Below, piece after piece: positions 1 through 64,000 of a stretch of DNA of 64,000 bases. Under the pieces are notes generated by a model. That model did not search any database. It was not told the DNA's origin and saw only the letters and a program-made list of their open reading frames with translations. A program made the translations under genes and the position numbers. The stretch comes from an uncultured Acidobacteriota bacterium. GTDB taxonomy: Bacteria; Acidobacteriota; Blastocatellia; RBC074. How positions within the stretch are numbered: position 1 is the first letter of the stretch; every line of letters starts with the position of its first letter. The DNA lies in contig CAWCKY010000003.1 in the NCBI GenBank assembly GCA_963796275.1, forward strand, positions 416,001 through 480,000. The letters are read 5' to 3'.

Positions 1-1
1 T

Positions 2-133
2 TGTACCATCTATGAGCACCGCCCTTCCGTGTGCCGCGAATACCCTGATTCGCGCCGGTGTCGTTATTACGAACTACTCAAATGGGAACGCGACCACCAG
101 GACGATGAGGATTTTATTCCCTTTCAGATATGA
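2..133 (+). CDS. YkgJ-family cysteine cluster (CxxCxxCC) protein, C-terminal fragment; the gene starts left of the window
   Basis: Hand translation from base 2 gives [44 protein letters not shown]-x-IY-x-x-RP-x-x-CR-x-YP is the YkgJ/UPF0153 signature. Not in the ORF track. Confidence 0.8.
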
Positions 134-172
134 GAGCCGGTGACCGAGATATTGCGTGGGCGGGCGGATTTA

Positions 173-1768
173 TTACAGCGCCCCTCCGCTATTCATTGCC
201 CGGCCGCCCAATCGCCCGGTCGTTCCGGCGCCTCGTCCCCCCGCTTCCCCTCCCGCCCTTAACCGCACCAGCGCAGCGCTCAATTCGCGCTGAAGATTCC
301 CGCAGATATGGCCGATATCGATCGTAGGGACCCCATCCATCAAATCCCGATAGAATGTGATGGCGCCCAAGCTCTTGCCGTCTTCATTGGTCAAAGGGAC
401 TCGTAGACTCCAGAACCGATCGGAGCCCGGAACCGCGTCCAAGGGCGTTTCGCCGCATTCCCAAACCCATATGATATGGTTTCCATTTCCGGCCCAACTG
501 CGATAACGCTTCGAATACGACTCGAAGAGCGGTTCAGCTTCGTGCAATTCAAGGGTGGCGCAATCGAACTCATCCGTCGTGAGCATATCATCGAGCGTCC
601 GGAAGAATTGATCGAGCGTGCGAGCGCCGATCAAACTATCGCTGGTGCGCCGCATGCTAGCATTCACGGCCAGAGCCCTGCGCCTGCGGGTTACTTCCTG
701 CTTGATCTGGCTCCCCAATTCGCTGAACTCGGCATAGCGCAGATGCTGGACGCCGAAGATGATCACCACGCCGAGCACGAAGAAGATCAGGGCCCCGATA
801 TTACGCAGCGGATTTAAAAGCATCAATCCGAATAGCGAAAAGAGTGCGCATACAGCGTAGAGCAAAATAACAGCCTGCCGCTGCGTCAATCCGCGCTGCA
901 GAAGCATGTGATGGATGTGTCCGCGGTCGCCCCTGAACAACGGGCGACCGCCCAGGAATCTGCGCGCGAGCGACAATCCGACCTCGATCACGGGCAGGCC
1001 GAAGGAAACCAGTGGAATGGCGATCGCTACGATGGTCGAGCCCTTCTGCGAACCAGCGAGAGACAGAGCGGCGGCCATGAATCCCAGAAAGAGACTGCCC
1101 GAGTCACCCAGAAAAATCGTAGCCGGGTTGAAGTTATATCGCAGGAATCCGACCACTGCCCCAACCAGCACGACCGAGAGCAGGCTGATTCCGGGGTTTC
1201 CTTGCGCAATAGAGAAGACCAGGATAGAGAGCAGAGCGAATACGGATGCGCCGGCGGCCAGACCGTCGATCCCATCGATAAGATTGAACGCATTCGTGAT
1301 GAGTACGATCCAGAGGGCTGTGAGAGGGAAGCTGAGCAGCAGCGGCAACTCCCAGGAACCTCCGAATGGCGATGAGAGATGCTCGATGCGCAGGCCGCCG
1401 GCATAGACCAGTGCCGCAGCGATCAGTTGAAAGAGTATCTTGATGGGCGCGGATGTCCCGCGAAAATCATCAAAGATGCCAAAGAGGAAGATGAGCGTTG
1501 CCGGCGCCAGCAGAGCGATCAGTTTAGGCAAACTCGTGCGGAAATTCTCCGTCACCAGGTTGCCGAAGAATGGGACGCAGAGCAACGTCAAAGCAAACGC
1601 CAGGTAAATTGCCACGCCCCCGAGCCGCGGCGTCGGGCGCAGATGGATGTGGCGACCGTTATCGGGCGTGGCGATAGCTCCCCATTCAGTCGCCTTGCGA
1701 CGCACGATCGGGGTTATCGACAAAGACACGAGGAACGACACTGTGAATAAGGTGAGATAAGTCCGCAT
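173..1768 (-). CDS. wecA: MraY/WecA-family undecaprenyl-phosphate HexNAc-1-phosphate transferase with ~170 aa soluble C-terminal extension
   Basis: Motifs TPRLGGVAIY, GIFDD, NAFNLIDGIDGLA, IFLGDSGS and DRGHIHH; about 11 TM segments. Confidence 0.88.
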   Translation of the reverse strand: MRTYLTLFTVSFLVSLSITPIVRRKATEWGAIATPDNGRHIHLRPTPRLGGVAIYLAFALTLLCVPFFGNLVTENFRTSLPKLIALLAPATLIFLFGIFDDFRGTSAPIKILFQLIAAALVYAGGLRIEHLSSPFGGSWELPLLLSFPLTALWIVLITNAFNLIDGIDGLAAGASVFALLSILVFSIAQGNPGISLLSVVLVGAVVGFLRYNFNPATIFLGDSGSLFLGFMAAALSLAGSQKGSTIVAIAIPLVSFGLPVIEVGLSLARRFLGGRPLFRGDRGHIHHMLLQRGLTQRQAVILLYAVCALFSLFGLMLLNPLRNIGALIFFVLGVVIIFGVQHLRYAEFSELGSQIKQEVTRRRRALAVNASMRRTSDSLIGARTLDQFFRTLDDMLTTDEFDCATLELHEAEPLFESYSKRYRSWAGNGNHIIWVWECGETPLDAVPGSDRFWSLRVPLTNEDGKSLGAITFYRDLMDGVPTIDIGHICGNLQRELSAALVRLRAGGEAGGRGAGTTGRLGGRAMNSGGAL

Positions 1769-1783
1769 ATTTTATTCATCTTT

Positions 1784-3076
1784 TCAATCGTCGGCTGCTG
1801 GTTGAGAATTGGCTTCGATCGTTTTTTTATCCCTGGATAACGATAGTGTCGATTGATGATCTAATGTCGAGGAGAGGGAATTGAGATAGTCTTCTGCGAG
1901 CGCCGAGCGCAGATAATGTGTTTTCGCGAAGCGTTGACCGTTCAGGCTCAATCGCCGCCGCAAACCCGTGTCAGCCCTTAATCTGCAGATCGCATCGATC
2001 AGGGCTTCGCTGTCCTCAGGTTCAATGCATATCCCCGCATCAGCGCGGGTCACGAGCTCGGCTGCCTCGCCCGCTACGCTGCAAATGATGGGACAACCCG
2101 TTCCCATCAATTCGAAGAGCTTGGAGGGAAGGACTTTTTGAAATACCGGTAGCCGTTTGAGCGGCACAATGCTCACGTCGCTCGCGCGATAATAGGCCCG
2201 CAGCGCTTCGCGCGGTTGTTCGTCGATGAACGTCACGTTGCTCAGGCTCAACTCGGCTGCCCGTCTCTTTAAACGCTCTTTCTCCGCGCCTTCTCCGACG
2301 AAGAGAAAATGAAGAGCGGATTCCGATTGCAATCGCCCAGCCGCTTGCAGTACGACATCCAGCGCGTGCGACATCCCGTGTGTGCCGATATAAGAAACGA
2401 TGAAGCTGTCGCGCAGTTTTTGTCGTATCGGTGGCGGCGTGCCGTCTGCGTCCGCGAGATATCGGGCATCGATGCCGTTGGGAACACACTTGATTTTTGT
2501 GGCAGGGATGCCTTTGCCGATGAGATAAGAAGTTGTCGATTCGGCGACCACCACGATCAATCGGGCGCGGCGATAAAGGAATAGCTCGATGGCTTCAAGG
2601 CCGCTGATAATCAGCGGGTTTTTCAGTGCGCCGAGTTCGACCGCCGATTGCGGCCAGATGTCCCGTACTTCGAAAACAAAGGGCGCACGCTTGACGATAC
2701 TCAGTAAATAAGCGGCCGCCGCGCAGAAGAATTGCGGCGATGTGCCGATAATTACGTCCGGCCTCCCGGTCATCAGAAAACCGAGGACCAGCGAAGAGAA
2801 AAAGAAAGAGAAGAAATTCAAAATGCGTCTGAAGAAACCTTTGTTCGCAGTGCAATAGACCCAGGTTCTGAGCAGCTTTATTCCCTCGATATTTTCGCTT
2901 TTAACGAAATATCCGCGATATTCGGGCCGGATGTTGCCGGTCGGATGGTTGGGGAAACCGGTGATTACCGTGACGTCATGGCCGAGGCTGGCCCAATGCC
3001 GCGCGTGCTCGAATGTACGCGCTGAAGGCGCTCCCATCTCGGGAGGAAAGTATTGACAAAGAAATGTGATTTTCAC
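1784..3076 (-). CDS. GT4 glycosyltransferase (WbuB-like)
   Basis: QYFPPEMGAPSARTFEHA, TGFPNHPTG, FEVRDIWP, LPSKLFELMGTGCPII. Confidence 0.88.
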   Translation of the reverse strand: MKITFLCQYFPPEMGAPSARTFEHARHWASLGHDVTVITGFPNHPTGNIRPEYRGYFVKSENIEGIKLLRTWVYCTANKGFFRRILNFFSFFFSSLVLGFLMTGRPDVIIGTSPQFFCAAAAYLLSIVKRAPFVFEVRDIWPQSAVELGALKNPLIISGLEAIELFLYRRARLIVVVAESTTSYLIGKGIPATKIKCVPNGIDARYLADADGTPPPIRQKLRDSFIVSYIGTHGMSHALDVVLQAAGRLQSESALHFLFVGEGAEKERLKRRAAELSLSNVTFIDEQPREALRAYYRASDVSIVPLKRLPVFQKVLPSKLFELMGTGCPIICSVAGEAAELVTRADAGICIEPEDSEALIDAICRLRADTGLRRRLSLNGQRFAKTHYLRSALAEDYLNSLSSTLDHQSTLSLSRDKKTIEANSQPAADD

Positions 3077-3199
3077 TTTTTGTTAAAGGTGAATATTGAA
3101 AGTCAGGAGGCAAGCAGATAAGGGGAGAAAATGAATATTGCGGAGGCTCTCCCTATCTTAAATTCTCTCTCTGCTCTCTCACCCTTTGGGGGGAATCCG

Positions 3200-4963
3200 C
3201 TATCGGCGCATGATTTTGTACCCGAACGCCTTTTCGTTTGTAGTGCGATACTCGATACAGATCGTTGCGTTTCGCCTTGCAATTCCGAAATCAGGGAAAT
3301 ACCACCCTTGAATCGGCCCTTCGCCGCCACTGATTATCTGCAGGCCACTTGCTCCGAATGTTTCTATCAAAATCTCCGTCTGGCCGAAATTGCACGCGAC
3401 CGTGAGCCCCTCCCTGGCATTGACCTGCACGTCCGGGTGCAGATGAATGAAACTCGTTGCCTTCTCGGAAGCGCCAGATACCAGCCGGTCTGTGATATGC
3501 CATTCCCCGCTTGCTTCGCGTTCGATCTGCCGTTCGTGAATCAGTCGTGAATCGTAATAGGGCCGGTATTTAGCGCGGAAACGCCAGCTCCGCCGGTCTC
3601 CCGACACTTCTACGCCGACGACTCGTGCCCGCCGCGCCATTCGAAAAGTCCCCCATATTTCCGATTGTTCGCGGCCATCGAACATGACGGTGTTGTGCGC
3701 GCGCGTCGAACGGGAGTATTCGCGAAAGCGGTCTTCGCCATAACCGTGAACTCCGGAATCGACTATGAATGGTGCGCCATCGAGCCACAGTTCATAACTC
3801 GCGAGATCGCAATGCGCGTGCGCGGAGTTGTAACCGGCTGAAGGTGGCCCCGCATCGACTATGATCTTCTCCCGTTCATCGTTTGAGACCCAGATGTAGT
3901 AACCGGTTTTTGAAAAGGAGAGCGGAACGTGGCTTTCAAAAACGCCTGCGATCCGGGCTGAAGATTCGAGGATCGGTTTCGGCTTGCACTCTCCGGCATT
4001 CGCCGAGTCGTTGAAGAGCGCGAGCGTCCCGTCAGGATAGCTCATCGCATCGAGGAATCGCGCCATCGTGCTCAATTTCGCTTCAATACCACCGTGCTTG
4101 GGAACCCGATCGCAGGCTCTCAACAATGCGTAGCTCTCCAAGAAATCGGTCAAAACCTGGGTGTGATACATCGGAGAGCGTTCGTAATGCCCGCCGTCTT
4201 CCAGTATTTGTTCGTCAAATTCGCGCCACAACAGACTTTCACCTTTACCCAGCCATTTTTTGTTGTTGAAGAACAACCCGCCGACCACCAGCGCCTTCAC
4301 GTTTTTGAGGAGATGGTTGGCGAGATGTTGATATTCTAGATGGAAATGCAGGAAATCGAGCTGTTGGTTTATGCTCCCACGCCATCTCTCCAGAAATTGT
4401 CGATCATCGAAGCAACCTGAGATGAGCGAATACGCATAGATCCAATTGACTGTGCGCAGAGAGAGCGGATACGGATCCCAACCGTCGCTCTTTCCAATCC
4501 GGGCCTCTTCGATCCAGCTGATGATCAATTTTCGACAGGCTTGCAGGGCGCACTCATCGCCACGTTCGACGAGCGCGCGCGCAGCCGGAACGGCGTAGTT
4601 GAAGTAGTGGAGCTGGTAATTCCAGAGATGGCTTTCATACCTGCGATTCCAGTCAACCGGATCTATCTCCAATGAACGATTGAGGAATGTGAACCGATGG
4701 TCGATCAGGTCTTGTAACTGTTGATCGTGATCTTCAATCGGCCGAACAAAAAAATAGTTTTCCAGAACCGACCGAATAATCCCACTGGCGCCAGGCGCGG
4801 TTAGCGGTGCAGTTGTCCGCACATCGGTCCATCGCGATGTCGATTGTGGGACAGCTTTGTAAAATCGATATTGCGCCATTCGCAATGGGCGATACGCCAG
4901 CTGTTGCCAGCGCAAATGCCTGAGCGTTCGAAAGAGCCTGAGAGAATACGAAACTGGCATCAA
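3200..4963 (-). CDS. Heparinase II/III-family protein (WeeF-like)
   Basis: LWNYQLHYF, ANHLLKN, DGGHYERSPMYH, HAHCDLASYEL, RSTRAHNTV. Confidence 0.88.
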   Translation of the reverse strand: MMPVSYSLRLFRTLRHLRWQQLAYRPLRMAQYRFYKAVPQSTSRWTDVRTTAPLTAPGASGIIRSVLENYFFVRPIEDHDQQLQDLIDHRFTFLNRSLEIDPVDWNRRYESHLWNYQLHYFNYAVPAARALVERGDECALQACRKLIISWIEEARIGKSDGWDPYPLSLRTVNWIYAYSLISGCFDDRQFLERWRGSINQQLDFLHFHLEYQHLANHLLKNVKALVVGGLFFNNKKWLGKGESLLWREFDEQILEDGGHYERSPMYHTQVLTDFLESYALLRACDRVPKHGGIEAKLSTMARFLDAMSYPDGTLALFNDSANAGECKPKPILESSARIAGVFESHVPLSFSKTGYYIWVSNDEREKIIVDAGPPSAGYNSAHAHCDLASYELWLDGAPFIVDSGVHGYGEDRFREYSRSTRAHNTVMFDGREQSEIWGTFRMARRARVVGVEVSGDRRSWRFRAKYRPYYDSRLIHERQIEREASGEWHITDRLVSGASEKATSFIHLHPDVQVNAREGLTVACNFGQTEILIETFGASGLQIISGGEGPIQGWYFPDFGIARRNATICIEYRTTNEKAFGYKIMRR

Positions 4964-5059
4964 GGTTATGGAAACAAAGAAATCATCAGGTACAAAATGG
5001 GCAAAGAAATTTTTGCTCCTTTTGTCTCCGGTTGCCTTTTTTGCTTCCTTTCTTAAATT

Positions 5060-7207
5060 TCAAATCTCAAATTTCAAATCCACGGTCTCCGGTCTACCGC
5101 TTCCCAGCGCATCGACGATCCTCAGGGTTGTCACCGTCGTCAAGACCTGGCTTCGCCACGAGATCGGCAAATCGCCGCCGGTTAACGCTGTATGTAAGAA
5201 CGCCGACAACTCCCGATCGAATCCCTTATCCTGAGCCAGCTTCTTTACGACTCTGCGTTTTCCTTCCTTCCACATTTCGAGCGCGCGAAAATCGTCGAGC
5301 GCGGCGATGCGATTTCCACCGTAGACCTCAATTCGCTCTTTGGGATAACTTTTATCGCCGGTGGCGAAATAATTGATGTTCCCGATAGAGCCGTCGCTCA
5401 TTTTGATGACGATGCTCAAAGTGTCCATGCCACACGAGCTCTGGTACGCGAAGGTTTCGATCGGCTCTGCATCCGTGAGGAACTGCATGTAATCGACGAA
5501 ATGGCATACTTCACCCAGGATACGGCCGCCGCCCTCCTCACCCTGAACCCAGCTCTCCTTCGGAACAGCGCCGGCATTGATCCGATAAGTGATTGCAAGC
5601 GCACCCGCGCCGTCAAAAAATCTCTTCAATTCGTCTGAAAGGGACGAGAATCGCCGATTGAATCCAACCATCACCCGTCCATTAGATCGCCCCACCGTTT
5701 CTGAAACCTCTTGCAAATCCTCCTCGCTGATCGCCAGCGGCTTTTCCAGGTAGACGGTTTTCCCAGCGCGCACGGCCTCTGCCGTTATCCGTGCGTGCGT
5801 GTCGTGGCGGGTCGCAATGAAAACGGTATTGATCTCGTTGTGAGAGAGCAATTCGCGATAATCGGTTGTACAGAAGCGAAAACCGTATTTTTCACCGGTG
5901 GCTTTTGCATTTCTGCCCGTCGCAGTCGCGATGGCGATGAGGCTTATTTTTTTTGCCCTTGATAGCCGCGGCAACAGGATGCTCCTGGCGAAGTTGCCCG
6001 CTCCGATCAGGCCGAGTTTGAGCTCGGCCAGGTCAACCCTGCTATTCAGAGCAATTGTTCTCGAGAGGGCCACTCGACCTCGCGTCTCATCATATTTCAG
6101 CAGGATACCGAGATACGGTTCCTTGTTTTTTCCGGCGATCAGTTCATATGCGGTTTCTGCCCGGGCTATCGGGAAGCGATGCGTAATCAACGGATCGAGT
6201 ATGACGGCCTTCGTCGAAACCAGCCTCAGAAATTCCTGCATGTTCCGTCGTTCCGTCCAACGCACATAACCGATTGGATAATCGATCCCGCGCTCTTCAT
6301 ATTGCGCGTCATATCGTCCCGGGCCGTATGACCGGGAGAGACGCAGCTGCAGCTCTTTTTCGTAATAGATTTTGCGAGGGACATCGAGAGGCGCCGCGCC
6401 CACGACTGAAACGATCGCACGGTCGCGCGCCAGCGTTCCGGCCAGCTCGATCGGATCGCTCGTCTCCGCAGCCGCCGTCATGACTATCGCATCGACGCCA
6501 TAGCCTCCCGTAAATTGTGCGACAGCTTCCAGGACATCGCCATTGCGCGAGACGGCCGCATCGGCCCCAAGAGCGCGGGCCAATTCGATGCGAGCCGAAT
6601 CGAGGTCGATCCCGATCACGCGGCAGCCTGCAGCTTTTAATATCTGCACGGTCAACTGCCCGACTAGACCGAGACCGATCACCGCGGCTGAATCGCCGAG
6701 TTTCAATTCCGCTGTCCGGACACCCTGTAGCGCGATCGCTCCGAGTGTAACGAACGCGGCTTCATCGAAGCTCACTCCCTCAGGAATATTGACAGCCAGG
6801 TTTTTCGGAATGAAAACAGTTTCGGCATGCGAGGCATAGTTCATCCCGGCGCAAGCTACGCGATCGCCGACCCTGAACTCATGCGCGCCGCGGCCAACCT
6901 CGCGCACGATACCGGCGCAACTGTATCCGAGCGCGAGCGGCGTCTCCAGACGGGCTTTCACTGTCTCTATCGTGCTTATCAACCCGTCCCGTCTTAGTTT
7001 GTTGACCACCTGTCGCACCAGGTCCGGCCGCTCCCTGGCTTTTCCAACCAGAGTCTTTTGTGCCAGTTCGATCACCATCTTCTCGGTCCCCGCGCTGATC
7101 AACGATGCGGCGTTGCTTACGAGGATGCCGCCACTATGGCAGATGGTTTCCGGCACCTCATCGACTTTGAGCTCGCCGGAGCGGAAGTTTTGAATGACTT
7201 GTTTCAT
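5060..7207 (-). CDS. Bi-domain oxidoreductase (MDR/alcohol-dehydrogenase-like plus Gfo/Idh/MocA), WeeE-like
   Basis: SLISAGTE, LGYSCAG, GLGLVG and SRSYGPGRYD, then GAGNFA, EKPLA, VGFNRRFS and GEVCHFVD. Confidence 0.9.
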   Translation of the reverse strand: MKQVIQNFRSGELKVDEVPETICHSGGILVSNAASLISAGTEKMVIELAQKTLVGKARERPDLVRQVVNKLRRDGLISTIETVKARLETPLALGYSCAGIVREVGRGAHEFRVGDRVACAGMNYASHAETVFIPKNLAVNIPEGVSFDEAAFVTLGAIALQGVRTAELKLGDSAAVIGLGLVGQLTVQILKAAGCRVIGIDLDSARIELARALGADAAVSRNGDVLEAVAQFTGGYGVDAIVMTAAAETSDPIELAGTLARDRAIVSVVGAAPLDVPRKIYYEKELQLRLSRSYGPGRYDAQYEERGIDYPIGYVRWTERRNMQEFLRLVSTKAVILDPLITHRFPIARAETAYELIAGKNKEPYLGILLKYDETRGRVALSRTIALNSRVDLAELKLGLIGAGNFARSILLPRLSRAKKISLIAIATATGRNAKATGEKYGFRFCTTDYRELLSHNEINTVFIATRHDTHARITAEAVRAGKTVYLEKPLAISEEDLQEVSETVGRSNGRVMVGFNRRFSSLSDELKRFFDGAGALAITYRINAGAVPKESWVQGEEGGGRILGEVCHFVDYMQFLTDAEPIETFAYQSSCGMDTLSIVIKMSDGSIGNINYFATGDKSYPKERIEVYGGNRIAALDDFRALEMWKEGKRRVVKKLAQDKGFDRELSAFLHTALTGGDLPISWRSQVLTTVTTLRIVDALGSGRPETVDLKFEI

Positions 7208-7314
7208 TTGCTAGAAATGTAAAAGGGAACCGAGAAGTACCAAAAGAGGCAAAATTTGCAATTTTTATCGCCTTGCCTTATTACACTGGGAATTATGTTT
7301 CTTGTTGATCGACC

Positions 7315-7395
7315 AATCAGTACCCCGAGCGGTAGCGAGCGTTGTACTCGAGCCAGTTGATTGAGACACGCTCGCTACCGCTCGCGGTACTGATT
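7315..7395. repeat. REP-like inverted repeat doublet (28 bp arms, 25 bp spacer)
   Basis: aatcagtaccccgagcggtagcgagcgt at 7315-7342 pairs with acgctcgctaccgctcgcggtactgatt at 7368-7395 with one mismatch. Confidence 0.85.
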
Positions 7396-7467
7396 CGAAC
7401 GCCGTTTAAACATCAATTAACTTTGTTTCCAAAGTACATATCCTACCCGGCTGCTTCCATCTCACCT

Positions 7468-9372
<1,905 letters not shown>

Positions 9373-9397
9373 AAAATCAGTTAGTTATCTGAACCGT

Positions 9398-9630
9398 GTG
9401 CAATTAAAGTCCAAAAGAATCAATAGTCTTGCATCTCAGCGCCGGAGGCGCGTAATCTCTATAGTTCACGATCCTAACCATAATCCGAGCTCCGGAGGAG
9501 CGACATATGAATGCTTATAGATCGCTCCTCCGGAGCTCGTGAGAATTTTGGTGATCGAATACTATAAACATTCCCGCGCCTCTGGCGCTCAGGTCCGAAG
9601 ATACTGATTCCAATGATCTTTCATTTGCAC
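9398..9630. mobile_element. Non-autonomous REPIN/MITE-like element with nested inverted repeats (copy 1)
   Basis: Three nested IR pairs: gtgcaattaaag/ctttcatttgcac, agcgccggaggcgcg/cgcgcctctggcgct, and cgagctccggaggagcga/tcgctcctccggagctcg. A related copy lies at 18959-19150. Confidence 0.72.
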
Positions 9631-9705
9631 GTCTTTAGTTAGTTACCGAGGTTTCAATCGCACGATGAACTACGGGATGCCGACCGAACCAGCAGTAATG
9701 ACTGA

Positions 9706-10683
9706 TTAAGCCGATTTATCGGGCTTTCCCGTCGTGCGAACAGGCCAACCGTTTGAGGGCTGGTGGTCTCGGGAAACGTTATCCCGAGGTCGTTCGTTCA
9801 AACCGCTTGCCTGAAACTCATATTCATACAGCTTCGCCGCAATGACAGCCTCATGCATCGTCATCAGCGTGCAGAAGATCATGCCCGGCTTGCCATCGAG
9901 GAACCCCAGCCTGATGAAGTACATCCAGATGAAACGCAGTAATGGCCTGAACGGTAGTCGCGCCCATAACCGTTTAATATACCGTTTGCGCTCGAGCGGC
10001 GATCCCAGCAGACTTGCTCCGATGCTGTTCGATCCATCCTCGCCGCGAGCAAGGTTGTGGTAAACGCGTGCGTCCCAGTTAGAGTAACGATTGTGACGCT
10101 CGATGAAGTGATAAACGCTTTTGTAGTCCTCGTGTATAAGATCGTTCCCGAGATATTCGGCGCGCCCTCGCAAAACCACGTGTTCGTGAGCCTCCACGTC
10201 GCCGGCGTTTTCGACGTCGTCCGTTTCCAGTCGCTCGTATCTTCCCAGCCTATGTTGAAACAAACGCATGTTCCAGCTCGGATACCACCCGCAGTGCTTT
10301 ATCCAGCGCCCGAGGAAGATAAGTCTGCGGTTGAGATAATAGCCCTCCGCTTTATCGCGGCGGCCGAGGATGTCACGGATTTCAGCTGCCAGTTCAGGTG
10401 TCACGCGCTCGTCACAGTCGAGTATCAACACCCACTCATATTTGAAAGGGATATTTTCCAGGGCCCAATTCTTTTTCTTGGGATGGCCGCCCGAATATTC
10501 GAATTGAACGATCTTGTCCGTGTAGCCTTTTGCGATATCTATCGTGCGATCGCAACTCTGTGAATCGACAACCCATATTTCATCGGCCCAGACTACGCTC
10601 TCAAGGCAGGCGGCTATATTGCGTTCTTCATTTTTAACCGGTACGAGAACCGACAGCGGAGCTTTGGATGATGTATGCGTCAT
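9706..10683 (-). CDS. GT2 glycosyltransferase (KdtX/WaaE-like beta-1,4-glucosyltransferase group)
   Basis: PVKNEERNIAACLESV, VVDSQSCD, LDCDERVT, GFLDGKPG. Confidence 0.9.
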   Translation of the reverse strand: MTHTSSKAPLSVLVPVKNEERNIAACLESVVWADEIWVVDSQSCDRTIDIAKGYTDKIVQFEYSGGHPKKKNWALENIPFKYEWVLILDCDERVTPELAAEIRDILGRRDKAEGYYLNRRLIFLGRWIKHCGWYPSWNMRLFQHRLGRYERLETDDVENAGDVEAHEHVVLRGRAEYLGNDLIHEDYKSVYHFIERHNRYSNWDARVYHNLARGEDGSNSIGASLLGSPLERKRYIKRLWARLPFRPLLRFIWMYFIRLGFLDGKPGMIFCTLMTMHEAVIAAKLYEYEFQASGLNERPRDNVSRDHQPSNGWPVRTTGKPDKSA

Positions 10684-11930
10684 TATTTTTGCGCCTCGGC
10701 GGGGTAGGGGGGATGTTCCTTGAGTTTACATGAGTTCGTTGAGACCAGTACGCGCTCGACGAGTGCAAGCAAATCTCGAACATGCTGATCCCATGAGAAA
10801 TGCTTGATTCGCTCCGAGCCATTCAGCCTGAGCCGCTCTCTCAGCCGTTGGTTCGTCAGCACTTCAACGCAACGCCTCGCCAATTCGTTTTCGTCTAAAA
10901 CATCGAAATAGATTGCCGCCTCGCCGCATACTTCGCGATGCACGCCGAGATTTGCGGTAACCACCGGCAGCGACATAGCCATCGCCTCGACCAGTGGGTG
11001 AGAGAAACTTTCAGCATATGACGGACAAACGAATAGATCGCAGAGACGATAAAGCTGGTGCAGACTGTCATATGGCAAACTGCCGAGCATCGCGATGTTT
11101 TCGTTGACATCGAGCCTGTCGATTAAATCAGCAGCAAGCGTGGCATCGTAACCGCCGTAAACAGCGCCCCGCCTGATGTCGGCCGTCAATATTAATTGGA
11201 TATCTTTGGCTTCCTTCACCTTTATCTCCTTCTTGATGATCGGAAGCGCGCGAATCAGCGTCTCGAAATTTCTGAAATAGTTGTAATGGCTAACATAGAG
11301 TAGGCGATAGCAATTATCACTCAAATTTAGCTTCGAATATCGTTCGGCCGATAACGGCTTGTCATTCGCCGTGAATAGCTGGTGGTCAAAGCCGAAGCGC
11401 AAAACCTCGAATCTTTCAGATTTCAACCCGTTTCCGGCTCGTATCCGATCGCGAAAAGCTCTCGTCGGGGTGATATTGATATCCGCCTGTTTGACGGAAA
11501 TGCGTGCTAGCTGGCTTTTTAGACGATGTTTGATGAGTTCGCGATAAAGTCCTCGCGCCTTCAAGTCGTTTTCGAAATAAGCGGAAAAGTAGAGTTCGTT
11601 GCGGCTGAAAAGTATCTGAGGGATCGGTGAAGAGAGGAGAGCGAAGTTACCAAGAGAGACCAGCACATCGATCTTTCGCGATTTGATGTAACCGCGCAGA
11701 CTCGTTTGTTCCCAAAACCAGCGACCGAGCAGGTTACCGCCGGATTGAACTGTCTCAATACTCATCCGCTCACCGGTGAAGCAGGCATAATCCTCAAGGT
11801 GCTCTGACGGGACCAGGACGACAAATCGGTTGTTATCTTCACCCCCGCACAATCTGGGTAACACATTTCTCAGATAAGTAATCCCGCCGCCCGCGGTCGA
11901 AGCGAGAGCGTTAAGAAGCACATTGCCCAT
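10683..11930 (-). CDS. GT4 glycosyltransferase
   Basis: PSYAESFSHPLVEAMA is the EX7E motif; GT-B layout. Confidence 0.88.
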   Translation of the reverse strand: MGNVLLNALASTAGGGITYLRNVLPRLCGGEDNNRFVVLVPSEHLEDYACFTGERMSIETVQSGGNLLGRWFWEQTSLRGYIKSRKIDVLVSLGNFALLSSPIPQILFSRNELYFSAYFENDLKARGLYRELIKHRLKSQLARISVKQADINITPTRAFRDRIRAGNGLKSERFEVLRFGFDHQLFTANDKPLSAERYSKLNLSDNCYRLLYVSHYNYFRNFETLIRALPIIKKEIKVKEAKDIQLILTADIRRGAVYGGYDATLAADLIDRLDVNENIAMLGSLPYDSLHQLYRLCDLFVCPSYAESFSHPLVEAMAMSLPVVTANLGVHREVCGEAAIYFDVLDENELARRCVEVLTNQRLRERLRLNGSERIKHFSWDQHVRDLLALVERVLVSTNSCKLKEHPPYPAEAQK

Positions 11931-13239
11931 GATCTTCTTTATCCGATGAATTCCTAGAGCTTACGACCAGAGCATAAGTGAGACAAACAGACAACACTGC
12001 CAGCAACCAGACTTGATGCGGCATGACAATACTGTTCCACCACCACGACGATTCCCAGTCGCGCGGAATATAACCGCTGCCTATCAGCTCTTTCAGAATA
12101 ACGGCCCCTGGAGCAAGAAAAGGCGTGATCAGAAAGAAAATGAGGCGCGCCGATTTTTTTTGCAGACCCGACCAGGAAATCAGACTCCAGAGTAGCGGCA
12201 GGAGGAGTAATATCGCATCGTAGAATCGGTGATAGGAGGCAAGCAATCCCAGCACGAATAACGAGCTAAAAAAAAGAAGTTCATTTTTATAAGATTTATC
12301 AGAGGCTCGTTTGCTAATGGTCGTCCACAACCAGACAAACTGTGAACCGACAAAGCCGAGTACCAGAAGGCTGACCAGCCAGCCCTGTTCGATATTGGTA
12401 TGTAACAGCCAATGTAGATTGAGCAAGTGGTGACGGCTCGCATTTGCTGCCGTCGGATCATTGCTTCTTCCCTCAGCCGCAAATTCATGATAATTGCGAA
12501 CCCAGGAATCGACCCAATCAAACTGTCCCAATTCTAAACGGCCTATTGCGATAAGAGCGAGGATCAGAGTGCCGGCGGCGGCGATTATGCATATTTTCCA
12601 GCGCCGCTGAAGTGCAAAACCAAGCCAGGCGATCCCACCTATTTGTGGTTTCATGCAAATAGCTAGAACCAGCGCAAGACCCGCAATTGATTCCTTTTTT
12701 GTCGATGCCGCCCAAACTGCCAGGAGAGCTGAAAAACCGCTGGGAACAATCAGATTTCCCAATGCAATCCCCGTATGCAACGGAGCGAGCCCTAAGGCGA
12801 TTGCCCAATAAGTGATAGTCCGCCAATCTCCCGTGTCGAATTGAGCGGTAGAAAGCAACAATCTGATAACGAGGAGCGCGAATGTAATGTTGACGATCAG
12901 CACGCTATAACGTGCCGTCTTCCATGACCAAAATGTTAAAGGCGCAAGGATAATAAGTGTGGTTGGAGGATAAACTGACGGGGTAGTCGTTTTAACGGGT
13001 TTTTTTACTTGTTCCCCCCCTGCTTCCCGCCAAATATGATCGAGAGTGTCGTGATCGTACGGATTAGCGCCTGTCCGCCATGCGCGTGCCGCGAGATATG
13101 GAACGGCTAAATCGCTCGACAAAGTCAAAGCCCTTAATGGGCCGCGAACTATAAATTCCGCCAAAGTACCCAAGAGCAGTATGAGGCAAAAAACTTTTAT
13201 TGCTCGCTTACTTCGAGTTTCTGGTTGTTGCAAGATCAA
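11911..13239 (-). CDS. GT87/DUF2029-family membrane glycosyltransferase
   Basis: SDLAVPYLAA..GANPYD, YPPTTL, LGN, KPQIG, YHRFYD; multiple TM segments. Confidence 0.75.
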   Translation of the reverse strand: MILQQPETRSKRAIKVFCLILLLGTLAEFIVRGPLRALTLSSDLAVPYLAARAWRTGANPYDHDTLDHIWREAGGEQVKKPVKTTTPSVYPPTTLIILAPLTFWSWKTARYSVLIVNITFALLVIRLLLSTAQFDTGDWRTITYWAIALGLAPLHTGIALGNLIVPSGFSALLAVWAASTKKESIAGLALVLAICMKPQIGGIAWLGFALQRRWKICIIAAAGTLILALIAIGRLELGQFDWVDSWVRNYHEFAAEGRSNDPTAANASRHHLLNLHWLLHTNIEQGWLVSLLVLGFVGSQFVWLWTTISKRASDKSYKNELLFFSSLFVLGLLASYHRFYDAILLLLPLLWSLISWSGLQKKSARLIFFLITPFLAPGAVILKELIGSGYIPRDWESSWWWNSIVMPHQVWLLAVLSVCLTYALVVSSRNSSDKEDHGQCAS

Positions 13240-13404
13240 CTCATCTCAACTTTGCCGATGGTTGAGCCCTAACTGTAATCGAAAATAATCTATATATCGA
13301 ATGTTAGGCGCCAGTCAGGTCCGAATCGGTTGTGAGTGAAACTCAATCGTCGCTATGAAGGGCTAAATTCATACCGTTTCCCAATGGGCATGGACAAAAT
13401 TCGA

Positions 13405-14799
13405 TTACTTGGTGTCTGGTTGTAATGCCGGATAGGTCAGCTCTCGGCTGCGTAAATTGGTCTGTGCGCGCTCGGTTGCTGGCACAGGCCCCCAGAGCCA
13501 TTGCGCAATTATCCCGGCGGATGGTCCCCAGAACATCAGCGAAAGCACGCTTCCGGCGGAGAACATCCAACTTTCAAAGAACGCATTTACCGTTCCCGCG
13601 ACAAATACCGCGATGAAAACCGCATTTATATTACGCTGAAGGTAGTTTCCACCTCGCCGTATCAGGGCGATCGATCTGGCGGCTATCAGGTATAAGATCA
13701 ACAATAATAATATGAACCCGGGTAATCCCAGATCTCCGAACAATTCAATATAGCTATTATGAGCGTGGCGTGCCGCATACTTATTCCCGCTAAATGGTAA
13801 GGTGAGGCGATGAGACGTCGCAAAACCATAGCCATTCAGCTTCTTTTCCCAATAAAGCGGCAAGATATTACTCCATAATTCGTAACGCCGTTCCTGATAG
13901 AACTGCGACGATAGGCCGGTAACTTCAGCTCTCTCGACCGTGTCTTTGCGGATGAACCTCGTTATTTCATGCCGGATGTCTGAGAAGAGGAGGAAACTGA
14001 GAACGAGACAAATCGCAGCGGCGGTGATTTTGAGCCGGCCCTCCATGTTGATGACGAAAAAATAGGTCGCTACCGCGATTAAACAGGCAAGCATGCCGCC
14101 GCGTGAATTTGATAGCCATAATCCGATGACCAAAACAGCAAGCAGAACGATATCCATCCACCTATCGAGCTTCCGCCTCGTCTCTACCCGCCAGTGGAAA
14201 ATGACATAGGGTATGATGAATGCCGAAAAGATGCCGAACATATTCTGATTACCGAAGGGGCCGGCGTAGCTATTCATAATCACCGATACACCGTAATTAT
14301 GGAGCCCAGCCAAATGCATCAATATTGCCGGAACCAAAACACACCAGGCGATGTAATAATGCAGCCGGAAAAATTTGATGCAGTTCACTCTCCAATAAAG
14401 GTGGCGGACAAATCCAATCAGAATCGATAGAGCGAGAAGCGCGAAACTAATGGCGCGCATGAATGAGTAATTGAAATCTTCCGCATACGAGGTCGAAATC
14501 AAAATATCAACGATCAGCAATCCGCCCAAAACACCGAAAGCGACGTCGGATTGAAAGCCTTCCGGCCGGAATGTGCGAATCGAGACCCAGAGCATCACGC
14601 CCAATGAAATCCACCGCAACATACTCAGCGGGCTGAAAACTCCTTCTGCCAGTTCATCTATCTGGTTGCCTTCGCCCTTGTTAAGCACAAAAAAGAGCAG
14701 GACCAGGAAAAACAATCCATAACCCCTGATGAAGGTTTCCTGGTAGTGGCGAGCTAACAGCCATAGTACGCAGATGATAACTATTCCACCGATAATCAT
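13405..14799 (-). CDS. O-antigen ligase/Wzy-family polymerase
   Basis: GPFGNQNMFG, SNSRGG, RYELW, HAHNSYIELFGDLGLPG; about 11 TM segments; lies inside the polysaccharide operon. Confidence 0.82.
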   Translation of the reverse strand: MIIGGIVIICVLWLLARHYQETFIRGYGLFFLVLLFFVLNKGEGNQIDELAEGVFSPLSMLRWISLGVMLWVSIRTFRPEGFQSDVAFGVLGGLLIVDILISTSYAEDFNYSFMRAISFALLALSILIGFVRHLYWRVNCIKFFRLHYYIAWCVLVPAILMHLAGLHNYGVSVIMNSYAGPFGNQNMFGIFSAFIIPYVIFHWRVETRRKLDRWMDIVLLAVLVIGLWLSNSRGGMLACLIAVATYFFVINMEGRLKITAAAICLVLSFLLFSDIRHEITRFIRKDTVERAEVTGLSSQFYQERRYELWSNILPLYWEKKLNGYGFATSHRLTLPFSGNKYAARHAHNSYIELFGDLGLPGFILLLLILYLIAARSIALIRRGGNYLQRNINAVFIAVFVAGTVNAFFESWMFSAGSVLSLMFWGPSAGIIAQWLWGPVPATERAQTNLRSRELTYPALQPDTK

Positions 14800-14943
14800 A
14801 GGTCAAACAAACTTAGATTCGTGGCGAATTAAATTGGTTAGTATCAGAGCCAGTATTAGAGCCATGGATTGATCTGAGTCCCCAACTTTCTCCTTATAAG
14901 TTCCTTCCCTCGGACTTATCGGGAACCTATAAAACGTGGCCTT

Positions 14944-16086
14944 TCAGGGATGTGACGACTCGACCGCGCGAATAATTCCCTGCGCGGCGCTATCGATCGT
15001 CCATGAATCTATTTTCAATTGTGAACACTCTTGCATCGAGCGCCGAAGCTGGCTGTCAGTTGCCAGCAATTCCATCTTCCCAGCCAGTTCATCGACGGAG
15101 AACGTTTCGAGTGCCACACCATTATCGTTACGCACCAAATCCAGGGTTGCGCCGCAATGGCGGTGGGCTATCACGGCCAGGCCGCTGGCCATCGCCTCGT
15201 TGATTACCAAACCCCAGGGCTCCTCTCTCGCCGGTAACACCATCACATCGGCCATAGCGTAGTAGAGAGGCAATCTGCACTGTTCTACGGAGCCTGCGAA
15301 GATCACCCTCGGATCGCTGCCCGCCAGCTCTTGTAATGAATCGCGTTCTATTCCGTTCCCCGCTATCACGAGCGCTATCCGATCATCCTTCAGCCGGCGG
15401 AGCGCGCGGATAATAAGATCGACATTTTTCCGTTTTATCAGGCGTCCTACGAAGAGGAAGATGATTCTGTCGGTAAGGCCAAGATTTGCGCGTAACGCTT
15501 TCGATTCTCCCCTTCGAGCTTCAATCGACAGCTTAAAGAAGTCATTGTCGACCGCGAAGCGCGTTTCATATAGCTGTTCCGGCCTCGCGCCGTAGGCTTC
15601 CCAGAACATTCGGTTCGCGATCCCGATAGTGAGGAGTGCGGCAGCCCGCTTAGTCACCTGGCCTACCCACCATCGCTTTAAAATTCTTTTGACCCGGCTC
15701 GCTCGATCGCAGTAAATATTTGAATCCCCACTTAATGCAAATGGAGTATTGGTGATTATGGACCAGAGGATCGCGGTGATTTGCGGCAACAGGGTGTAGC
15801 CGTAACAGATCAAATAGTCGGGCCGTTCGCGGAACAGCAGTCCCGCAAGCGCCAGCGCGCCAGCCCCTCTACTTCCCAGTCTCACCGCGAGCCTCGGCAT
15901 TCTTTGATCGAGGATAACCGTGCGATGCGTATTTTCGGACTCAAGTTTCTCTTCCACCCAACCGACGTTTCTATGCCAGATGGAGACGTAACAGACAGTC
16001 AGTTCCCATCCAGACTTGTGGCCTAACTTTTCGAAAAGGGCTTTTAAGTTAGGCGATGGGACGTTGTTGAGTACCAGTACGCGCAT
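14944..16086 (-). CDS. GT4 glycosyltransferase
   Basis: FVGRLIKRK and EPWGLVINEAMASG. Confidence 0.9.
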   Translation of the reverse strand: MRVLVLNNVPSPNLKALFEKLGHKSGWELTVCYVSIWHRNVGWVEEKLESENTHRTVILDQRMPRLAVRLGSRGAGALALAGLLFRERPDYLICYGYTLLPQITAILWSIITNTPFALSGDSNIYCDRASRVKRILKRWWVGQVTKRAAALLTIGIANRMFWEAYGARPEQLYETRFAVDNDFFKLSIEARRGESKALRANLGLTDRIIFLFVGRLIKRKNVDLIIRALRRLKDDRIALVIAGNGIERDSLQELAGSDPRVIFAGSVEQCRLPLYYAMADVMVLPAREEPWGLVINEAMASGLAVIAHRHCGATLDLVRNDNGVALETFSVDELAGKMELLATDSQLRRSMQECSQLKIDSWTIDSAAQGIIRAVESSHP

Positions 16087-16206
16087 GGTAACCCGTTTTT
16101 CCTGTTCAACGCAGAGTCACAGAGTGAGGACTTTTGGTGACCTCGTTCGTGTTTTTCGCTTTTTGCATAATTACCGTCAGTTCCTCCTTTATCTTCATCA
16201 TCGAGA

Positions 16207-17802
16207 TCAATCGACGGCCTGTACCTGCTGGTTATTCTCCTCAACTACATAAAACGATCCGCCGATCGTCGCATTGACAGTTACCTTACGATATTCCGGT
16301 ATGTTCACCTCTACGTTTTGACGCGGTCCCAGTGGAGAATAGGCGTAGACGAGCCACGACCGATTGGGGGCATTGCCCCGAACCAATGCCAGCGAGAAGA
16401 CGTCCAGCGGCGTCCCCAGCTCCCACGGGCGGTCGGGGTTGAGCGAGGCATCGAGCAGGAACCAGCGATCGACGTTCTGGTACTCTTTGGGGACGATCGA
16501 CTGATATTGATGTGACTGTGCTCGATTGGGTACCAGCTCGCCTCTGCGCCAGAAATCTCGCAGCGTCCGATTTTTGTGAACGCGATCGACAGCCTCTACG
16601 ATCGGTAGAAAGTATGATTCAGATTGAGCCAATGTATCGCGGTAGGCGCGGAATTCCCGCACGACTCGCGGGCGTAACAGCCACATTCCGAATTGCACCA
16701 TTCCGCCATAACGTGCCGGAGAGTATTGCTGGCCCTGGTTCTTGTAGAATTCGCGCTTGTCCAAATTACCGGGGAAATGGCCATCCCAAGTTGAAATTTC
16801 GAACCAGAATTTCGGATTGAGCCTGAGCGCCTCCCTTTGCATAAACACCCAGTTCATCGCCTCCACCTGCGGACTGTAGACCGCATAATCGGTAATGGTG
16901 CTCCAGTTGAAGACATAGAACGGAGGCGCCCCGCCATCCCAGGCGAGCGGCCAGGGATCGATCCTGCCGGAAGTATAAAGCGAATGCTCCATCCAACCAT
17001 CCCATCGGGCAAAGTGCGAAGGGCCGAAAGCGCTATACCCGATAAAGATTGCGTTATTTTTCCATGCCCGGGAGCTCAACCCCTGGCGTATTCCGTGCTG
17101 CAGCGCGCGGTATCGCTCGATCCATCCATCTCCGACGACCCTTCGTTTGAAATTATCATCGCGCGCTGTACCGAAGAGCTTAACGTAGCGGCGGTCTTCC
17201 TCGACTTTGGTCCAGTGAAGTTTCGTATGCTCATTGTTCGAAACGAACAAGACAATCGGCGGGTTTGGGTACCATTCTTGTAGCTTCTTGATCATGCGGC
17301 TCGACCCCCATTTAATTCCCGCTTCCTCCCAAGGTCCTACCGGGCCAAAGGGCGACACTTCGCGACGGACCTCGCCGCTCGCTGTTACGACATTAGGGTT
17401 ATTATCCGGGGTCAGATTGTAGTATTCATCAGTCGCGGAAAGGATGAATTCCCACTGCGTACCGACGAACGAGATCGGCAGGTTGAGCTGCGCCGCTCGC
17501 TTAATCGCGGTTTCGTAATAGTCTATCCAACGCTGATCGTCCGGGATGACAGACATGTCCGGCATATTGAACCAGGGAAGCAGATGATGCCCTCGATCGA
17601 TCATATTCATCTGGTAGGATGGACTGAAACCATCTTTTTCCTGGCCAACATTCCAGTGAGCCGCCAGTGGCAATGGATAATCGCGCGAGCCCTGGCGTAA
17701 TGCTTCAGTTCGAATACCTTCGATAACAGTGGAAGATGGTTGAATTATCGATAGGGAGGAAAGGAGGATACCGGCCATCAAGCTAAAAAGTGTTTGTTTC
17801 AT
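16207..17802 (-). CDS. Secreted hypothetical protein, possible glycoside-hydrolase-like barrel
   Basis: Long ORF; start moved to MKQTLFSL (GGAGG upstream); signal peptide; Trp/Tyr-rich; SNNE and FEISTW motifs. Confidence 0.65.
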   Translation of the reverse strand: MKQTLFSLMAGILLSSLSIIQPSSTVIEGIRTEALRQGSRDYPLPLAAHWNVGQEKDGFSPSYQMNMIDRGHHLLPWFNMPDMSVIPDDQRWIDYYETAIKRAAQLNLPISFVGTQWEFILSATDEYYNLTPDNNPNVVTASGEVRREVSPFGPVGPWEEAGIKWGSSRMIKKLQEWYPNPPIVLFVSNNEHTKLHWTKVEEDRRYVKLFGTARDDNFKRRVVGDGWIERYRALQHGIRQGLSSRAWKNNAIFIGYSAFGPSHFARWDGWMEHSLYTSGRIDPWPLAWDGGAPPFYVFNWSTITDYAVYSPQVEAMNWVFMQREALRLNPKFWFEISTWDGHFPGNLDKREFYKNQGQQYSPARYGGMVQFGMWLLRPRVVREFRAYRDTLAQSESYFLPIVEAVDRVHKNRTLRDFWRRGELVPNRAQSHQYQSIVPKEYQNVDRWFLLDASLNPDRPWELGTPLDVFSLALVRGNAPNRSWLVYAYSPLGPRQNVEVNIPEYRKVTVNATIGGSFYVVEENNQQVQAVD

Positions 17803-17826
17803 AATCAACATTTCCTCCGCAAATAG

Positions 17827-17905
17827 GTAGGCAGGAAAGTGATCCCCTGCCCAATTTGCCCAATCACCGGGCAGACGCACAGGTTGCTCACAGGTCTGCC
17901 CCTAC
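17827..17905. repeat. Degenerate GTAG-type REP doublet
   Basis: The right arm gggcagacgcacagg...caggtctgcccctac reads GTAGGGGCAGACCTG on the minus strand; the decayed left arm is gtaggcagg...cctgccc. Confidence 0.55.
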
Positions 17906-17918
17906 GTTGGAACACACC

Positions 17919-18890
17919 TTACAATTTAGCGTAAGGCGGTCCGAAAGACTCATCTAGCTTACGACCCAGTAAAATCTGCTTGTATGCTAGGGTAAGCCTC
18001 CTGCCGAATTGCAGGTATTCAATGAATCCGTTTTTATTGAAAGTCAAAACCGCGCGACATGCCAGGAGCAGCAATGAAAGGACAGCATATCCCCAGGCAT
18101 CGGCTCGTTTGCCTATCTTATGGAGGTAATAAACTGAATTGCGTTTGAGAAGAAAACTGACCTGTCCGGTCATGTGATAACCATCCTGTTTTTGCTTATG
18201 AACCACACTATCGATGGGAAGGTATTTAACGAGCCAGCCATGCCGATGGGCGCGATAATCCATATCAGCATCTTCGATGTACATGAAGATGTTCTCGTCA
18301 AACAGTCCTATTTCCCGCAGACAGGATGTCTTAATCAAAATGCAGACGCCGTTCAACACCTTCGTCTCCACGGCTTCGTCACCCGATAAAACCAGAGAGT
18401 TCTTATTTAGCCGGAATCGAATCCAGTTAACGGTGTTTCGCCAAAGGCCTGGCGGAAAGAGTACAGTATTTTGCACTTTCCCGGCCTCACGCAAAAATAC
18501 CTTCGGACCGGCAATCCCCACCTGGGAATGCGCTTCCGTATAATCTATCATCTCGTCGAGAAATCGCGGGTTGGCCAACACAGTATCGGGGTTGATTATC
18601 AAAACATACCTTGCCCCATGATCGATCGCATACTCGATTCCTCTGTTATTACCGCCGGTATAACCAAGATTGCCGCCCGTCTGTAATGTGGTTATCTCAG
18701 GAAACTCTTCCTGTAACATTTCTTCGGTTCCATCATCGGAACGATTATCCACTATAACGAGCTTGTAATTGGGGTAAGTTAAGAGGTGTAGGGATTTTAT
18801 GCAACTTCGCGCGACATCGCGCATTCTGTATGTCAAAACAATGATATAGACCAGAGGATAGTTATGCATACATACGGCGGAGGAAAGCAC
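17919..18890 (-). CDS. GT2 glycosyltransferase (rhamnosyltransferase-like)
   Basis: VDNRSDD, NLGYTGGNNRG, INPDT, FMYIEDAD; the start may be MHNYPLV a few codons in. Confidence 0.88.
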   Translation of the reverse strand: MLSSAVCMHNYPLVYIIVLTYRMRDVARSCIKSLHLLTYPNYKLVIVDNRSDDGTEEMLQEEFPEITTLQTGGNLGYTGGNNRGIEYAIDHGARYVLIINPDTVLANPRFLDEMIDYTEAHSQVGIAGPKVFLREAGKVQNTVLFPPGLWRNTVNWIRFRLNKNSLVLSGDEAVETKVLNGVCILIKTSCLREIGLFDENIFMYIEDADMDYRAHRHGWLVKYLPIDSVVHKQKQDGYHMTGQVSFLLKRNSVYYLHKIGKRADAWGYAVLSLLLLACRAVLTFNKNGFIEYLQFGRRLTLAYKQILLGRKLDESFGPPYAKL

Positions 18891-18958
18891 ATAGGATAAC
18901 GAGGCGAATAATCGAATACTGTACCAAATACATTTTGGTTATCATCGATATTCTGATT

Positions 18959-19150
18959 GGCTCCGGAGGAGCCCGATGTCTATAACATTTGATTGCCCAA
19001 GTCACACAAGCTCCGGACGAGCGACATATAGGCACACGTATATCGCTCCTCCGGAGCTTGTGTGATGTGGGAGAACGAATTCTATAAACATCCCGCGCCT
19101 CTGGCGCTCAGTACCCATAACGTTGATTCAATAACCTTTTATTAGCATAC
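18959..19150. mobile_element. REPIN/MITE-like element (copy 2)
   Basis: Inner IR tcacacaagctccggacgagcga/tcgctcctccggagcttgtgtga. It shares ctataaaca(t)tcccgcgcctctggcgctcag and the tgattc..cttt.att.gca tail with 9398-9630. Confidence 0.72.
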
Positions 19151-19212
19151 ATTTCAATTAATCCAAAAAATCGATGGTCGCGCAGCTCAGCGCCGGAATA
19201 GGTCGAAGACGT

Positions 19213-20142
19213 TTACTTCTTTAGCGATTTGTGCCCATTGTGCGCTTTATGCGGTGTATTTCCCATACCCAACAGCGCTCTGGGCACGACTATCAACAAC
19301 GCTCCCACAGCTTCTATTACTCCGAAGGATGCGAGTTTTAATGCTGCAACCGGCCTGTGAGGTATCCATTTAGAGGCGGCCTTCATTTTGGAGTAAGGCA
19401 ATGCAATTACGGATAACGCGGCAACTCGTAATCCCGGATATTTAACCGGATATTTTTCCCAAGCCAGATAGCCGTATCGATAGCCCATCATCAGCACGTA
19501 CTCCCAGTGTCTGAGCTTTTTTAGCACGGTTCGTAAGGTCAGTTTTCGTTGTGGGTGAATCACGATAGCTTCCGGTTGCCATACGATCGGTCCGAGCTTT
19601 CGAACCCTCGCCGCCAGCTCTGTGTCTTCATAAGCCGGGTAAAGGAAAGTTTCATCGAATCCGCCGACCTTGAGCAGAACTTCTCGCAGATAGGCGCAGT
19701 TACAGGTCAGATAGACGCCGCCGGTTTTGTTGGTTGGGCCTTCGCCAAGCGGATCGAACTCGCCTTCATTGTCGGCATATACCTGGCCTTCAATCGCCAC
19801 GGCATCGGGATTGTCATTAAACCCCTGAGCAAGCTTTCGCAGCCAGGATCGATGAGGCAGGGTATCGCTGTCGGTCATTGCCACAATACGGCCGCTCGCG
19901 TGTCTGATGCACATGTTTCGCGCCGCCGCCGGGCCTCTCTGCTCTTGTCGAAAATATTGGATATTGACTCCGGATTGCCGCACTTCTTCGATAACCGGTA
20001 TCACGTCTTCATCAGATCCATCGTCACATACGATCACTTCGAATTCATCCCTGGAAAACTCCTGCGCAGCGATAGCCAACAGGCATCGGCGCAAATCTTC
20101 GCGCCGGTTGTGGACCGGTATAATGACGGAGAATTCGACCAA
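19213..20142 (-). CDS. GT2 glycosyltransferase
   Basis: SVIIPVHNR, CDDGSD, GPAAARN, TDSD, GGFDETF..YEDTEL. Confidence 0.9.
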   Translation of the reverse strand: MVEFSVIIPVHNRREDLRRCLLAIAAQEFSRDEFEVIVCDDGSDEDVIPVIEEVRQSGVNIQYFRQEQRGPAAARNMCIRHASGRIVAMTDSDTLPHRSWLRKLAQGFNDNPDAVAIEGQVYADNEGEFDPLGEGPTNKTGGVYLTCNCAYLREVLLKVGGFDETFLYPAYEDTELAARVRKLGPIVWQPEAIVIHPQRKLTLRTVLKKLRHWEYVLMMGYRYGYLAWEKYPVKYPGLRVAALSVIALPYSKMKAASKWIPHRPVAALKLASFGVIEAVGALLIVVPRALLGMGNTPHKAHNGHKSLKK

Positions 20143-20145
20143 TTT

Positions 20146-21063
20146 TCATGCCATCAGCTCCTTGCGCAGATCTGCTCTCTCCCGGCGCCATTTGTCCAGC
20201 AATTTGTCGCCGTTGGCGATCACATCCAACTGAATGCTCAATAAATCGCGCGCGCGCGCGAAATCGAAATCCACTAATATCTCTTTGCCTTTCGTCTTCA
20301 ATGTGCCGAGATAGGACAACAAGTTTCCGGGCAGGGATCTTCGAGGGTCGGTCAGGTTATAGATAAATTGGCTGCGATCACAACGATAATTCCTTTCCCG
20401 CTCGAGCTTTCGGTTCTCCCGCCAGCTTCCCCCACGAAAATGATGAATCCTGCTCCGCGGAACGAGTGCTACTGAGAAGCCGTGATAAGAAGCGCGGCGG
20501 CAAAAATCTATCTCTTCGTAGAAGGCGAAGTAGATCGGATCGAGCAGGCCGATCTTCTCCAATACTTGACGCTTTATGGCAAAGCAAGCGCCTTCGACCC
20601 ATCCGACTGGTATCCATAGCCGGGTCGGATCCTTCAACTCGTCGATATTCTCGCGCATTGCGTCCAAGGTCCAACTATTGAATTCGTCGTCATCATAATT
20701 GAGCTGTACAGAGCCGAGGATCCCGATCCGTTCATCATTCTCTCCTACTCTGATGAGCTCCTTGAGCCAATGCGGTGTTACCTTAGTGTCCTGATTAAGT
20801 AGCACTACGTAATCGGCTCCGGCGGAGAGCGCGGCTCTGATGCCGATATTGTTACCCTCTGAGAAGCCATTGTTCTGGTTGTTGAGAATCACCGTTATCT
20901 GAGGATATTGATAGCGCACCAGTTCTATACTCTTATCGACTGAAGAATTATCTACCAGTATTATCTCAAGATTCGGGTATTCGGTGGCCAATACAGACGA
21001 GATGCAAGGTTCGAGCCAGCGGCCGCCATTGTAACTGAGGATAATGATATATACGGACGGCAT
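20146..21063 (-). CDS. GT2 glycosyltransferase (rhamnosyltransferase-like)
   Basis: VDNSSVD, NNGFSEGNNIG, LLNQDT, FAFYEEIDFC. Confidence 0.9.
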   Translation of the reverse strand: MPSVYIIILSYNGGRWLEPCISSVLATEYPNLEIILVDNSSVDKSIELVRYQYPQITVILNNQNNGFSEGNNIGIRAALSAGADYVVLLNQDTKVTPHWLKELIRVGENDERIGILGSVQLNYDDDEFNSWTLDAMRENIDELKDPTRLWIPVGWVEGACFAIKRQVLEKIGLLDPIYFAFYEEIDFCRRASYHGFSVALVPRSRIHHFRGGSWRENRKLERERNYRCDRSQFIYNLTDPRRSLPGNLLSYLGTLKTKGKEILVDFDFARARDLLSIQLDVIANGDKLLDKWRRERADLRKELMA

Positions 21064-21089
21064 AAATAATTATAGTAGGGGTTGGGGCG

Positions 21090-22280
21090 CTAAATTATCC
21101 ACCGCGCACCCTCACCGAATTCCGCGTCTCTGCGGTCAATCGTGTCGGTTCGCTGAATAATCTTGGAATCACTGAAATCTTGGTTTACACGCGATTCCGA
21201 TTCACGATGGTTTAAGAGCAAACTCTCTAGCGAGTCGACCGCCCGCTTCCATGTGTACTTTTGTATATGCCGGTTTCCAGCCTCGGCGATTCTTACTCGC
21301 AGGCGATCATCACGCACCGCTCGCAGAAGTTGTTCCGCCAGCATGGCCGGTTGTTTGATCGGAGCCAGGAGCGCTGACTCTTCGTCATCCGCAAAATCTA
21401 GTACCCCTTGATTTGCTGCGGCTACCAGCGCGCATCCGCAACTCATCGCCTCTGCTGACGGGAGCCCCCAGCCTTCGGTCCAACTCGGGTGGAGAAAGAT
21501 TGAACAAGAATTATAAAGCGCCGGCAACTCATTCGTTGAAGGCTGTTGCACGTATGTGATCCAATCGGGCACATTCGGCGGGCGCCGATGCGTCCCAAAT
21601 AACACAGCCTCCAGTTCCGGAACCTGTTTCCGGACGCTTTCCAGAGCGGCCAATCCGTCTGGCGTCCCCTTCCAATCGGACGGATGAGTCATCATTCCGA
21701 CTCGGTGAGCAGGACGGTCGCATATCGGCGTCGTCAGTTTAAAGTGGGTGAAATCTATTCCGTTTGGAATATGGGTGGTCCGCTCTCCCTCTCCCATCCC
21801 TTCTGCCAGATTCAAAAGCCAGTGAGCGATTACGATTTTATGTAATGGTAGCATCCATGTACGGTTCACCTCATCTACCGCTCCGTCCCAGACTTCGTGA
21901 TGTTGAATCAGATAATATTTACGCCCTTTGCTTACCGCATAACCACTGACCCAGAATGCCGTCTGGTAACCGGTGGCGAAAATAACATCCCCGTCCGGGA
22001 TGAAACCTTCGCGAAGGTCTCGGACTAACAGCATCCTCACGTCATCGCGGATCTGGAACCAGGGAGCCGTCTTGCCATCTCGCCATTTGATTTTATAGGG
22101 CCATAAGTGACTTTTTATTGTCTGCATCAACCCAGTCTGTGGCGATACATTTCGCGGATGCACTACCGTCACGCGATGTCCGCGCGCCTGCAGGTGGTTC
22201 GCATACTCATAAACCACCTTGAATCCGCCAGCGGGAGCGCTCAAATATCGAGGTAAGACTAAAGTGATCTCCATCGTCAT
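21090..22280 (-). CDS. GT4 glycosyltransferase
   Basis: GGFKVVYEYAN and EGWGLPSAEAMSCG; start moved to MTMEITLV. Confidence 0.86.
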   Translation of the reverse strand: MTMEITLVLPRYLSAPAGGFKVVYEYANHLQARGHRVTVVHPRNVSPQTGLMQTIKSHLWPYKIKWRDGKTAPWFQIRDDVRMLLVRDLREGFIPDGDVIFATGYQTAFWVSGYAVSKGRKYYLIQHHEVWDGAVDEVNRTWMLPLHKIVIAHWLLNLAEGMGEGERTTHIPNGIDFTHFKLTTPICDRPAHRVGMMTHPSDWKGTPDGLAALESVRKQVPELEAVLFGTHRRPPNVPDWITYVQQPSTNELPALYNSCSIFLHPSWTEGWGLPSAEAMSCGCALVAAANQGVLDFADDEESALLAPIKQPAMLAEQLLRAVRDDRLRVRIAEAGNRHIQKYTWKRAVDSLESLLLNHRESESRVNQDFSDSKIIQRTDTIDRRDAEFGEGARWII

Positions 22281-22605
22281 GACCTGGCGAAATGTGGATG
22301 ATCGAATGCTATTTAGAGTTCGTATTTCCGGCACCGGATAGATTAATTGCTGAATACACTGGACTAAACTTGTGCGTTGGGCTTCAAAAGTGGTTCCAGC
22401 CAGATTCCAACATCCACATAGAGTTAAGATTTCATCGCATCGATACACCTTACCCAGTAACTTCAAACCATAAAGGAAACCTCGTGTCGAGGCAGCATCA
22501 AATTTACTAGTTGGGAGCCGGCAGCCGACAGCCGGCCCGCATTCACGTCTGGCGATTAGCGATCGGCATTCACCTTCCGGCTAAAACTACACTACCGTCA
22601 ACCGG

Positions 22606-24927
<2,322 letters not shown>

Positions 24928-25031
24928 TATTGTCGACCTTGAATGGATTAACCCCTCGAACTGCATCGAGCGCAGGGAACCCCCAACCGGAGCGCATCCC
25001 GTGCATTTCGCCTGCACCCGCCCGCGTTACA

Positions 25032-26201
25032 TTAGGGAATGATATAGATAGGCAAGGTGGCGGCTAGGCCAAACCCCACGCCCATAGCTCTACGCGCAAT
25101 GTTGCTTTTAAGCGAGCTCGGGACATCGACCACATCATTGGGCATCAGGGTGATGTCTTCGCCTTTCTGCTTCTGAATCTCGTTGATGTCGTATACGTAT
25201 TCCGTTCGAGTGTTCGTGCCGGGCTCTGTCCGAACAACTTTCACCTTGCCTTTGGAAGCATCTGCCGTAAATCCTCCGGCCATGCCGATCGCCTGAATCA
25301 AGGTGATTTTGTTCCGCACCGGAAGCGCGCCTGGTTTGACTACCTGGCCGACCACAAATATCTGATCGGTTTCCGGGATGCTGATGATGTCGCCTGACAT
25401 GACAAAAGGATTGGAATTGGGGTTGCCAAGGAGCACCTCCTGTAATCTGAAGGTGAGAAGGAACGCCTGGCTTTGATCGATCGTCGACTGTAATGAAGCT
25501 TGATCGGGGAGGGGAGCGGCTGCGGGAGCTGATTGCTGTTGATCGGTAGCCGAAGAGCTCGTAATGTCTGGTTGAGCAGCGACAGGAACGATGGCTGGAA
25601 CTGGAGTTCGAGGGCTTGCGTCGCCCGCGCCTGTCTCAATCAACTCGCAGAAATCGGGGGCGCTGCCGCGGATGATATGAACGGCACCGCCGGCGCTTAG
25701 TATCGGCCCTCCGGAGTATGTTAGAAGTTCGAGCAAACGGACGCGGCGCTGAAGCTGAAACCTTCCCGGCTTCGCGACCGAGCCGATGACAGCCACTGGC
25801 TGGCTGTTATATTCCTTGACGAATACATCGACCTGCGGGTCGCGCAGATACTTTTTATATTTTTCCGCGATAAGTTGCGCCAATTCCGCCTCGGTTTTGC
25901 AGGCGACCCGTAGGTCCGGGAGGAACGGGAGGCGGATCGTGCCATGATTGCCGATCCGCTGCTCGCGCCCGAGCTCGGGACGACCGAAGACGCGCACTTC
26001 GAGCACATCTCCCGGCCCGACTCGATAACTGTCATCGTCTTTCGGGTCGCCGGCGCTGGTTATATATCCTGGGTCTTGGGCTGGCGTTATCTCCGGGGTC
26101 GGTGCTGGTTGCTGCTGTGCTAATGCGAACGCGGGTAGAAAAACAGCCAGAAATGAAAGAGCGGAAAATATTTTGAAAGTGGGGCAAATATTTCGCTTCA
26201 T
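25032..26201 (-). CDS. wza: Polysaccharide export (OPX/Wza-like) protein with SLBB domains
   Basis: YRVGPGDVLEVRVFG, YLRDPQVDV, two SLBB repeats (GSVAKPG, GQVVKPG); AGGAGG upstream of MKRN. Confidence 0.88.
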   Translation of the reverse strand: MKRNICPTFKIFSALSFLAVFLPAFALAQQQPAPTPEITPAQDPGYITSAGDPKDDDSYRVGPGDVLEVRVFGRPELGREQRIGNHGTIRLPFLPDLRVACKTEAELAQLIAEKYKKYLRDPQVDVFVKEYNSQPVAVIGSVAKPGRFQLQRRVRLLELLTYSGGPILSAGGAVHIIRGSAPDFCELIETGAGDASPRTPVPAIVPVAAQPDITSSSATDQQQSAPAAAPLPDQASLQSTIDQSQAFLLTFRLQEVLLGNPNSNPFVMSGDIISIPETDQIFVVGQVVKPGALPVRNKITLIQAIGMAGGFTADASKGKVKVVRTEPGTNTRTEYVYDINEIQKQKGEDITLMPNDVVDVPSSLKSNIARRAMGVGFGLAATLPIYIIP

Positions 26202-26301
26202 CCTCATTCTCCTCCTGATCATCCGTCAATTAATATAGGTAATGGCCTTTGTTGGGAAGCGCTGAGATTTTTATCTCAATAGTTTACCTGGGAGTAATTA
26301 A

Positions 26302-26331
26302 AGTATCGCCGATGCTCTCGATGGCTGTCAA
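26302..26331 (-). promoter_or_regulatory. Candidate sigma70 promoter for the wza-wzc operon
   Basis: The minus strand reads TTGACA-N18-GATACT about 100 bp upstream of the wza start. Confidence 0.35.
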
Positions 26332-26536
26332 TTCTGCCCGGTTGTTATCTGGTGTAAAAATCGATATTGCAGAGAAAAATAGAAGTCAGATGGACCACAC
26401 GTCCGCTGGAGTTAGGCCGCTCTTTCAGCCGTTACGTATGAAGACCAAGATCAAGACCAATTTTTCAAAAATGACGGAAATTAGGAATTGAATTCTCTTG
26501 CCCACAGCAAACGAATCCGCTAGGCTCTGATCTCTT

Positions 26537-27895
26537 ATGGTCAAAATTTCGCTTCGCCCCTTCATTGTACGTCTCAGCTTATTACTTGTTCTGGCTGCTG
26601 GTCTCGGGCTACTCGGGTGGTTTATCGCTCGCGCAGCAATAGGCGACAGCTATATGACTTACGTCGAACGAAGCGCAGTTTTATCTACCGAGGGGAGGAT
26701 GGAAGGGGCCGATCTCGCAATCAAATTTTCACCGCACGATCCGCTGGTCCACTGGCAGCGGGGTGGGGTTTATTTCAACGCCGCCATTGAAGACTTGGCG
26801 GATGAGCACCTGGGCGTCGCGGTCGAAGAGCTGCGCCGGGCCGCCCGGATGAACCCGGAGGATTACCGTGTCTGGCTGACGCTTGGGCGCGTACTCGACC
26901 AGACGGGTTCGACTGCCGAGGCGCGCGCCGCGCTCGAGCGCGCACTGCAGTTGGCTCCCAAACATTTCGAGCCACGTTGGGCAATGGGCAACCACCTATT
27001 GCGCCAGGGAGACCTCGATGGTTCGTTCGCCCAAATGCGGCTGGCGCTGGCCAACCGCCCTGCCGCTCTACCGCTCATCTTCGATTATGCCTGGGGAGTC
27101 TATCAGGGAGATGGGAAGGCTATCGCTGAAGCCCTGGCGCCTCCGCCGGAGATAAAAGTGCAGATGATCTCTTTGCTCATCTCACGCGGCCAGGTGGAAG
27201 AGGGGCTATCTTTGTGGAGCGAGATGCCTTCACCGGGGTTAAAGGATGTGCAGAGAGTGACCGAGTGCCTAATCGACGCCGGGCGATTTGCCGCTGCTTA
27301 CGATATCTGGAGCAAGGCCGGCATTCCCGATCGCCCTGCGGCTGACGAGCATTCCCTGCTCGCCAATAGCAGCTTCGAACAAACATTTACATCAGAATCC
27401 AAGACGCCATTCTATGCCTGGAGGACATCCAGGCCTGCCGGAGTGCGGGTCACGCTCGACCGGAAAGATGCGCTCGCCGGAGATCAGAGCCTGCGAGTCA
27501 GCTTTAACGTAGATCAGAATGTCGCGATCATCCTGGCTGCCCAGACAGTCCCCGTCAAACCGAAAAAAAAGTATTGTCTGAGCTTTTTTGTGAGGACAGA
27601 AGAGCTGGAGAGCCTGAGCACGCCGTTGGTCGAGATCTACGATTCGGCGGACATGAAGCGCGTCCGCGCCGCTACCGCGCCCTTCCCGACGCGCGATAAC
27701 ACGTGGGCCGAGTATGTGATTTCGCTCGACACCGCGGCGGATACCGAAGCCTTATCGATCCGCCTGCTGCGCCCGCCCTGTGCTGAATCGCCGTGCCCGA
27801 TTTTCGGGCGCCTCTGGCTCGATGATTTCAAGCTGCTTGAGTGCGAAAGTGTGAGGAAGCCTGAGAATGACAAGCCGTTGACTATTGCGAATTGA
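26537..27895 (+). CDS. Membrane-anchored TPR protein with C-terminal CBM4/9-like domain
   Basis: N-terminal TM, TPR-like repeats (ARAALERALQLAP), then LLANSSFE...GRLWLDDFKL typical of carbohydrate-binding modules. Confidence 0.75.
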   Translation: MVKISLRPFIVRLSLLLVLAAGLGLLGWFIARAAIGDSYMTYVERSAVLSTEGRMEGADLAIKFSPHDPLVHWQRGGVYFNAAIEDLADEHLGVAVEELRRAARMNPEDYRVWLTLGRVLDQTGSTAEARAALERALQLAPKHFEPRWAMGNHLLRQGDLDGSFAQMRLALANRPAALPLIFDYAWGVYQGDGKAIAEALAPPPEIKVQMISLLISRGQVEEGLSLWSEMPSPGLKDVQRVTECLIDAGRFAAAYDIWSKAGIPDRPAADEHSLLANSSFEQTFTSESKTPFYAWRTSRPAGVRVTLDRKDALAGDQSLRVSFNVDQNVAIILAAQTVPVKPKKKYCLSFFVRTEELESLSTPLVEIYDSADMKRVRAATAPFPTRDNTWAEYVISLDTAADTEALSIRLLRPPCAESPCPIFGRLWLDDFKLLECESVRKPENDKPLTIAN

Positions 27896-29184
27896 GCTGT
27901 CGGAAAGGAAATATCCTGGAAAGAGCCATCTACATATCGATTCTTTTGCTGCTCATTCTGACGCCGATCCCATATGGGGCGGTCGAATCGTGGTCAACCG
28001 CGCTATGGGAGCTATGGGTATTTGCGACGATGATTTTGTGGGGGGTGCTCGTGGTAAAAGAGGGCAGGCTCGATCTCACCGCGAATCCGCTGATCTGGCC
28101 GATGTTGGCCCTCCTGATCGTCGCGATCGTTCAGTTTCTGCCGCTGGCCGACGGCGAGCGGGGGACGATCAGTTATAACTCATATTCCACTCTACAGGCG
28201 GCAATCAAGCTCTTCACCTCGATCTCTTTCTTAATTCTTTTTGCCAGCTTTGTAAACACGGATGAACGCCGGAATATCGCGATCAAAGTAATCATAGGGG
28301 TGTGTGTATTGATCGCGCTGGTAGGGATCGGCCAGAGTTACATCGGAAAGATGATCTGGCAGCGCGGCTCGTACGGGCCGTTCGTCAACCGGAACCACTT
28401 CGCGGGTTTTCTTGAAATGGGTGTGGGCCTGGTGGGCGGGCTGATCATTGGACGCAGCGTGCGCCGGGAAATGATGGCGGTTTATGTGAGCTGCGCGCTG
28501 GCGATGTGCGCGGGCATCGTGCTATCGGCTTCGCGCGGCGGAGCGCTGGCGCTCGTAGCGGAAGTAATCTTTCTGGCAATCGTGGCTATTCCTACCTTCA
28601 TTTCATCACGGAGCGTAGATAGACAGAGGCGTTTGGGTTTAATCGTTCGATCGGCCGGAGCGATGGTGTTGGGCATCGCTGCTATTTTCGGTTCGTTGTT
28701 CCTGGTCGGATCCGAAGGACTGGTGCAGAACATCGCTCAGTCGCAGAGTGAGAGTCAGAACGAGCTGCTGGCAAGCGAGCGTTACAGCCGGCGCGACATC
28801 TGGAGCGCGACGAGCAATATGATCAAGGACCACCCCTGGCTCGGCGTCGGCCTTGGCGCTTATCAGTTCGCCTACACGCGGTACGACCAGAGCTCCGGCA
28901 TACAGCGCGTGGAGCAAGCGCACAATGACTATTTGCAGATAGTGGCCGATGCCGGATTGATTGGCGGATCGATAGTTCTGGTATTCGTGATACTGCTCTT
29001 CGCGCGAGGCGTCTCGGCGGCGCAAGCGAGGGACCGGCGCAGGCGTTCGATCATCCTCGGCGCATTGGCAGGCTGCTTCGCCATAGCTATCCACAGCTTC
29101 GTCGAATTCAACCTTCAGATTACCTCTAACGCACTGTTATTCCTCGCACTGGCCGCATTGGCTACGGAAAAAATTGATAATTGA
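27892..29184 (+). CDS. O-antigen ligase-family membrane protein
   Basis: GPFVNRNHFAGFLEM, SASRGG, RRDIW, QAHNDYLQ, HSFVEFNLQI. Confidence 0.86.
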   Translation: MSCRKGNILERAIYISILLLLILTPIPYGAVESWSTALWELWVFATMILWGVLVVKEGRLDLTANPLIWPMLALLIVAIVQFLPLADGERGTISYNSYSTLQAAIKLFTSISFLILFASFVNTDERRNIAIKVIIGVCVLIALVGIGQSYIGKMIWQRGSYGPFVNRNHFAGFLEMGVGLVGGLIIGRSVRREMMAVYVSCALAMCAGIVLSASRGGALALVAEVIFLAIVAIPTFISSRSVDRQRRLGLIVRSAGAMVLGIAAIFGSLFLVGSEGLVQNIAQSQSESQNELLASERYSRRDIWSATSNMIKDHPWLGVGLGAYQFAYTRYDQSSGIQRVEQAHNDYLQIVADAGLIGGSIVLVFVILLFARGVSAAQARDRRRRSIILGALAGCFAIAIHSFVEFNLQITSNALLFLALAALATEKIDN

Positions 29185-29268
29185 TAATGGATAATTGATA
29201 ATAAGCGGCTACGCACCTTCTCACACTATTAATTGCATAACTATCAATTATCAATTATCAATTATCAT
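29172..29268. repeat. Inverted pair of heptamer tandem arrays (ATTGATA)n / (TATCAAT)n
   Basis: aattgataattgataatggataattgataa ... ctatcaattatcaattatcaattatcatt between the ligase gene and murA. Confidence 0.85.
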
Positions 29269-29276
29269 TCTCTTCT

Positions 29277-30533
29277 ATGGACAAATTTCGCATCATCGGT
29301 GGCAGACGATTGAGCGGGAGCGTCGCGATCAGCGGGGCGAAAAATTCGGCATTGCCCTGTCTGGCAGCTTCGCTGCTCACGCCCGAGCCCGTGACTTTAC
29401 GCAACGTGCCATACGTCCGCGATCTGATCACAATGCGCCGGCTGCTCGAAGACCTGGGCTGCACCGTACTGGTGCCCGAACTGCGCACGCACCGGATCAG
29501 CGCGGATTCGGTAGAGAATTATGAAGCACCTTACGACCTGGTCAAAACCATGCGAGCCTCGGTGCTCGTGCTCGGCCCGCTCATCGCGCGCTTTGGGAAG
29601 GCGCGCGTCAGTCTCCCCGGCGGCTGCGCGATCGGTCAACGTCCCATCGATTTTCATCTCATGGCGCTCGAACGTATGGGCGCCAAAATCGAACTGCACA
29701 ACGGCATAGTCGAAGCCCACTCATCCAGATTACGAGGGGCAGACATCGCATTCGAAACAGTGACCGTGACGGGGACTGAGAACGTGATGATGGCTGCGGC
29801 GCTCGCCGAAGGCACGACTCGTATCAATAACGCCGCTTGCGAACCGGAAGTGGTCGATCTGGCCAATCTGATGACGAAGATGGGGGCCAGGATCCAAGGA
29901 GCAGGCACGCCCACGATGATAATTTCCGGTGTTGACGCTCTCGGCGGGGCGGATCACGAGATCATTCCAGATCGCATAGAAACGGGTACATTCCTGGTTG
30001 CCGGCGCGATTACGCGCAGCGATCTGGAGATCACCCGGTGTGAGCCCGACCATCTGATTGCCGTCATCGAGAAGTTGCGCGAAGTCGGCGTCAGGATCGA
30101 GCAGGCGGGCGAGCGCACGCTCAAGGTTGCGAGCGACGGCAAATTGCGCGGGGTCGATGTCACTACGGCTGTCTATCCGGGGTTCCCGACAGATATGCAG
30201 GCTCAATATATGGCACTGATGACGCAGGCCGAGGGCGATTCGGTCGTGACGGAAACGATCTTTGAGAACAGGTTTATGCACGCGAGCGAACTGCAGCGTC
30301 TCGGCGCGCGCGTCCGTACGCACGGTCATTCGGCATACGTGCAGGGCCCGACATTGCTGACGGGCGCAAAACTGATCGCATCAGACCTGCGAGCTTCGGC
30401 ATCGCTCGTCATAGCTGGACTGACGGCGCAGGATGAAACCTGGATCGATCGCGTCTATCACATCGACCGCGGGTACGAGAGGATTGAAGAGAAATTACGT
30501 TCGGTTGGAGCGGATATCGAAAGAGTGAAATGA
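29277..30533 (+). CDS. murA: UDP-N-acetylglucosamine 1-carboxyvinyltransferase
   Basis: SGAKNSALP, MRASVLVLGPL, LPGGCAIGQRP (active-site Cys), YPGFPTDMQ, DLRAS, HIDRGYE. Confidence 0.97.
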   Translation: MDKFRIIGGRRLSGSVAISGAKNSALPCLAASLLTPEPVTLRNVPYVRDLITMRRLLEDLGCTVLVPELRTHRISADSVENYEAPYDLVKTMRASVLVLGPLIARFGKARVSLPGGCAIGQRPIDFHLMALERMGAKIELHNGIVEAHSSRLRGADIAFETVTVTGTENVMMAAALAEGTTRINNAACEPEVVDLANLMTKMGARIQGAGTPTMIISGVDALGGADHEIIPDRIETGTFLVAGAITRSDLEITRCEPDHLIAVIEKLREVGVRIEQAGERTLKVASDGKLRGVDVTTAVYPGFPTDMQAQYMALMTQAEGDSVVTETIFENRFMHASELQRLGARVRTHGHSAYVQGPTLLTGAKLIASDLRASASLVIAGLTAQDETWIDRVYHIDRGYERIEEKLRSVGADIERVK

Positions 30534-30607
30534 CAGCGGCGGGGGGGCCGAATGCACAGAGTGAAGCTTCGCAACCGTCTTCCCGTGCTCACGGCGCAAT
30601 CCCGCAA

Positions 30608-32194
30608 TCATCCATTATCTTCCAGATTCACGGCCAGCCTTCCTGCCTTCCAAAGCCCGATTATGCCCAGCAACAGACAGCTCAAACAGGCGAAGCGAAA
30701 GAGACGGTAAGTTCGCTCCGATGATAGACTGCCCGGATTCCAACCGCGAAACAGGACGGGCGTCGGAATCGCCAGATTGCGAAGATCAATCTGCTTCGTT
30801 ACCGGCGCGCCGGGAGGACGAGCGAACCACCAGAATGGTTCGGGCGGCCATGGCTCGGGTTGGCTGGCACGGCCCAGTCTTGCGCTTCCCCATATGCGTA
30901 ACAAATGGAGATTGAATCGCAGATGGTTGAAGCGGGGATCGTGTTGGAACGCTTCCAGCGTCGATTGCGAACTGTTGATTGCTGCAACATAGAGGCACCC
31001 ATAATGAAAGACGATGCCGAGAAACGAGACGACCACTCCCAGGACTACCGTAGCGACTAGCAGCATTTCTTGTCTCAAACGAAATGGCTTTCCCGACACC
31101 GTGGCCGCGAAACAGATCACGAGCGGGGCGATTGCGGAATGAAGGTATCGTGGCCCCCACGTCTCCTCCGTCCACACAACCATCAGGGCGAAGCCGCCGG
31201 CCAAACCGCTTAAAGTGAGGAGCGCCCAAATTACAATCGCCGGTTGAACTTTAAAAGCGCGACGGATGGCCAGGAAACTGAGGATGACGATGGGTGCGTA
31301 GATCAACAGACTCTTATTCGCCGACCCGAAGTAATCGAAGATATTCATAACGAGTGTCAGCGGAGAATCGATGAGTATCGTTGCCAGGTAGTTTTCTTCC
31401 CCACCTTGACTCGCCCAATAAGTGTTGCGCGTGTATCGGTTCGAGATAATCGAGCCGACCACTACCGCCACGATGAAGGCATACCTCAACCAATTCCGTT
31501 TAGTCCGCGGCGCTGAATCTTTCGTGAAATAGAGCAAAAGCAGGAATCCCACCGCCGGTATCAGAAATATGCCGTTCATTTTGGCGCTCACGGCCACCGC
31601 GCATGCCAGGCCGACCTGCGCTGCCTCGAGCCAGGTATCTTTTTTCTCTCTTATCAAAACGATGTATGAACCATAAAACAGAAAGAGCGATTGCGTTGTT
31701 TCCATCCCTATGTATGCATAGGGCCACAACATTGTCGACACGCCTGTGAAGAGGGCCAGGCAGTAGCCCCAGACACAGCTCCCCGTCAATTTTCTCGTCC
31801 AGACCAAGATCAAGGCGCAGAGCAGTGAGGTAGCCAATATTGTTTGCAACAGCAGGATACGCCCCATCCAGATGCGCGACTCGCCGAATAAAACCCGGCT
31901 CAGCAGGATGAAAGGTACTTCCAGAATCGTTTCCGTGCAGCCGTGATGCGTCCAATTTATCTCGGAGAGGGGGGCCAGCTTCGCCAGGTTTATCAGATTA
32001 TCGGTTACCTGCTTGGCGGCCGTGATGTTCTCCTGCATGTACCCCATGAAAGCGCTTGTGCTGGGAGTGAATGCGCAGTAGAACAGGGTTAAAGACGCAC
32101 AAAATAGGCTGACGATTTTAAGATCGGCGTTAATGCGTCTCTCGGTCTTTGGTGATATTTGAGGTATATCTTCCACGCCGGATTTATAAGCCAT
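30608..32194 (-). CDS. Polytopic membrane protein, GT-C/PMT-like glycosyltransferase
   Basis: About 11 TM segments; TMLWPYA..ET, KSLLIYAP, WGPRYL. Confidence 0.6.
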   Translation of the reverse strand: MAYKSGVEDIPQISPKTERRINADLKIVSLFCASLTLFYCAFTPSTSAFMGYMQENITAAKQVTDNLINLAKLAPLSEINWTHHGCTETILEVPFILLSRVLFGESRIWMGRILLLQTILATSLLCALILVWTRKLTGSCVWGYCLALFTGVSTMLWPYAYIGMETTQSLFLFYGSYIVLIREKKDTWLEAAQVGLACAVAVSAKMNGIFLIPAVGFLLLLYFTKDSAPRTKRNWLRYAFIVAVVVGSIISNRYTRNTYWASQGGEENYLATILIDSPLTLVMNIFDYFGSANKSLLIYAPIVILSFLAIRRAFKVQPAIVIWALLTLSGLAGGFALMVVWTEETWGPRYLHSAIAPLVICFAATVSGKPFRLRQEMLLVATVVLGVVVSFLGIVFHYGCLYVAAINSSQSTLEAFQHDPRFNHLRFNLHLLRIWGSARLGRASQPEPWPPEPFWWFARPPGAPVTKQIDLRNLAIPTPVLFRGWNPGSLSSERTYRLFRFACLSCLLLGIIGLWKAGRLAVNLEDNG

Positions 32195-32213
32195 TTTATT
32201 ATTTAATCAGTCA

Positions 32214-33905
32214 TTAAATATTCCCACTTCGAAATTCTTCTGCCAGATATTCACTTGCCCGCCAGGCGAGCCCTGCGATCGTCAATGTGCAATTCTTCTC
32301 CGACAAAGAGACGAAGCTCGCGCCATCCACGACGAAGAGGTTCTTGATATCGTGAGATTGGTTGAACCGGTCGAGCACGGATTTTTTCGGATCGTCCCCC
32401 ATTCGCGCGGTTCCGACCTCGTGAGTTGCATCGCCCGGCGGTGGCGGCAACTGGCGCTTATATGGAGAGATTTCAGCTCCTGCAGCACGCAGAATCTCTT
32501 CAGCGCTGTCGTACATCGCGGCGGCCATCTTCAGGTCGTTCTCACCCCACCTGGCGTGGAAGCGCAATTGCGGAATGCCATAGCGATCCTTCAATCCGCC
32601 CGGATCGATCTCGCAATAGTTGTTGTAGTCCGGAAGGCATTCGCCGAAACCCGCCATGCTGACCCGCGCCGGGTTCTGCCGGCGAACGCGCTCTTTGAAA
32701 TCGCGGCCGAACCCGGAGATGCTGCGCGCGTATCCCGGAAACATACGCGAGCCGCTCCCTGGTTGAAATTGCCATCCGCGCATGAACGGTGATTTTCGGC
32801 CATCAGGAACGTTTGTGTGGCGCGGAATATAGATGTGGCCCCCGCCGGCGCCATCGTCGTTGACTACGGGCGCGCCTTCGAGAGCCGGCAGGTAACCGCT
32901 GACGAATCCGGACTTGATGTTGTCCATCAGGAAATGTCCGAGCACGCCGGATGAATTGCCGAGGCCGTTTGCGTGCTCGCGCGTCTTCGAGTTGAAGAGG
33001 ATGCGAGTCGACTCCATTGCGCCCGCGCCTAGCAGCACGACCTTTGCATAAGCTTCATACGTGAGTTTATTACGCGTGTCGATGAACTCGACTCCGTGGG
33101 CCTTGTTAGTCTTTGATTCCACCAGGACTCGATGAACGGCGGCGTGCGTGCGGAGAGTGAAGTTTTTTTGCCCGATCAGCGTGGGGATAATGGCATCGAG
33201 CGTATTGAACCGCGATGAAGTTGAACACCCGCGGTCGCACGCTCCGCAAAAGTGACAGGCGGCGCGGCCTTCGTAATTGCGCATGAGCATCGCCTTGCGC
33301 GTCGGGATTACCGGAATCCCGATTTTCTTTCCACCCTCAATCAGTCTCACTTCGCCGCAGCGTGCGGCGGGCGTGGGCGCGTGGTAGCTTCCATCGGGTA
33401 TAACATCCAGTCCTTCTTTGGTGCCGAAGACCCCCATCAGAGTTTCGGCCTTTTCGTAATAGGGCGCGAGGTCCTGATAGGATATGGGCCAGTCTTCCCC
33501 ATATCCGTCCTGCATAGATTTGCCTTTGAAGTCCCATTCAGACATGCGCAGGCTAACGCGCGCCCAGGTGTTGGTGCGCCCGCCCACTGCGTGCACGCGC
33601 GTCCAATGGAAATCGGTGCCGGGCGCGAGGGCGTAACGGTCTATTTTGGGATGGACGAACAGGTGTTCTGTGTATGCGTTGACCTTCCAGAGGCCATCGT
33701 ATTGCCCAGGTTTGCCCAGGCCGCGATAGGGCAATTCGTATGGCCATGTGTGTTCGGTGTGGAAGATTTCAGCCGGGATCCATTTCGGCCCGATTTCGAG
33801 CAGCAGGACGTTGAGGCCTTTGTTGACGAGAACATGAGCGGCGATGCCGCCGGCCGCGCCGGAGCCAACGATGATTGCGTCGTAGAGGGTTCTTTTCTGG
33901 GCCAT
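32214..33905 (-). CDS. GMC-family oxidoreductase
   Basis: [49 protein letters not shown]; likely start MAQKRT. Confidence 0.9.
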
Positions 33906-33991
33906 TTTTTTGATGTTATGAAGTAAAAGGGACAGACAGGATAACATACCGCCTCCTGCCTGTCCGTCCACTGTCTCAGGCATGACAGTAT

Positions 33992-36900
33992 TCAGAATGT
34001 GAGTTTCAGGCCGACCTGCACGTTGCGAGCCGGGGCTGCTGCAGAGATCGTCCCATAAGCATTGTTGTTGGAATCAACGTTTGGGTTGTTTAAGTTGACA
34101 ATATTCCAGGCATTGAAGAAATCGGCCTGGAATTGCAGCTTGAATTTTTCGTTGAGCGAGAACCCTTTGCGGAGCGAAAGATCCCACAAGTGACGGCCAG
34201 GCCCCTCGATGACCCCTACTCCGGCCACTCCGCGACGGTCATCCGATGGGCGGCCGAAGGCTGCCGTGTTGAACCATTCATCGATCGTTCGCGGTCCGTC
34301 GACTGGCTCGCCGGTCGCATCTGCGCGCCGGCCTCCGATCGAGCTGTTGCCCGTCGGCGTAAGGTATTGCCCCGTCTGCCACCGCGTGATTCCGCTGACC
34401 TCCCAACCGCCGAGCGTGTTATTCAAAAACGCATTGGCTTTGCGGAAGAAAGGTAATCGATAGGTGTAGGTCGTGACGAAAATATGACGCCGGTCGAAGC
34501 TCGCCGGTCCATAGTTGAAGCTGCGGTTGAAAGGGTCTTCCAGATTATCACCGTTACCGCTGTTCTCGGCCAGCGCCTTAGACCAGGTATAGCTGACGGT
34601 CATCGTCAGGTCGCCTTTGCGTTTCGTCGCATAGAGCTGTAATGCGTTGTAGTTGGAATTCGAATCGCTCAACCGCTGCCGAATTTGAGCGAAGCCTTTG
34701 TAAGGACGCATAAAGTTGGTTGCTCCACGCTCAGCCGATGGCCGCAGCTGGTTCCCTACGAGGACGGCGAATGCCGGTTGGTTGATGTCTGGCTGGCGCA
34801 GCAGATGACGACCCTGGTTCCCGACATAAGCGATTTCGCCGAAGATCCCGCCCGGCAATTCGCGCTGGATGCTGAGACTGTAGTTCATCACGTATGGTGT
34901 GACGAGGTTGGGATCCACCGTGAAGATATCGCTGAATGGTGCCACCCCCCCAGCCAGGATGTCCGCCAGATTTCCATTTTCGAATTGAGCGCTGGGCATG
35001 TAGGGCGGCATATTGCCCGATGAATAGATGATATTTCCTTCGGGCCGATCGTAGAAGATTCCGAATCCCCCGCGGATCGCCATCTTGTTGTCGTTCGCGG
35101 GCGTATATGCGAATCCGAAACGCGGAGCAAACAGATGCTGCGGGTTATACAGACCGCGGTTGGCTCCGGTTGGGACGCCCAGCACTTCAGGCGAATTGGC
35201 GTTCGGTACACGGCCCAGCTCGCTATCAGGCACCCCGGAACCCGCGCGAATTAATCCATTGTGGCGGTTGCCGCCCTTGCTGACGTCGATCGTCCCGTTT
35301 CGGTTGAGCGTTACCGCCTGTGACGGGTCATACAAGGCCGGATCGAAGTTAACGATGTTATCCGCCTGTGCGAATGTCGGCACTCCATACTGGTAACGCA
35401 TTCCGAGTTCGAGACTCAGCTTGCGGTTGACACGCCAGTTGTCGCCGACGAAGGATTCTATCTGTGAGAAGCGGAAGAATGCGATCGGATCGATCGCAGC
35501 TTCGCTGTAGGTGCGGAAATTCCCGAGCAGCGCATCGGCGAAGGCGTTGCTGGTAGAATTCGGATTGCCGCTCGCATTGAAGTTTACGCTGCCGGTGTAA
35601 TTCGAGCGGCCGTTCTGATCTTTGCGGTTTCGGATGTAGAGCACTCCGGTCTTGAGCGTGTGAGCGCCGCGCACCCAGGAGATATTATCGCTGAGGGCGA
35701 TATCGGTCGTCGGTGAATTCAATGCTCCTGTCGGGCCATCGAAGGTGGCGAAGCCGTTGATGTTGGTATTCGGTATGCCATCGTCAAAGGGCCCGCCGCC
35801 ATTGAAGACCTGCTGATAGGTGAAATCATAGGTTGAGCGTTTCCACGCATCGCCGAATGGTGGAACGCGCTGGCCATTCCATGATGCGTTGACTTTCGCT
35901 TCGTTGATGATAGTGGGTGTGATCATCCAGGTATGACCCACCTGGTAACTAAAACCAGGCCGGCGCCGGTTGGTTGGGATCGTCGGCAATTGTGAATCGA
36001 TGAATGTCCCGTAGGGCGCGACCAGGTTGTAATCGTCGTGCAGATAGCGACCATAGATCGAGTGGCGCTCATTGAAGCGATAGTCGAGCCGCAGTATCTC
36101 CTGCCGGAAATCGAAGGGGTTCGGCTCCTGAAATAACACGTTGTTACTTGTAGCTGTGTCGGTATAAGAAACCGCTCGCGCTTCCATCGCCGAGATGACC
36201 GAATTGATGGCTCTCCCGTCGGCCGTAAATAAATTAACCGGGATAGTATTATTCGGGAAGCACCCGGTGCGTACCGCCGCCTTGGTAATGACTCCATTGG
36301 TGATCTCGGGAGCTAGGCAAGTCGTGCTGGCATTGGCGGGATTGCGCAGTGCGCCGTCATCCGCAGTCCCTACGATGCCATCGGGGCCGCGTAATCTGAA
36401 TGAGAAATCGCCGTTCCGTTCGGCTCGCGTCGGAATAGTGCGCAGCGGCGAAGTTTGAAACCGGCGTATGTATTTCCATTCCATTCCGCCGAAAAAGAAG
36501 AATTTGTCTTTAATGATCGGACCGCCGAAGCTGAACCCCATATTGTTATATCGCAACCCCGGCCGTTCCACATCACGCATATTGTTGAAGACATTGTTGG
36601 CATCCACCTTGTCGTTGCGTAGATATTCAAAAACGCTGCCATGAAATTGGTTACCGCCGCTTCGGGTCACGACATTGATCGAAGCGCCTGAATTCCGCCC
36701 ATACTCGGCTGAGAAGTTGGAAGTCCGGACGGCGAGTTCGCGGATAAAGTCGATGCCGACGTTATTTATCTGACTGCCATTACTCCCGGAATCGAGATTG
36801 AAGCCGCCGTCAACCGTCAACAGGTTGGAGTTGCCGCGATTCCCGTTGATCGGCTGGCTTACGCCCAGGTCCGTCATCATTGCGAGCTGATCATCATTGA

Positions 36901-37408
36901 GCAACGGCGCGCCCGGAATGAGCGTGGTCAGTTGCATATAATTGCGGCCATTGAGCGCGAGCTCCTGAACCTGCGCCTGGTCGATCACCCGAGCGAGCTC
37001 GCCCGAGGTCGAATTAACCGTCTCGCCGGCAGCTGCCGTGACTTCGATGACCTCCGTCACCTGGCCGGGTTCGAGCGCGAAATCGACCGTCAAACGGCCA
37101 TCGGCAACGAGCGCATATCCGGTTTTGCTCGCTTTCTTGAAATCCTTAGCTTCAACCGTCACGTTGTAGTCGCCCACGGGCAGATTGGTGACGACGTAGA
37201 AACCGTTCGGATCGCTCATCGCCGTGCGTTCGATGCGGGTGGCGATGTTAATAACTTTTATCACCACTCCAGGCAGCGATGCGCCATCAGTATCTGTCAC
37301 TGTTCCCGATATCCGGCCTGTAATTGTTTGCGCTGATCCGCTGCCGCTGAGCACTAGCGCCAGAAGCACATATAGCACATATATCAAGGGGGTAGCTTTG
37401 CGGTTCAT
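33992..37408 (-). CDS. TonB-dependent receptor (Oar-like) with carboxypeptidase-regulatory-like N-domain
   Basis: Signal peptide, [36 protein letters not shown], and C-terminal [11 protein letters not shown]; start MNRKAT with GAGGAG RBS. Confidence 0.9.
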
Positions 37409-37633
37409 AGGTTCTCCTCGTTGTTGGGTAAAGGAATTGAATAGAAATCTTCCCAGCAAAGCGATAGCAAAGCCTGATAAATATGTTTTTTTCAGGTATA
37501 TCAGATTGCAGACTTTACGAGTCCGAGTAAAAGCAGATAAGCTCGACTTGCAGTACAAAGACGCAAGTGCGTAGCCCAGATCGGGCCAATCTCGCAATCT
37601 TTGAAGGCTTCAAGGAGCAATTGACACAACGCG

Positions 37634-38590
37634 CTAAGCGGATGCCAATTGAGCTCTGGCCGCGCGCTTCAGTTTCAATTCTTTTGCCGCGTCAACCGTC
37701 ATTTCGGAGCGATAAGCGGCAGCGAGGGCAGCAATCCACGGCACTGCCTGCCATGCGAGATCGAAGAAAAGGAGAGGCATCCTGTCGATCCCGCTGAATT
37801 CCTGAATATCTAGTCTTTTCAGCGCCCCCGCCAACACAAGCACTCCGCGCAACATGGTATAAAGCGTCAGCAGACGCAGGGCCACTGCGAGCTTGCCGCC
37901 GTCCATCTGCGTCGCCATCCGGTGAAGTACCAGGCTGGCAGCGGCGCTGAGCGAGAGCAGACACAGGCCGATCAATTGAAGATATCGGCTGATCGGATAT
38001 GGCGATTGCGCCTGCGTCAGTCCATCCCGGAAAAAAAAGAGCAGAATGATCAGGATGAAGATGCCGCAGATAGCCGCATAATCGCGGATTTCAATCCGGA
38101 AGCCCAGGCCAACCCGATGATACGACCATCCCATCGCCAGCAGTCCTAACAGCAGACAAGCATTGGCAGGAACGATCGCTACGTGCTGGAGCAATCCGAA
38201 AATGATGCCGTTTCTATACCCCTCCCAGAAGAAATTAAAGACCCAGCTCTCGATAAATATTCTGATTACCGAGATGCCGGCATTAGCGGCAAGGGCCAGC
38301 CATGAGATGCGCAGCCATAGGGTATCTTTGTATTCACTGGCGATCTCGAGATTGAGCGCCATCGCGAAAAAATAGGCCCAAAACAAAGAAAACGTTGTGA
38401 TCGCTCCCTCGTATAGTCGCAACCGCGGCGTCCAGCCGAGAATGTACGGAAGATGCGCCATCAGCCAGAGGCTGAAATTAATCGCCAGTCCGTAGAGAAT
38501 GACTTTCGGTGTGATCCGCGAAGCAAACATATATGACCAGCAGAGTCGGACCCGGTCTATGGCGAGGGGCATTACCGATACCCCATTCAC
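37634..38590 (-). CDS. Hypothetical polytopic membrane protein (~8 TM)
   Basis: Hydrophobic ORF immediately after the anti-sigma stop; GTG at 38590 is preceded by GGAGG. Confidence 0.7.
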   Translation of the reverse strand: MNGVSVMPLAIDRVRLCWSYMFASRITPKVILYGLAINFSLWLMAHLPYILGWTPRLRLYEGAITTFSLFWAYFFAMALNLEIASEYKDTLWLRISWLALAANAGISVIRIFIESWVFNFFWEGYRNGIIFGLLQHVAIVPANACLLLGLLAMGWSYHRVGLGFRIEIRDYAAICGIFILIILLFFFRDGLTQAQSPYPISRYLQLIGLCLLSLSAAASLVLHRMATQMDGGKLAVALRLLTLYTMLRGVLVLAGALKRLDIQEFSGIDRMPLLFFDLAWQAVPWIAALAAAYRSEMTVDAAKELKLKRAARAQLASA

Positions 38591-38592
38591 CT

Positions 38593-39111
38593 CTAACCTC
38601 CAAAATCTATGATCTGTCCGCTCTCCCAGACCAGGTGTGCGCCGGTCTCGCCGCACATCACGGCGGCGATCGATTTCAAACTAGTAAGAAACGGAGTCCA
38701 GTTCTCCAAGGTGACCTGTTCGAGCGATCGGGCGGGCGAGACTTGCGCGGCGGCGCTCAGGGCTTTGCGTGCCGTTTGCGATCCGCACATCGGCGCCATC
38801 ACCGCCGCCAGCGCATCCAGCCGCTGTTTGACGGAACTCTGTTTAGTGTAGACCGTCTCCAGCTCCGCGGTCCGGATGCGCGTAAAGACGCCATGCAACC
38901 CCTTTCTTAGTTGATGGTCTTGCAGGGTGAGGGTATCTCGTATCTCTTCGCCGGCTGAGCGCAGGGCTTGCGTTGTGAGGGCCATCTGTTCATGAAATTC
39001 CCAACAGGGCAGACAGCCGATTAGATGCGCTTCGATCCGATCGCGGGCCGCTTCATCGAGCTGCCCTTCCAGATAATCGTTCCACTCCTTCTCCGATATT
39101 CCGTGAATCAT
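38593..39111 (-). CDS. Soluble zf-HC2 anti-sigma factor with unknown C-terminal domain
   Basis: DYLEGQL..IEAHLIGCLPC (HxxxCxxC); abuts the ECF sigma; no TM. Confidence 0.85.
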   Translation of the reverse strand: MIHGISEKEWNDYLEGQLDEAARDRIEAHLIGCLPCWEFHEQMALTTQALRSAGEEIRDTLTLQDHQLRKGLHGVFTRIRTAELETVYTKQSSVKQRLDALAAVMAPMCGSQTARKALSAAAQVSPARSLEQVTLENWTPFLTSLKSIAAVMCGETGAHLVWESGQIIDFGG

Positions 39112-39732
39112 TTAGTTTATCCTTTTTCTCGCATCCTTCTTCAACGATCCCCCGATGACCGATGCGAGTTTTTTCTTGGCATTGAAGAGCCGCCATTTAA
39201 CTGTGCCTATCGGGATGCCCAGGGCGACGGCCAACTCATCGTAACTTAATTCTTCGACGAAGCGCAGAATGACTAACTCGCGTTCGGCCGGTTCCAGATA
39301 GCTCATCCAATCCGAGAAATCCGAGTTGCGTGTCATCTCCACCTCGGTCGTCAACAATTCGCCGAGATATTCGCCCAGAGGCTCGAATTCTGCGATCTCG
39401 CTGCGCACTCGCTGCTGGCGCCAGTGCCGGAGCATCTCGTTCTTGGCGACCTTAAATAACCAGCCGTAAAATTGCTCCTTTTCACGCACATCGCCCGCGC
39501 GCTGGTAGGCGATGAACATTACGTTTTGAGCGAGCTCCTCAGCAATACTCGACTCCAGTCCCCTCAGCAGGAAATATCGGCGTATCCGGGCATAGAACGA
39601 CTCGAAGAGCGCGCAAAATGACTCCTCCGTTCGTGTCTCCAGAAACAGCTCGATAGCCTGTTTCTCTTCCAATTGCTTAACTCCTCTGATCAAAGGTTTC
39701 GGATAGATATCATCCGATGGCTGGTCATTCAT
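39112..39732 (-). CDS. ECF RNA polymerase sigma factor
   Basis: Region 2 AEELAQNV..FYGWLFKVAKN; region 4 LSYDELAVALGIPIGTVKWRLFNA. Confidence 0.92.
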   Translation of the reverse strand: MNDQPSDDIYPKPLIRGVKQLEEKQAIELFLETRTEESFCALFESFYARIRRYFLLRGLESSIAEELAQNVMFIAYQRAGDVREKEQFYGWLFKVAKNEMLRHWRQQRVRSEIAEFEPLGEYLGELLTTEVEMTRNSDFSDWMSYLEPAERELVILRFVEELSYDELAVALGIPIGTVKWRLFNAKKKLASVIGGSLKKDARKRIN

Positions 39733-39870
39733 CTTTCACTAATTAAAGATGCAGTGAACCGGTGATTTTGTTTGTGCACATCAAAAAAAACTCAAAATTT
39801 CATCTATTCTTTGTATACACGCGACTTATAAATGCAAGTGGGACCTTTTGCTGTGATTATTTGTAAGTAT

Positions 39871-40248
39871 TTAGGATGGCCTGAGTTCAATAGTATTTCC
39901 ATCCGGGTCGCGGACAAATAGCTGCGGATTGCCGGCACGCCCGCTCCCGTAGTTGATTGCGACGCCCAGCCGGCGCAGCGTATTTTCCGTCTCTTGAATG
40001 TTCGCGACACTCAATGCTATGTGGCGGTCGTGGCGCGGCGGATCAGCGTGTCCGGGCATCTGATTTACGCTCATTAAATGTAGCTGATGTCCGTTTCCCA
40101 GATCGTACCAGCGTCCGGGGAAACCCAGGTCCGGGCGCGGCAACAATGGCAGGCCGAGCACACTTTCGTAGAATTCGGCGGCTCGCTCGACATCGGTGAC
40201 GAGAAATCCGGCGTGATGAAATCCCGAGATTGTGATCGGCATCGGCAT
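39871..40248 (-). CDS. VOC/glyoxalase family protein
   Basis: [37 protein letters not shown]. Confidence 0.9.
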
Positions 40249-40277
40249 CTCCTATTATTCGATTTATTCGGGTAGAG

Positions 40278-40322
40278 ATCGAAAAAGAATTAATCGAAAA
40301 AGAATTAATCGATAAAGAATTA
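40278..40322. repeat. 15 bp tandem repeat x3 in a divergent promoter region
   Basis: atcgaaaaagaatta, atcgaaaaagaatta, atcgataaagaatta. Confidence 0.9.
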
Positions 40323-40444
40323 TAAGACTAGCTCGCCTGATGATTGATGAGCAAGTGTAATTATCATGATCTGGGGTTTCATTGAGTAGTTCCGCGCGGT
40401 ATTTGCTTCTTATAATTTTCCTTTATCTCAGGAGATATTTACAT

Positions 40445-41491
40445 ATGAATACAGAGGTCGGGTTTGGACTGGTCGGATGCGGATTGATCGGCAAGGTCCA
40501 GGCTGAGGCGATCGAATCGATTGCCGGAGCGCGGCTGCTTGCCGTCTGCGGCCGTGATGAAAAGCGCTCGGTGGAATTTGCCGCTCGTTACAAAATTACG
40601 GCTTACACGGACTATGACAAATTCCTCGAACATCCCGGATTGCGGATCGTGACGATCTGCACGCCGAACGGGACGCACGCTCAGTTGGGAATAAAGGCAG
40701 CCCGAGCCGGAAAACACGTGCTTGTCGAAAAACCTATCGAGATCGATCTCGATCGCGCCGACCGGTTGATACAAGCGTGTGAAAATGAGGGGGTGAAGTT
40801 GGGCGTCATCTTCCAATCGCGATTTCTGGCCGAAGTGCAGAAGTTCAAGCGAGCGATCGATGACGGAAAACTGGGGCGGTTGATCATCGGAGATGCATAT
40901 GTGAAATGGTATCGCGCGCCGGAGTATTACGCTCCCGGTTCGTGGCACGGGACGCTCAGCCTTGACGGCGGCGGGGCATTGATCAACCAGGCGATCCACA
41001 CGGTCGATCTACTGCGCTGGATGATGGGTCCGGTTGACACCGTTTTTGCGATGAAATCCGCATTGCGCTATCCGCAGATCGAAGGCGAAGATACGCTGGT
41101 CGCCAGTCTGCGTTTCCGCAACGGCGCGCTCGGAGTAATCGAGGCGGCGACATCGGCCAAGCCAGGTTTCAAGCGAAGGCTGGAGATAAGCGGTGAACGC
41201 GGAACTATCATTCTTGATGGAGATGCGATCGGTTCCTGGGCTATTGATGGTGAGGTCGCGGAAGAGAGTGAGGCCGAACAGCTGACCGACGGATCGGCAA
41301 ATCCCGCCGCGATCTCGAACGAAGGACACCGGCGCCAGATCGAAGACATGATGAATGCGGTGATAGAAGACCGGTCTCCGATGATTGACGGGCGAGAGGG
41401 AAGGAAATCTCTGGAACTGGTCAGGGCGATCTACCAATCGGCCAGCAGCGGAGAGGTTGTCAGATCAACGACCGATCAGTCAGTTGTGTAG
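40445..41491 (+). CDS. Gfo/Idh/MocA oxidoreductase
   Basis: [27 protein letters not shown]; start MNTEVG with AGGAG RBS. Confidence 0.9.
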
Positions 41492-41619
41492 GAAATTAAA
41501 TGTCAATTGAATCAGCATTCCTAGCTCTCGCAGGTTGATACAAAAGGGGGTCAAAATCGAGCAGAGGAAATATCTTTCTTTTTTCCTTTTCATTCGCTGC
41601 ACCCGCTTCGAGCCGCGGG

Positions 41620-43713
41620 TCAGGTTGAGAGAGCAGGCTCCAGCAGGGTCTCTTGTGAATTGAAGGGCTTCTCATCTGAATTTCGTGACCTGATGTATGT
41701 GCCATCCATTTGCAGCCAGCGCATCTTCACGTTATCCGAAAATGCCGGTTCCAGGACTTCGCGCACGATCCGTTCTTTGATCCTTTCATCTTCGATCGGA
41801 AAGAGTACCTCTACGCGGCGATCGAGATTGCGGTTCATGAGGTCTGCGCTGCCGAGATATATCTCTTCGTTGCCGCCGTTTATGAAGCGATAGACGCGCG
41901 TGTGTTCGAGAAAACGCCCGACGATGCTCCCGACTCTGATCGTCTCGCTCTTGTCCGGCATACCCGGACGCAGGCATGAAATGCTGCGCACGATCAGGTC
42001 GATCGGCACGCCTTCCCGAGATGCCGCATACATCTCTTCGATCATGTTGGTGTCAGTTAGATTATTGAATTTGGCTATGATCCCCGCCGGCCGCCCGGCC
42101 TGCCGGTGTGCGATCTCACGCCGGATCAATTCGGTTATGGTCTTACGCAGGTTGACCGGCGCAACGAGAAGCTTGCGATAACGGGCCTGCCGCGAGTACC
42201 CGGTCAGGTAATTGAAGAGATCCGAAGCGTCGGCACCGATCTCGGGGTCGGCCGTGAAGAGGCCGACGTCGGTATATATGCGCGCGGTGACGGGGTTGTA
42301 GTTGCCCGTGCCCAGGTGCACATAGCGACGCAGCGTGTTCTTCTCCTGGCGCACGACGAGCGCGAGTTTCGCGTGTGTCTTCAGTCCGATCAAGCCGTAG
42401 ACCACGTGAGCGCCGACTTTTTCCAACCTCCTCGCCCACTGGATATTGTTCTCTTCATCGAAGCGAGCTTTCAATTCCACGAGCACCGCCACCTGTTTAC
42501 CCATCTCCGCGGCCCTGATCAGCCAATCGACTATCGGCGAGTCCTGTCCAACTCGGTAGAGCGTCTGCTTGATGGCCAGTACATTGGGGTCGACTGCCGC
42601 CTGGCGCAAAAATTCGATGGCCGGCGCAAATGATTCATAGGGGTGATGCAACAATATGTCCTGGTGGCGGATGGCGTCGAAGATCGATTCGCTCGAACGC
42701 AGAACCGCGGGCGTCGTCGGGTTGAATGGCTGATCCTTCAGTTCGGGCAGATCGAGTTTGTAAAATGCCATCAGGTCCGGGATATTGAGTGGGCCGTCGA
42801 TCGTGTAGACATCCTGCTCAACCAGTTCCAGCGCACTCCTCAACACCGTGACCATCTCCGGGCTCATTCCCGCAGAAACCTCGAGGCGCACACAGAAACC
42901 GAACCGTCGCTGCCGCAACTGTTGCTCGACTGTCTTCAATAAATCGGCCGCTTCTTCTTCTTCAATCTCGATATCAGCGTCACGGGTGATGCGAAATGGC
43001 CGGCATTCGCGGATTCGCATTCCGGGGAATAGCATATCGATGTGCGCGGTGATTACTTCCTCGAGCAGAACGAAGCAATAGCCTTCTCCGTTGACGGGGA
43101 TCAAGCGCGGCACATTAGGCGGAACCTTGACGCGCGCAAACCGCGGTTCTTCGTCGTCCTCGCGAACCTCCGGCTCGACCAGCGTCGCCAGATTCATACT
43201 GTTATTGGAGATGTGCGGGAAAGGATGGCTCAAATCGACTGACAGGGGCGTCAGTACGGGAAAGACGCGTTCGTTGAAAAAAAGGCGCAGTTCCTCGCGC
43301 TGTTCTTTGTTCAACTTGTTATATGCAATGATACGTATGCCGAATTGTTCCAGGCCCGGCAGAACCTGTTTGAGCAGACAACGCGTCTGCACTTCCAGCA
43401 GTGGACGCAGGCGTTCGGAAATCTGGCGCATCTGAGTCGCGGGGGTTAGCCCGTCGGGCGAAAGCAGCGTCTGGTTTCCTTCCAGCTGTTCCTGCAATCC
43501 CGAGATGCGCACCATAAAAAATTCGTCGAGATTGCTTGAGAAGATCGAAAGAAACTTCAGTCGCTCAAGGAGAGGTTGGGCCGGATCGAGCGCTTCATCA
43601 AGGACACGGCTATTGAACTCGATCCAACTCAGTTCGCGGTTGAGCAGCGAGTTTTCCGTGAGAATTCCAGCAGCTTTGCCTGTCTTCTCCAAAAAGGGCG
43701 CAGGAGTTTCCAT
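41620..43713 (-). CDS. ppk1: Polyphosphate kinase 1
   Basis: [72 protein letters not shown]. Confidence 0.97.
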
Positions 43714-43906
43714 ATATCCAGGTATTTTATGTGATATCTGTTTAAGACGTCAATTTTTGGAGGAGATTAGCGACCGGGAGGAAAGACGGAGGTGCGGGCA
43801 AGGTGCGGGCAAATAAATACAAATTTGAACTTTTTGCTTTTTGCATATTCTCCCTTCCCGCCTCCAGTACTTGCGCCTGTGCCGCCGACATGCTGATAAT
43901 GCCGGA

Positions 43907-44494
43907 ATGAATTCAGATCGGAAGGTGGATTTGGAGAAGATCGCAGCGGGTGCGCGCTTGATTCTCGAGGGCATTGGCGAAGACATAGCTCGTCCGGGCT
44001 TGATCGAAACGCCGCGTCGCATAGCCGAAATGTATGCCGAAATCTGCGGCGGACTGCACGAGGATCCGGCAACCGAGATAAAGGTCATAACGGCCGAGAC
44101 GCACGACAATATCGTCATGGTTAAAGACATTCCGCTGTATTCGCTCTGCGAACACCACCTCGCCCCGTTCACCGGGGTCGTGCATATAGCATATATTCCG
44201 AAGGACGGTCGCATCGTCGGACTATCGAAGATCGCCCGCATAGCCGACATCTTCGCGCGCCGCCTGCAGATTCAGGAACGCCTGACGACTCAGATCGCGG
44301 AGTTGCTTTATCATGGCGAGTTGCAGCCGAAGGGAGTGATGGTGGTTATCGAGGCGGTACATCTTTGCATGGTGATGCGCGGGATCAAAAAACATGGTGC
44401 CACATTTATCACCTCCGAAGTGCTGGGCGTTTTCAGAAAAGACGAGCGAACGAGGATTGAAGCGATGTCGTTCTTAACCGAGCACAGACGATAA
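43907..44494 (+). CDS. folE: GTP cyclohydrolase I
   Basis: [38 protein letters not shown]; start MNSDRK. Confidence 0.95.
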
Positions 44495-45267
44495 TGCAGG
44501 AAAGATTGCAAAAAATCATCGCCACAGCAGGTATCGCCTCGCGGCGCAAGGCCGAAGAGTTGATGCTCGCCGGTGAGGTCAGCGTCAACGGAAAAATAGT
44601 GACCGAACTCGGAACAAAGGCCGATCCCGACAGGGACCATATAAAAGTGCGCGGGAAATTGATAAACCCGAGGCTCGAGAAACAGGAGAATATCTATCTG
44701 TTGCTCAATAAACCGCCGGGATTTTTGACCAGCTGTTCCGATCCTAGTAATCGCCCGCTGGTCATCGATCTGCTCGGACCTTATCGCAATAAAGTTCATC
44801 CGGTAGGACGGCTCGATTTCAATACCGAAGGACTGCTGCTCTTGACCAACGATGGTGATTTCACGCATCTCATTTCTCACGCGGCCAAGGAAGTCCCGAA
44901 AATTTATGAGGCCAAAGTGAAAGGGAAGCCGGGGGCGCATCAGATCAAATTGCTCGAACGTGGGGTCGTAGTGGGAGGCGTGCGGACCGCCCCCGCGAGA
45001 ATTCGCTTGCTCGAGGAGAGCGCTACAAACGCCTGGTACGAAGTGACGCTTTATGAAGGGCGCAACCAGCAGATCAGAAAAATGTTCGATTCCATCGGCC
45101 ATTCCGTTATCAAGCTTCGACGCGTCGGCATCGGGTTTTTACGCAAAGAGCGCCTCAAGCCCGGCCAGTTCAGGTTGCTCGATAGGGTTGAGGTCAAAAG
45201 GTTTTTTGGAGGAAAGCGAGGAGTGAGAAAAAATAATCCGGGAAGGTCGAGTAAGAAGCCAGCGTGA
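44494..45267 (+). CDS. rluB: 23S rRNA pseudouridine synthase (RsuA/RluB family)
   Basis: ERLQKIIA..ASRRKAE (S4 domain), VGRLDFNTEGLLLLTNDG, EGRNQQIRKM. Confidence 0.85.
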   Translation: MQERLQKIIATAGIASRRKAEELMLAGEVSVNGKIVTELGTKADPDRDHIKVRGKLINPRLEKQENIYLLLNKPPGFLTSCSDPSNRPLVIDLLGPYRNKVHPVGRLDFNTEGLLLLTNDGDFTHLISHAAKEVPKIYEAKVKGKPGAHQIKLLERGVVVGGVRTAPARIRLLEESATNAWYEVTLYEGRNQQIRKMFDSIGHSVIKLRRVGIGFLRKERLKPGQFRLLDRVEVKRFFGGKRGVRKNNPGRSSKKPA

Positions 45268-45320
45268 TTTGCAAGGATTTATTCCGCTCCCAGCCTCCGA
45301 CTTTCGCCCGTTCCCCAAAC

Positions 45321-45349
45321 TTGACAAGGTATTAGCAAACCTATAGAGT
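45321..45349 (+). promoter_or_regulatory. Candidate sigma70 promoter upstream of ispH-rpsA
   Basis: TTGACA-N17-TAGAGT. Confidence 0.55.
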
Positions 45350-45465
45350 CTAAACTTCTTATTTAAGGTGGATTTATCGGGTTATTAGTCTAAAAAATGC
45401 TACACGGGAGTCTGACTACCATCCCCTGCCATTATTTCTCCGAAGAGGAAAATCAAGGGTAACAA

Positions 45466-46306
45466 ATGGAGATCATCTTGGCTGAAAGTCTGGGTTTTTG
45501 TATGGGCGTCAAGCGTGCCGTAGATACTGGCTTACCGTGCGCTCGACAAAGCAGGCGATCAGCCGGTCGTGACGCTGGGGCCCTTGATCCACAATAGCCA
45601 GGAGATAGAACGGCTGGAGCGAGATGGCGTCAGAGAGATCGATGAGGATTCCATCCCATCTACCGGCACTATCATCATCCGGGCTCACGGCGTTCCTCCT
45701 CGGGCATATGAGGAATTGAAAGCCCGCGGATTGAAAGTAATGGATGGCACGTGCCCTTATGTGCATTACTCCCAGCGCAAGGGGATCGAGCTCAAAGATG
45801 AAGGGTATACGATAGTCATCGTCGGTGATAGGAATCATCCGGAGATCCGGGGTATCCTCGGTTACATCGATGACCAGGCTTATGTAGTCAAAACCGTCCA
45901 GGAAGCGAGGGCGCTCCCGAATTTCGACCGCATCGGAGCTCTCGCGCAGACGACGATCAACCCGGTAAAATATCGGGAAATCATCCAGGTCCTGCGTGAG
46001 AAAGCGAAAGAGGTGAAGGTCTGCGAGACGATTTGCGATGCTACGGAAGAGAATCAGCGAGCCATTCGCGAACTGTCGAGGGAAGTCGAGATGCTCTACG
46101 TCATTGGCGGCCGTCATAGCGCAAACAGCAACAAACTGGTCGAATCGGCGCGGGATGGGTGTCCGCGGTCTTTCCTGATTGAAACTCCGGATGAGATCAA
46201 CCCGGAAGACCTGCGTGGGGTGGATCGGGTGGGAGTCGGCGCCGGGGCTTCGACGCCCGATTGGATGATTCAACGAGTTGTCGAGAGGCTGAGAGACATT
46301 GCTTAA
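45466..46306 (+). CDS. ispH: 4-hydroxy-3-methylbut-2-enyl diphosphate reductase with an apparent +1 frameshift near 45526
   Basis: MEIILAESLGFCMGVKRAVD from ATG 45466 is out of frame with LAYRALDK..LGPLIHN, RAHG, DGTCP, TICDAT, SANS and AGASTP. Confidence 0.92.
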
Positions 46307-46443
46307 TGTTGGCAAAACAGCTTCAACGGTTTATTATTACAAACTCTTTCAACACGGCAAGGTATTTAGCATGCTGAAAGATTGCCATGAACCGGGCTGC
46401 ATGTGCTGCTCGGATAGTTTTCCCAGGAGGAAGTCCAGTTTCA

Positions 46444-48336
<1,893 letters not shown>

Positions 48337-48437
48337 AAGCTTTGACGCCAGGGCGAAAGACGCAAAGACGCAGTTGAGGCTAAACAGAAACTCATCGCGC
48401 CTTTGCGTTTTTACGTTCGGCGAGTTTCCCATATTTT

Positions 48438-49385
48438 ATGAATAGACGCACGCTAGCGTGGACCTTGATAGCAGGAGCAATCCTGTGTGGGCTGTTTTTT
48501 ATCGCGCTTTTCGCCGCGATGATGATGATGTCGGACGGCGACGGTTTCATCGGCGTGGGCGATCGCATAGCCGTGATCCCGGTCGAAGGCGTGATCGACG
48601 ACGAATTGGCGAAGAACGTCAACCGGCATCTCAAGCAATACGGCAATGACGCGCGCGTGAAGGCCATCATTCTACGCATCGACAGTCCGGGCGGAGGAGT
48701 TTCTGCCTCGCAGGAGATTTACCGCGAAGTGCGGCGGATCAAGGATGGTAATAAGAAGAAAGTGTTCGTATCAATGGCCAGTGTAGCAGCATCAGGCGGA
48801 TATTACATTGCCTGCCCCGCCGATAAAATTTACGCAAATCCCGGAACTATCACCGGGAGCATAGGCGTTATAGCAGAATGGTTTAACTTCAAAGAACTTG
48901 CTGACTGGGCGAAGGTCAAACCTGTTGTGTTTAAAAGCGGCGAGTTCAAGGATACGGGTTCTCCCACACGCGACCTCACCGATCGGGAGAAGAAGTATTT
49001 TCAGGGAATGATCAATGAGCTTTACCGGCAGTTTGTTGGTGCCGTAACGGAAGGACGCAAAGGCCGGGGCGGTGAAGCCGGGGAGCTCACTGAAGAGCAG
49101 ATCAAGAATTTGGCTGACGGGCGGATCTATACCGGCGAAGGAGCCAAGAGACTTGGCCTTATCGACGAGATCGGAAATTACGAAGATGCGGTGAAAGATG
49201 CTGCCAAACAGGTCGGCATCAAAGGAGAGCCGCAGATAATAACTCCACCCAAGCCGCGCGAAGGTATTACTATTCTAGACCTTCTGCTGGGGGCGGCTAG
49301 AATACCTGACATTTCGCCAAGCCAGTTGCCCGGTCAATTAGGCGATATGGATACGTCTGTCAAATTTAAGTATCAGTGGAAGTAA
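48438..49385 (+). CDS. sppA: Signal peptide peptidase SppA (36K type)
   Basis: RIDSPGG, AASGGYYIA, TGSIGV, ADGRIYTG. Confidence 0.93.
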   Translation: MNRRTLAWTLIAGAILCGLFFIALFAAMMMMSDGDGFIGVGDRIAVIPVEGVIDDELAKNVNRHLKQYGNDARVKAIILRIDSPGGGVSASQEIYREVRRIKDGNKKKVFVSMASVAASGGYYIACPADKIYANPGTITGSIGVIAEWFNFKELADWAKVKPVVFKSGEFKDTGSPTRDLTDREKKYFQGMINELYRQFVGAVTEGRKGRGGEAGELTEEQIKNLADGRIYTGEGAKRLGLIDEIGNYEDAVKDAAKQVGIKGEPQIITPPKPREGITILDLLLGAARIPDISPSQLPGQLGDMDTSVKFKYQWK

Positions 49386-49436
49386 CCAGCGATTCCCAAA
49401 AATATTTTATTCTATTCGTCGTCAAACGGAGGAGCG

Positions 49437-49799
49437 ATGACAAAAGCAGAATTGGTCGAAGAGGTTGCCCGTGCTGCCGAGTTGACCAAGAAGGACTCGG
49501 AAGTAGTAGTAGACGAGGTATTTAAAAATATCATCCAGGCTCTTAACCGGGGAGAGAAGATCGAACTACGGGGCTTCGGCTCGTTCCGAGTGCGACAGCG
49601 CGATGCGCGTCGTGGGCGTAATCCAAAGACCGGCGCGCCGGTCGATATCCCCGCTAAACGTGTACCGTATTTCAAACCGGGCAAAGAACTCAAAGAGCTG
49701 ATAAATGACAAAGCGATTGAAGGATCAATTGAAGGAGCGATCGACGATAATAACAGCGGTGAAAACGCCATGAGCGATGCCGCTGCTGCGGAACCATAA
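49437..49799 (+). CDS. ihfB: Integration host factor beta / HU-family DNA-binding protein
   Basis: MTKAELVE, IELRGFGSF, GRNPKTG, PYFKPGKELKE; rpsA-sppA-ihfB gene order. Confidence 0.82.
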   Translation: MTKAELVEEVARAAELTKKDSEVVVDEVFKNIIQALNRGEKIELRGFGSFRVRQRDARRGRNPKTGAPVDIPAKRVPYFKPGKELKELINDKAIEGSIEGAIDDNNSGENAMSDAAAAEP

Positions 49800-49934
49800 A
49801 ATTATTTCCATATGTCGATTTCATTCGCCATCGATTCCGACAGCCCACAACCCGATGGTGAATGGCGGATCATAATCGACAAATGGAAGATACCAGCAAC
49901 CCTCCCTTTTACTCTCTCCTCCTCGGAGGTATGT

Positions 49935-51026
49935 ATGAAAAAGCGAGCCGCTGGAATCATCAAATCCGCAACTCATCTAATCATCCTTTATGCCGTGTCG
50001 GTAGGTTGTGCCGCAACCTCTTCAGCCCAGGGTAATCGAGGGAACCCGAGCAATCCACCGCCGTCCGGGCGTACCGGCGGTGTAGTATCTCATTCCATCC
50101 GCGGCAAAATCTATCTTCCATCCGGCACTTTGCCCGAGCAGCGCATTCGCGTGGTGCTCGAGCTCAATACCGGTGGGATAGCGGGAGAAACTTTCTCGGA
50201 CTCTGTCGGTAATTTTGAATTCCGTTCGCTGCCGGCCAATTCCTATCGGGTTGTCGTCTATCCGGACAACCAGAGCTTTGAAACCAGCCAGGAGAGTGTC
50301 GATCTTTACGGGAACATCCCGCGCACGTTCATGGTGCAGGTCTACCTGAAAGAAAAGAGCGATGGGCGGATTTTCAAACCTAAGGATAAGATACTCTCGG
50401 TCGCGGATTTTCAGGAAATTCCGAAGGCCGCCAAGAAGGCGTATGGGAAGGGGCTTAAGCTGGCCCAGGACAATAAGGCGGAAGCCGCGGCGGCACGATT
50501 CGAAGAGGCGATCATCGTATTCCCGGAGTATCTGCATGCCATCAACAAACTCGGCGAGCAGTATGTTGCAATGAATAAGCTCTCCGAGGCGCAAACGATG
50601 TTCGAACGGGCTATCGCTCTGAATGAGAAATTCGCGCTACCGCACATCAATCTGGGATTGCTCTACGTCAACCGGAAAAGTTATGAGCAGGCCATTAAAT
50701 CGTTCGAGGTCGCCAATGGACTGGATGAGACCTATCCGATGTCGCATTACTATCTGGGTGTTTCGTTGTTGAGCAGCAGCACGCCGGACCCGGAGCGCGC
50801 AGAAAAAGAGCTGGAGCGCTCGCTTGCGCTTGGCGGGAGGAATTTTGTAGCCGCGCGAAAGTATCTCTACAATTTGAGTCTGAGGCGCTCGGATTTGGTA
50901 AAAGCCGCGGAACACCTCGAGGCCTATCTGAAAGATGCGCCCGATGCTCCCGATGCTGAAGAAGTACGGCAGCGACTTTTATTTGTGAAGAAGGCGATCG
51001 AGGAAAAGGGTGCGGCGAAACAGTGA
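49935..51026 (+). CDS. Secreted TPR protein with carboxypeptidase-regulatory-like N-domain
   Basis: Signal peptide from MKKRAAG (GGAGG RBS), SDSVGNFEFRSLP, several TPRs. Confidence 0.8.
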   Translation: MKKRAAGIIKSATHLIILYAVSVGCAATSSAQGNRGNPSNPPPSGRTGGVVSHSIRGKIYLPSGTLPEQRIRVVLELNTGGIAGETFSDSVGNFEFRSLPANSYRVVVYPDNQSFETSQESVDLYGNIPRTFMVQVYLKEKSDGRIFKPKDKILSVADFQEIPKAAKKAYGKGLKLAQDNKAEAAAARFEEAIIVFPEYLHAINKLGEQYVAMNKLSEAQTMFERAIALNEKFALPHINLGLLYVNRKSYEQAIKSFEVANGLDETYPMSHYYLGVSLLSSSTPDPERAEKELERSLALGGRNFVAARKYLYNLSLRRSDLVKAAEHLEAYLKDAPDAPDAEEVRQRLLFVKKAIEEKGAAKQ

Positions 51027-51041
51027 CTAAGCCGAGAGATA

Positions 51042-51083
51042 AAAAGAGGGAGAATATGCTATTGGAATATTCTCCCTTCTTCT
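51042..51083. terminator. Probable bidirectional hairpin terminator between convergent genes
   Basis: agggagaatat-gctattgga-atattctccct, flanked by purine-rich and pyrimidine-rich tracts. Confidence 0.65.
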
Positions 51084-51093
51084 TAATGCAAAT

Positions 51094-53559
51094 TCATCGT
51101 TTGCTCATCACATAAACTCCGCCTGAAGATGAGGCCGCATAGAGTCTGTTCGAGTCGAAGGGATATGCGGATAACGACCAGAGCCTGGGGCTGGGCAATT
51201 GGCTGATATCGAGCTTATACCAGGTCATCCCCCGATCCCGCGAGTGATAAAAACTGTTACGCATGTCATCAGAGGCGTAGAGTTCGTCCGGATTTGCCGT
51301 GTTTATGGCTATTGCTCCGACATCTGAAAGCAGGGCCATTCCTCCGCCGCGGTTCTCCCAGCTGCGCCCGCCATCGGTCGAACGGAAGAAACCCGTCGAG
51401 GTGCCGAGATAGATCGTCTCTGCCGTTCGCGGGTCGAAGATTACGGTATGGATGTGCCTCACCTCATTCTCGATCGGCAGATGGTTGAATGTCTCGCCGT
51501 TGTCAACCGATACATATAACCCAGCCACGGTGCCGACATAGATCACTCCGGGCGCGTGCGGAGATGTAGCGACGGCATTGACGCGCGTTTGTCTGGGAGA
51601 AGGTGCATTTTCGGCTACCGCGCGCAGACTTATACGCTTCCATCCTTTCTTCACATCATCGCTGCGATAGAGCCCATCCCAGGTCGATGCTATTAACCAA
51701 TTCGATTGAGCATTAGATCCGAGACTATCGACCGCGCCGCTTTCACTGATACTGGCGATTTCGACTTCCCGCCGCGGGATGAACGGCACGAGCGATAAGA
51801 CCTGGGTTTGCAGATCGACGGGATCGTTCGGATTCGGTTTTGGCTGCGGAGGAGGAGATGGCGGCCTCTTCGATTTTGTGATTGTGCCCGCGCTTTTTTT
51901 CGGAGAAGATTTGGATTTTCGCGGGCCATTCTTTGCGGCCTTTTGCGCGATCTGTCCGATTTGCTTCACTCTCCGGGGCCGAATTTCCTGCTCAGTCGGG
52001 CGGTTTTGCCCAGGCTCGCCGGTGACAGGGCCATGGTCTCCTCCCTCGCTTTTCTCCTTAATCTCTTCTTTGAGAATACTTCTTTTTTGACTGAAGTCCA
52101 ACTGCGACCCTGATCGTCAGAACGGAAGAGGCCGTGGTTGGTACCGGCAAAGATCGTCTCGGGATTTACCGGCGATTGATAGAGCGAATAGACATCGCGC
52201 ACGCCCATCCCGGTCATCGATTGCTGCCACGACAAGCCGCCGTCTTCACTGATAAAAAGGCCGCTGTTCGATCCATCGAAGATGATTCCGGCGTAAACTC
52301 GTCCGGGCACTTTCCGATCGGCGAGCACGGTGCGCACCTGACGATTGATGAATCCGGCATTGCTCCGGTCGTAGGTTTCTCCGCCATCATTGCTGACCAG
52401 TACGCCGTGATCTTCAGTTCCGAGAAAGACGCGATCAGGTCTATCCGGATGAACTGCGATGGCATTGATCACGAGACGGATCGAAGTCACCCGCACCCAA
52501 CTATCAGGCCCGCCGTGATTGGACGAGAGCCACAATCCTTCCGTTGTGCCGGCGAAGATCACATCAGGCCTGGTCGGATGCTGATAAATTACGTGCGTGC
52601 GGCGGCTGGTATAAGGAATGCCCTGAATCTTAGTCCATCGGAGGCTGTCATCGATAGCGCGGTAGATGCCGCTGCATGCGCTCATCAATACCGTCTCAGG
52701 GTTCGCTTCGTCGATATGGATCGCAAAGATATCGGAGTCGTCGATCATCCCCGTCTCTTTCGAGCCGGCCCGGTTCCATATGAGACCGCCGTCGATCGTT
52801 CTCCAGGGCAGATGATTGGTGCCTACGTAGATCGTATTGACATCGCGCGGATCTATCGCGACCGAATGAAAGCCTCTCAGCTCAGGATCGTTCTCGGGTG
52901 TTATGCGCTTCCAGGTTTGCCCCCGATCCATTGTGCGATAGACGCCATCGAGGGCCGCTGCTACGAGCACATTTGCGTCTTTGGTGGATTGCACGATCCC
53001 GCGCACCGCGCGTCCTCGCATACCCTCGAAATCACGCCAGGTCTCGCCATCGTCTTCGCTGATAAAAATATTGCCGCCCCTGGTTATTTCACCCTGCGGC
53101 GTCACGGCTTTGACCCCGGCAAAAATGATCTGGGGGCGTTCCCTGTCGAAGAGGATGATTGTCACCATAAACCCAGATGCTTTGATGCCCGGGCGTATGC
53201 GTTTCCAGATTTCGCCGCCATCAGCCGAGCGAAAAATTTGCCCATCGCTCGTGCCCAGCAAAATTCGGTCAGCATTGCGCGGATCGATCGCCAGGGCGGT
53301 TACATCGCCGCCGAATGGTCCGGTTATCTGCCATACACGTTCATTCAGGATCCGCCCCGGCGCGGAAATTGACGGTGTCGACCGCGTTCGGATTGGCGTT
53401 ATTACTTGGGGAACGGGAGGGGTCGCCTATCGATACGGCCTCCGACGAAACTTGCCCGTACGTGACAAGAGTGGCGGAAGCAATAATATAGAGGAGGAGG
53501 AACGAGAATAGGTTTTTCAATCTATCAAGCAAGGCACCAGGTGTCATCAATTTCTCCAT
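51094..53559 (-). CDS. Secreted BNR/Asp-box (YCF48/sortilin-like) beta-propeller protein, split into three ORFs by two apparent frameshifts (~53368, ~52080)
   Basis: The signal-peptide ORF 53341-53559 continues off-frame as RILNERVWQITGPFGGDVTALAIDPRNADRILLGTSDG. Repeated SxDGGxxW boxes occur in both 51966-53261 and 51094-52101. Confidence 0.8.
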
Positions 53560-53788
53560 TGCCGAAATACCAGTCTAAGCCGGCAGGGAGTCCAGCAAAT
53601 AAAGGAGGAGGCTAGATTCTAAATCAAAATCGTCAAAAGGGGAAAACGGATGATGGGAAGATACCCAAGACATAATAAGAAAAAGATGATGGCAATCTGT
53701 TAATCCGGGAGGCTGTTGCGAATTGGCGCTTTTGGACATTGTATTTATCGCGCTGGAAATTCGTCTTCTGATAGCCGAAAATATTGCA

Positions 53789-54865
53789 ATGAAAATAACC
53801 CCCATCAGGTTAAATATATTCCGCGTAACATATGTTGCGCTTTTATCGATTCTTATTATTTCCCTCTCCAGCGTTTCAGCTCAGCAGCAGAAAGAGAATG
53901 AGCCGGTGACGTTGAGGGATCTCAATAAAATGCTGCGCGAGTCGGTAGGACGCAATATGACAGAAGCTGACCTCGCGGTTTATATCGAGCGATTTGGAAT
54001 CGCATTCGATCCGACGCCTGATGTGGTCAGCCGCCTGCGGGCGAACGGCGCGCATGCGCATTTGATCAATACGATCAAACGTGAGTCCGAAAAATTGTCG
54101 GCATCAGCCGGGAAGGTTGTTGCGATCGGCCCGCAAGCGCCTGATCCATTTATTGAGGAGACCCGAAAAGTCGTGCGTGATTATGTGGACGAACTTCCGG
54201 ACTTCATTTGCCGTCAGGTTGTCGAGCGTTATTACGATTTTGAGGGGCGCGGCGCATGGGATAAGGCTGATACGCTGACCTATGAGCTGACCTACAACAG
54301 AAAACGCGAGTCATACAGACCGCTGAACGCCATCGGCCGGCCGGTCACGCGCGCGATCGATCAGTCGGGGGGAGCTATTTCTACTGGCGATTTCGCATCC
54401 GGACTCGCCTCACTTTTTGATGCGGAGACCAAAACGATCTTCACCCCAGCGGGGAAGGAACGTCTGGGCTCCCGACAAACGCGCGTTTATGACTTTCGCG
54501 TGCAAAAAGAATCATCAAAACTGCAGGTGAAGGCGGAAGGCTCTCCGGCAATCATATCGGGCTACAGCGGCACGATCTGGATCGATGATGAGACGAAAAA
54601 CGTCCTGCGGATGGATCAAGCTGTCGACGACCTCCCTAAAGGGTATCCGGTCACCAATTCTGAAAGTTCGATCGATTACGATCTCAGCAAACTGCGCGGC
54701 ATAGAAGTCGATTTTCTTCTTCCGATTCGCGTTGAATTCATCATCGCCGACCGCCGGGAGAAGAAGTATTTCCGTAATTTGATCTATTTCAAGTTCTATC
54801 AGAAGTTCGAGACCGACATCAAGATCATCGATGATCCGGCGCCGGTTCCGCCTAATAAGCCGTAA
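53789..54865 (+). CDS. Secreted hypothetical protein
   Basis: Signal peptide from MKITPIR; small helical N-domain; beta-rich body with [13 protein letters not shown] and YSGTIWID. Confidence 0.72.
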
Positions 54866-54907
54866 CGACAAATCTTGTGCCGGTGCCACAAGATACAACA
54901 ATTCAGT

Positions 54908-54994
54908 AATTTCATTTTACATTTGTCATTTAATGTTTGTCATTTGTCATTGAAGATAGGCAGCTTCTTCAATGACAAATGTAAAATGATAAAT
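54908..54994. repeat. Inverted heptamer arrays (ATTTGTC)n/(GACAAAT)n between convergent genes, possible terminator
   Basis: catttgtcatttaatgtttgtcatttgtcattgaaga...tcttcaatgacaaatgtaaaatga. Confidence 0.75.
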
Positions 54995-55004
54995 CGACCT
55001 GTTC

Positions 55005-55877
55005 CTATGCGTTTTTGGTAGCGACGATCGTACGTGGAATTCCGCGCAGGTCTTTCAGTATTCGTAGATCAGACCAGACCGCCGGATCTATCATCGCAGA
55101 AATTGCATCGGATTGTGTATACCCCATCTCGCAAATCAGATAACCGCCAGGTTTCAGCCGCGCCGGCGCATCGCTGAGAAGACGCCGATAAAATGTGAGC
55201 CCGTCATCGAAATCGGTCAGAGCAACCTTCGGCTCCCAATCGCGCACTTCGCGCTGCAGCATTGGCAGCTCATGCCGTGAAACATAGGGCGGATTTGATA
55301 TGATGATGTCGGCGAAAGGAATATCGGCGAAAGCATCGAACAGGTTTGCCACGATGAAGTCGATCCGCTCGGACATCACATTCCGTGCTGCATTGCGTTT
55401 TGCTACTGCAATCGCCGCGGTCGAAATATCGGTCGCGATCGCTCTCAACCCATCTATCTCTCTGGCCAGTGTTACTGCGATGCAGCCGGAGCCGGTGCCG
55501 GCATCGACTATCAATGGCCGGTTGAAACTAGCCTGCTGCACTATCCGAATCGTCTCTTCAACGATGAGCTCAGTCTCTGGCCGTGGGATCAAAACATCGG
55601 GGGTCACTTCGAACTCCAGTCCGAAAAATTCCTGGTGCCCGGTGATGTATTGCAGCGGTTCGCCCGCTGCCCGCCGCTCGATCAATGACTGATACTTGAT
55701 CCGTTCGCCATCCGAGAGAAGCCGATTGAAGTTGATGATGAGGTAGGTACGGTCTCGACCCAGCGCTTCCGCCAGTAGCGTCTGGGCATCCAGCAGGTCG
55801 TTGGGGACCGATGCTTCACGCAAGTATTCGCTGGCGCGTTTGAGTACCTCCGCGATGGTTGCAGATGAAGCGATCAC
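55005..55877 (-). CDS. prmC: Release factor glutamine methyltransferase
   Basis: [31 protein letters not shown]; downstream of prfA. Confidence 0.95.
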
Positions 55878-56032
55878 CCGAAATTCACCAAAAAATCACA
55901 AAAGGCACGAAATATAATATAGAAAGAGAAGGCGCGAGGATCGTGAGTCTATGCCGGCTATTCTTTGGGCAATTAATTTCCCCGGGCGATTCGGTAGATA
56001 TACTCTGGCGATTTAGGCAATTTCGCAACGTT

Positions 56033-57124
56033 TTAGCCGACGCTCGCAACCTGCTTTTCCGTCTCTTCCTTGAGTTTCTCTGCCTGAAAATGTGTGACGA
56101 CCGCGTCGATCAACTCATCTAGATAGCCTTCCATGATCATATCAAGTTGATGAATGGTGAGGCCGATGCGGTGATCGGTGACGCGGTTCTCTTTGAAATT
56201 GTAGGTTCGGATTTTTTCCGAGCGGTCACCCGAGCCAACCTGTGAACGCCGCTCGGCCGAGATGGCCTGCTGCTGCTTCTGTTGCTCCACTTCGAGAAGG
56301 CGCGAGCGCAATATTCTCATTGCCTTTTCGCGGTTCTTGATCTGCGATTTTTCATCCTGCATGGACACGACGAGTCCCGTCGGGGTGTGCGTGAGCCGGA
56401 CTGCGGAGTAGGTTGTGTTGACCGACTGACCGCCCGGCCCGGATGAACAGAAAGTGTCGATGCGGAGGTCTTTCGGATCGATCTTGATGTCTACCTCTTC
56501 GGCTTCGGGGAGGATTGCGACAGTTACAGCCGATGTGTGGATGCGCCCGCTCGCTTCCGTCTGTGGGACGCGCTGCACTCGGTGGACGCCCGATTCGTGT
56601 TTGAGTTTGGAGTAGACCCGGTCGCCTTCGATAATGGCTTCGCCCTTCTGAATGCCGCCCAACCCGGTCTCCGATGAATCGGTGACCTGCAACTTCCAAC
56701 CCTGTCTTTCGGCATAACGTGCGTACATCCGCAGAATTTCCGCGGCGAAGAGACAGGCTTCTTCACCGCCCGTTCCCGCGCGAACCTCGAGGATAACGTT
56801 CTTTTCGTCGTTCGGGTCTTTGGGAAGAAGCAGAATTTTCAGGTCGTCCTCGACCTGAGTGCGTTTCTCTTCGAGCTCGGGCAGTTCGAGGACCGCCAAT
56901 TGGCGCATCTCTTCGTCATCGACATCGCGCAGTATCTCGCGGGCGCCGGTGATGTCGGTATCGAGTTTCCTCAACTCACGATACTTCTCGACCACAGGTT
57001 CGAGCTCGCGATGGTGCCGCGCCGCTTTGGAGTAACGCGCCTGATCGCCGATCACGCGCGGGTCGATCATTTGCTGAGTCAACTCCTCGTAGGTCTTTTC
57101 AATTGCTTCGAGTTTTTCACGCAT
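56033..57124 (-). CDS. prfA: Peptide chain release factor 1
   Basis: [17 protein letters not shown] (PxT), [17 protein letters not shown]. Confidence 0.97.
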
Positions 57125-57180
57125 ATTTAGTCGGCAGTTGTCGGTTACGTGGATTGAGCGCTCTATGTCCCGACAACCGG

Positions 57181-58443
57181 CTACCGGTTGCCGACTACCG
57201 GTTGCGGTTCCAGCTTCAGTGATTCCTGGAGCGCGTATATCGCTACTTCCAACTGGTCGGCGGATGGCTCTTTCGTCGTCAGGTTCTGCAACCAGATGCC
57301 TGGTCGCGTAATGATGGAAAAAATCTTGCTCGTCTCTTTTCTGCCAGCCGCGCGGATGATCTCATAGGAGATGCCGGCGATCAGTGGGATCAGTGCGATG
57401 CGTATCAGCATATTGAAAGTGAGATAATCGAACTTAATCACGGAAAAGAGAATTATCGAGACCAGCATCACGACCATCAGGAAACTGGTCCCGCAGCGCG
57501 GATGCTGGCGCGGATAGCGCTGCGCATTCTCCACCGTCAGATCTTCACCAGCCTCCCAGGCATAGACCGTCTTATGTTCGGCGCCGTGATACTCGAATAT
57601 CCTTTTGATGTCATCGAGCCGCGAAAAACCGTAAATCATCAAAATGAAAAAGAGCATCCTGATCATTCCATCGACCAGATTGAATGAAATGGAGGGTCGC
57701 ACGGGCTTGAAATACGGCGCAACCCACATCCAGATCGCCTGATACCATGACGCATCTGCGGTAACTGTATGCTCCGGCGAAACCTGCGGCGCATAACCCC
57801 AGCCGAAATGGATGAATAATATGTTGGTCAGGAGAAACGGCACCACGATGAAGAGGATAACGTTGAAGAGTAGCATGAAGGCTATCGAGCCGGCGGCGAA
57901 TCCGGTTTCAGCCATTTTCCCGCTTCCCCCTTTCGCTTCAGTCGCTCCGGTCGCCCGGTCAGTACCGGTTTTTGCCCCATTTGCTCCGTTTGCCCCATTT
58001 GCTTCTGGTGTTTCGGCGTTCAAATAGGCAACGATCCTGCTGGAAATTTGATCGGGTGCTTCGATAGCGTGCGCGGCGGTGATGTATGCGCCGGTTGCGG
58101 CCGCCGCTTGCGCTGCCGGTTTAGGTTCGTTCTCCTTTTTGTCTTTCTTACTCAGCTCTTCGACAGTACTCTCTTCTGTAGCTATATCCTCAAGAGCTAC
58201 AGTTGCTGAGAAGTTGATCGCCTTGATGCCGAGCAGCATTGAGTGAATCAGCACCGCACCACCCCGGAGGATCGGTACTCGGAGAATTGGAAACTTTTCA
58301 CTTAGTTTCGGCAATCGCTCCGCTCTTGAGACGATGGTGCCGTCCTGCCGGCGCACAGCCACTGCGTAGGAATTGGGCGCGCGCATCATGACGCCCTCCA
58401 TCACCGCCTGCCCACCGACAATGATCTCTTTCTCTCGGCTCAT
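57181..58443 (-). CDS. DUF1385 (YqhQ-like) membrane protein with low-complexity insertion
   Basis: [33 protein letters not shown]; rpmE-DUF1385-prfA-prmC gene order. Confidence 0.9.
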
Positions 58444-58452
58444 ATAAATCTC

Positions 58453-58671
58453 TCAAGCCTTGGCCGGTTCTTTATATCTGCCATATTTCTTTTGGAATCG
58501 CTCGACGCGGCCGGCTGTGTCTACCAGCTTCTGTTTGCCGGTGAAGAACGGATGGCAATTCGAGCAAATCTCGACATGCAGCTCCTTCTTGGTTGATCGC
58601 GTCGTCCACGACGCCCCACACGCACAGACCACGCGGCAGTCTTGATATTCCGGATGGATACCTGGTTTCAC
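58453..58671 (-). CDS. rpmE: 50S ribosomal protein L31 (Zn-binding type)
   Basis: [37 protein letters not shown]. Confidence 0.96.
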
Positions 58672-58752
58672 TTCGAAATCTCCTTTCTCTAAAACAAAAT
58701 TTCCCCCACTGCATATTCAATACGCGTGTGGGCGAAAAAGCGACAACGTACA

Positions 58753-58782
58753 AAATTAGCCGATCAATAAACAATCTGTCAA
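58753..58782 (-). promoter_or_regulatory. Candidate sigma70 promoter for the rpmE operon
   Basis: The minus strand reads TTGACA-N18-TAATTT. Confidence 0.4.
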
Positions 58783-58808
58783 GGCAAGGTCGCTTGGTTA
58801 CAAAATAG

Positions 58809-58854
58809 AAAGAGAACACAAAACCACAAACCATTGTGCTTTTGTGTTCTCTTT
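58809..58854 (-). terminator. Hairpin downstream of the nonaheme cytochrome gene
   Basis: aaagagaacacaaaaccacaa pairs with ttgtgcttttgtgttctcttt. Confidence 0.6.
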
Positions 58855-58871
58855 AGGTTTCTTGCGATGAC

Positions 58872-59885
58872 TTAACCCGAGGTCGGGAAGACCTTAAAGT
58901 CGATACGCTTGTGGCATCTGTCGCAGGATCCCCCGCCGTTGTCTCCCGGCTCACCGCTGAATACCGTGCGACCGAAGTGCACGCGTCCGTCGTGGCAACT
59001 GAAACAACCACGCCCGCTGCGTTCTCCCGGATTGAGGTGCTGTTTGACCCTCACCGAAGTCGGAGTCGGCTGGTTAAATCCGCCTGAAATGGTATGACAC
59101 TCTTCACATCTGCCGGCTACGTACTCGACGTGCGCCTTGTGCGTAAACAGTGCGCCGAATGCGCGGCTGATGTACTTGAGGGAATATTCCTGAACGGTCT
59201 TCACGCTCTCCGTGTGGCAGCTCTTGCAATCGGATTTTTGACTGGCCTTCTGGTCGGGGCTCCCGGGAGAGTGGCAGATGAAGCATTCAGGATGCGATGG
59301 GATAGTCAGGAACGAAGGCTTCGCATCGTCTTTGTGGCAGAATCTGCAATCGGTCTTCGTGTTTGTATTGGGTAGATTGTAGGTGATGTGCAGCTCGTGT
59401 TGCTTGGCATCGAAGAAGGCATTGAAATCATACCGCCTCGGGAAGTCGCGCTGCGCGGGGCGCACCGGTAATCCGTTTAATAGTCCGCCCTCCGTCTGGT
59501 GACAGATCGTGCACGTCTGCTGGGGCGTCGCGGTGAATTGCGTAACGTGGCATTCGATGCAAGCTTTGTGACCGGGGAATTTCAGAAGGTATTTATTGTT
59601 GCGGTCGGTCGTCCCGACGATTACCTTGTCCAGTTCCGCCTTGGGAAGATTCTGATGGCACGAGTCGCATTTCAATATGCGAGCGGAGCTCGTTCCGGGC
59701 ACATTGATCGTCCCAAGGTGCGATTCGTGCGTGAAGCGTTCGTAATTTATCGGCTCTTTACGCGGTTGGGGATTCGGCTTCTGCTGGCCTTGCACTGAAA
59801 AAGTGCCGTACATAAAAGCCGAAAAAACCAGGCAACAGAGCACGAGAGCGATTTTGATTTTCTCGATCCACATCATATCGATCAC
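58872..59885 (-). CDS. Nonaheme c-type cytochrome (three cytochrome c7-like triheme modules)
   Basis: Signal peptide; CDSCH, CIECH, CTICH / CRFCH, CFICH, CKSCH / CEECH, CFSCH, CDRCH, each triplet preceded by an HxxH motif. Confidence 0.9.
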   Translation of the reverse strand: MIDMMWIEKIKIALVLCCLVFSAFMYGTFSVQGQQKPNPQPRKEPINYERFTHESHLGTINVPGTSSARILKCDSCHQNLPKAELDKVIVGTTDRNNKYLLKFPGHKACIECHVTQFTATPQQTCTICHQTEGGLLNGLPVRPAQRDFPRRYDFNAFFDAKQHELHITYNLPNTNTKTDCRFCHKDDAKPSFLTIPSHPECFICHSPGSPDQKASQKSDCKSCHTESVKTVQEYSLKYISRAFGALFTHKAHVEYVAGRCEECHTISGGFNQPTPTSVRVKQHLNPGERSGRGCFSCHDGRVHFGRTVFSGEPGDNGGGSCDRCHKRIDFKVFPTSG

Positions 59886-59999
59886 TATTTTCTGAAAAGC
59901 AAAAAAAGCAAAAACTACAAAAAAGGCAAAATTTCTTTGTCCTTTTTGCGAAATTTTGCCTTTTTTGTTTACTTCTATATTCGCGCGAAAGAGCTCACA

Positions 60000-62428
60000 T
60001 CAGCGGCGGGCCGCGATACGAACTTGATTTCGCTCATTCGATCCACGAATCATATCGAATAATTTGACCATTAGATCGAACCTGCGCGACGACGCAGGCC
60101 TTTGACGGTTATCTAATATCGCCATCTTTTCAACATGGCAACCGGCACATCTTGACGTGGGGGCCAGGCGGTCCGCATCCGGATTGGCATCGTAATAACG
60201 TTTATGACACTCGATGCAACCGGCAAGTGCGGCGGGGCCGTTGCCCGTGTTGTTCGGATTGCCATGATACCCCATCTCCACATCGATCTCTTCGCCCTCT
60301 GCATTCTTGGGATTTTCCGGATTGCCTTTCTCCATGATGGCAAAAAACGCAGTTGGGGACGTTCCCTGACGCCATATCTGCCTTCGTATCGTTATTCGAG
60401 TGATGGCAATCCTCGCAACTCTTGGAGTATTTAGGCTGGGTATGGTTCTGGTGATCGAAATTTTCGACCACCCCCCATTTTTCATCCAGTCCCCAATGAG
60501 GATTATCTTTCGAATCGCCCAAACGCGGCAACTTCGGCTCCATCTGCGCCATACCCTTGCTCGGGAATACCTTATAAACGATCCCGCGCACTGTCACCGT
60601 TCCACCTCCGCCAGTGGGAGCGGGAGCAGGCGCCGCTGACGGTAGGGGCGGGAGCAGGCGTCGGGGCCGGCTCCGGTTTTGGCGGCTCCGGCGGCGGGTC
60701 AGCCTTCGCTACCGTCTCTGTCGGGGCAGGTGCAGGTGCCGGCGCGGGAGTGACTGCCGGCTCCGGTTGCTTGGTCTCCGGAGCGGGTGTCGGCTCCGGT
60801 TGCTTGGTCTCCGGAGCGGGTGTCGGCTCCGGCTGCTTGGTCTCCGGAGCGGGTGTCGGTTCCGGGTCGTCGGAGCCGGTGTAGGCGCAGGTGTGGTATC
60901 CGGTTGCTTGGTCGTCGGCACGGGTGTAGGCGCGGGAGCCGGCTCCGGCTGCTTGGCTTCCGGTTCCGGCTCGGGATTCTTGGGCACCGGCACAACCGCG
61001 ACTACCGTCGGTTCGGGCGTTGGAACGGGCGCCGGGTCCTCCTTTTTAGGTTCCGGTTCTGGTTTCGTTTCGACTGCCGGAGTGGGCGCGGGCGCCGGAT
61101 CCGGCTTCTTAGGCGCCGGCGTCATATTCATCGCAAGCGTCGGCCCCGGCGTCGGTTTGGGCCCCGGTTTCTTATAGAAATGGTTGGCCGGCGGCAGCTC
61201 GACCACCCCTCTTGATTCGAATAACCTGATGGTCTGCAGCGAGTGGCAATAATTGCACTTCGCCGACTCGATCGTCACCGCGCCTCCGATCTTCTTCTCC
61301 ATCTCCTTCTGGTGACAAATGGCGCAGTTCTGAGCGGACGGCTGATTCTCCTTCGATTTGCGATCTTCAAGATAGAAATCCGAGAGCGTGACCGCCGTTT
61401 TACCCGTCACGTGACAGGCTATGCAGTAATTGTCCAGATTCTTGAAGGTCGGTTCCTCGTAGATGAGGTTTTTATCGTGCGTTTTATGACTATACGGCAG
61501 CGGCGCTTTCTCTCCCGGTTTAACCGGATCCAACTCATTGTTGGAGATCAGACGCGAAAACCAGAGAGGGGCAAATTCCGAGCCCTTCACCGGGCGCCCC
61601 AGTTTATTCAGGGGCATCCCCGTCGGCCGGTGGCAACCGGAACAGTTCGTCGCAAATGTATTCTTCAGGATCTGGTTTGTCTTTCTTCGGTGGTGGAACG
61701 ATCTTGGGATCGAAGTGACATATCCAGCATTCGGGATGAGAGGGAGCGCTCATCTTGACGCCGGGTTTAAATTCGATATTACCCACCGTTATCGGCGCCG
61801 GAGTCATTACGTGACAGGACATACACTCGAACTTACTTTTATCCAGACCCCTGTTCGCCTTCGCATCTTTCTTGGCGTCGTAAAACTTCATCTTGTCTTT
61901 CAAGGGCGTCGACGTGATGAATGAATCGTAATAACCCTCGTGCTCGCTGTGCGAGTAATAATCGTAGAACTGCGATATCCCACCGCCATCAGGATTGGTG
62001 AACCGGCGGAGGTTGGTCTTCATGTCCTGCTGATTGAAGGTGAGTGTGTCGTGGCAGATCGTGCACATCTTACGCTCAATCGCCGGACCCGTGAAGGCGT
62101 GACACTCAACGCATGCGGAATGGACTATTTCGGACTCCGATCCGTTCTTGTGGCTGGGATAGCCGATCGTTCCGATGTCGTGCCGGTCTTTCCCGAGTTT
62201 GTCCTTGACCGCGTCGCCGTGGCAATAAGCGCAGTCGAGATTATAGTTTTGATTTCTGATGATAAGGCTTTTGACCACACCCTCGTGCGATGAATGCTTG
62301 AACTTCGAATAGTCTACCTTGATAGCGCCGCGCTTCTTCTGCGCTACTACCTGGTTGACGAGCTCAGTACCACGCCAGAGAGCGAAAGCTAGAATAAGAA
62401 AAAAGAGTGTGATTATTCTTTTTGTCAT
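60000..62428 (-). CDS. Large 13-heme c-type cytochrome with Pro/Thr/Glu-rich linker, broken into several ORFs by four apparent frameshifts
   Basis: Reconstruction gives CAYCH, CVECH, CTICH, CMSCH, CWICH | CSGCH (off-track frame), CIACH, CAICH, CNYCH | PEPTPAPETKQ linker | CEDCHH, CVFCH | CIECH, CAGCH. Frame changes near 61667, 60865, 60645 and 60335. Confidence 0.82.
60758..60865 (-). repeat. 33 bp coding tandem repeat x3.3 (PEPTPAPETKQ)
   Basis: cggctccggttgcttggtctccggagcgggtgt starts at 60758, 60791 and 60824, with a partial copy at 60857. Confidence 0.9.
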
Positions 62429-62564
62429 CGGCTGAATGGGGTGATAAACGGTTGAATTTAAGAATTTGAATTCAACACAAGACCGCAAAGACGCAAAGAG
62501 AGGTTTCTGAAATATCCCTGTACTCTTTGCGTCTTCACGTCTTGCTTTAGGTTCTTAATCGTTC

Positions 62565-62616
62565 ACTTTATCTTACTTTATCTTACTTTATCTAATCTTT
62601 ATCTTACCTTTATCTT
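62565..62616. repeat. ~10 bp tandem repeat x5 (actttatctt)
   Basis: actttatctt actttatctt actttatcta atctttatctt acctttatctt. Confidence 0.85.
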
Positions 62617-62634
62617 TTTGTGGCTGACTCGAAG

Positions 62635-63999
62635 TCAGGGCAGATTCGGTTGTGGCGGGAATCTGAGATAGGGCAATCGTACTGTCGCCCCACCCGGAAA
62701 AGTAATAACCACATTGTCCGATGTTATATTCGATGGCGCTTCGAATCCGCTGCTACCGCCTCTGCTGGTAAGGTCGTCCTGATCAATACCATCGCCGCTG
62801 ATACCGATCGCGCCTACCATCTGGCCACCTTTGAAGAGAACGGAGCTGCCCGCGAAGATCTGGATTCCATTAGCCGTTGTCGGGACGGCAGTACAGGGAA
62901 CCGAAGGATTGCCACCCAGCGCGTCTATCAAGTCCTGCGTCACCAGAGAAAGTTGCAAGCCATTGTTGAACGGGCTGAAGACATTGATCGGCCTCGAGAA
63001 CGGCCCCGGAGGAGCAGCGTCGATTCCGTCCGGGACGAATGGACGGGCCAGGAACCCCATTCCGCGTGAACTGAACATAATCGAACCATTGAGCGGGACA
63101 CCAAGCGCTAGTGCCGCATTGACGAATGGTGCGATGGGAATACCGGGGGTATCAGCCCCGAGCAATTGTTGTACCGCATTTGGGCTGCTGAACAAGACTG
63201 CTGTCCGCGCTTTCTGAGTGCTCACGTCGTCGCCGAACTCCGGCGCGTCAGAGGTCGCGGCTTTCCCGAGTATAGCGCCGTTATTATCGACAACCGTAAT
63301 ATTGATCTCAACGGCATCGACACCTACGCGGATGGCAGCGCGCATTCGACTGGCGGCCTGCGCGGCCTGCGCGAGCATGCGACTGACATCGCCCGCCGTC
63401 AATTGATTCGGCCCCGGCACGGTGCTGTTTATGGGCGGGAATCTGGGATCGAATTTCGCCGGCACGCCGCCGAGAATGATCGGTATATACCTTGAGGGCG
63501 GCGACGCGATCGGACCTATCAGGAACGTTCCATCCGCAGCGGTAACGGGCGGCGCCGGACTACCGCGCTGCGGAATGTTGGTGTATGGCAACAAGATTCC
63601 GTTAACTCTTACGTTATCGATGCGGAGAAATTGTGGCGTATCGAAACCTAATCCGGATGCGATCGCAACATCCTCCTCGAAAGGTTGATCGTTATCAGTA
63701 ACAACGGTATCGATGGTATAAAGCCCATTCGCTTCGAATGCGACACCACCCAGCGCCATACCATTCCTGAAAAGACCGACGCTTCCTGGATCACCCGAGA
63801 GACCTAACGGTAGAGTCCCACCGGCAGGCCTGGTATCCGAACACGGTAATTGTGAAAACTGGACGCCGAAGAGCGGCCCGCCTTCAAAATTAGGGATTCC
63901 GGGAGGAAAGTGCTCCTGGATGATCATACTGGCGGTTCTGGTGTTGATCGCGCTACCCGATGTGCTGAAGAAAGCGGCAGTGCCTGCTTTCGAGATCGC
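62635..63999 (-). CDS. GlcG/HbpS-like heme-binding protein with tandem domains, 5'-truncated by the window edge
   Basis: The frame stays open to the edge (AISKAGTAAFFSTSGSAINTRTASMIIQEHF). The second domain has INITVVDNNG, VSTQKARTA and VGAIGISGDGIDQDD. Confidence 0.78.
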   Translation of the reverse strand, partial: AISKAGTAAFFSTSGSAINTRTASMIIQEHFPPGIPNFEGGPLFGVQFSQLPCSDTRPAGGTLPLGLSGDPGSVGLFRNGMALGGVAFEANGLYTIDTVVTDNDQPFEEDVAIASGLGFDTPQFLRIDNVRVNGILLPYTNIPQRGSPAPPVTAADGTFLIGPIASPPSRYIPIILGGVPAKFDPRFPPINSTVPGPNQLTAGDVSRMLAQAAQAASRMRAAIRVGVDAVEINITVVDNNGAILGKAATSDAPEFGDDVSTQKARTAVLFSSPNAVQQLLGADTPGIPIAPFVNAALALGVPLNGSIMFSSRGMGFLARPFVPDGIDAAPPGPFSRPINVFSPFNNGLQLSLVTQDLIDALGGNPSVPCTAVPTTANGIQIFAGSSVLFKGGQMVGAIGISGDGIDQDDLTSRGGSSGFEAPSNITSDNVVITFPGGATVRLPYLRFPPQPNLP

Positions 64000-64000
64000 G

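Follow-up and report, generated by a model that had tools for sequence, protein, structure and literature searches.

A tandem GlcG protein linked to multiheme cytochromes in a ptd-like barrel-cytochrome cluster of a Blastocatellia bacterium

To what kind of redox system do two multiheme cytochrome genes belong that stand beside a gene for a protein with two GlcG domains, in an Acidobacteriota bacterium of the class Blastocatellia? The window analysed here is the whole stretch of 64,000 nucleotides at G000:C3:416001-480000, G000 being an assembly of 9.46 Mb in 7 contigs. The ORF list of the window places three co-oriented genes on the minus strand, as a preliminary description of the sequence had claimed: a nonaheme cytochrome c (58872..59885), a 13-heme cytochrome gene (60000..62428) and the 3′ part of a tandem GlcG/DUF336 gene (62635..64000). 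Its count of 22 CxxCH motifs was reproduced on the minus strand between positions 58925 and 62233, with 9 motifs in the intact nonaheme gene and 13 in the second, frameshifted gene, and hydrophobic N-termini, read by eye from the sequence, are present on both cytochromes. We consider it fairly probable that the cytochromes act as a wire through the periplasm, and that the tandem GlcG protein is a small-molecule-binding subunit, of an NAD(P)H-fed trans-envelope chain that leads to a probable outer-membrane redox enzyme.

The three genes had been taken for the 3′ part of one operon, which they are not. The GlcG gene continues for about 1040 bases beyond the window (801 aa in full, L001:4636-7041) and is the first gene of the unit in its direction of transcription. 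The partners expected outside the window do exist, but they are divergent or on another contig rather than upstream in one operon. A predicted outer-membrane barrel of 684 aa (L001:7457-9511) and a decaheme/LVIVD-propeller protein of 1367 aa (L001:9727-13830) are encoded on the plus strand, divergent from the GlcG gene, and an inner module of cNMP-FeS-membrane, FHA-heptaheme and FAD/FeS genes lies on contig C4 (G000:C4:1163538-1170468). The barrel and the FAD/FeS oxidoreductase correspond to the porin and the flavo/Fe-S oxidoreductase that had been suggested as further partners. With what we take to be the FNR consensus, no FNR-like site was found in the divergent intergenic region (L001:7042-7456), while 21 loose matches are scattered across L001. 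A short degenerate repeat (gataaagtaa-like, minus strand) lies between the GlcG and 13-heme genes at window positions 62565-62630 and is skipped in one X3 contig, and an AT-rich inverted repeat (59905-59965) precedes the nonaheme gene. The housekeeping genes downstream, at 55005-58600, are outside the redox system; one contains DUF1385 by Pfam, others are presumably prmC-like and prfA-like, and a CSNCH motif at 58566 resembles, as we take it, ribosomal protein L31.

The intact nonaheme cytochrome (337 aa) consists of three c7-type triheme units with three His per unit available as distal ligands, and the His spacing read from the sequence in the repeated units is that of c7. It matches Pfam Cytochrome_C7 (PF14522) with E = 8e-17 and 61.2 bits (cut-off 24.8), and stays below the cut-off of TIGR04257 (28.5 bits vs 40). 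Its sole sequence match in the PDB is 3ouq (E = 1e-5), which we take to be a fragment of GSU1996, a c7 polymer of Geobacter. The tandem triheme c7 units are common to the Geobacter polymers and the present protein; the differences are the nine hemes, a partner cytochrome that has a stalk and a c3 tetraheme, and the gene context.

The 13-heme gene encodes three c7-like units, a Pro/Thr-rich stalk and a c3-type tetraheme, and is frameshifted at least four times. The preliminary description treated its product as one 13-heme protein; in fact there is no single ORF, and the motifs are spread over four listed ORFs and three frames, with 5 in the first, 4+2 in the second and 2 in the third, and tblastn with orthologues from the same genus steps through frames -1, -2, -2 and -3. 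Breaks were located at 61667, ~60870, ~60610-60635 and 60337, the two in the stalk being placed by eye and from X2 alone. In runs X2 and X3, contigs from related organisms are both one base shorter at each of the positions 61667 and 60337. The frame that resumes at 60555 contains a stop at 60709, so that the Pro-rich stalk must hold two more breaks that compensate each other. Run X1, 99% alike, has no coverage of the breaks. Intact single-ORF orthologues with 13 CxxCH occur in the same genus (L023, 722 aa; L050, 800 aa), and relatives that are 83-87% identical have 765-800 aa. In 15 of 15 loci of the same family (L023-L037) this cytochrome follows GlcG, in the 13-heme form in 7 and in the 9-heme form in 8, and the nonaheme is also present in 14 of the 15, the fifteenth stopping at a contig end. 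As a baseline, 1 of 90 loci (119,224 bases) is frameshifted, and that one lies 30 kb from the 13-heme gene; the count requires 80% coverage, hence is an underestimate, and error and decay look alike in it. All remaining genes of the cluster are open, and other split genes are visible in the assembly. We are inclined to think that the 13-heme gene is mis-assembled here, and a recent break in the strain is a substantial possibility. Other apparently frameshifted genes are G000:C4:1156287-1158444, which we take to be PNPase-like, window positions 51094-53261, and G000:C3:507299-509081.

In the GlcG protein a hydrophobic segment at the N-terminus is combined with a TIGR03437 domain and two GlcG domains of the HbpS-like type. 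The motifs by which it had been recognised (AISKAGTA, QKARTA, GAIGISGDG and GGPLFGVQFSQLPCSD) are all present, and its GlcG/HbpS-like identity is confirmed by a Pfam HbpS-like match at E = 4e-18. It belongs to DUF336/GlcG (PF03928) by profile, with 66.1 bits against a cut-off of 25, and by fold: the AlphaFold2 model of the two-domain part (pLDDT 95.7, pTM 0.95) has EfgA as its best Foldseek match (E = 9e-6, target TM 0.76-0.81), followed by PduOC, OrfY, NahX and HbpS. The similarity to PduOC and HbpS, together with the RefSeq annotation of such proteins as "heme-binding protein", would fit a role in heme or iron handling, in which GlcG binds or degrades heme and iron is released at the barrel with reducing power from the cytochromes. 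The residues of the protein argue against this. PduOC binds heme through His18, which is essential for binding (PMC4923194), and in a weak alignment that site is occupied here by Thr285. The GlcG part contains a single His, a position at which 48 of 89 homologues also have His and 32 have Asn, and no His is invariant; EfgA co-purified without a cofactor (PMC8153426). The proposed binding of heme by the GlcG protein thus finds no support, the RefSeq label is probably misleading, and we regard heme or iron handling as very improbable.

The pocket residues of domain 2 lead back to the reading of GlcG as a small-molecule-binding subunit. EfgA binds formaldehyde at K57, S114 and D121 (PMC8153426). 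Assuming a 20-residue numbering offset of 6bws in the EfgA alignment, K610, S748 and D755 of domain 2 align with these residues, and all 65 sequences of a set of 65 keep the three without change. In domain 1 a Lys and a Glu are kept in 88 of 89 homologues, with the Lys below 90% in the 65-sequence set that includes divergent members. Conservation of the K/S/D triad extends through most of DUF336, and the triad therefore points to a small-ligand pocket and names no ligand; the molecule bound there may be small and polar, perhaps an aldehyde. EfgA, which shares the fold and the domain-2 pocket, is a cytoplasmic single-domain tetramer, whereas here two domains are fused in a protein of 801 aa. 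From the DUF336/GlcG family at large (EfgA, PduOC, OrfY, NahX, HbpS), which has the same fold and the K/S/D pocket, the present protein differs in its large conserved insertions, its export-type N-terminus, its TIGR03437 domain, the lack of a PduOC-type His and the linkage to cytochromes. Long tandem-GlcG homologues of 885-1337 aa with LEPR-like N-terminal motifs were also seen (P0137, P0141, P0143, P0145, P0146, P0150, P0153 and P0196); among 18 long homologues scanned only P0153 passes the LEPR-XLL profile NF012209. These motifs suggest surface targeting in other lineages.

The two divergently encoded partners constitute, with GlcG, the outer module. The decaheme protein contains 9 CxxCH motifs, one CX4CH and LVIVD repeats. 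A model of residues 67-1260 (pLDDT 79.9, pTM 0.85) gave, as a whole 1194-residue Foldseek query, listed matches of the propeller type with query TM of at most 0.21 and no multiheme cytochrome among them. By sequence it has no solved relative except over short diheme stretches, to which the PDB matches of the NrfA family are also limited. Outside the heme motifs 13 His are conserved (12 in 26/26 sequences, one in 24/26) compared with 10 distal positions, and we read this excess as a sign of a further site, for a metal or for catalysis; the decaheme may be catalytic. After clustering at 90% the decaheme has at least 7435 relatives (of 8000 scored), in clusters headed by Acidobacteriota, Verrucomicrobiota, Planctomycetota and Pseudomonadota, and most of the closest homologues (65-80% identical) bear the name Blastocatellia or Acidobacteria in their titles. 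The barrel sequence has no meaningful PDB match. With regard to a likeness to the 18-strand AlgE barrel, the Alginate_exp profile matches 4 of 65 barrel members (best E = 5e-5), the window organism's own barrel not being one of them. Four CxxCH motifs occur within the barrel ORF itself (732-791 aa) in L040, L047, L137, L150, L151, L166 and L215, a barrel-tetraheme fusion. A second barrel paralogue, 52% identical, is found at G000:C1:127695-129737 (L054), with no multiheme gene in the surrounding 20 kb.

The literature searched, in which subscription journals were thinly covered, contains no description of the GlcG-barrel-decaheme outer module (Tables S7 and S8 of the ptd study might list this variant), of GlcG in gene clusters with multiheme cytochromes, or of multihemes and porins together in extracellular electron transfer (EET) in Blastocatellia. 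Where LVIVD and multihemes come up together in it, nothing in the passages presents the LVIVD protein as a cytochrome.

The genes on contig C4 encode an FAD/4Fe-4S oxidoreductase, a cNMP-binding/FeS/membrane protein and an FHA-domain, membrane-anchored heptaheme. The membrane domain carries a His pair typical of b-heme, in agreement with the preliminary suggestion that a cytochrome b might be found. A gene for a ClpX-like AAA ATPase lies between the FHA-heptaheme and FAD/FeS genes (G000:C4:1165229-1166389; L232:5229-6389). Inner and outer modules, unlinked in the window's genome, form one cluster in L053, L123, L127, L129, L138-L143 and the Sphingobium locus L130. Two cNMP domains and one FHA domain are built into the inner-module proteins, and further FHA genes frequently flank the cluster. 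It is conceivable that such a system works as a redox sensor, with the outer module sampling an oxidant or reductant outside the cell while the wire reports to the cNMP and FHA proteins with little net flux, and both EfgA and HbpS are sensors (PMC8153426). About 40 hemes and an FAD reductase are heavy equipment for sensing, however, and no kinase, cyclase or DNA-binding gene is among the conserved partners identified in the partly annotated flanks. We consider a sensor improbable.

The composition of the inner module resembles that of the ptdABCDEFG cluster of Elbon, Stewart and Glass (bioRxiv 10.1101/2023.11.21.568154). As described there, ptd comprises an FAD/NAD(P) oxidoreductase, a cNMP and 4Fe-4S protein, a ferric-reductase-like membrane protein, a membrane-side multiheme, a barrel and further multihemes; its function is given as unknown, and PtdA is said to resemble cytochrome c552 5ze8. 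The PtdC-, PtdE-, PtdF- and PtdG-like domain content is present at C4:1163538-1170468, as matched to this description rather than to Ptd sequences. The preliminary view of the system as uncharacterised stands, but its inner half corresponds to a described cluster without a function. In the same description the ptd outer module is a pentaheme with the PtdB porin, whereas here it is tandem GlcG, another barrel and the decaheme-propeller; c7 nonahemes stand in place of the PtdD-like tetraheme, the PtdE- and PtdF-like parts are fused, and the PtdG-like protein has 7 hemes. Three Acidobacteriota genomes (G045, G159 and G197) possess the inner module with no GlcG or decaheme match, and in that slot have a pentaheme and another barrel. 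Their ptd-type pentahemes (L234-L236) match cytochrome c552 5ze8 at E = 1e-12. Between these pentahemes and the decaheme, hhalign with templates of only 3 sequences gave 31% over 37 columns, that is, no detectable homology; for the two kinds of barrel the probability was 0.2% with 3-sequence templates, and there was no BLAST match at E 1e-4. With the Sphingobium tetraheme as query, tblastn found no match above 55 bits to a PtdD c554-like tetraheme in G000. The system resembles a ptd-type barrel-cytochrome chain in its make-up, but the tests for PtdA, PtdB and PtdD came out negative. That the ptd chassis occurs with a second outer module, unrelated to the first, shows the system to be modular. 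The ptd-type clusters seen in Acidobacteriota are L234 (G197), L235 (G045) and L236 (G159), with partial ones in L237 and L238, and in them an octaheme replaces the tetraheme PtdD. Two genomes, G148 and G152, seem to hold both ptd-type and GlcG-type systems.

The distribution of the genes was followed in a single, evenly drawn sample of 301 Acidobacteriota genomes. The decaheme was found in 31 of them, GlcG in 30 and both in 29; the GlcG profile was built in part from sampled genomes, and related genomes among the 301 are not independent. The two decaheme genomes with no GlcG match are G145 and G196. The cNMP-FeS gene is present in 32 of the 301, 28 of which also have the decaheme, and the remaining 3 decaheme genomes carry a cNMP-FeS-like ORF within the locus. 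Of 80 metagenome GlcG loci, 28 are at least 14 kb long; all 28 contain an ORF with at least 3 CxxCH, and 21 the decaheme. The tie between GlcG homologues and multiheme genes, set beforehand as the test on which the proposal would stand or fall, held, and linkage and co-inheritance bear out the description of a dedicated, conserved and uncharacterised envelope redox system. The c7 genes are not its defining partner: the nonaheme occurs in 18 of the 301 genomes, 17 of them in the window's class, and is a nearly class-restricted part. Among 212 redundant loci, 86 have only the nonaheme, 31 only the c554-like tetraheme, none both and 95 neither, as if the two occupied one slot. The core system recurs in Sphingomonadales, where the Sphingobium and Sphingopyxis records have tetraheme, GlcG, barrel and decaheme in one run, in Sphingobium also with the inner module. 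The GlcG profile had no match in 151 genomes from the phylum to which G328 belongs, in a search without a positive control.

Two genomes of one genus, G304 and G320, contain the nonaheme pair in other surroundings. It lies there between ccs genes and a gene for a NapC/NirT-domain cytochrome and faces a DmsE/MtrA-type decaheme and a large putative barrel, and GlcG and the decaheme-propeller were not found; the nonaheme of G304 is 27% identical (E = 3e-29). Because of this arrangement and the ptd-type slot swaps, the c7 pair appears to behave as a reusable periplasmic carrier and GlcG to travel with the barrel and the decaheme. Together these genes make up a candidate Mtr-like conduit in a genus of the window's class (L251:2071-12029 and L253:544-2967 on G304:C15; L254:8415-19534 on G320:C17), which in G304 also includes a Crp regulator.

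MtrCAB, PioAB and MtoAB are porin-cytochrome conduits, and the present cluster resembles them in having a barrel gene beside multiheme genes and periplasmic carriers. A respiratory conduit of the Mtr/Pcc type would take electrons derived from quinol and hand them on, via a cytochrome inside the porin, to Fe(III), Mn(IV) or humics, and the c7 polymer architecture as well as the company of the nonaheme pair in G304 and G320 agrees with it. In this cluster, however, no protein matches the MtrA/DmsE or MtrB families above cut-off. The decaheme is a 1367-aa globular fusion without a DmsE match, in a test for which G304 serves as a positive control (TIGR03508, DmsE/MtrA, 229.8 bits with a cut-off of 192.2). 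The barrel has no Mtr/Pio family match, a comparison weakened by the G304 barrel, which also lacks an MtrB-named Pfam match. No NapC/NirT-like protein is among the conserved partners identified, and on the input side stands a flavoprotein of the NAD(P)H type, accompanied by regulatory domains. We therefore regard an Mtr/Pcc-type conduit as unlikely. The preliminary exclusion of Mtr, Nrf, Hao and Hmc agrees with NCBIfam matches that are all far below cut-off (HmcA 31 of 400 bits, QrcA 27 of 180, ExtM 65 of 800, with NrfA likewise below), and the system is not Mtr, Hmc, Nrf or Ext. The Verrucomicrobia porin-multiheme clusters (PMC5615132) share a predicted barrel with multihemes, and the Tenderiales uet cluster (10.1101/2022.05.06.490989) a predicted barrel and triheme c7 cytochromes. 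Compared by description only, both are reported with octaheme or undecaheme partners, and the available text mentions neither cNMP nor FHA for the former and neither GlcG nor HbpS for the latter.

These results lead us to return to the NAD(P)H-fed trans-envelope chain. Electrons would flow outward from cytoplasmic NAD(P)H to the FAD/4Fe-4S oxidoreductase, then to the cNMP-binding/FeS/membrane protein with its putative b-heme and on to the membrane-anchored FHA-heptaheme. From there the 9- and 13-heme c7/c3 cytochromes, with the stalk providing reach, would make the presumed contacts across the periplasm and deliver electrons to the decaheme-propeller beside the barrel, the putative enzyme. The cNMP and FHA domains may gate the electron flux. 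More tentatively, it is possible that the system is a plug-and-socket platform, in which one cNMP/FHA-gated, NAD(P)H-fed Ptd C-G chassis accepts interchangeable carriers and outer modules, and that GlcG, barrel and decaheme-propeller form a multiheme enzyme of the outer membrane that belongs to a class of its own, new so far, with one more His-ligated site and a small carbonyl-type substrate in the tandem GlcG pocket. If this is true, such a platform would exist in soil and freshwater bacteria that are not known for extracellular redox chemistry. The system also occurs in the cultured Sphingobium herbicidovorans MH and Sphingopyxis indica MC4, and its presence there makes a ptd system so far without a function testable.
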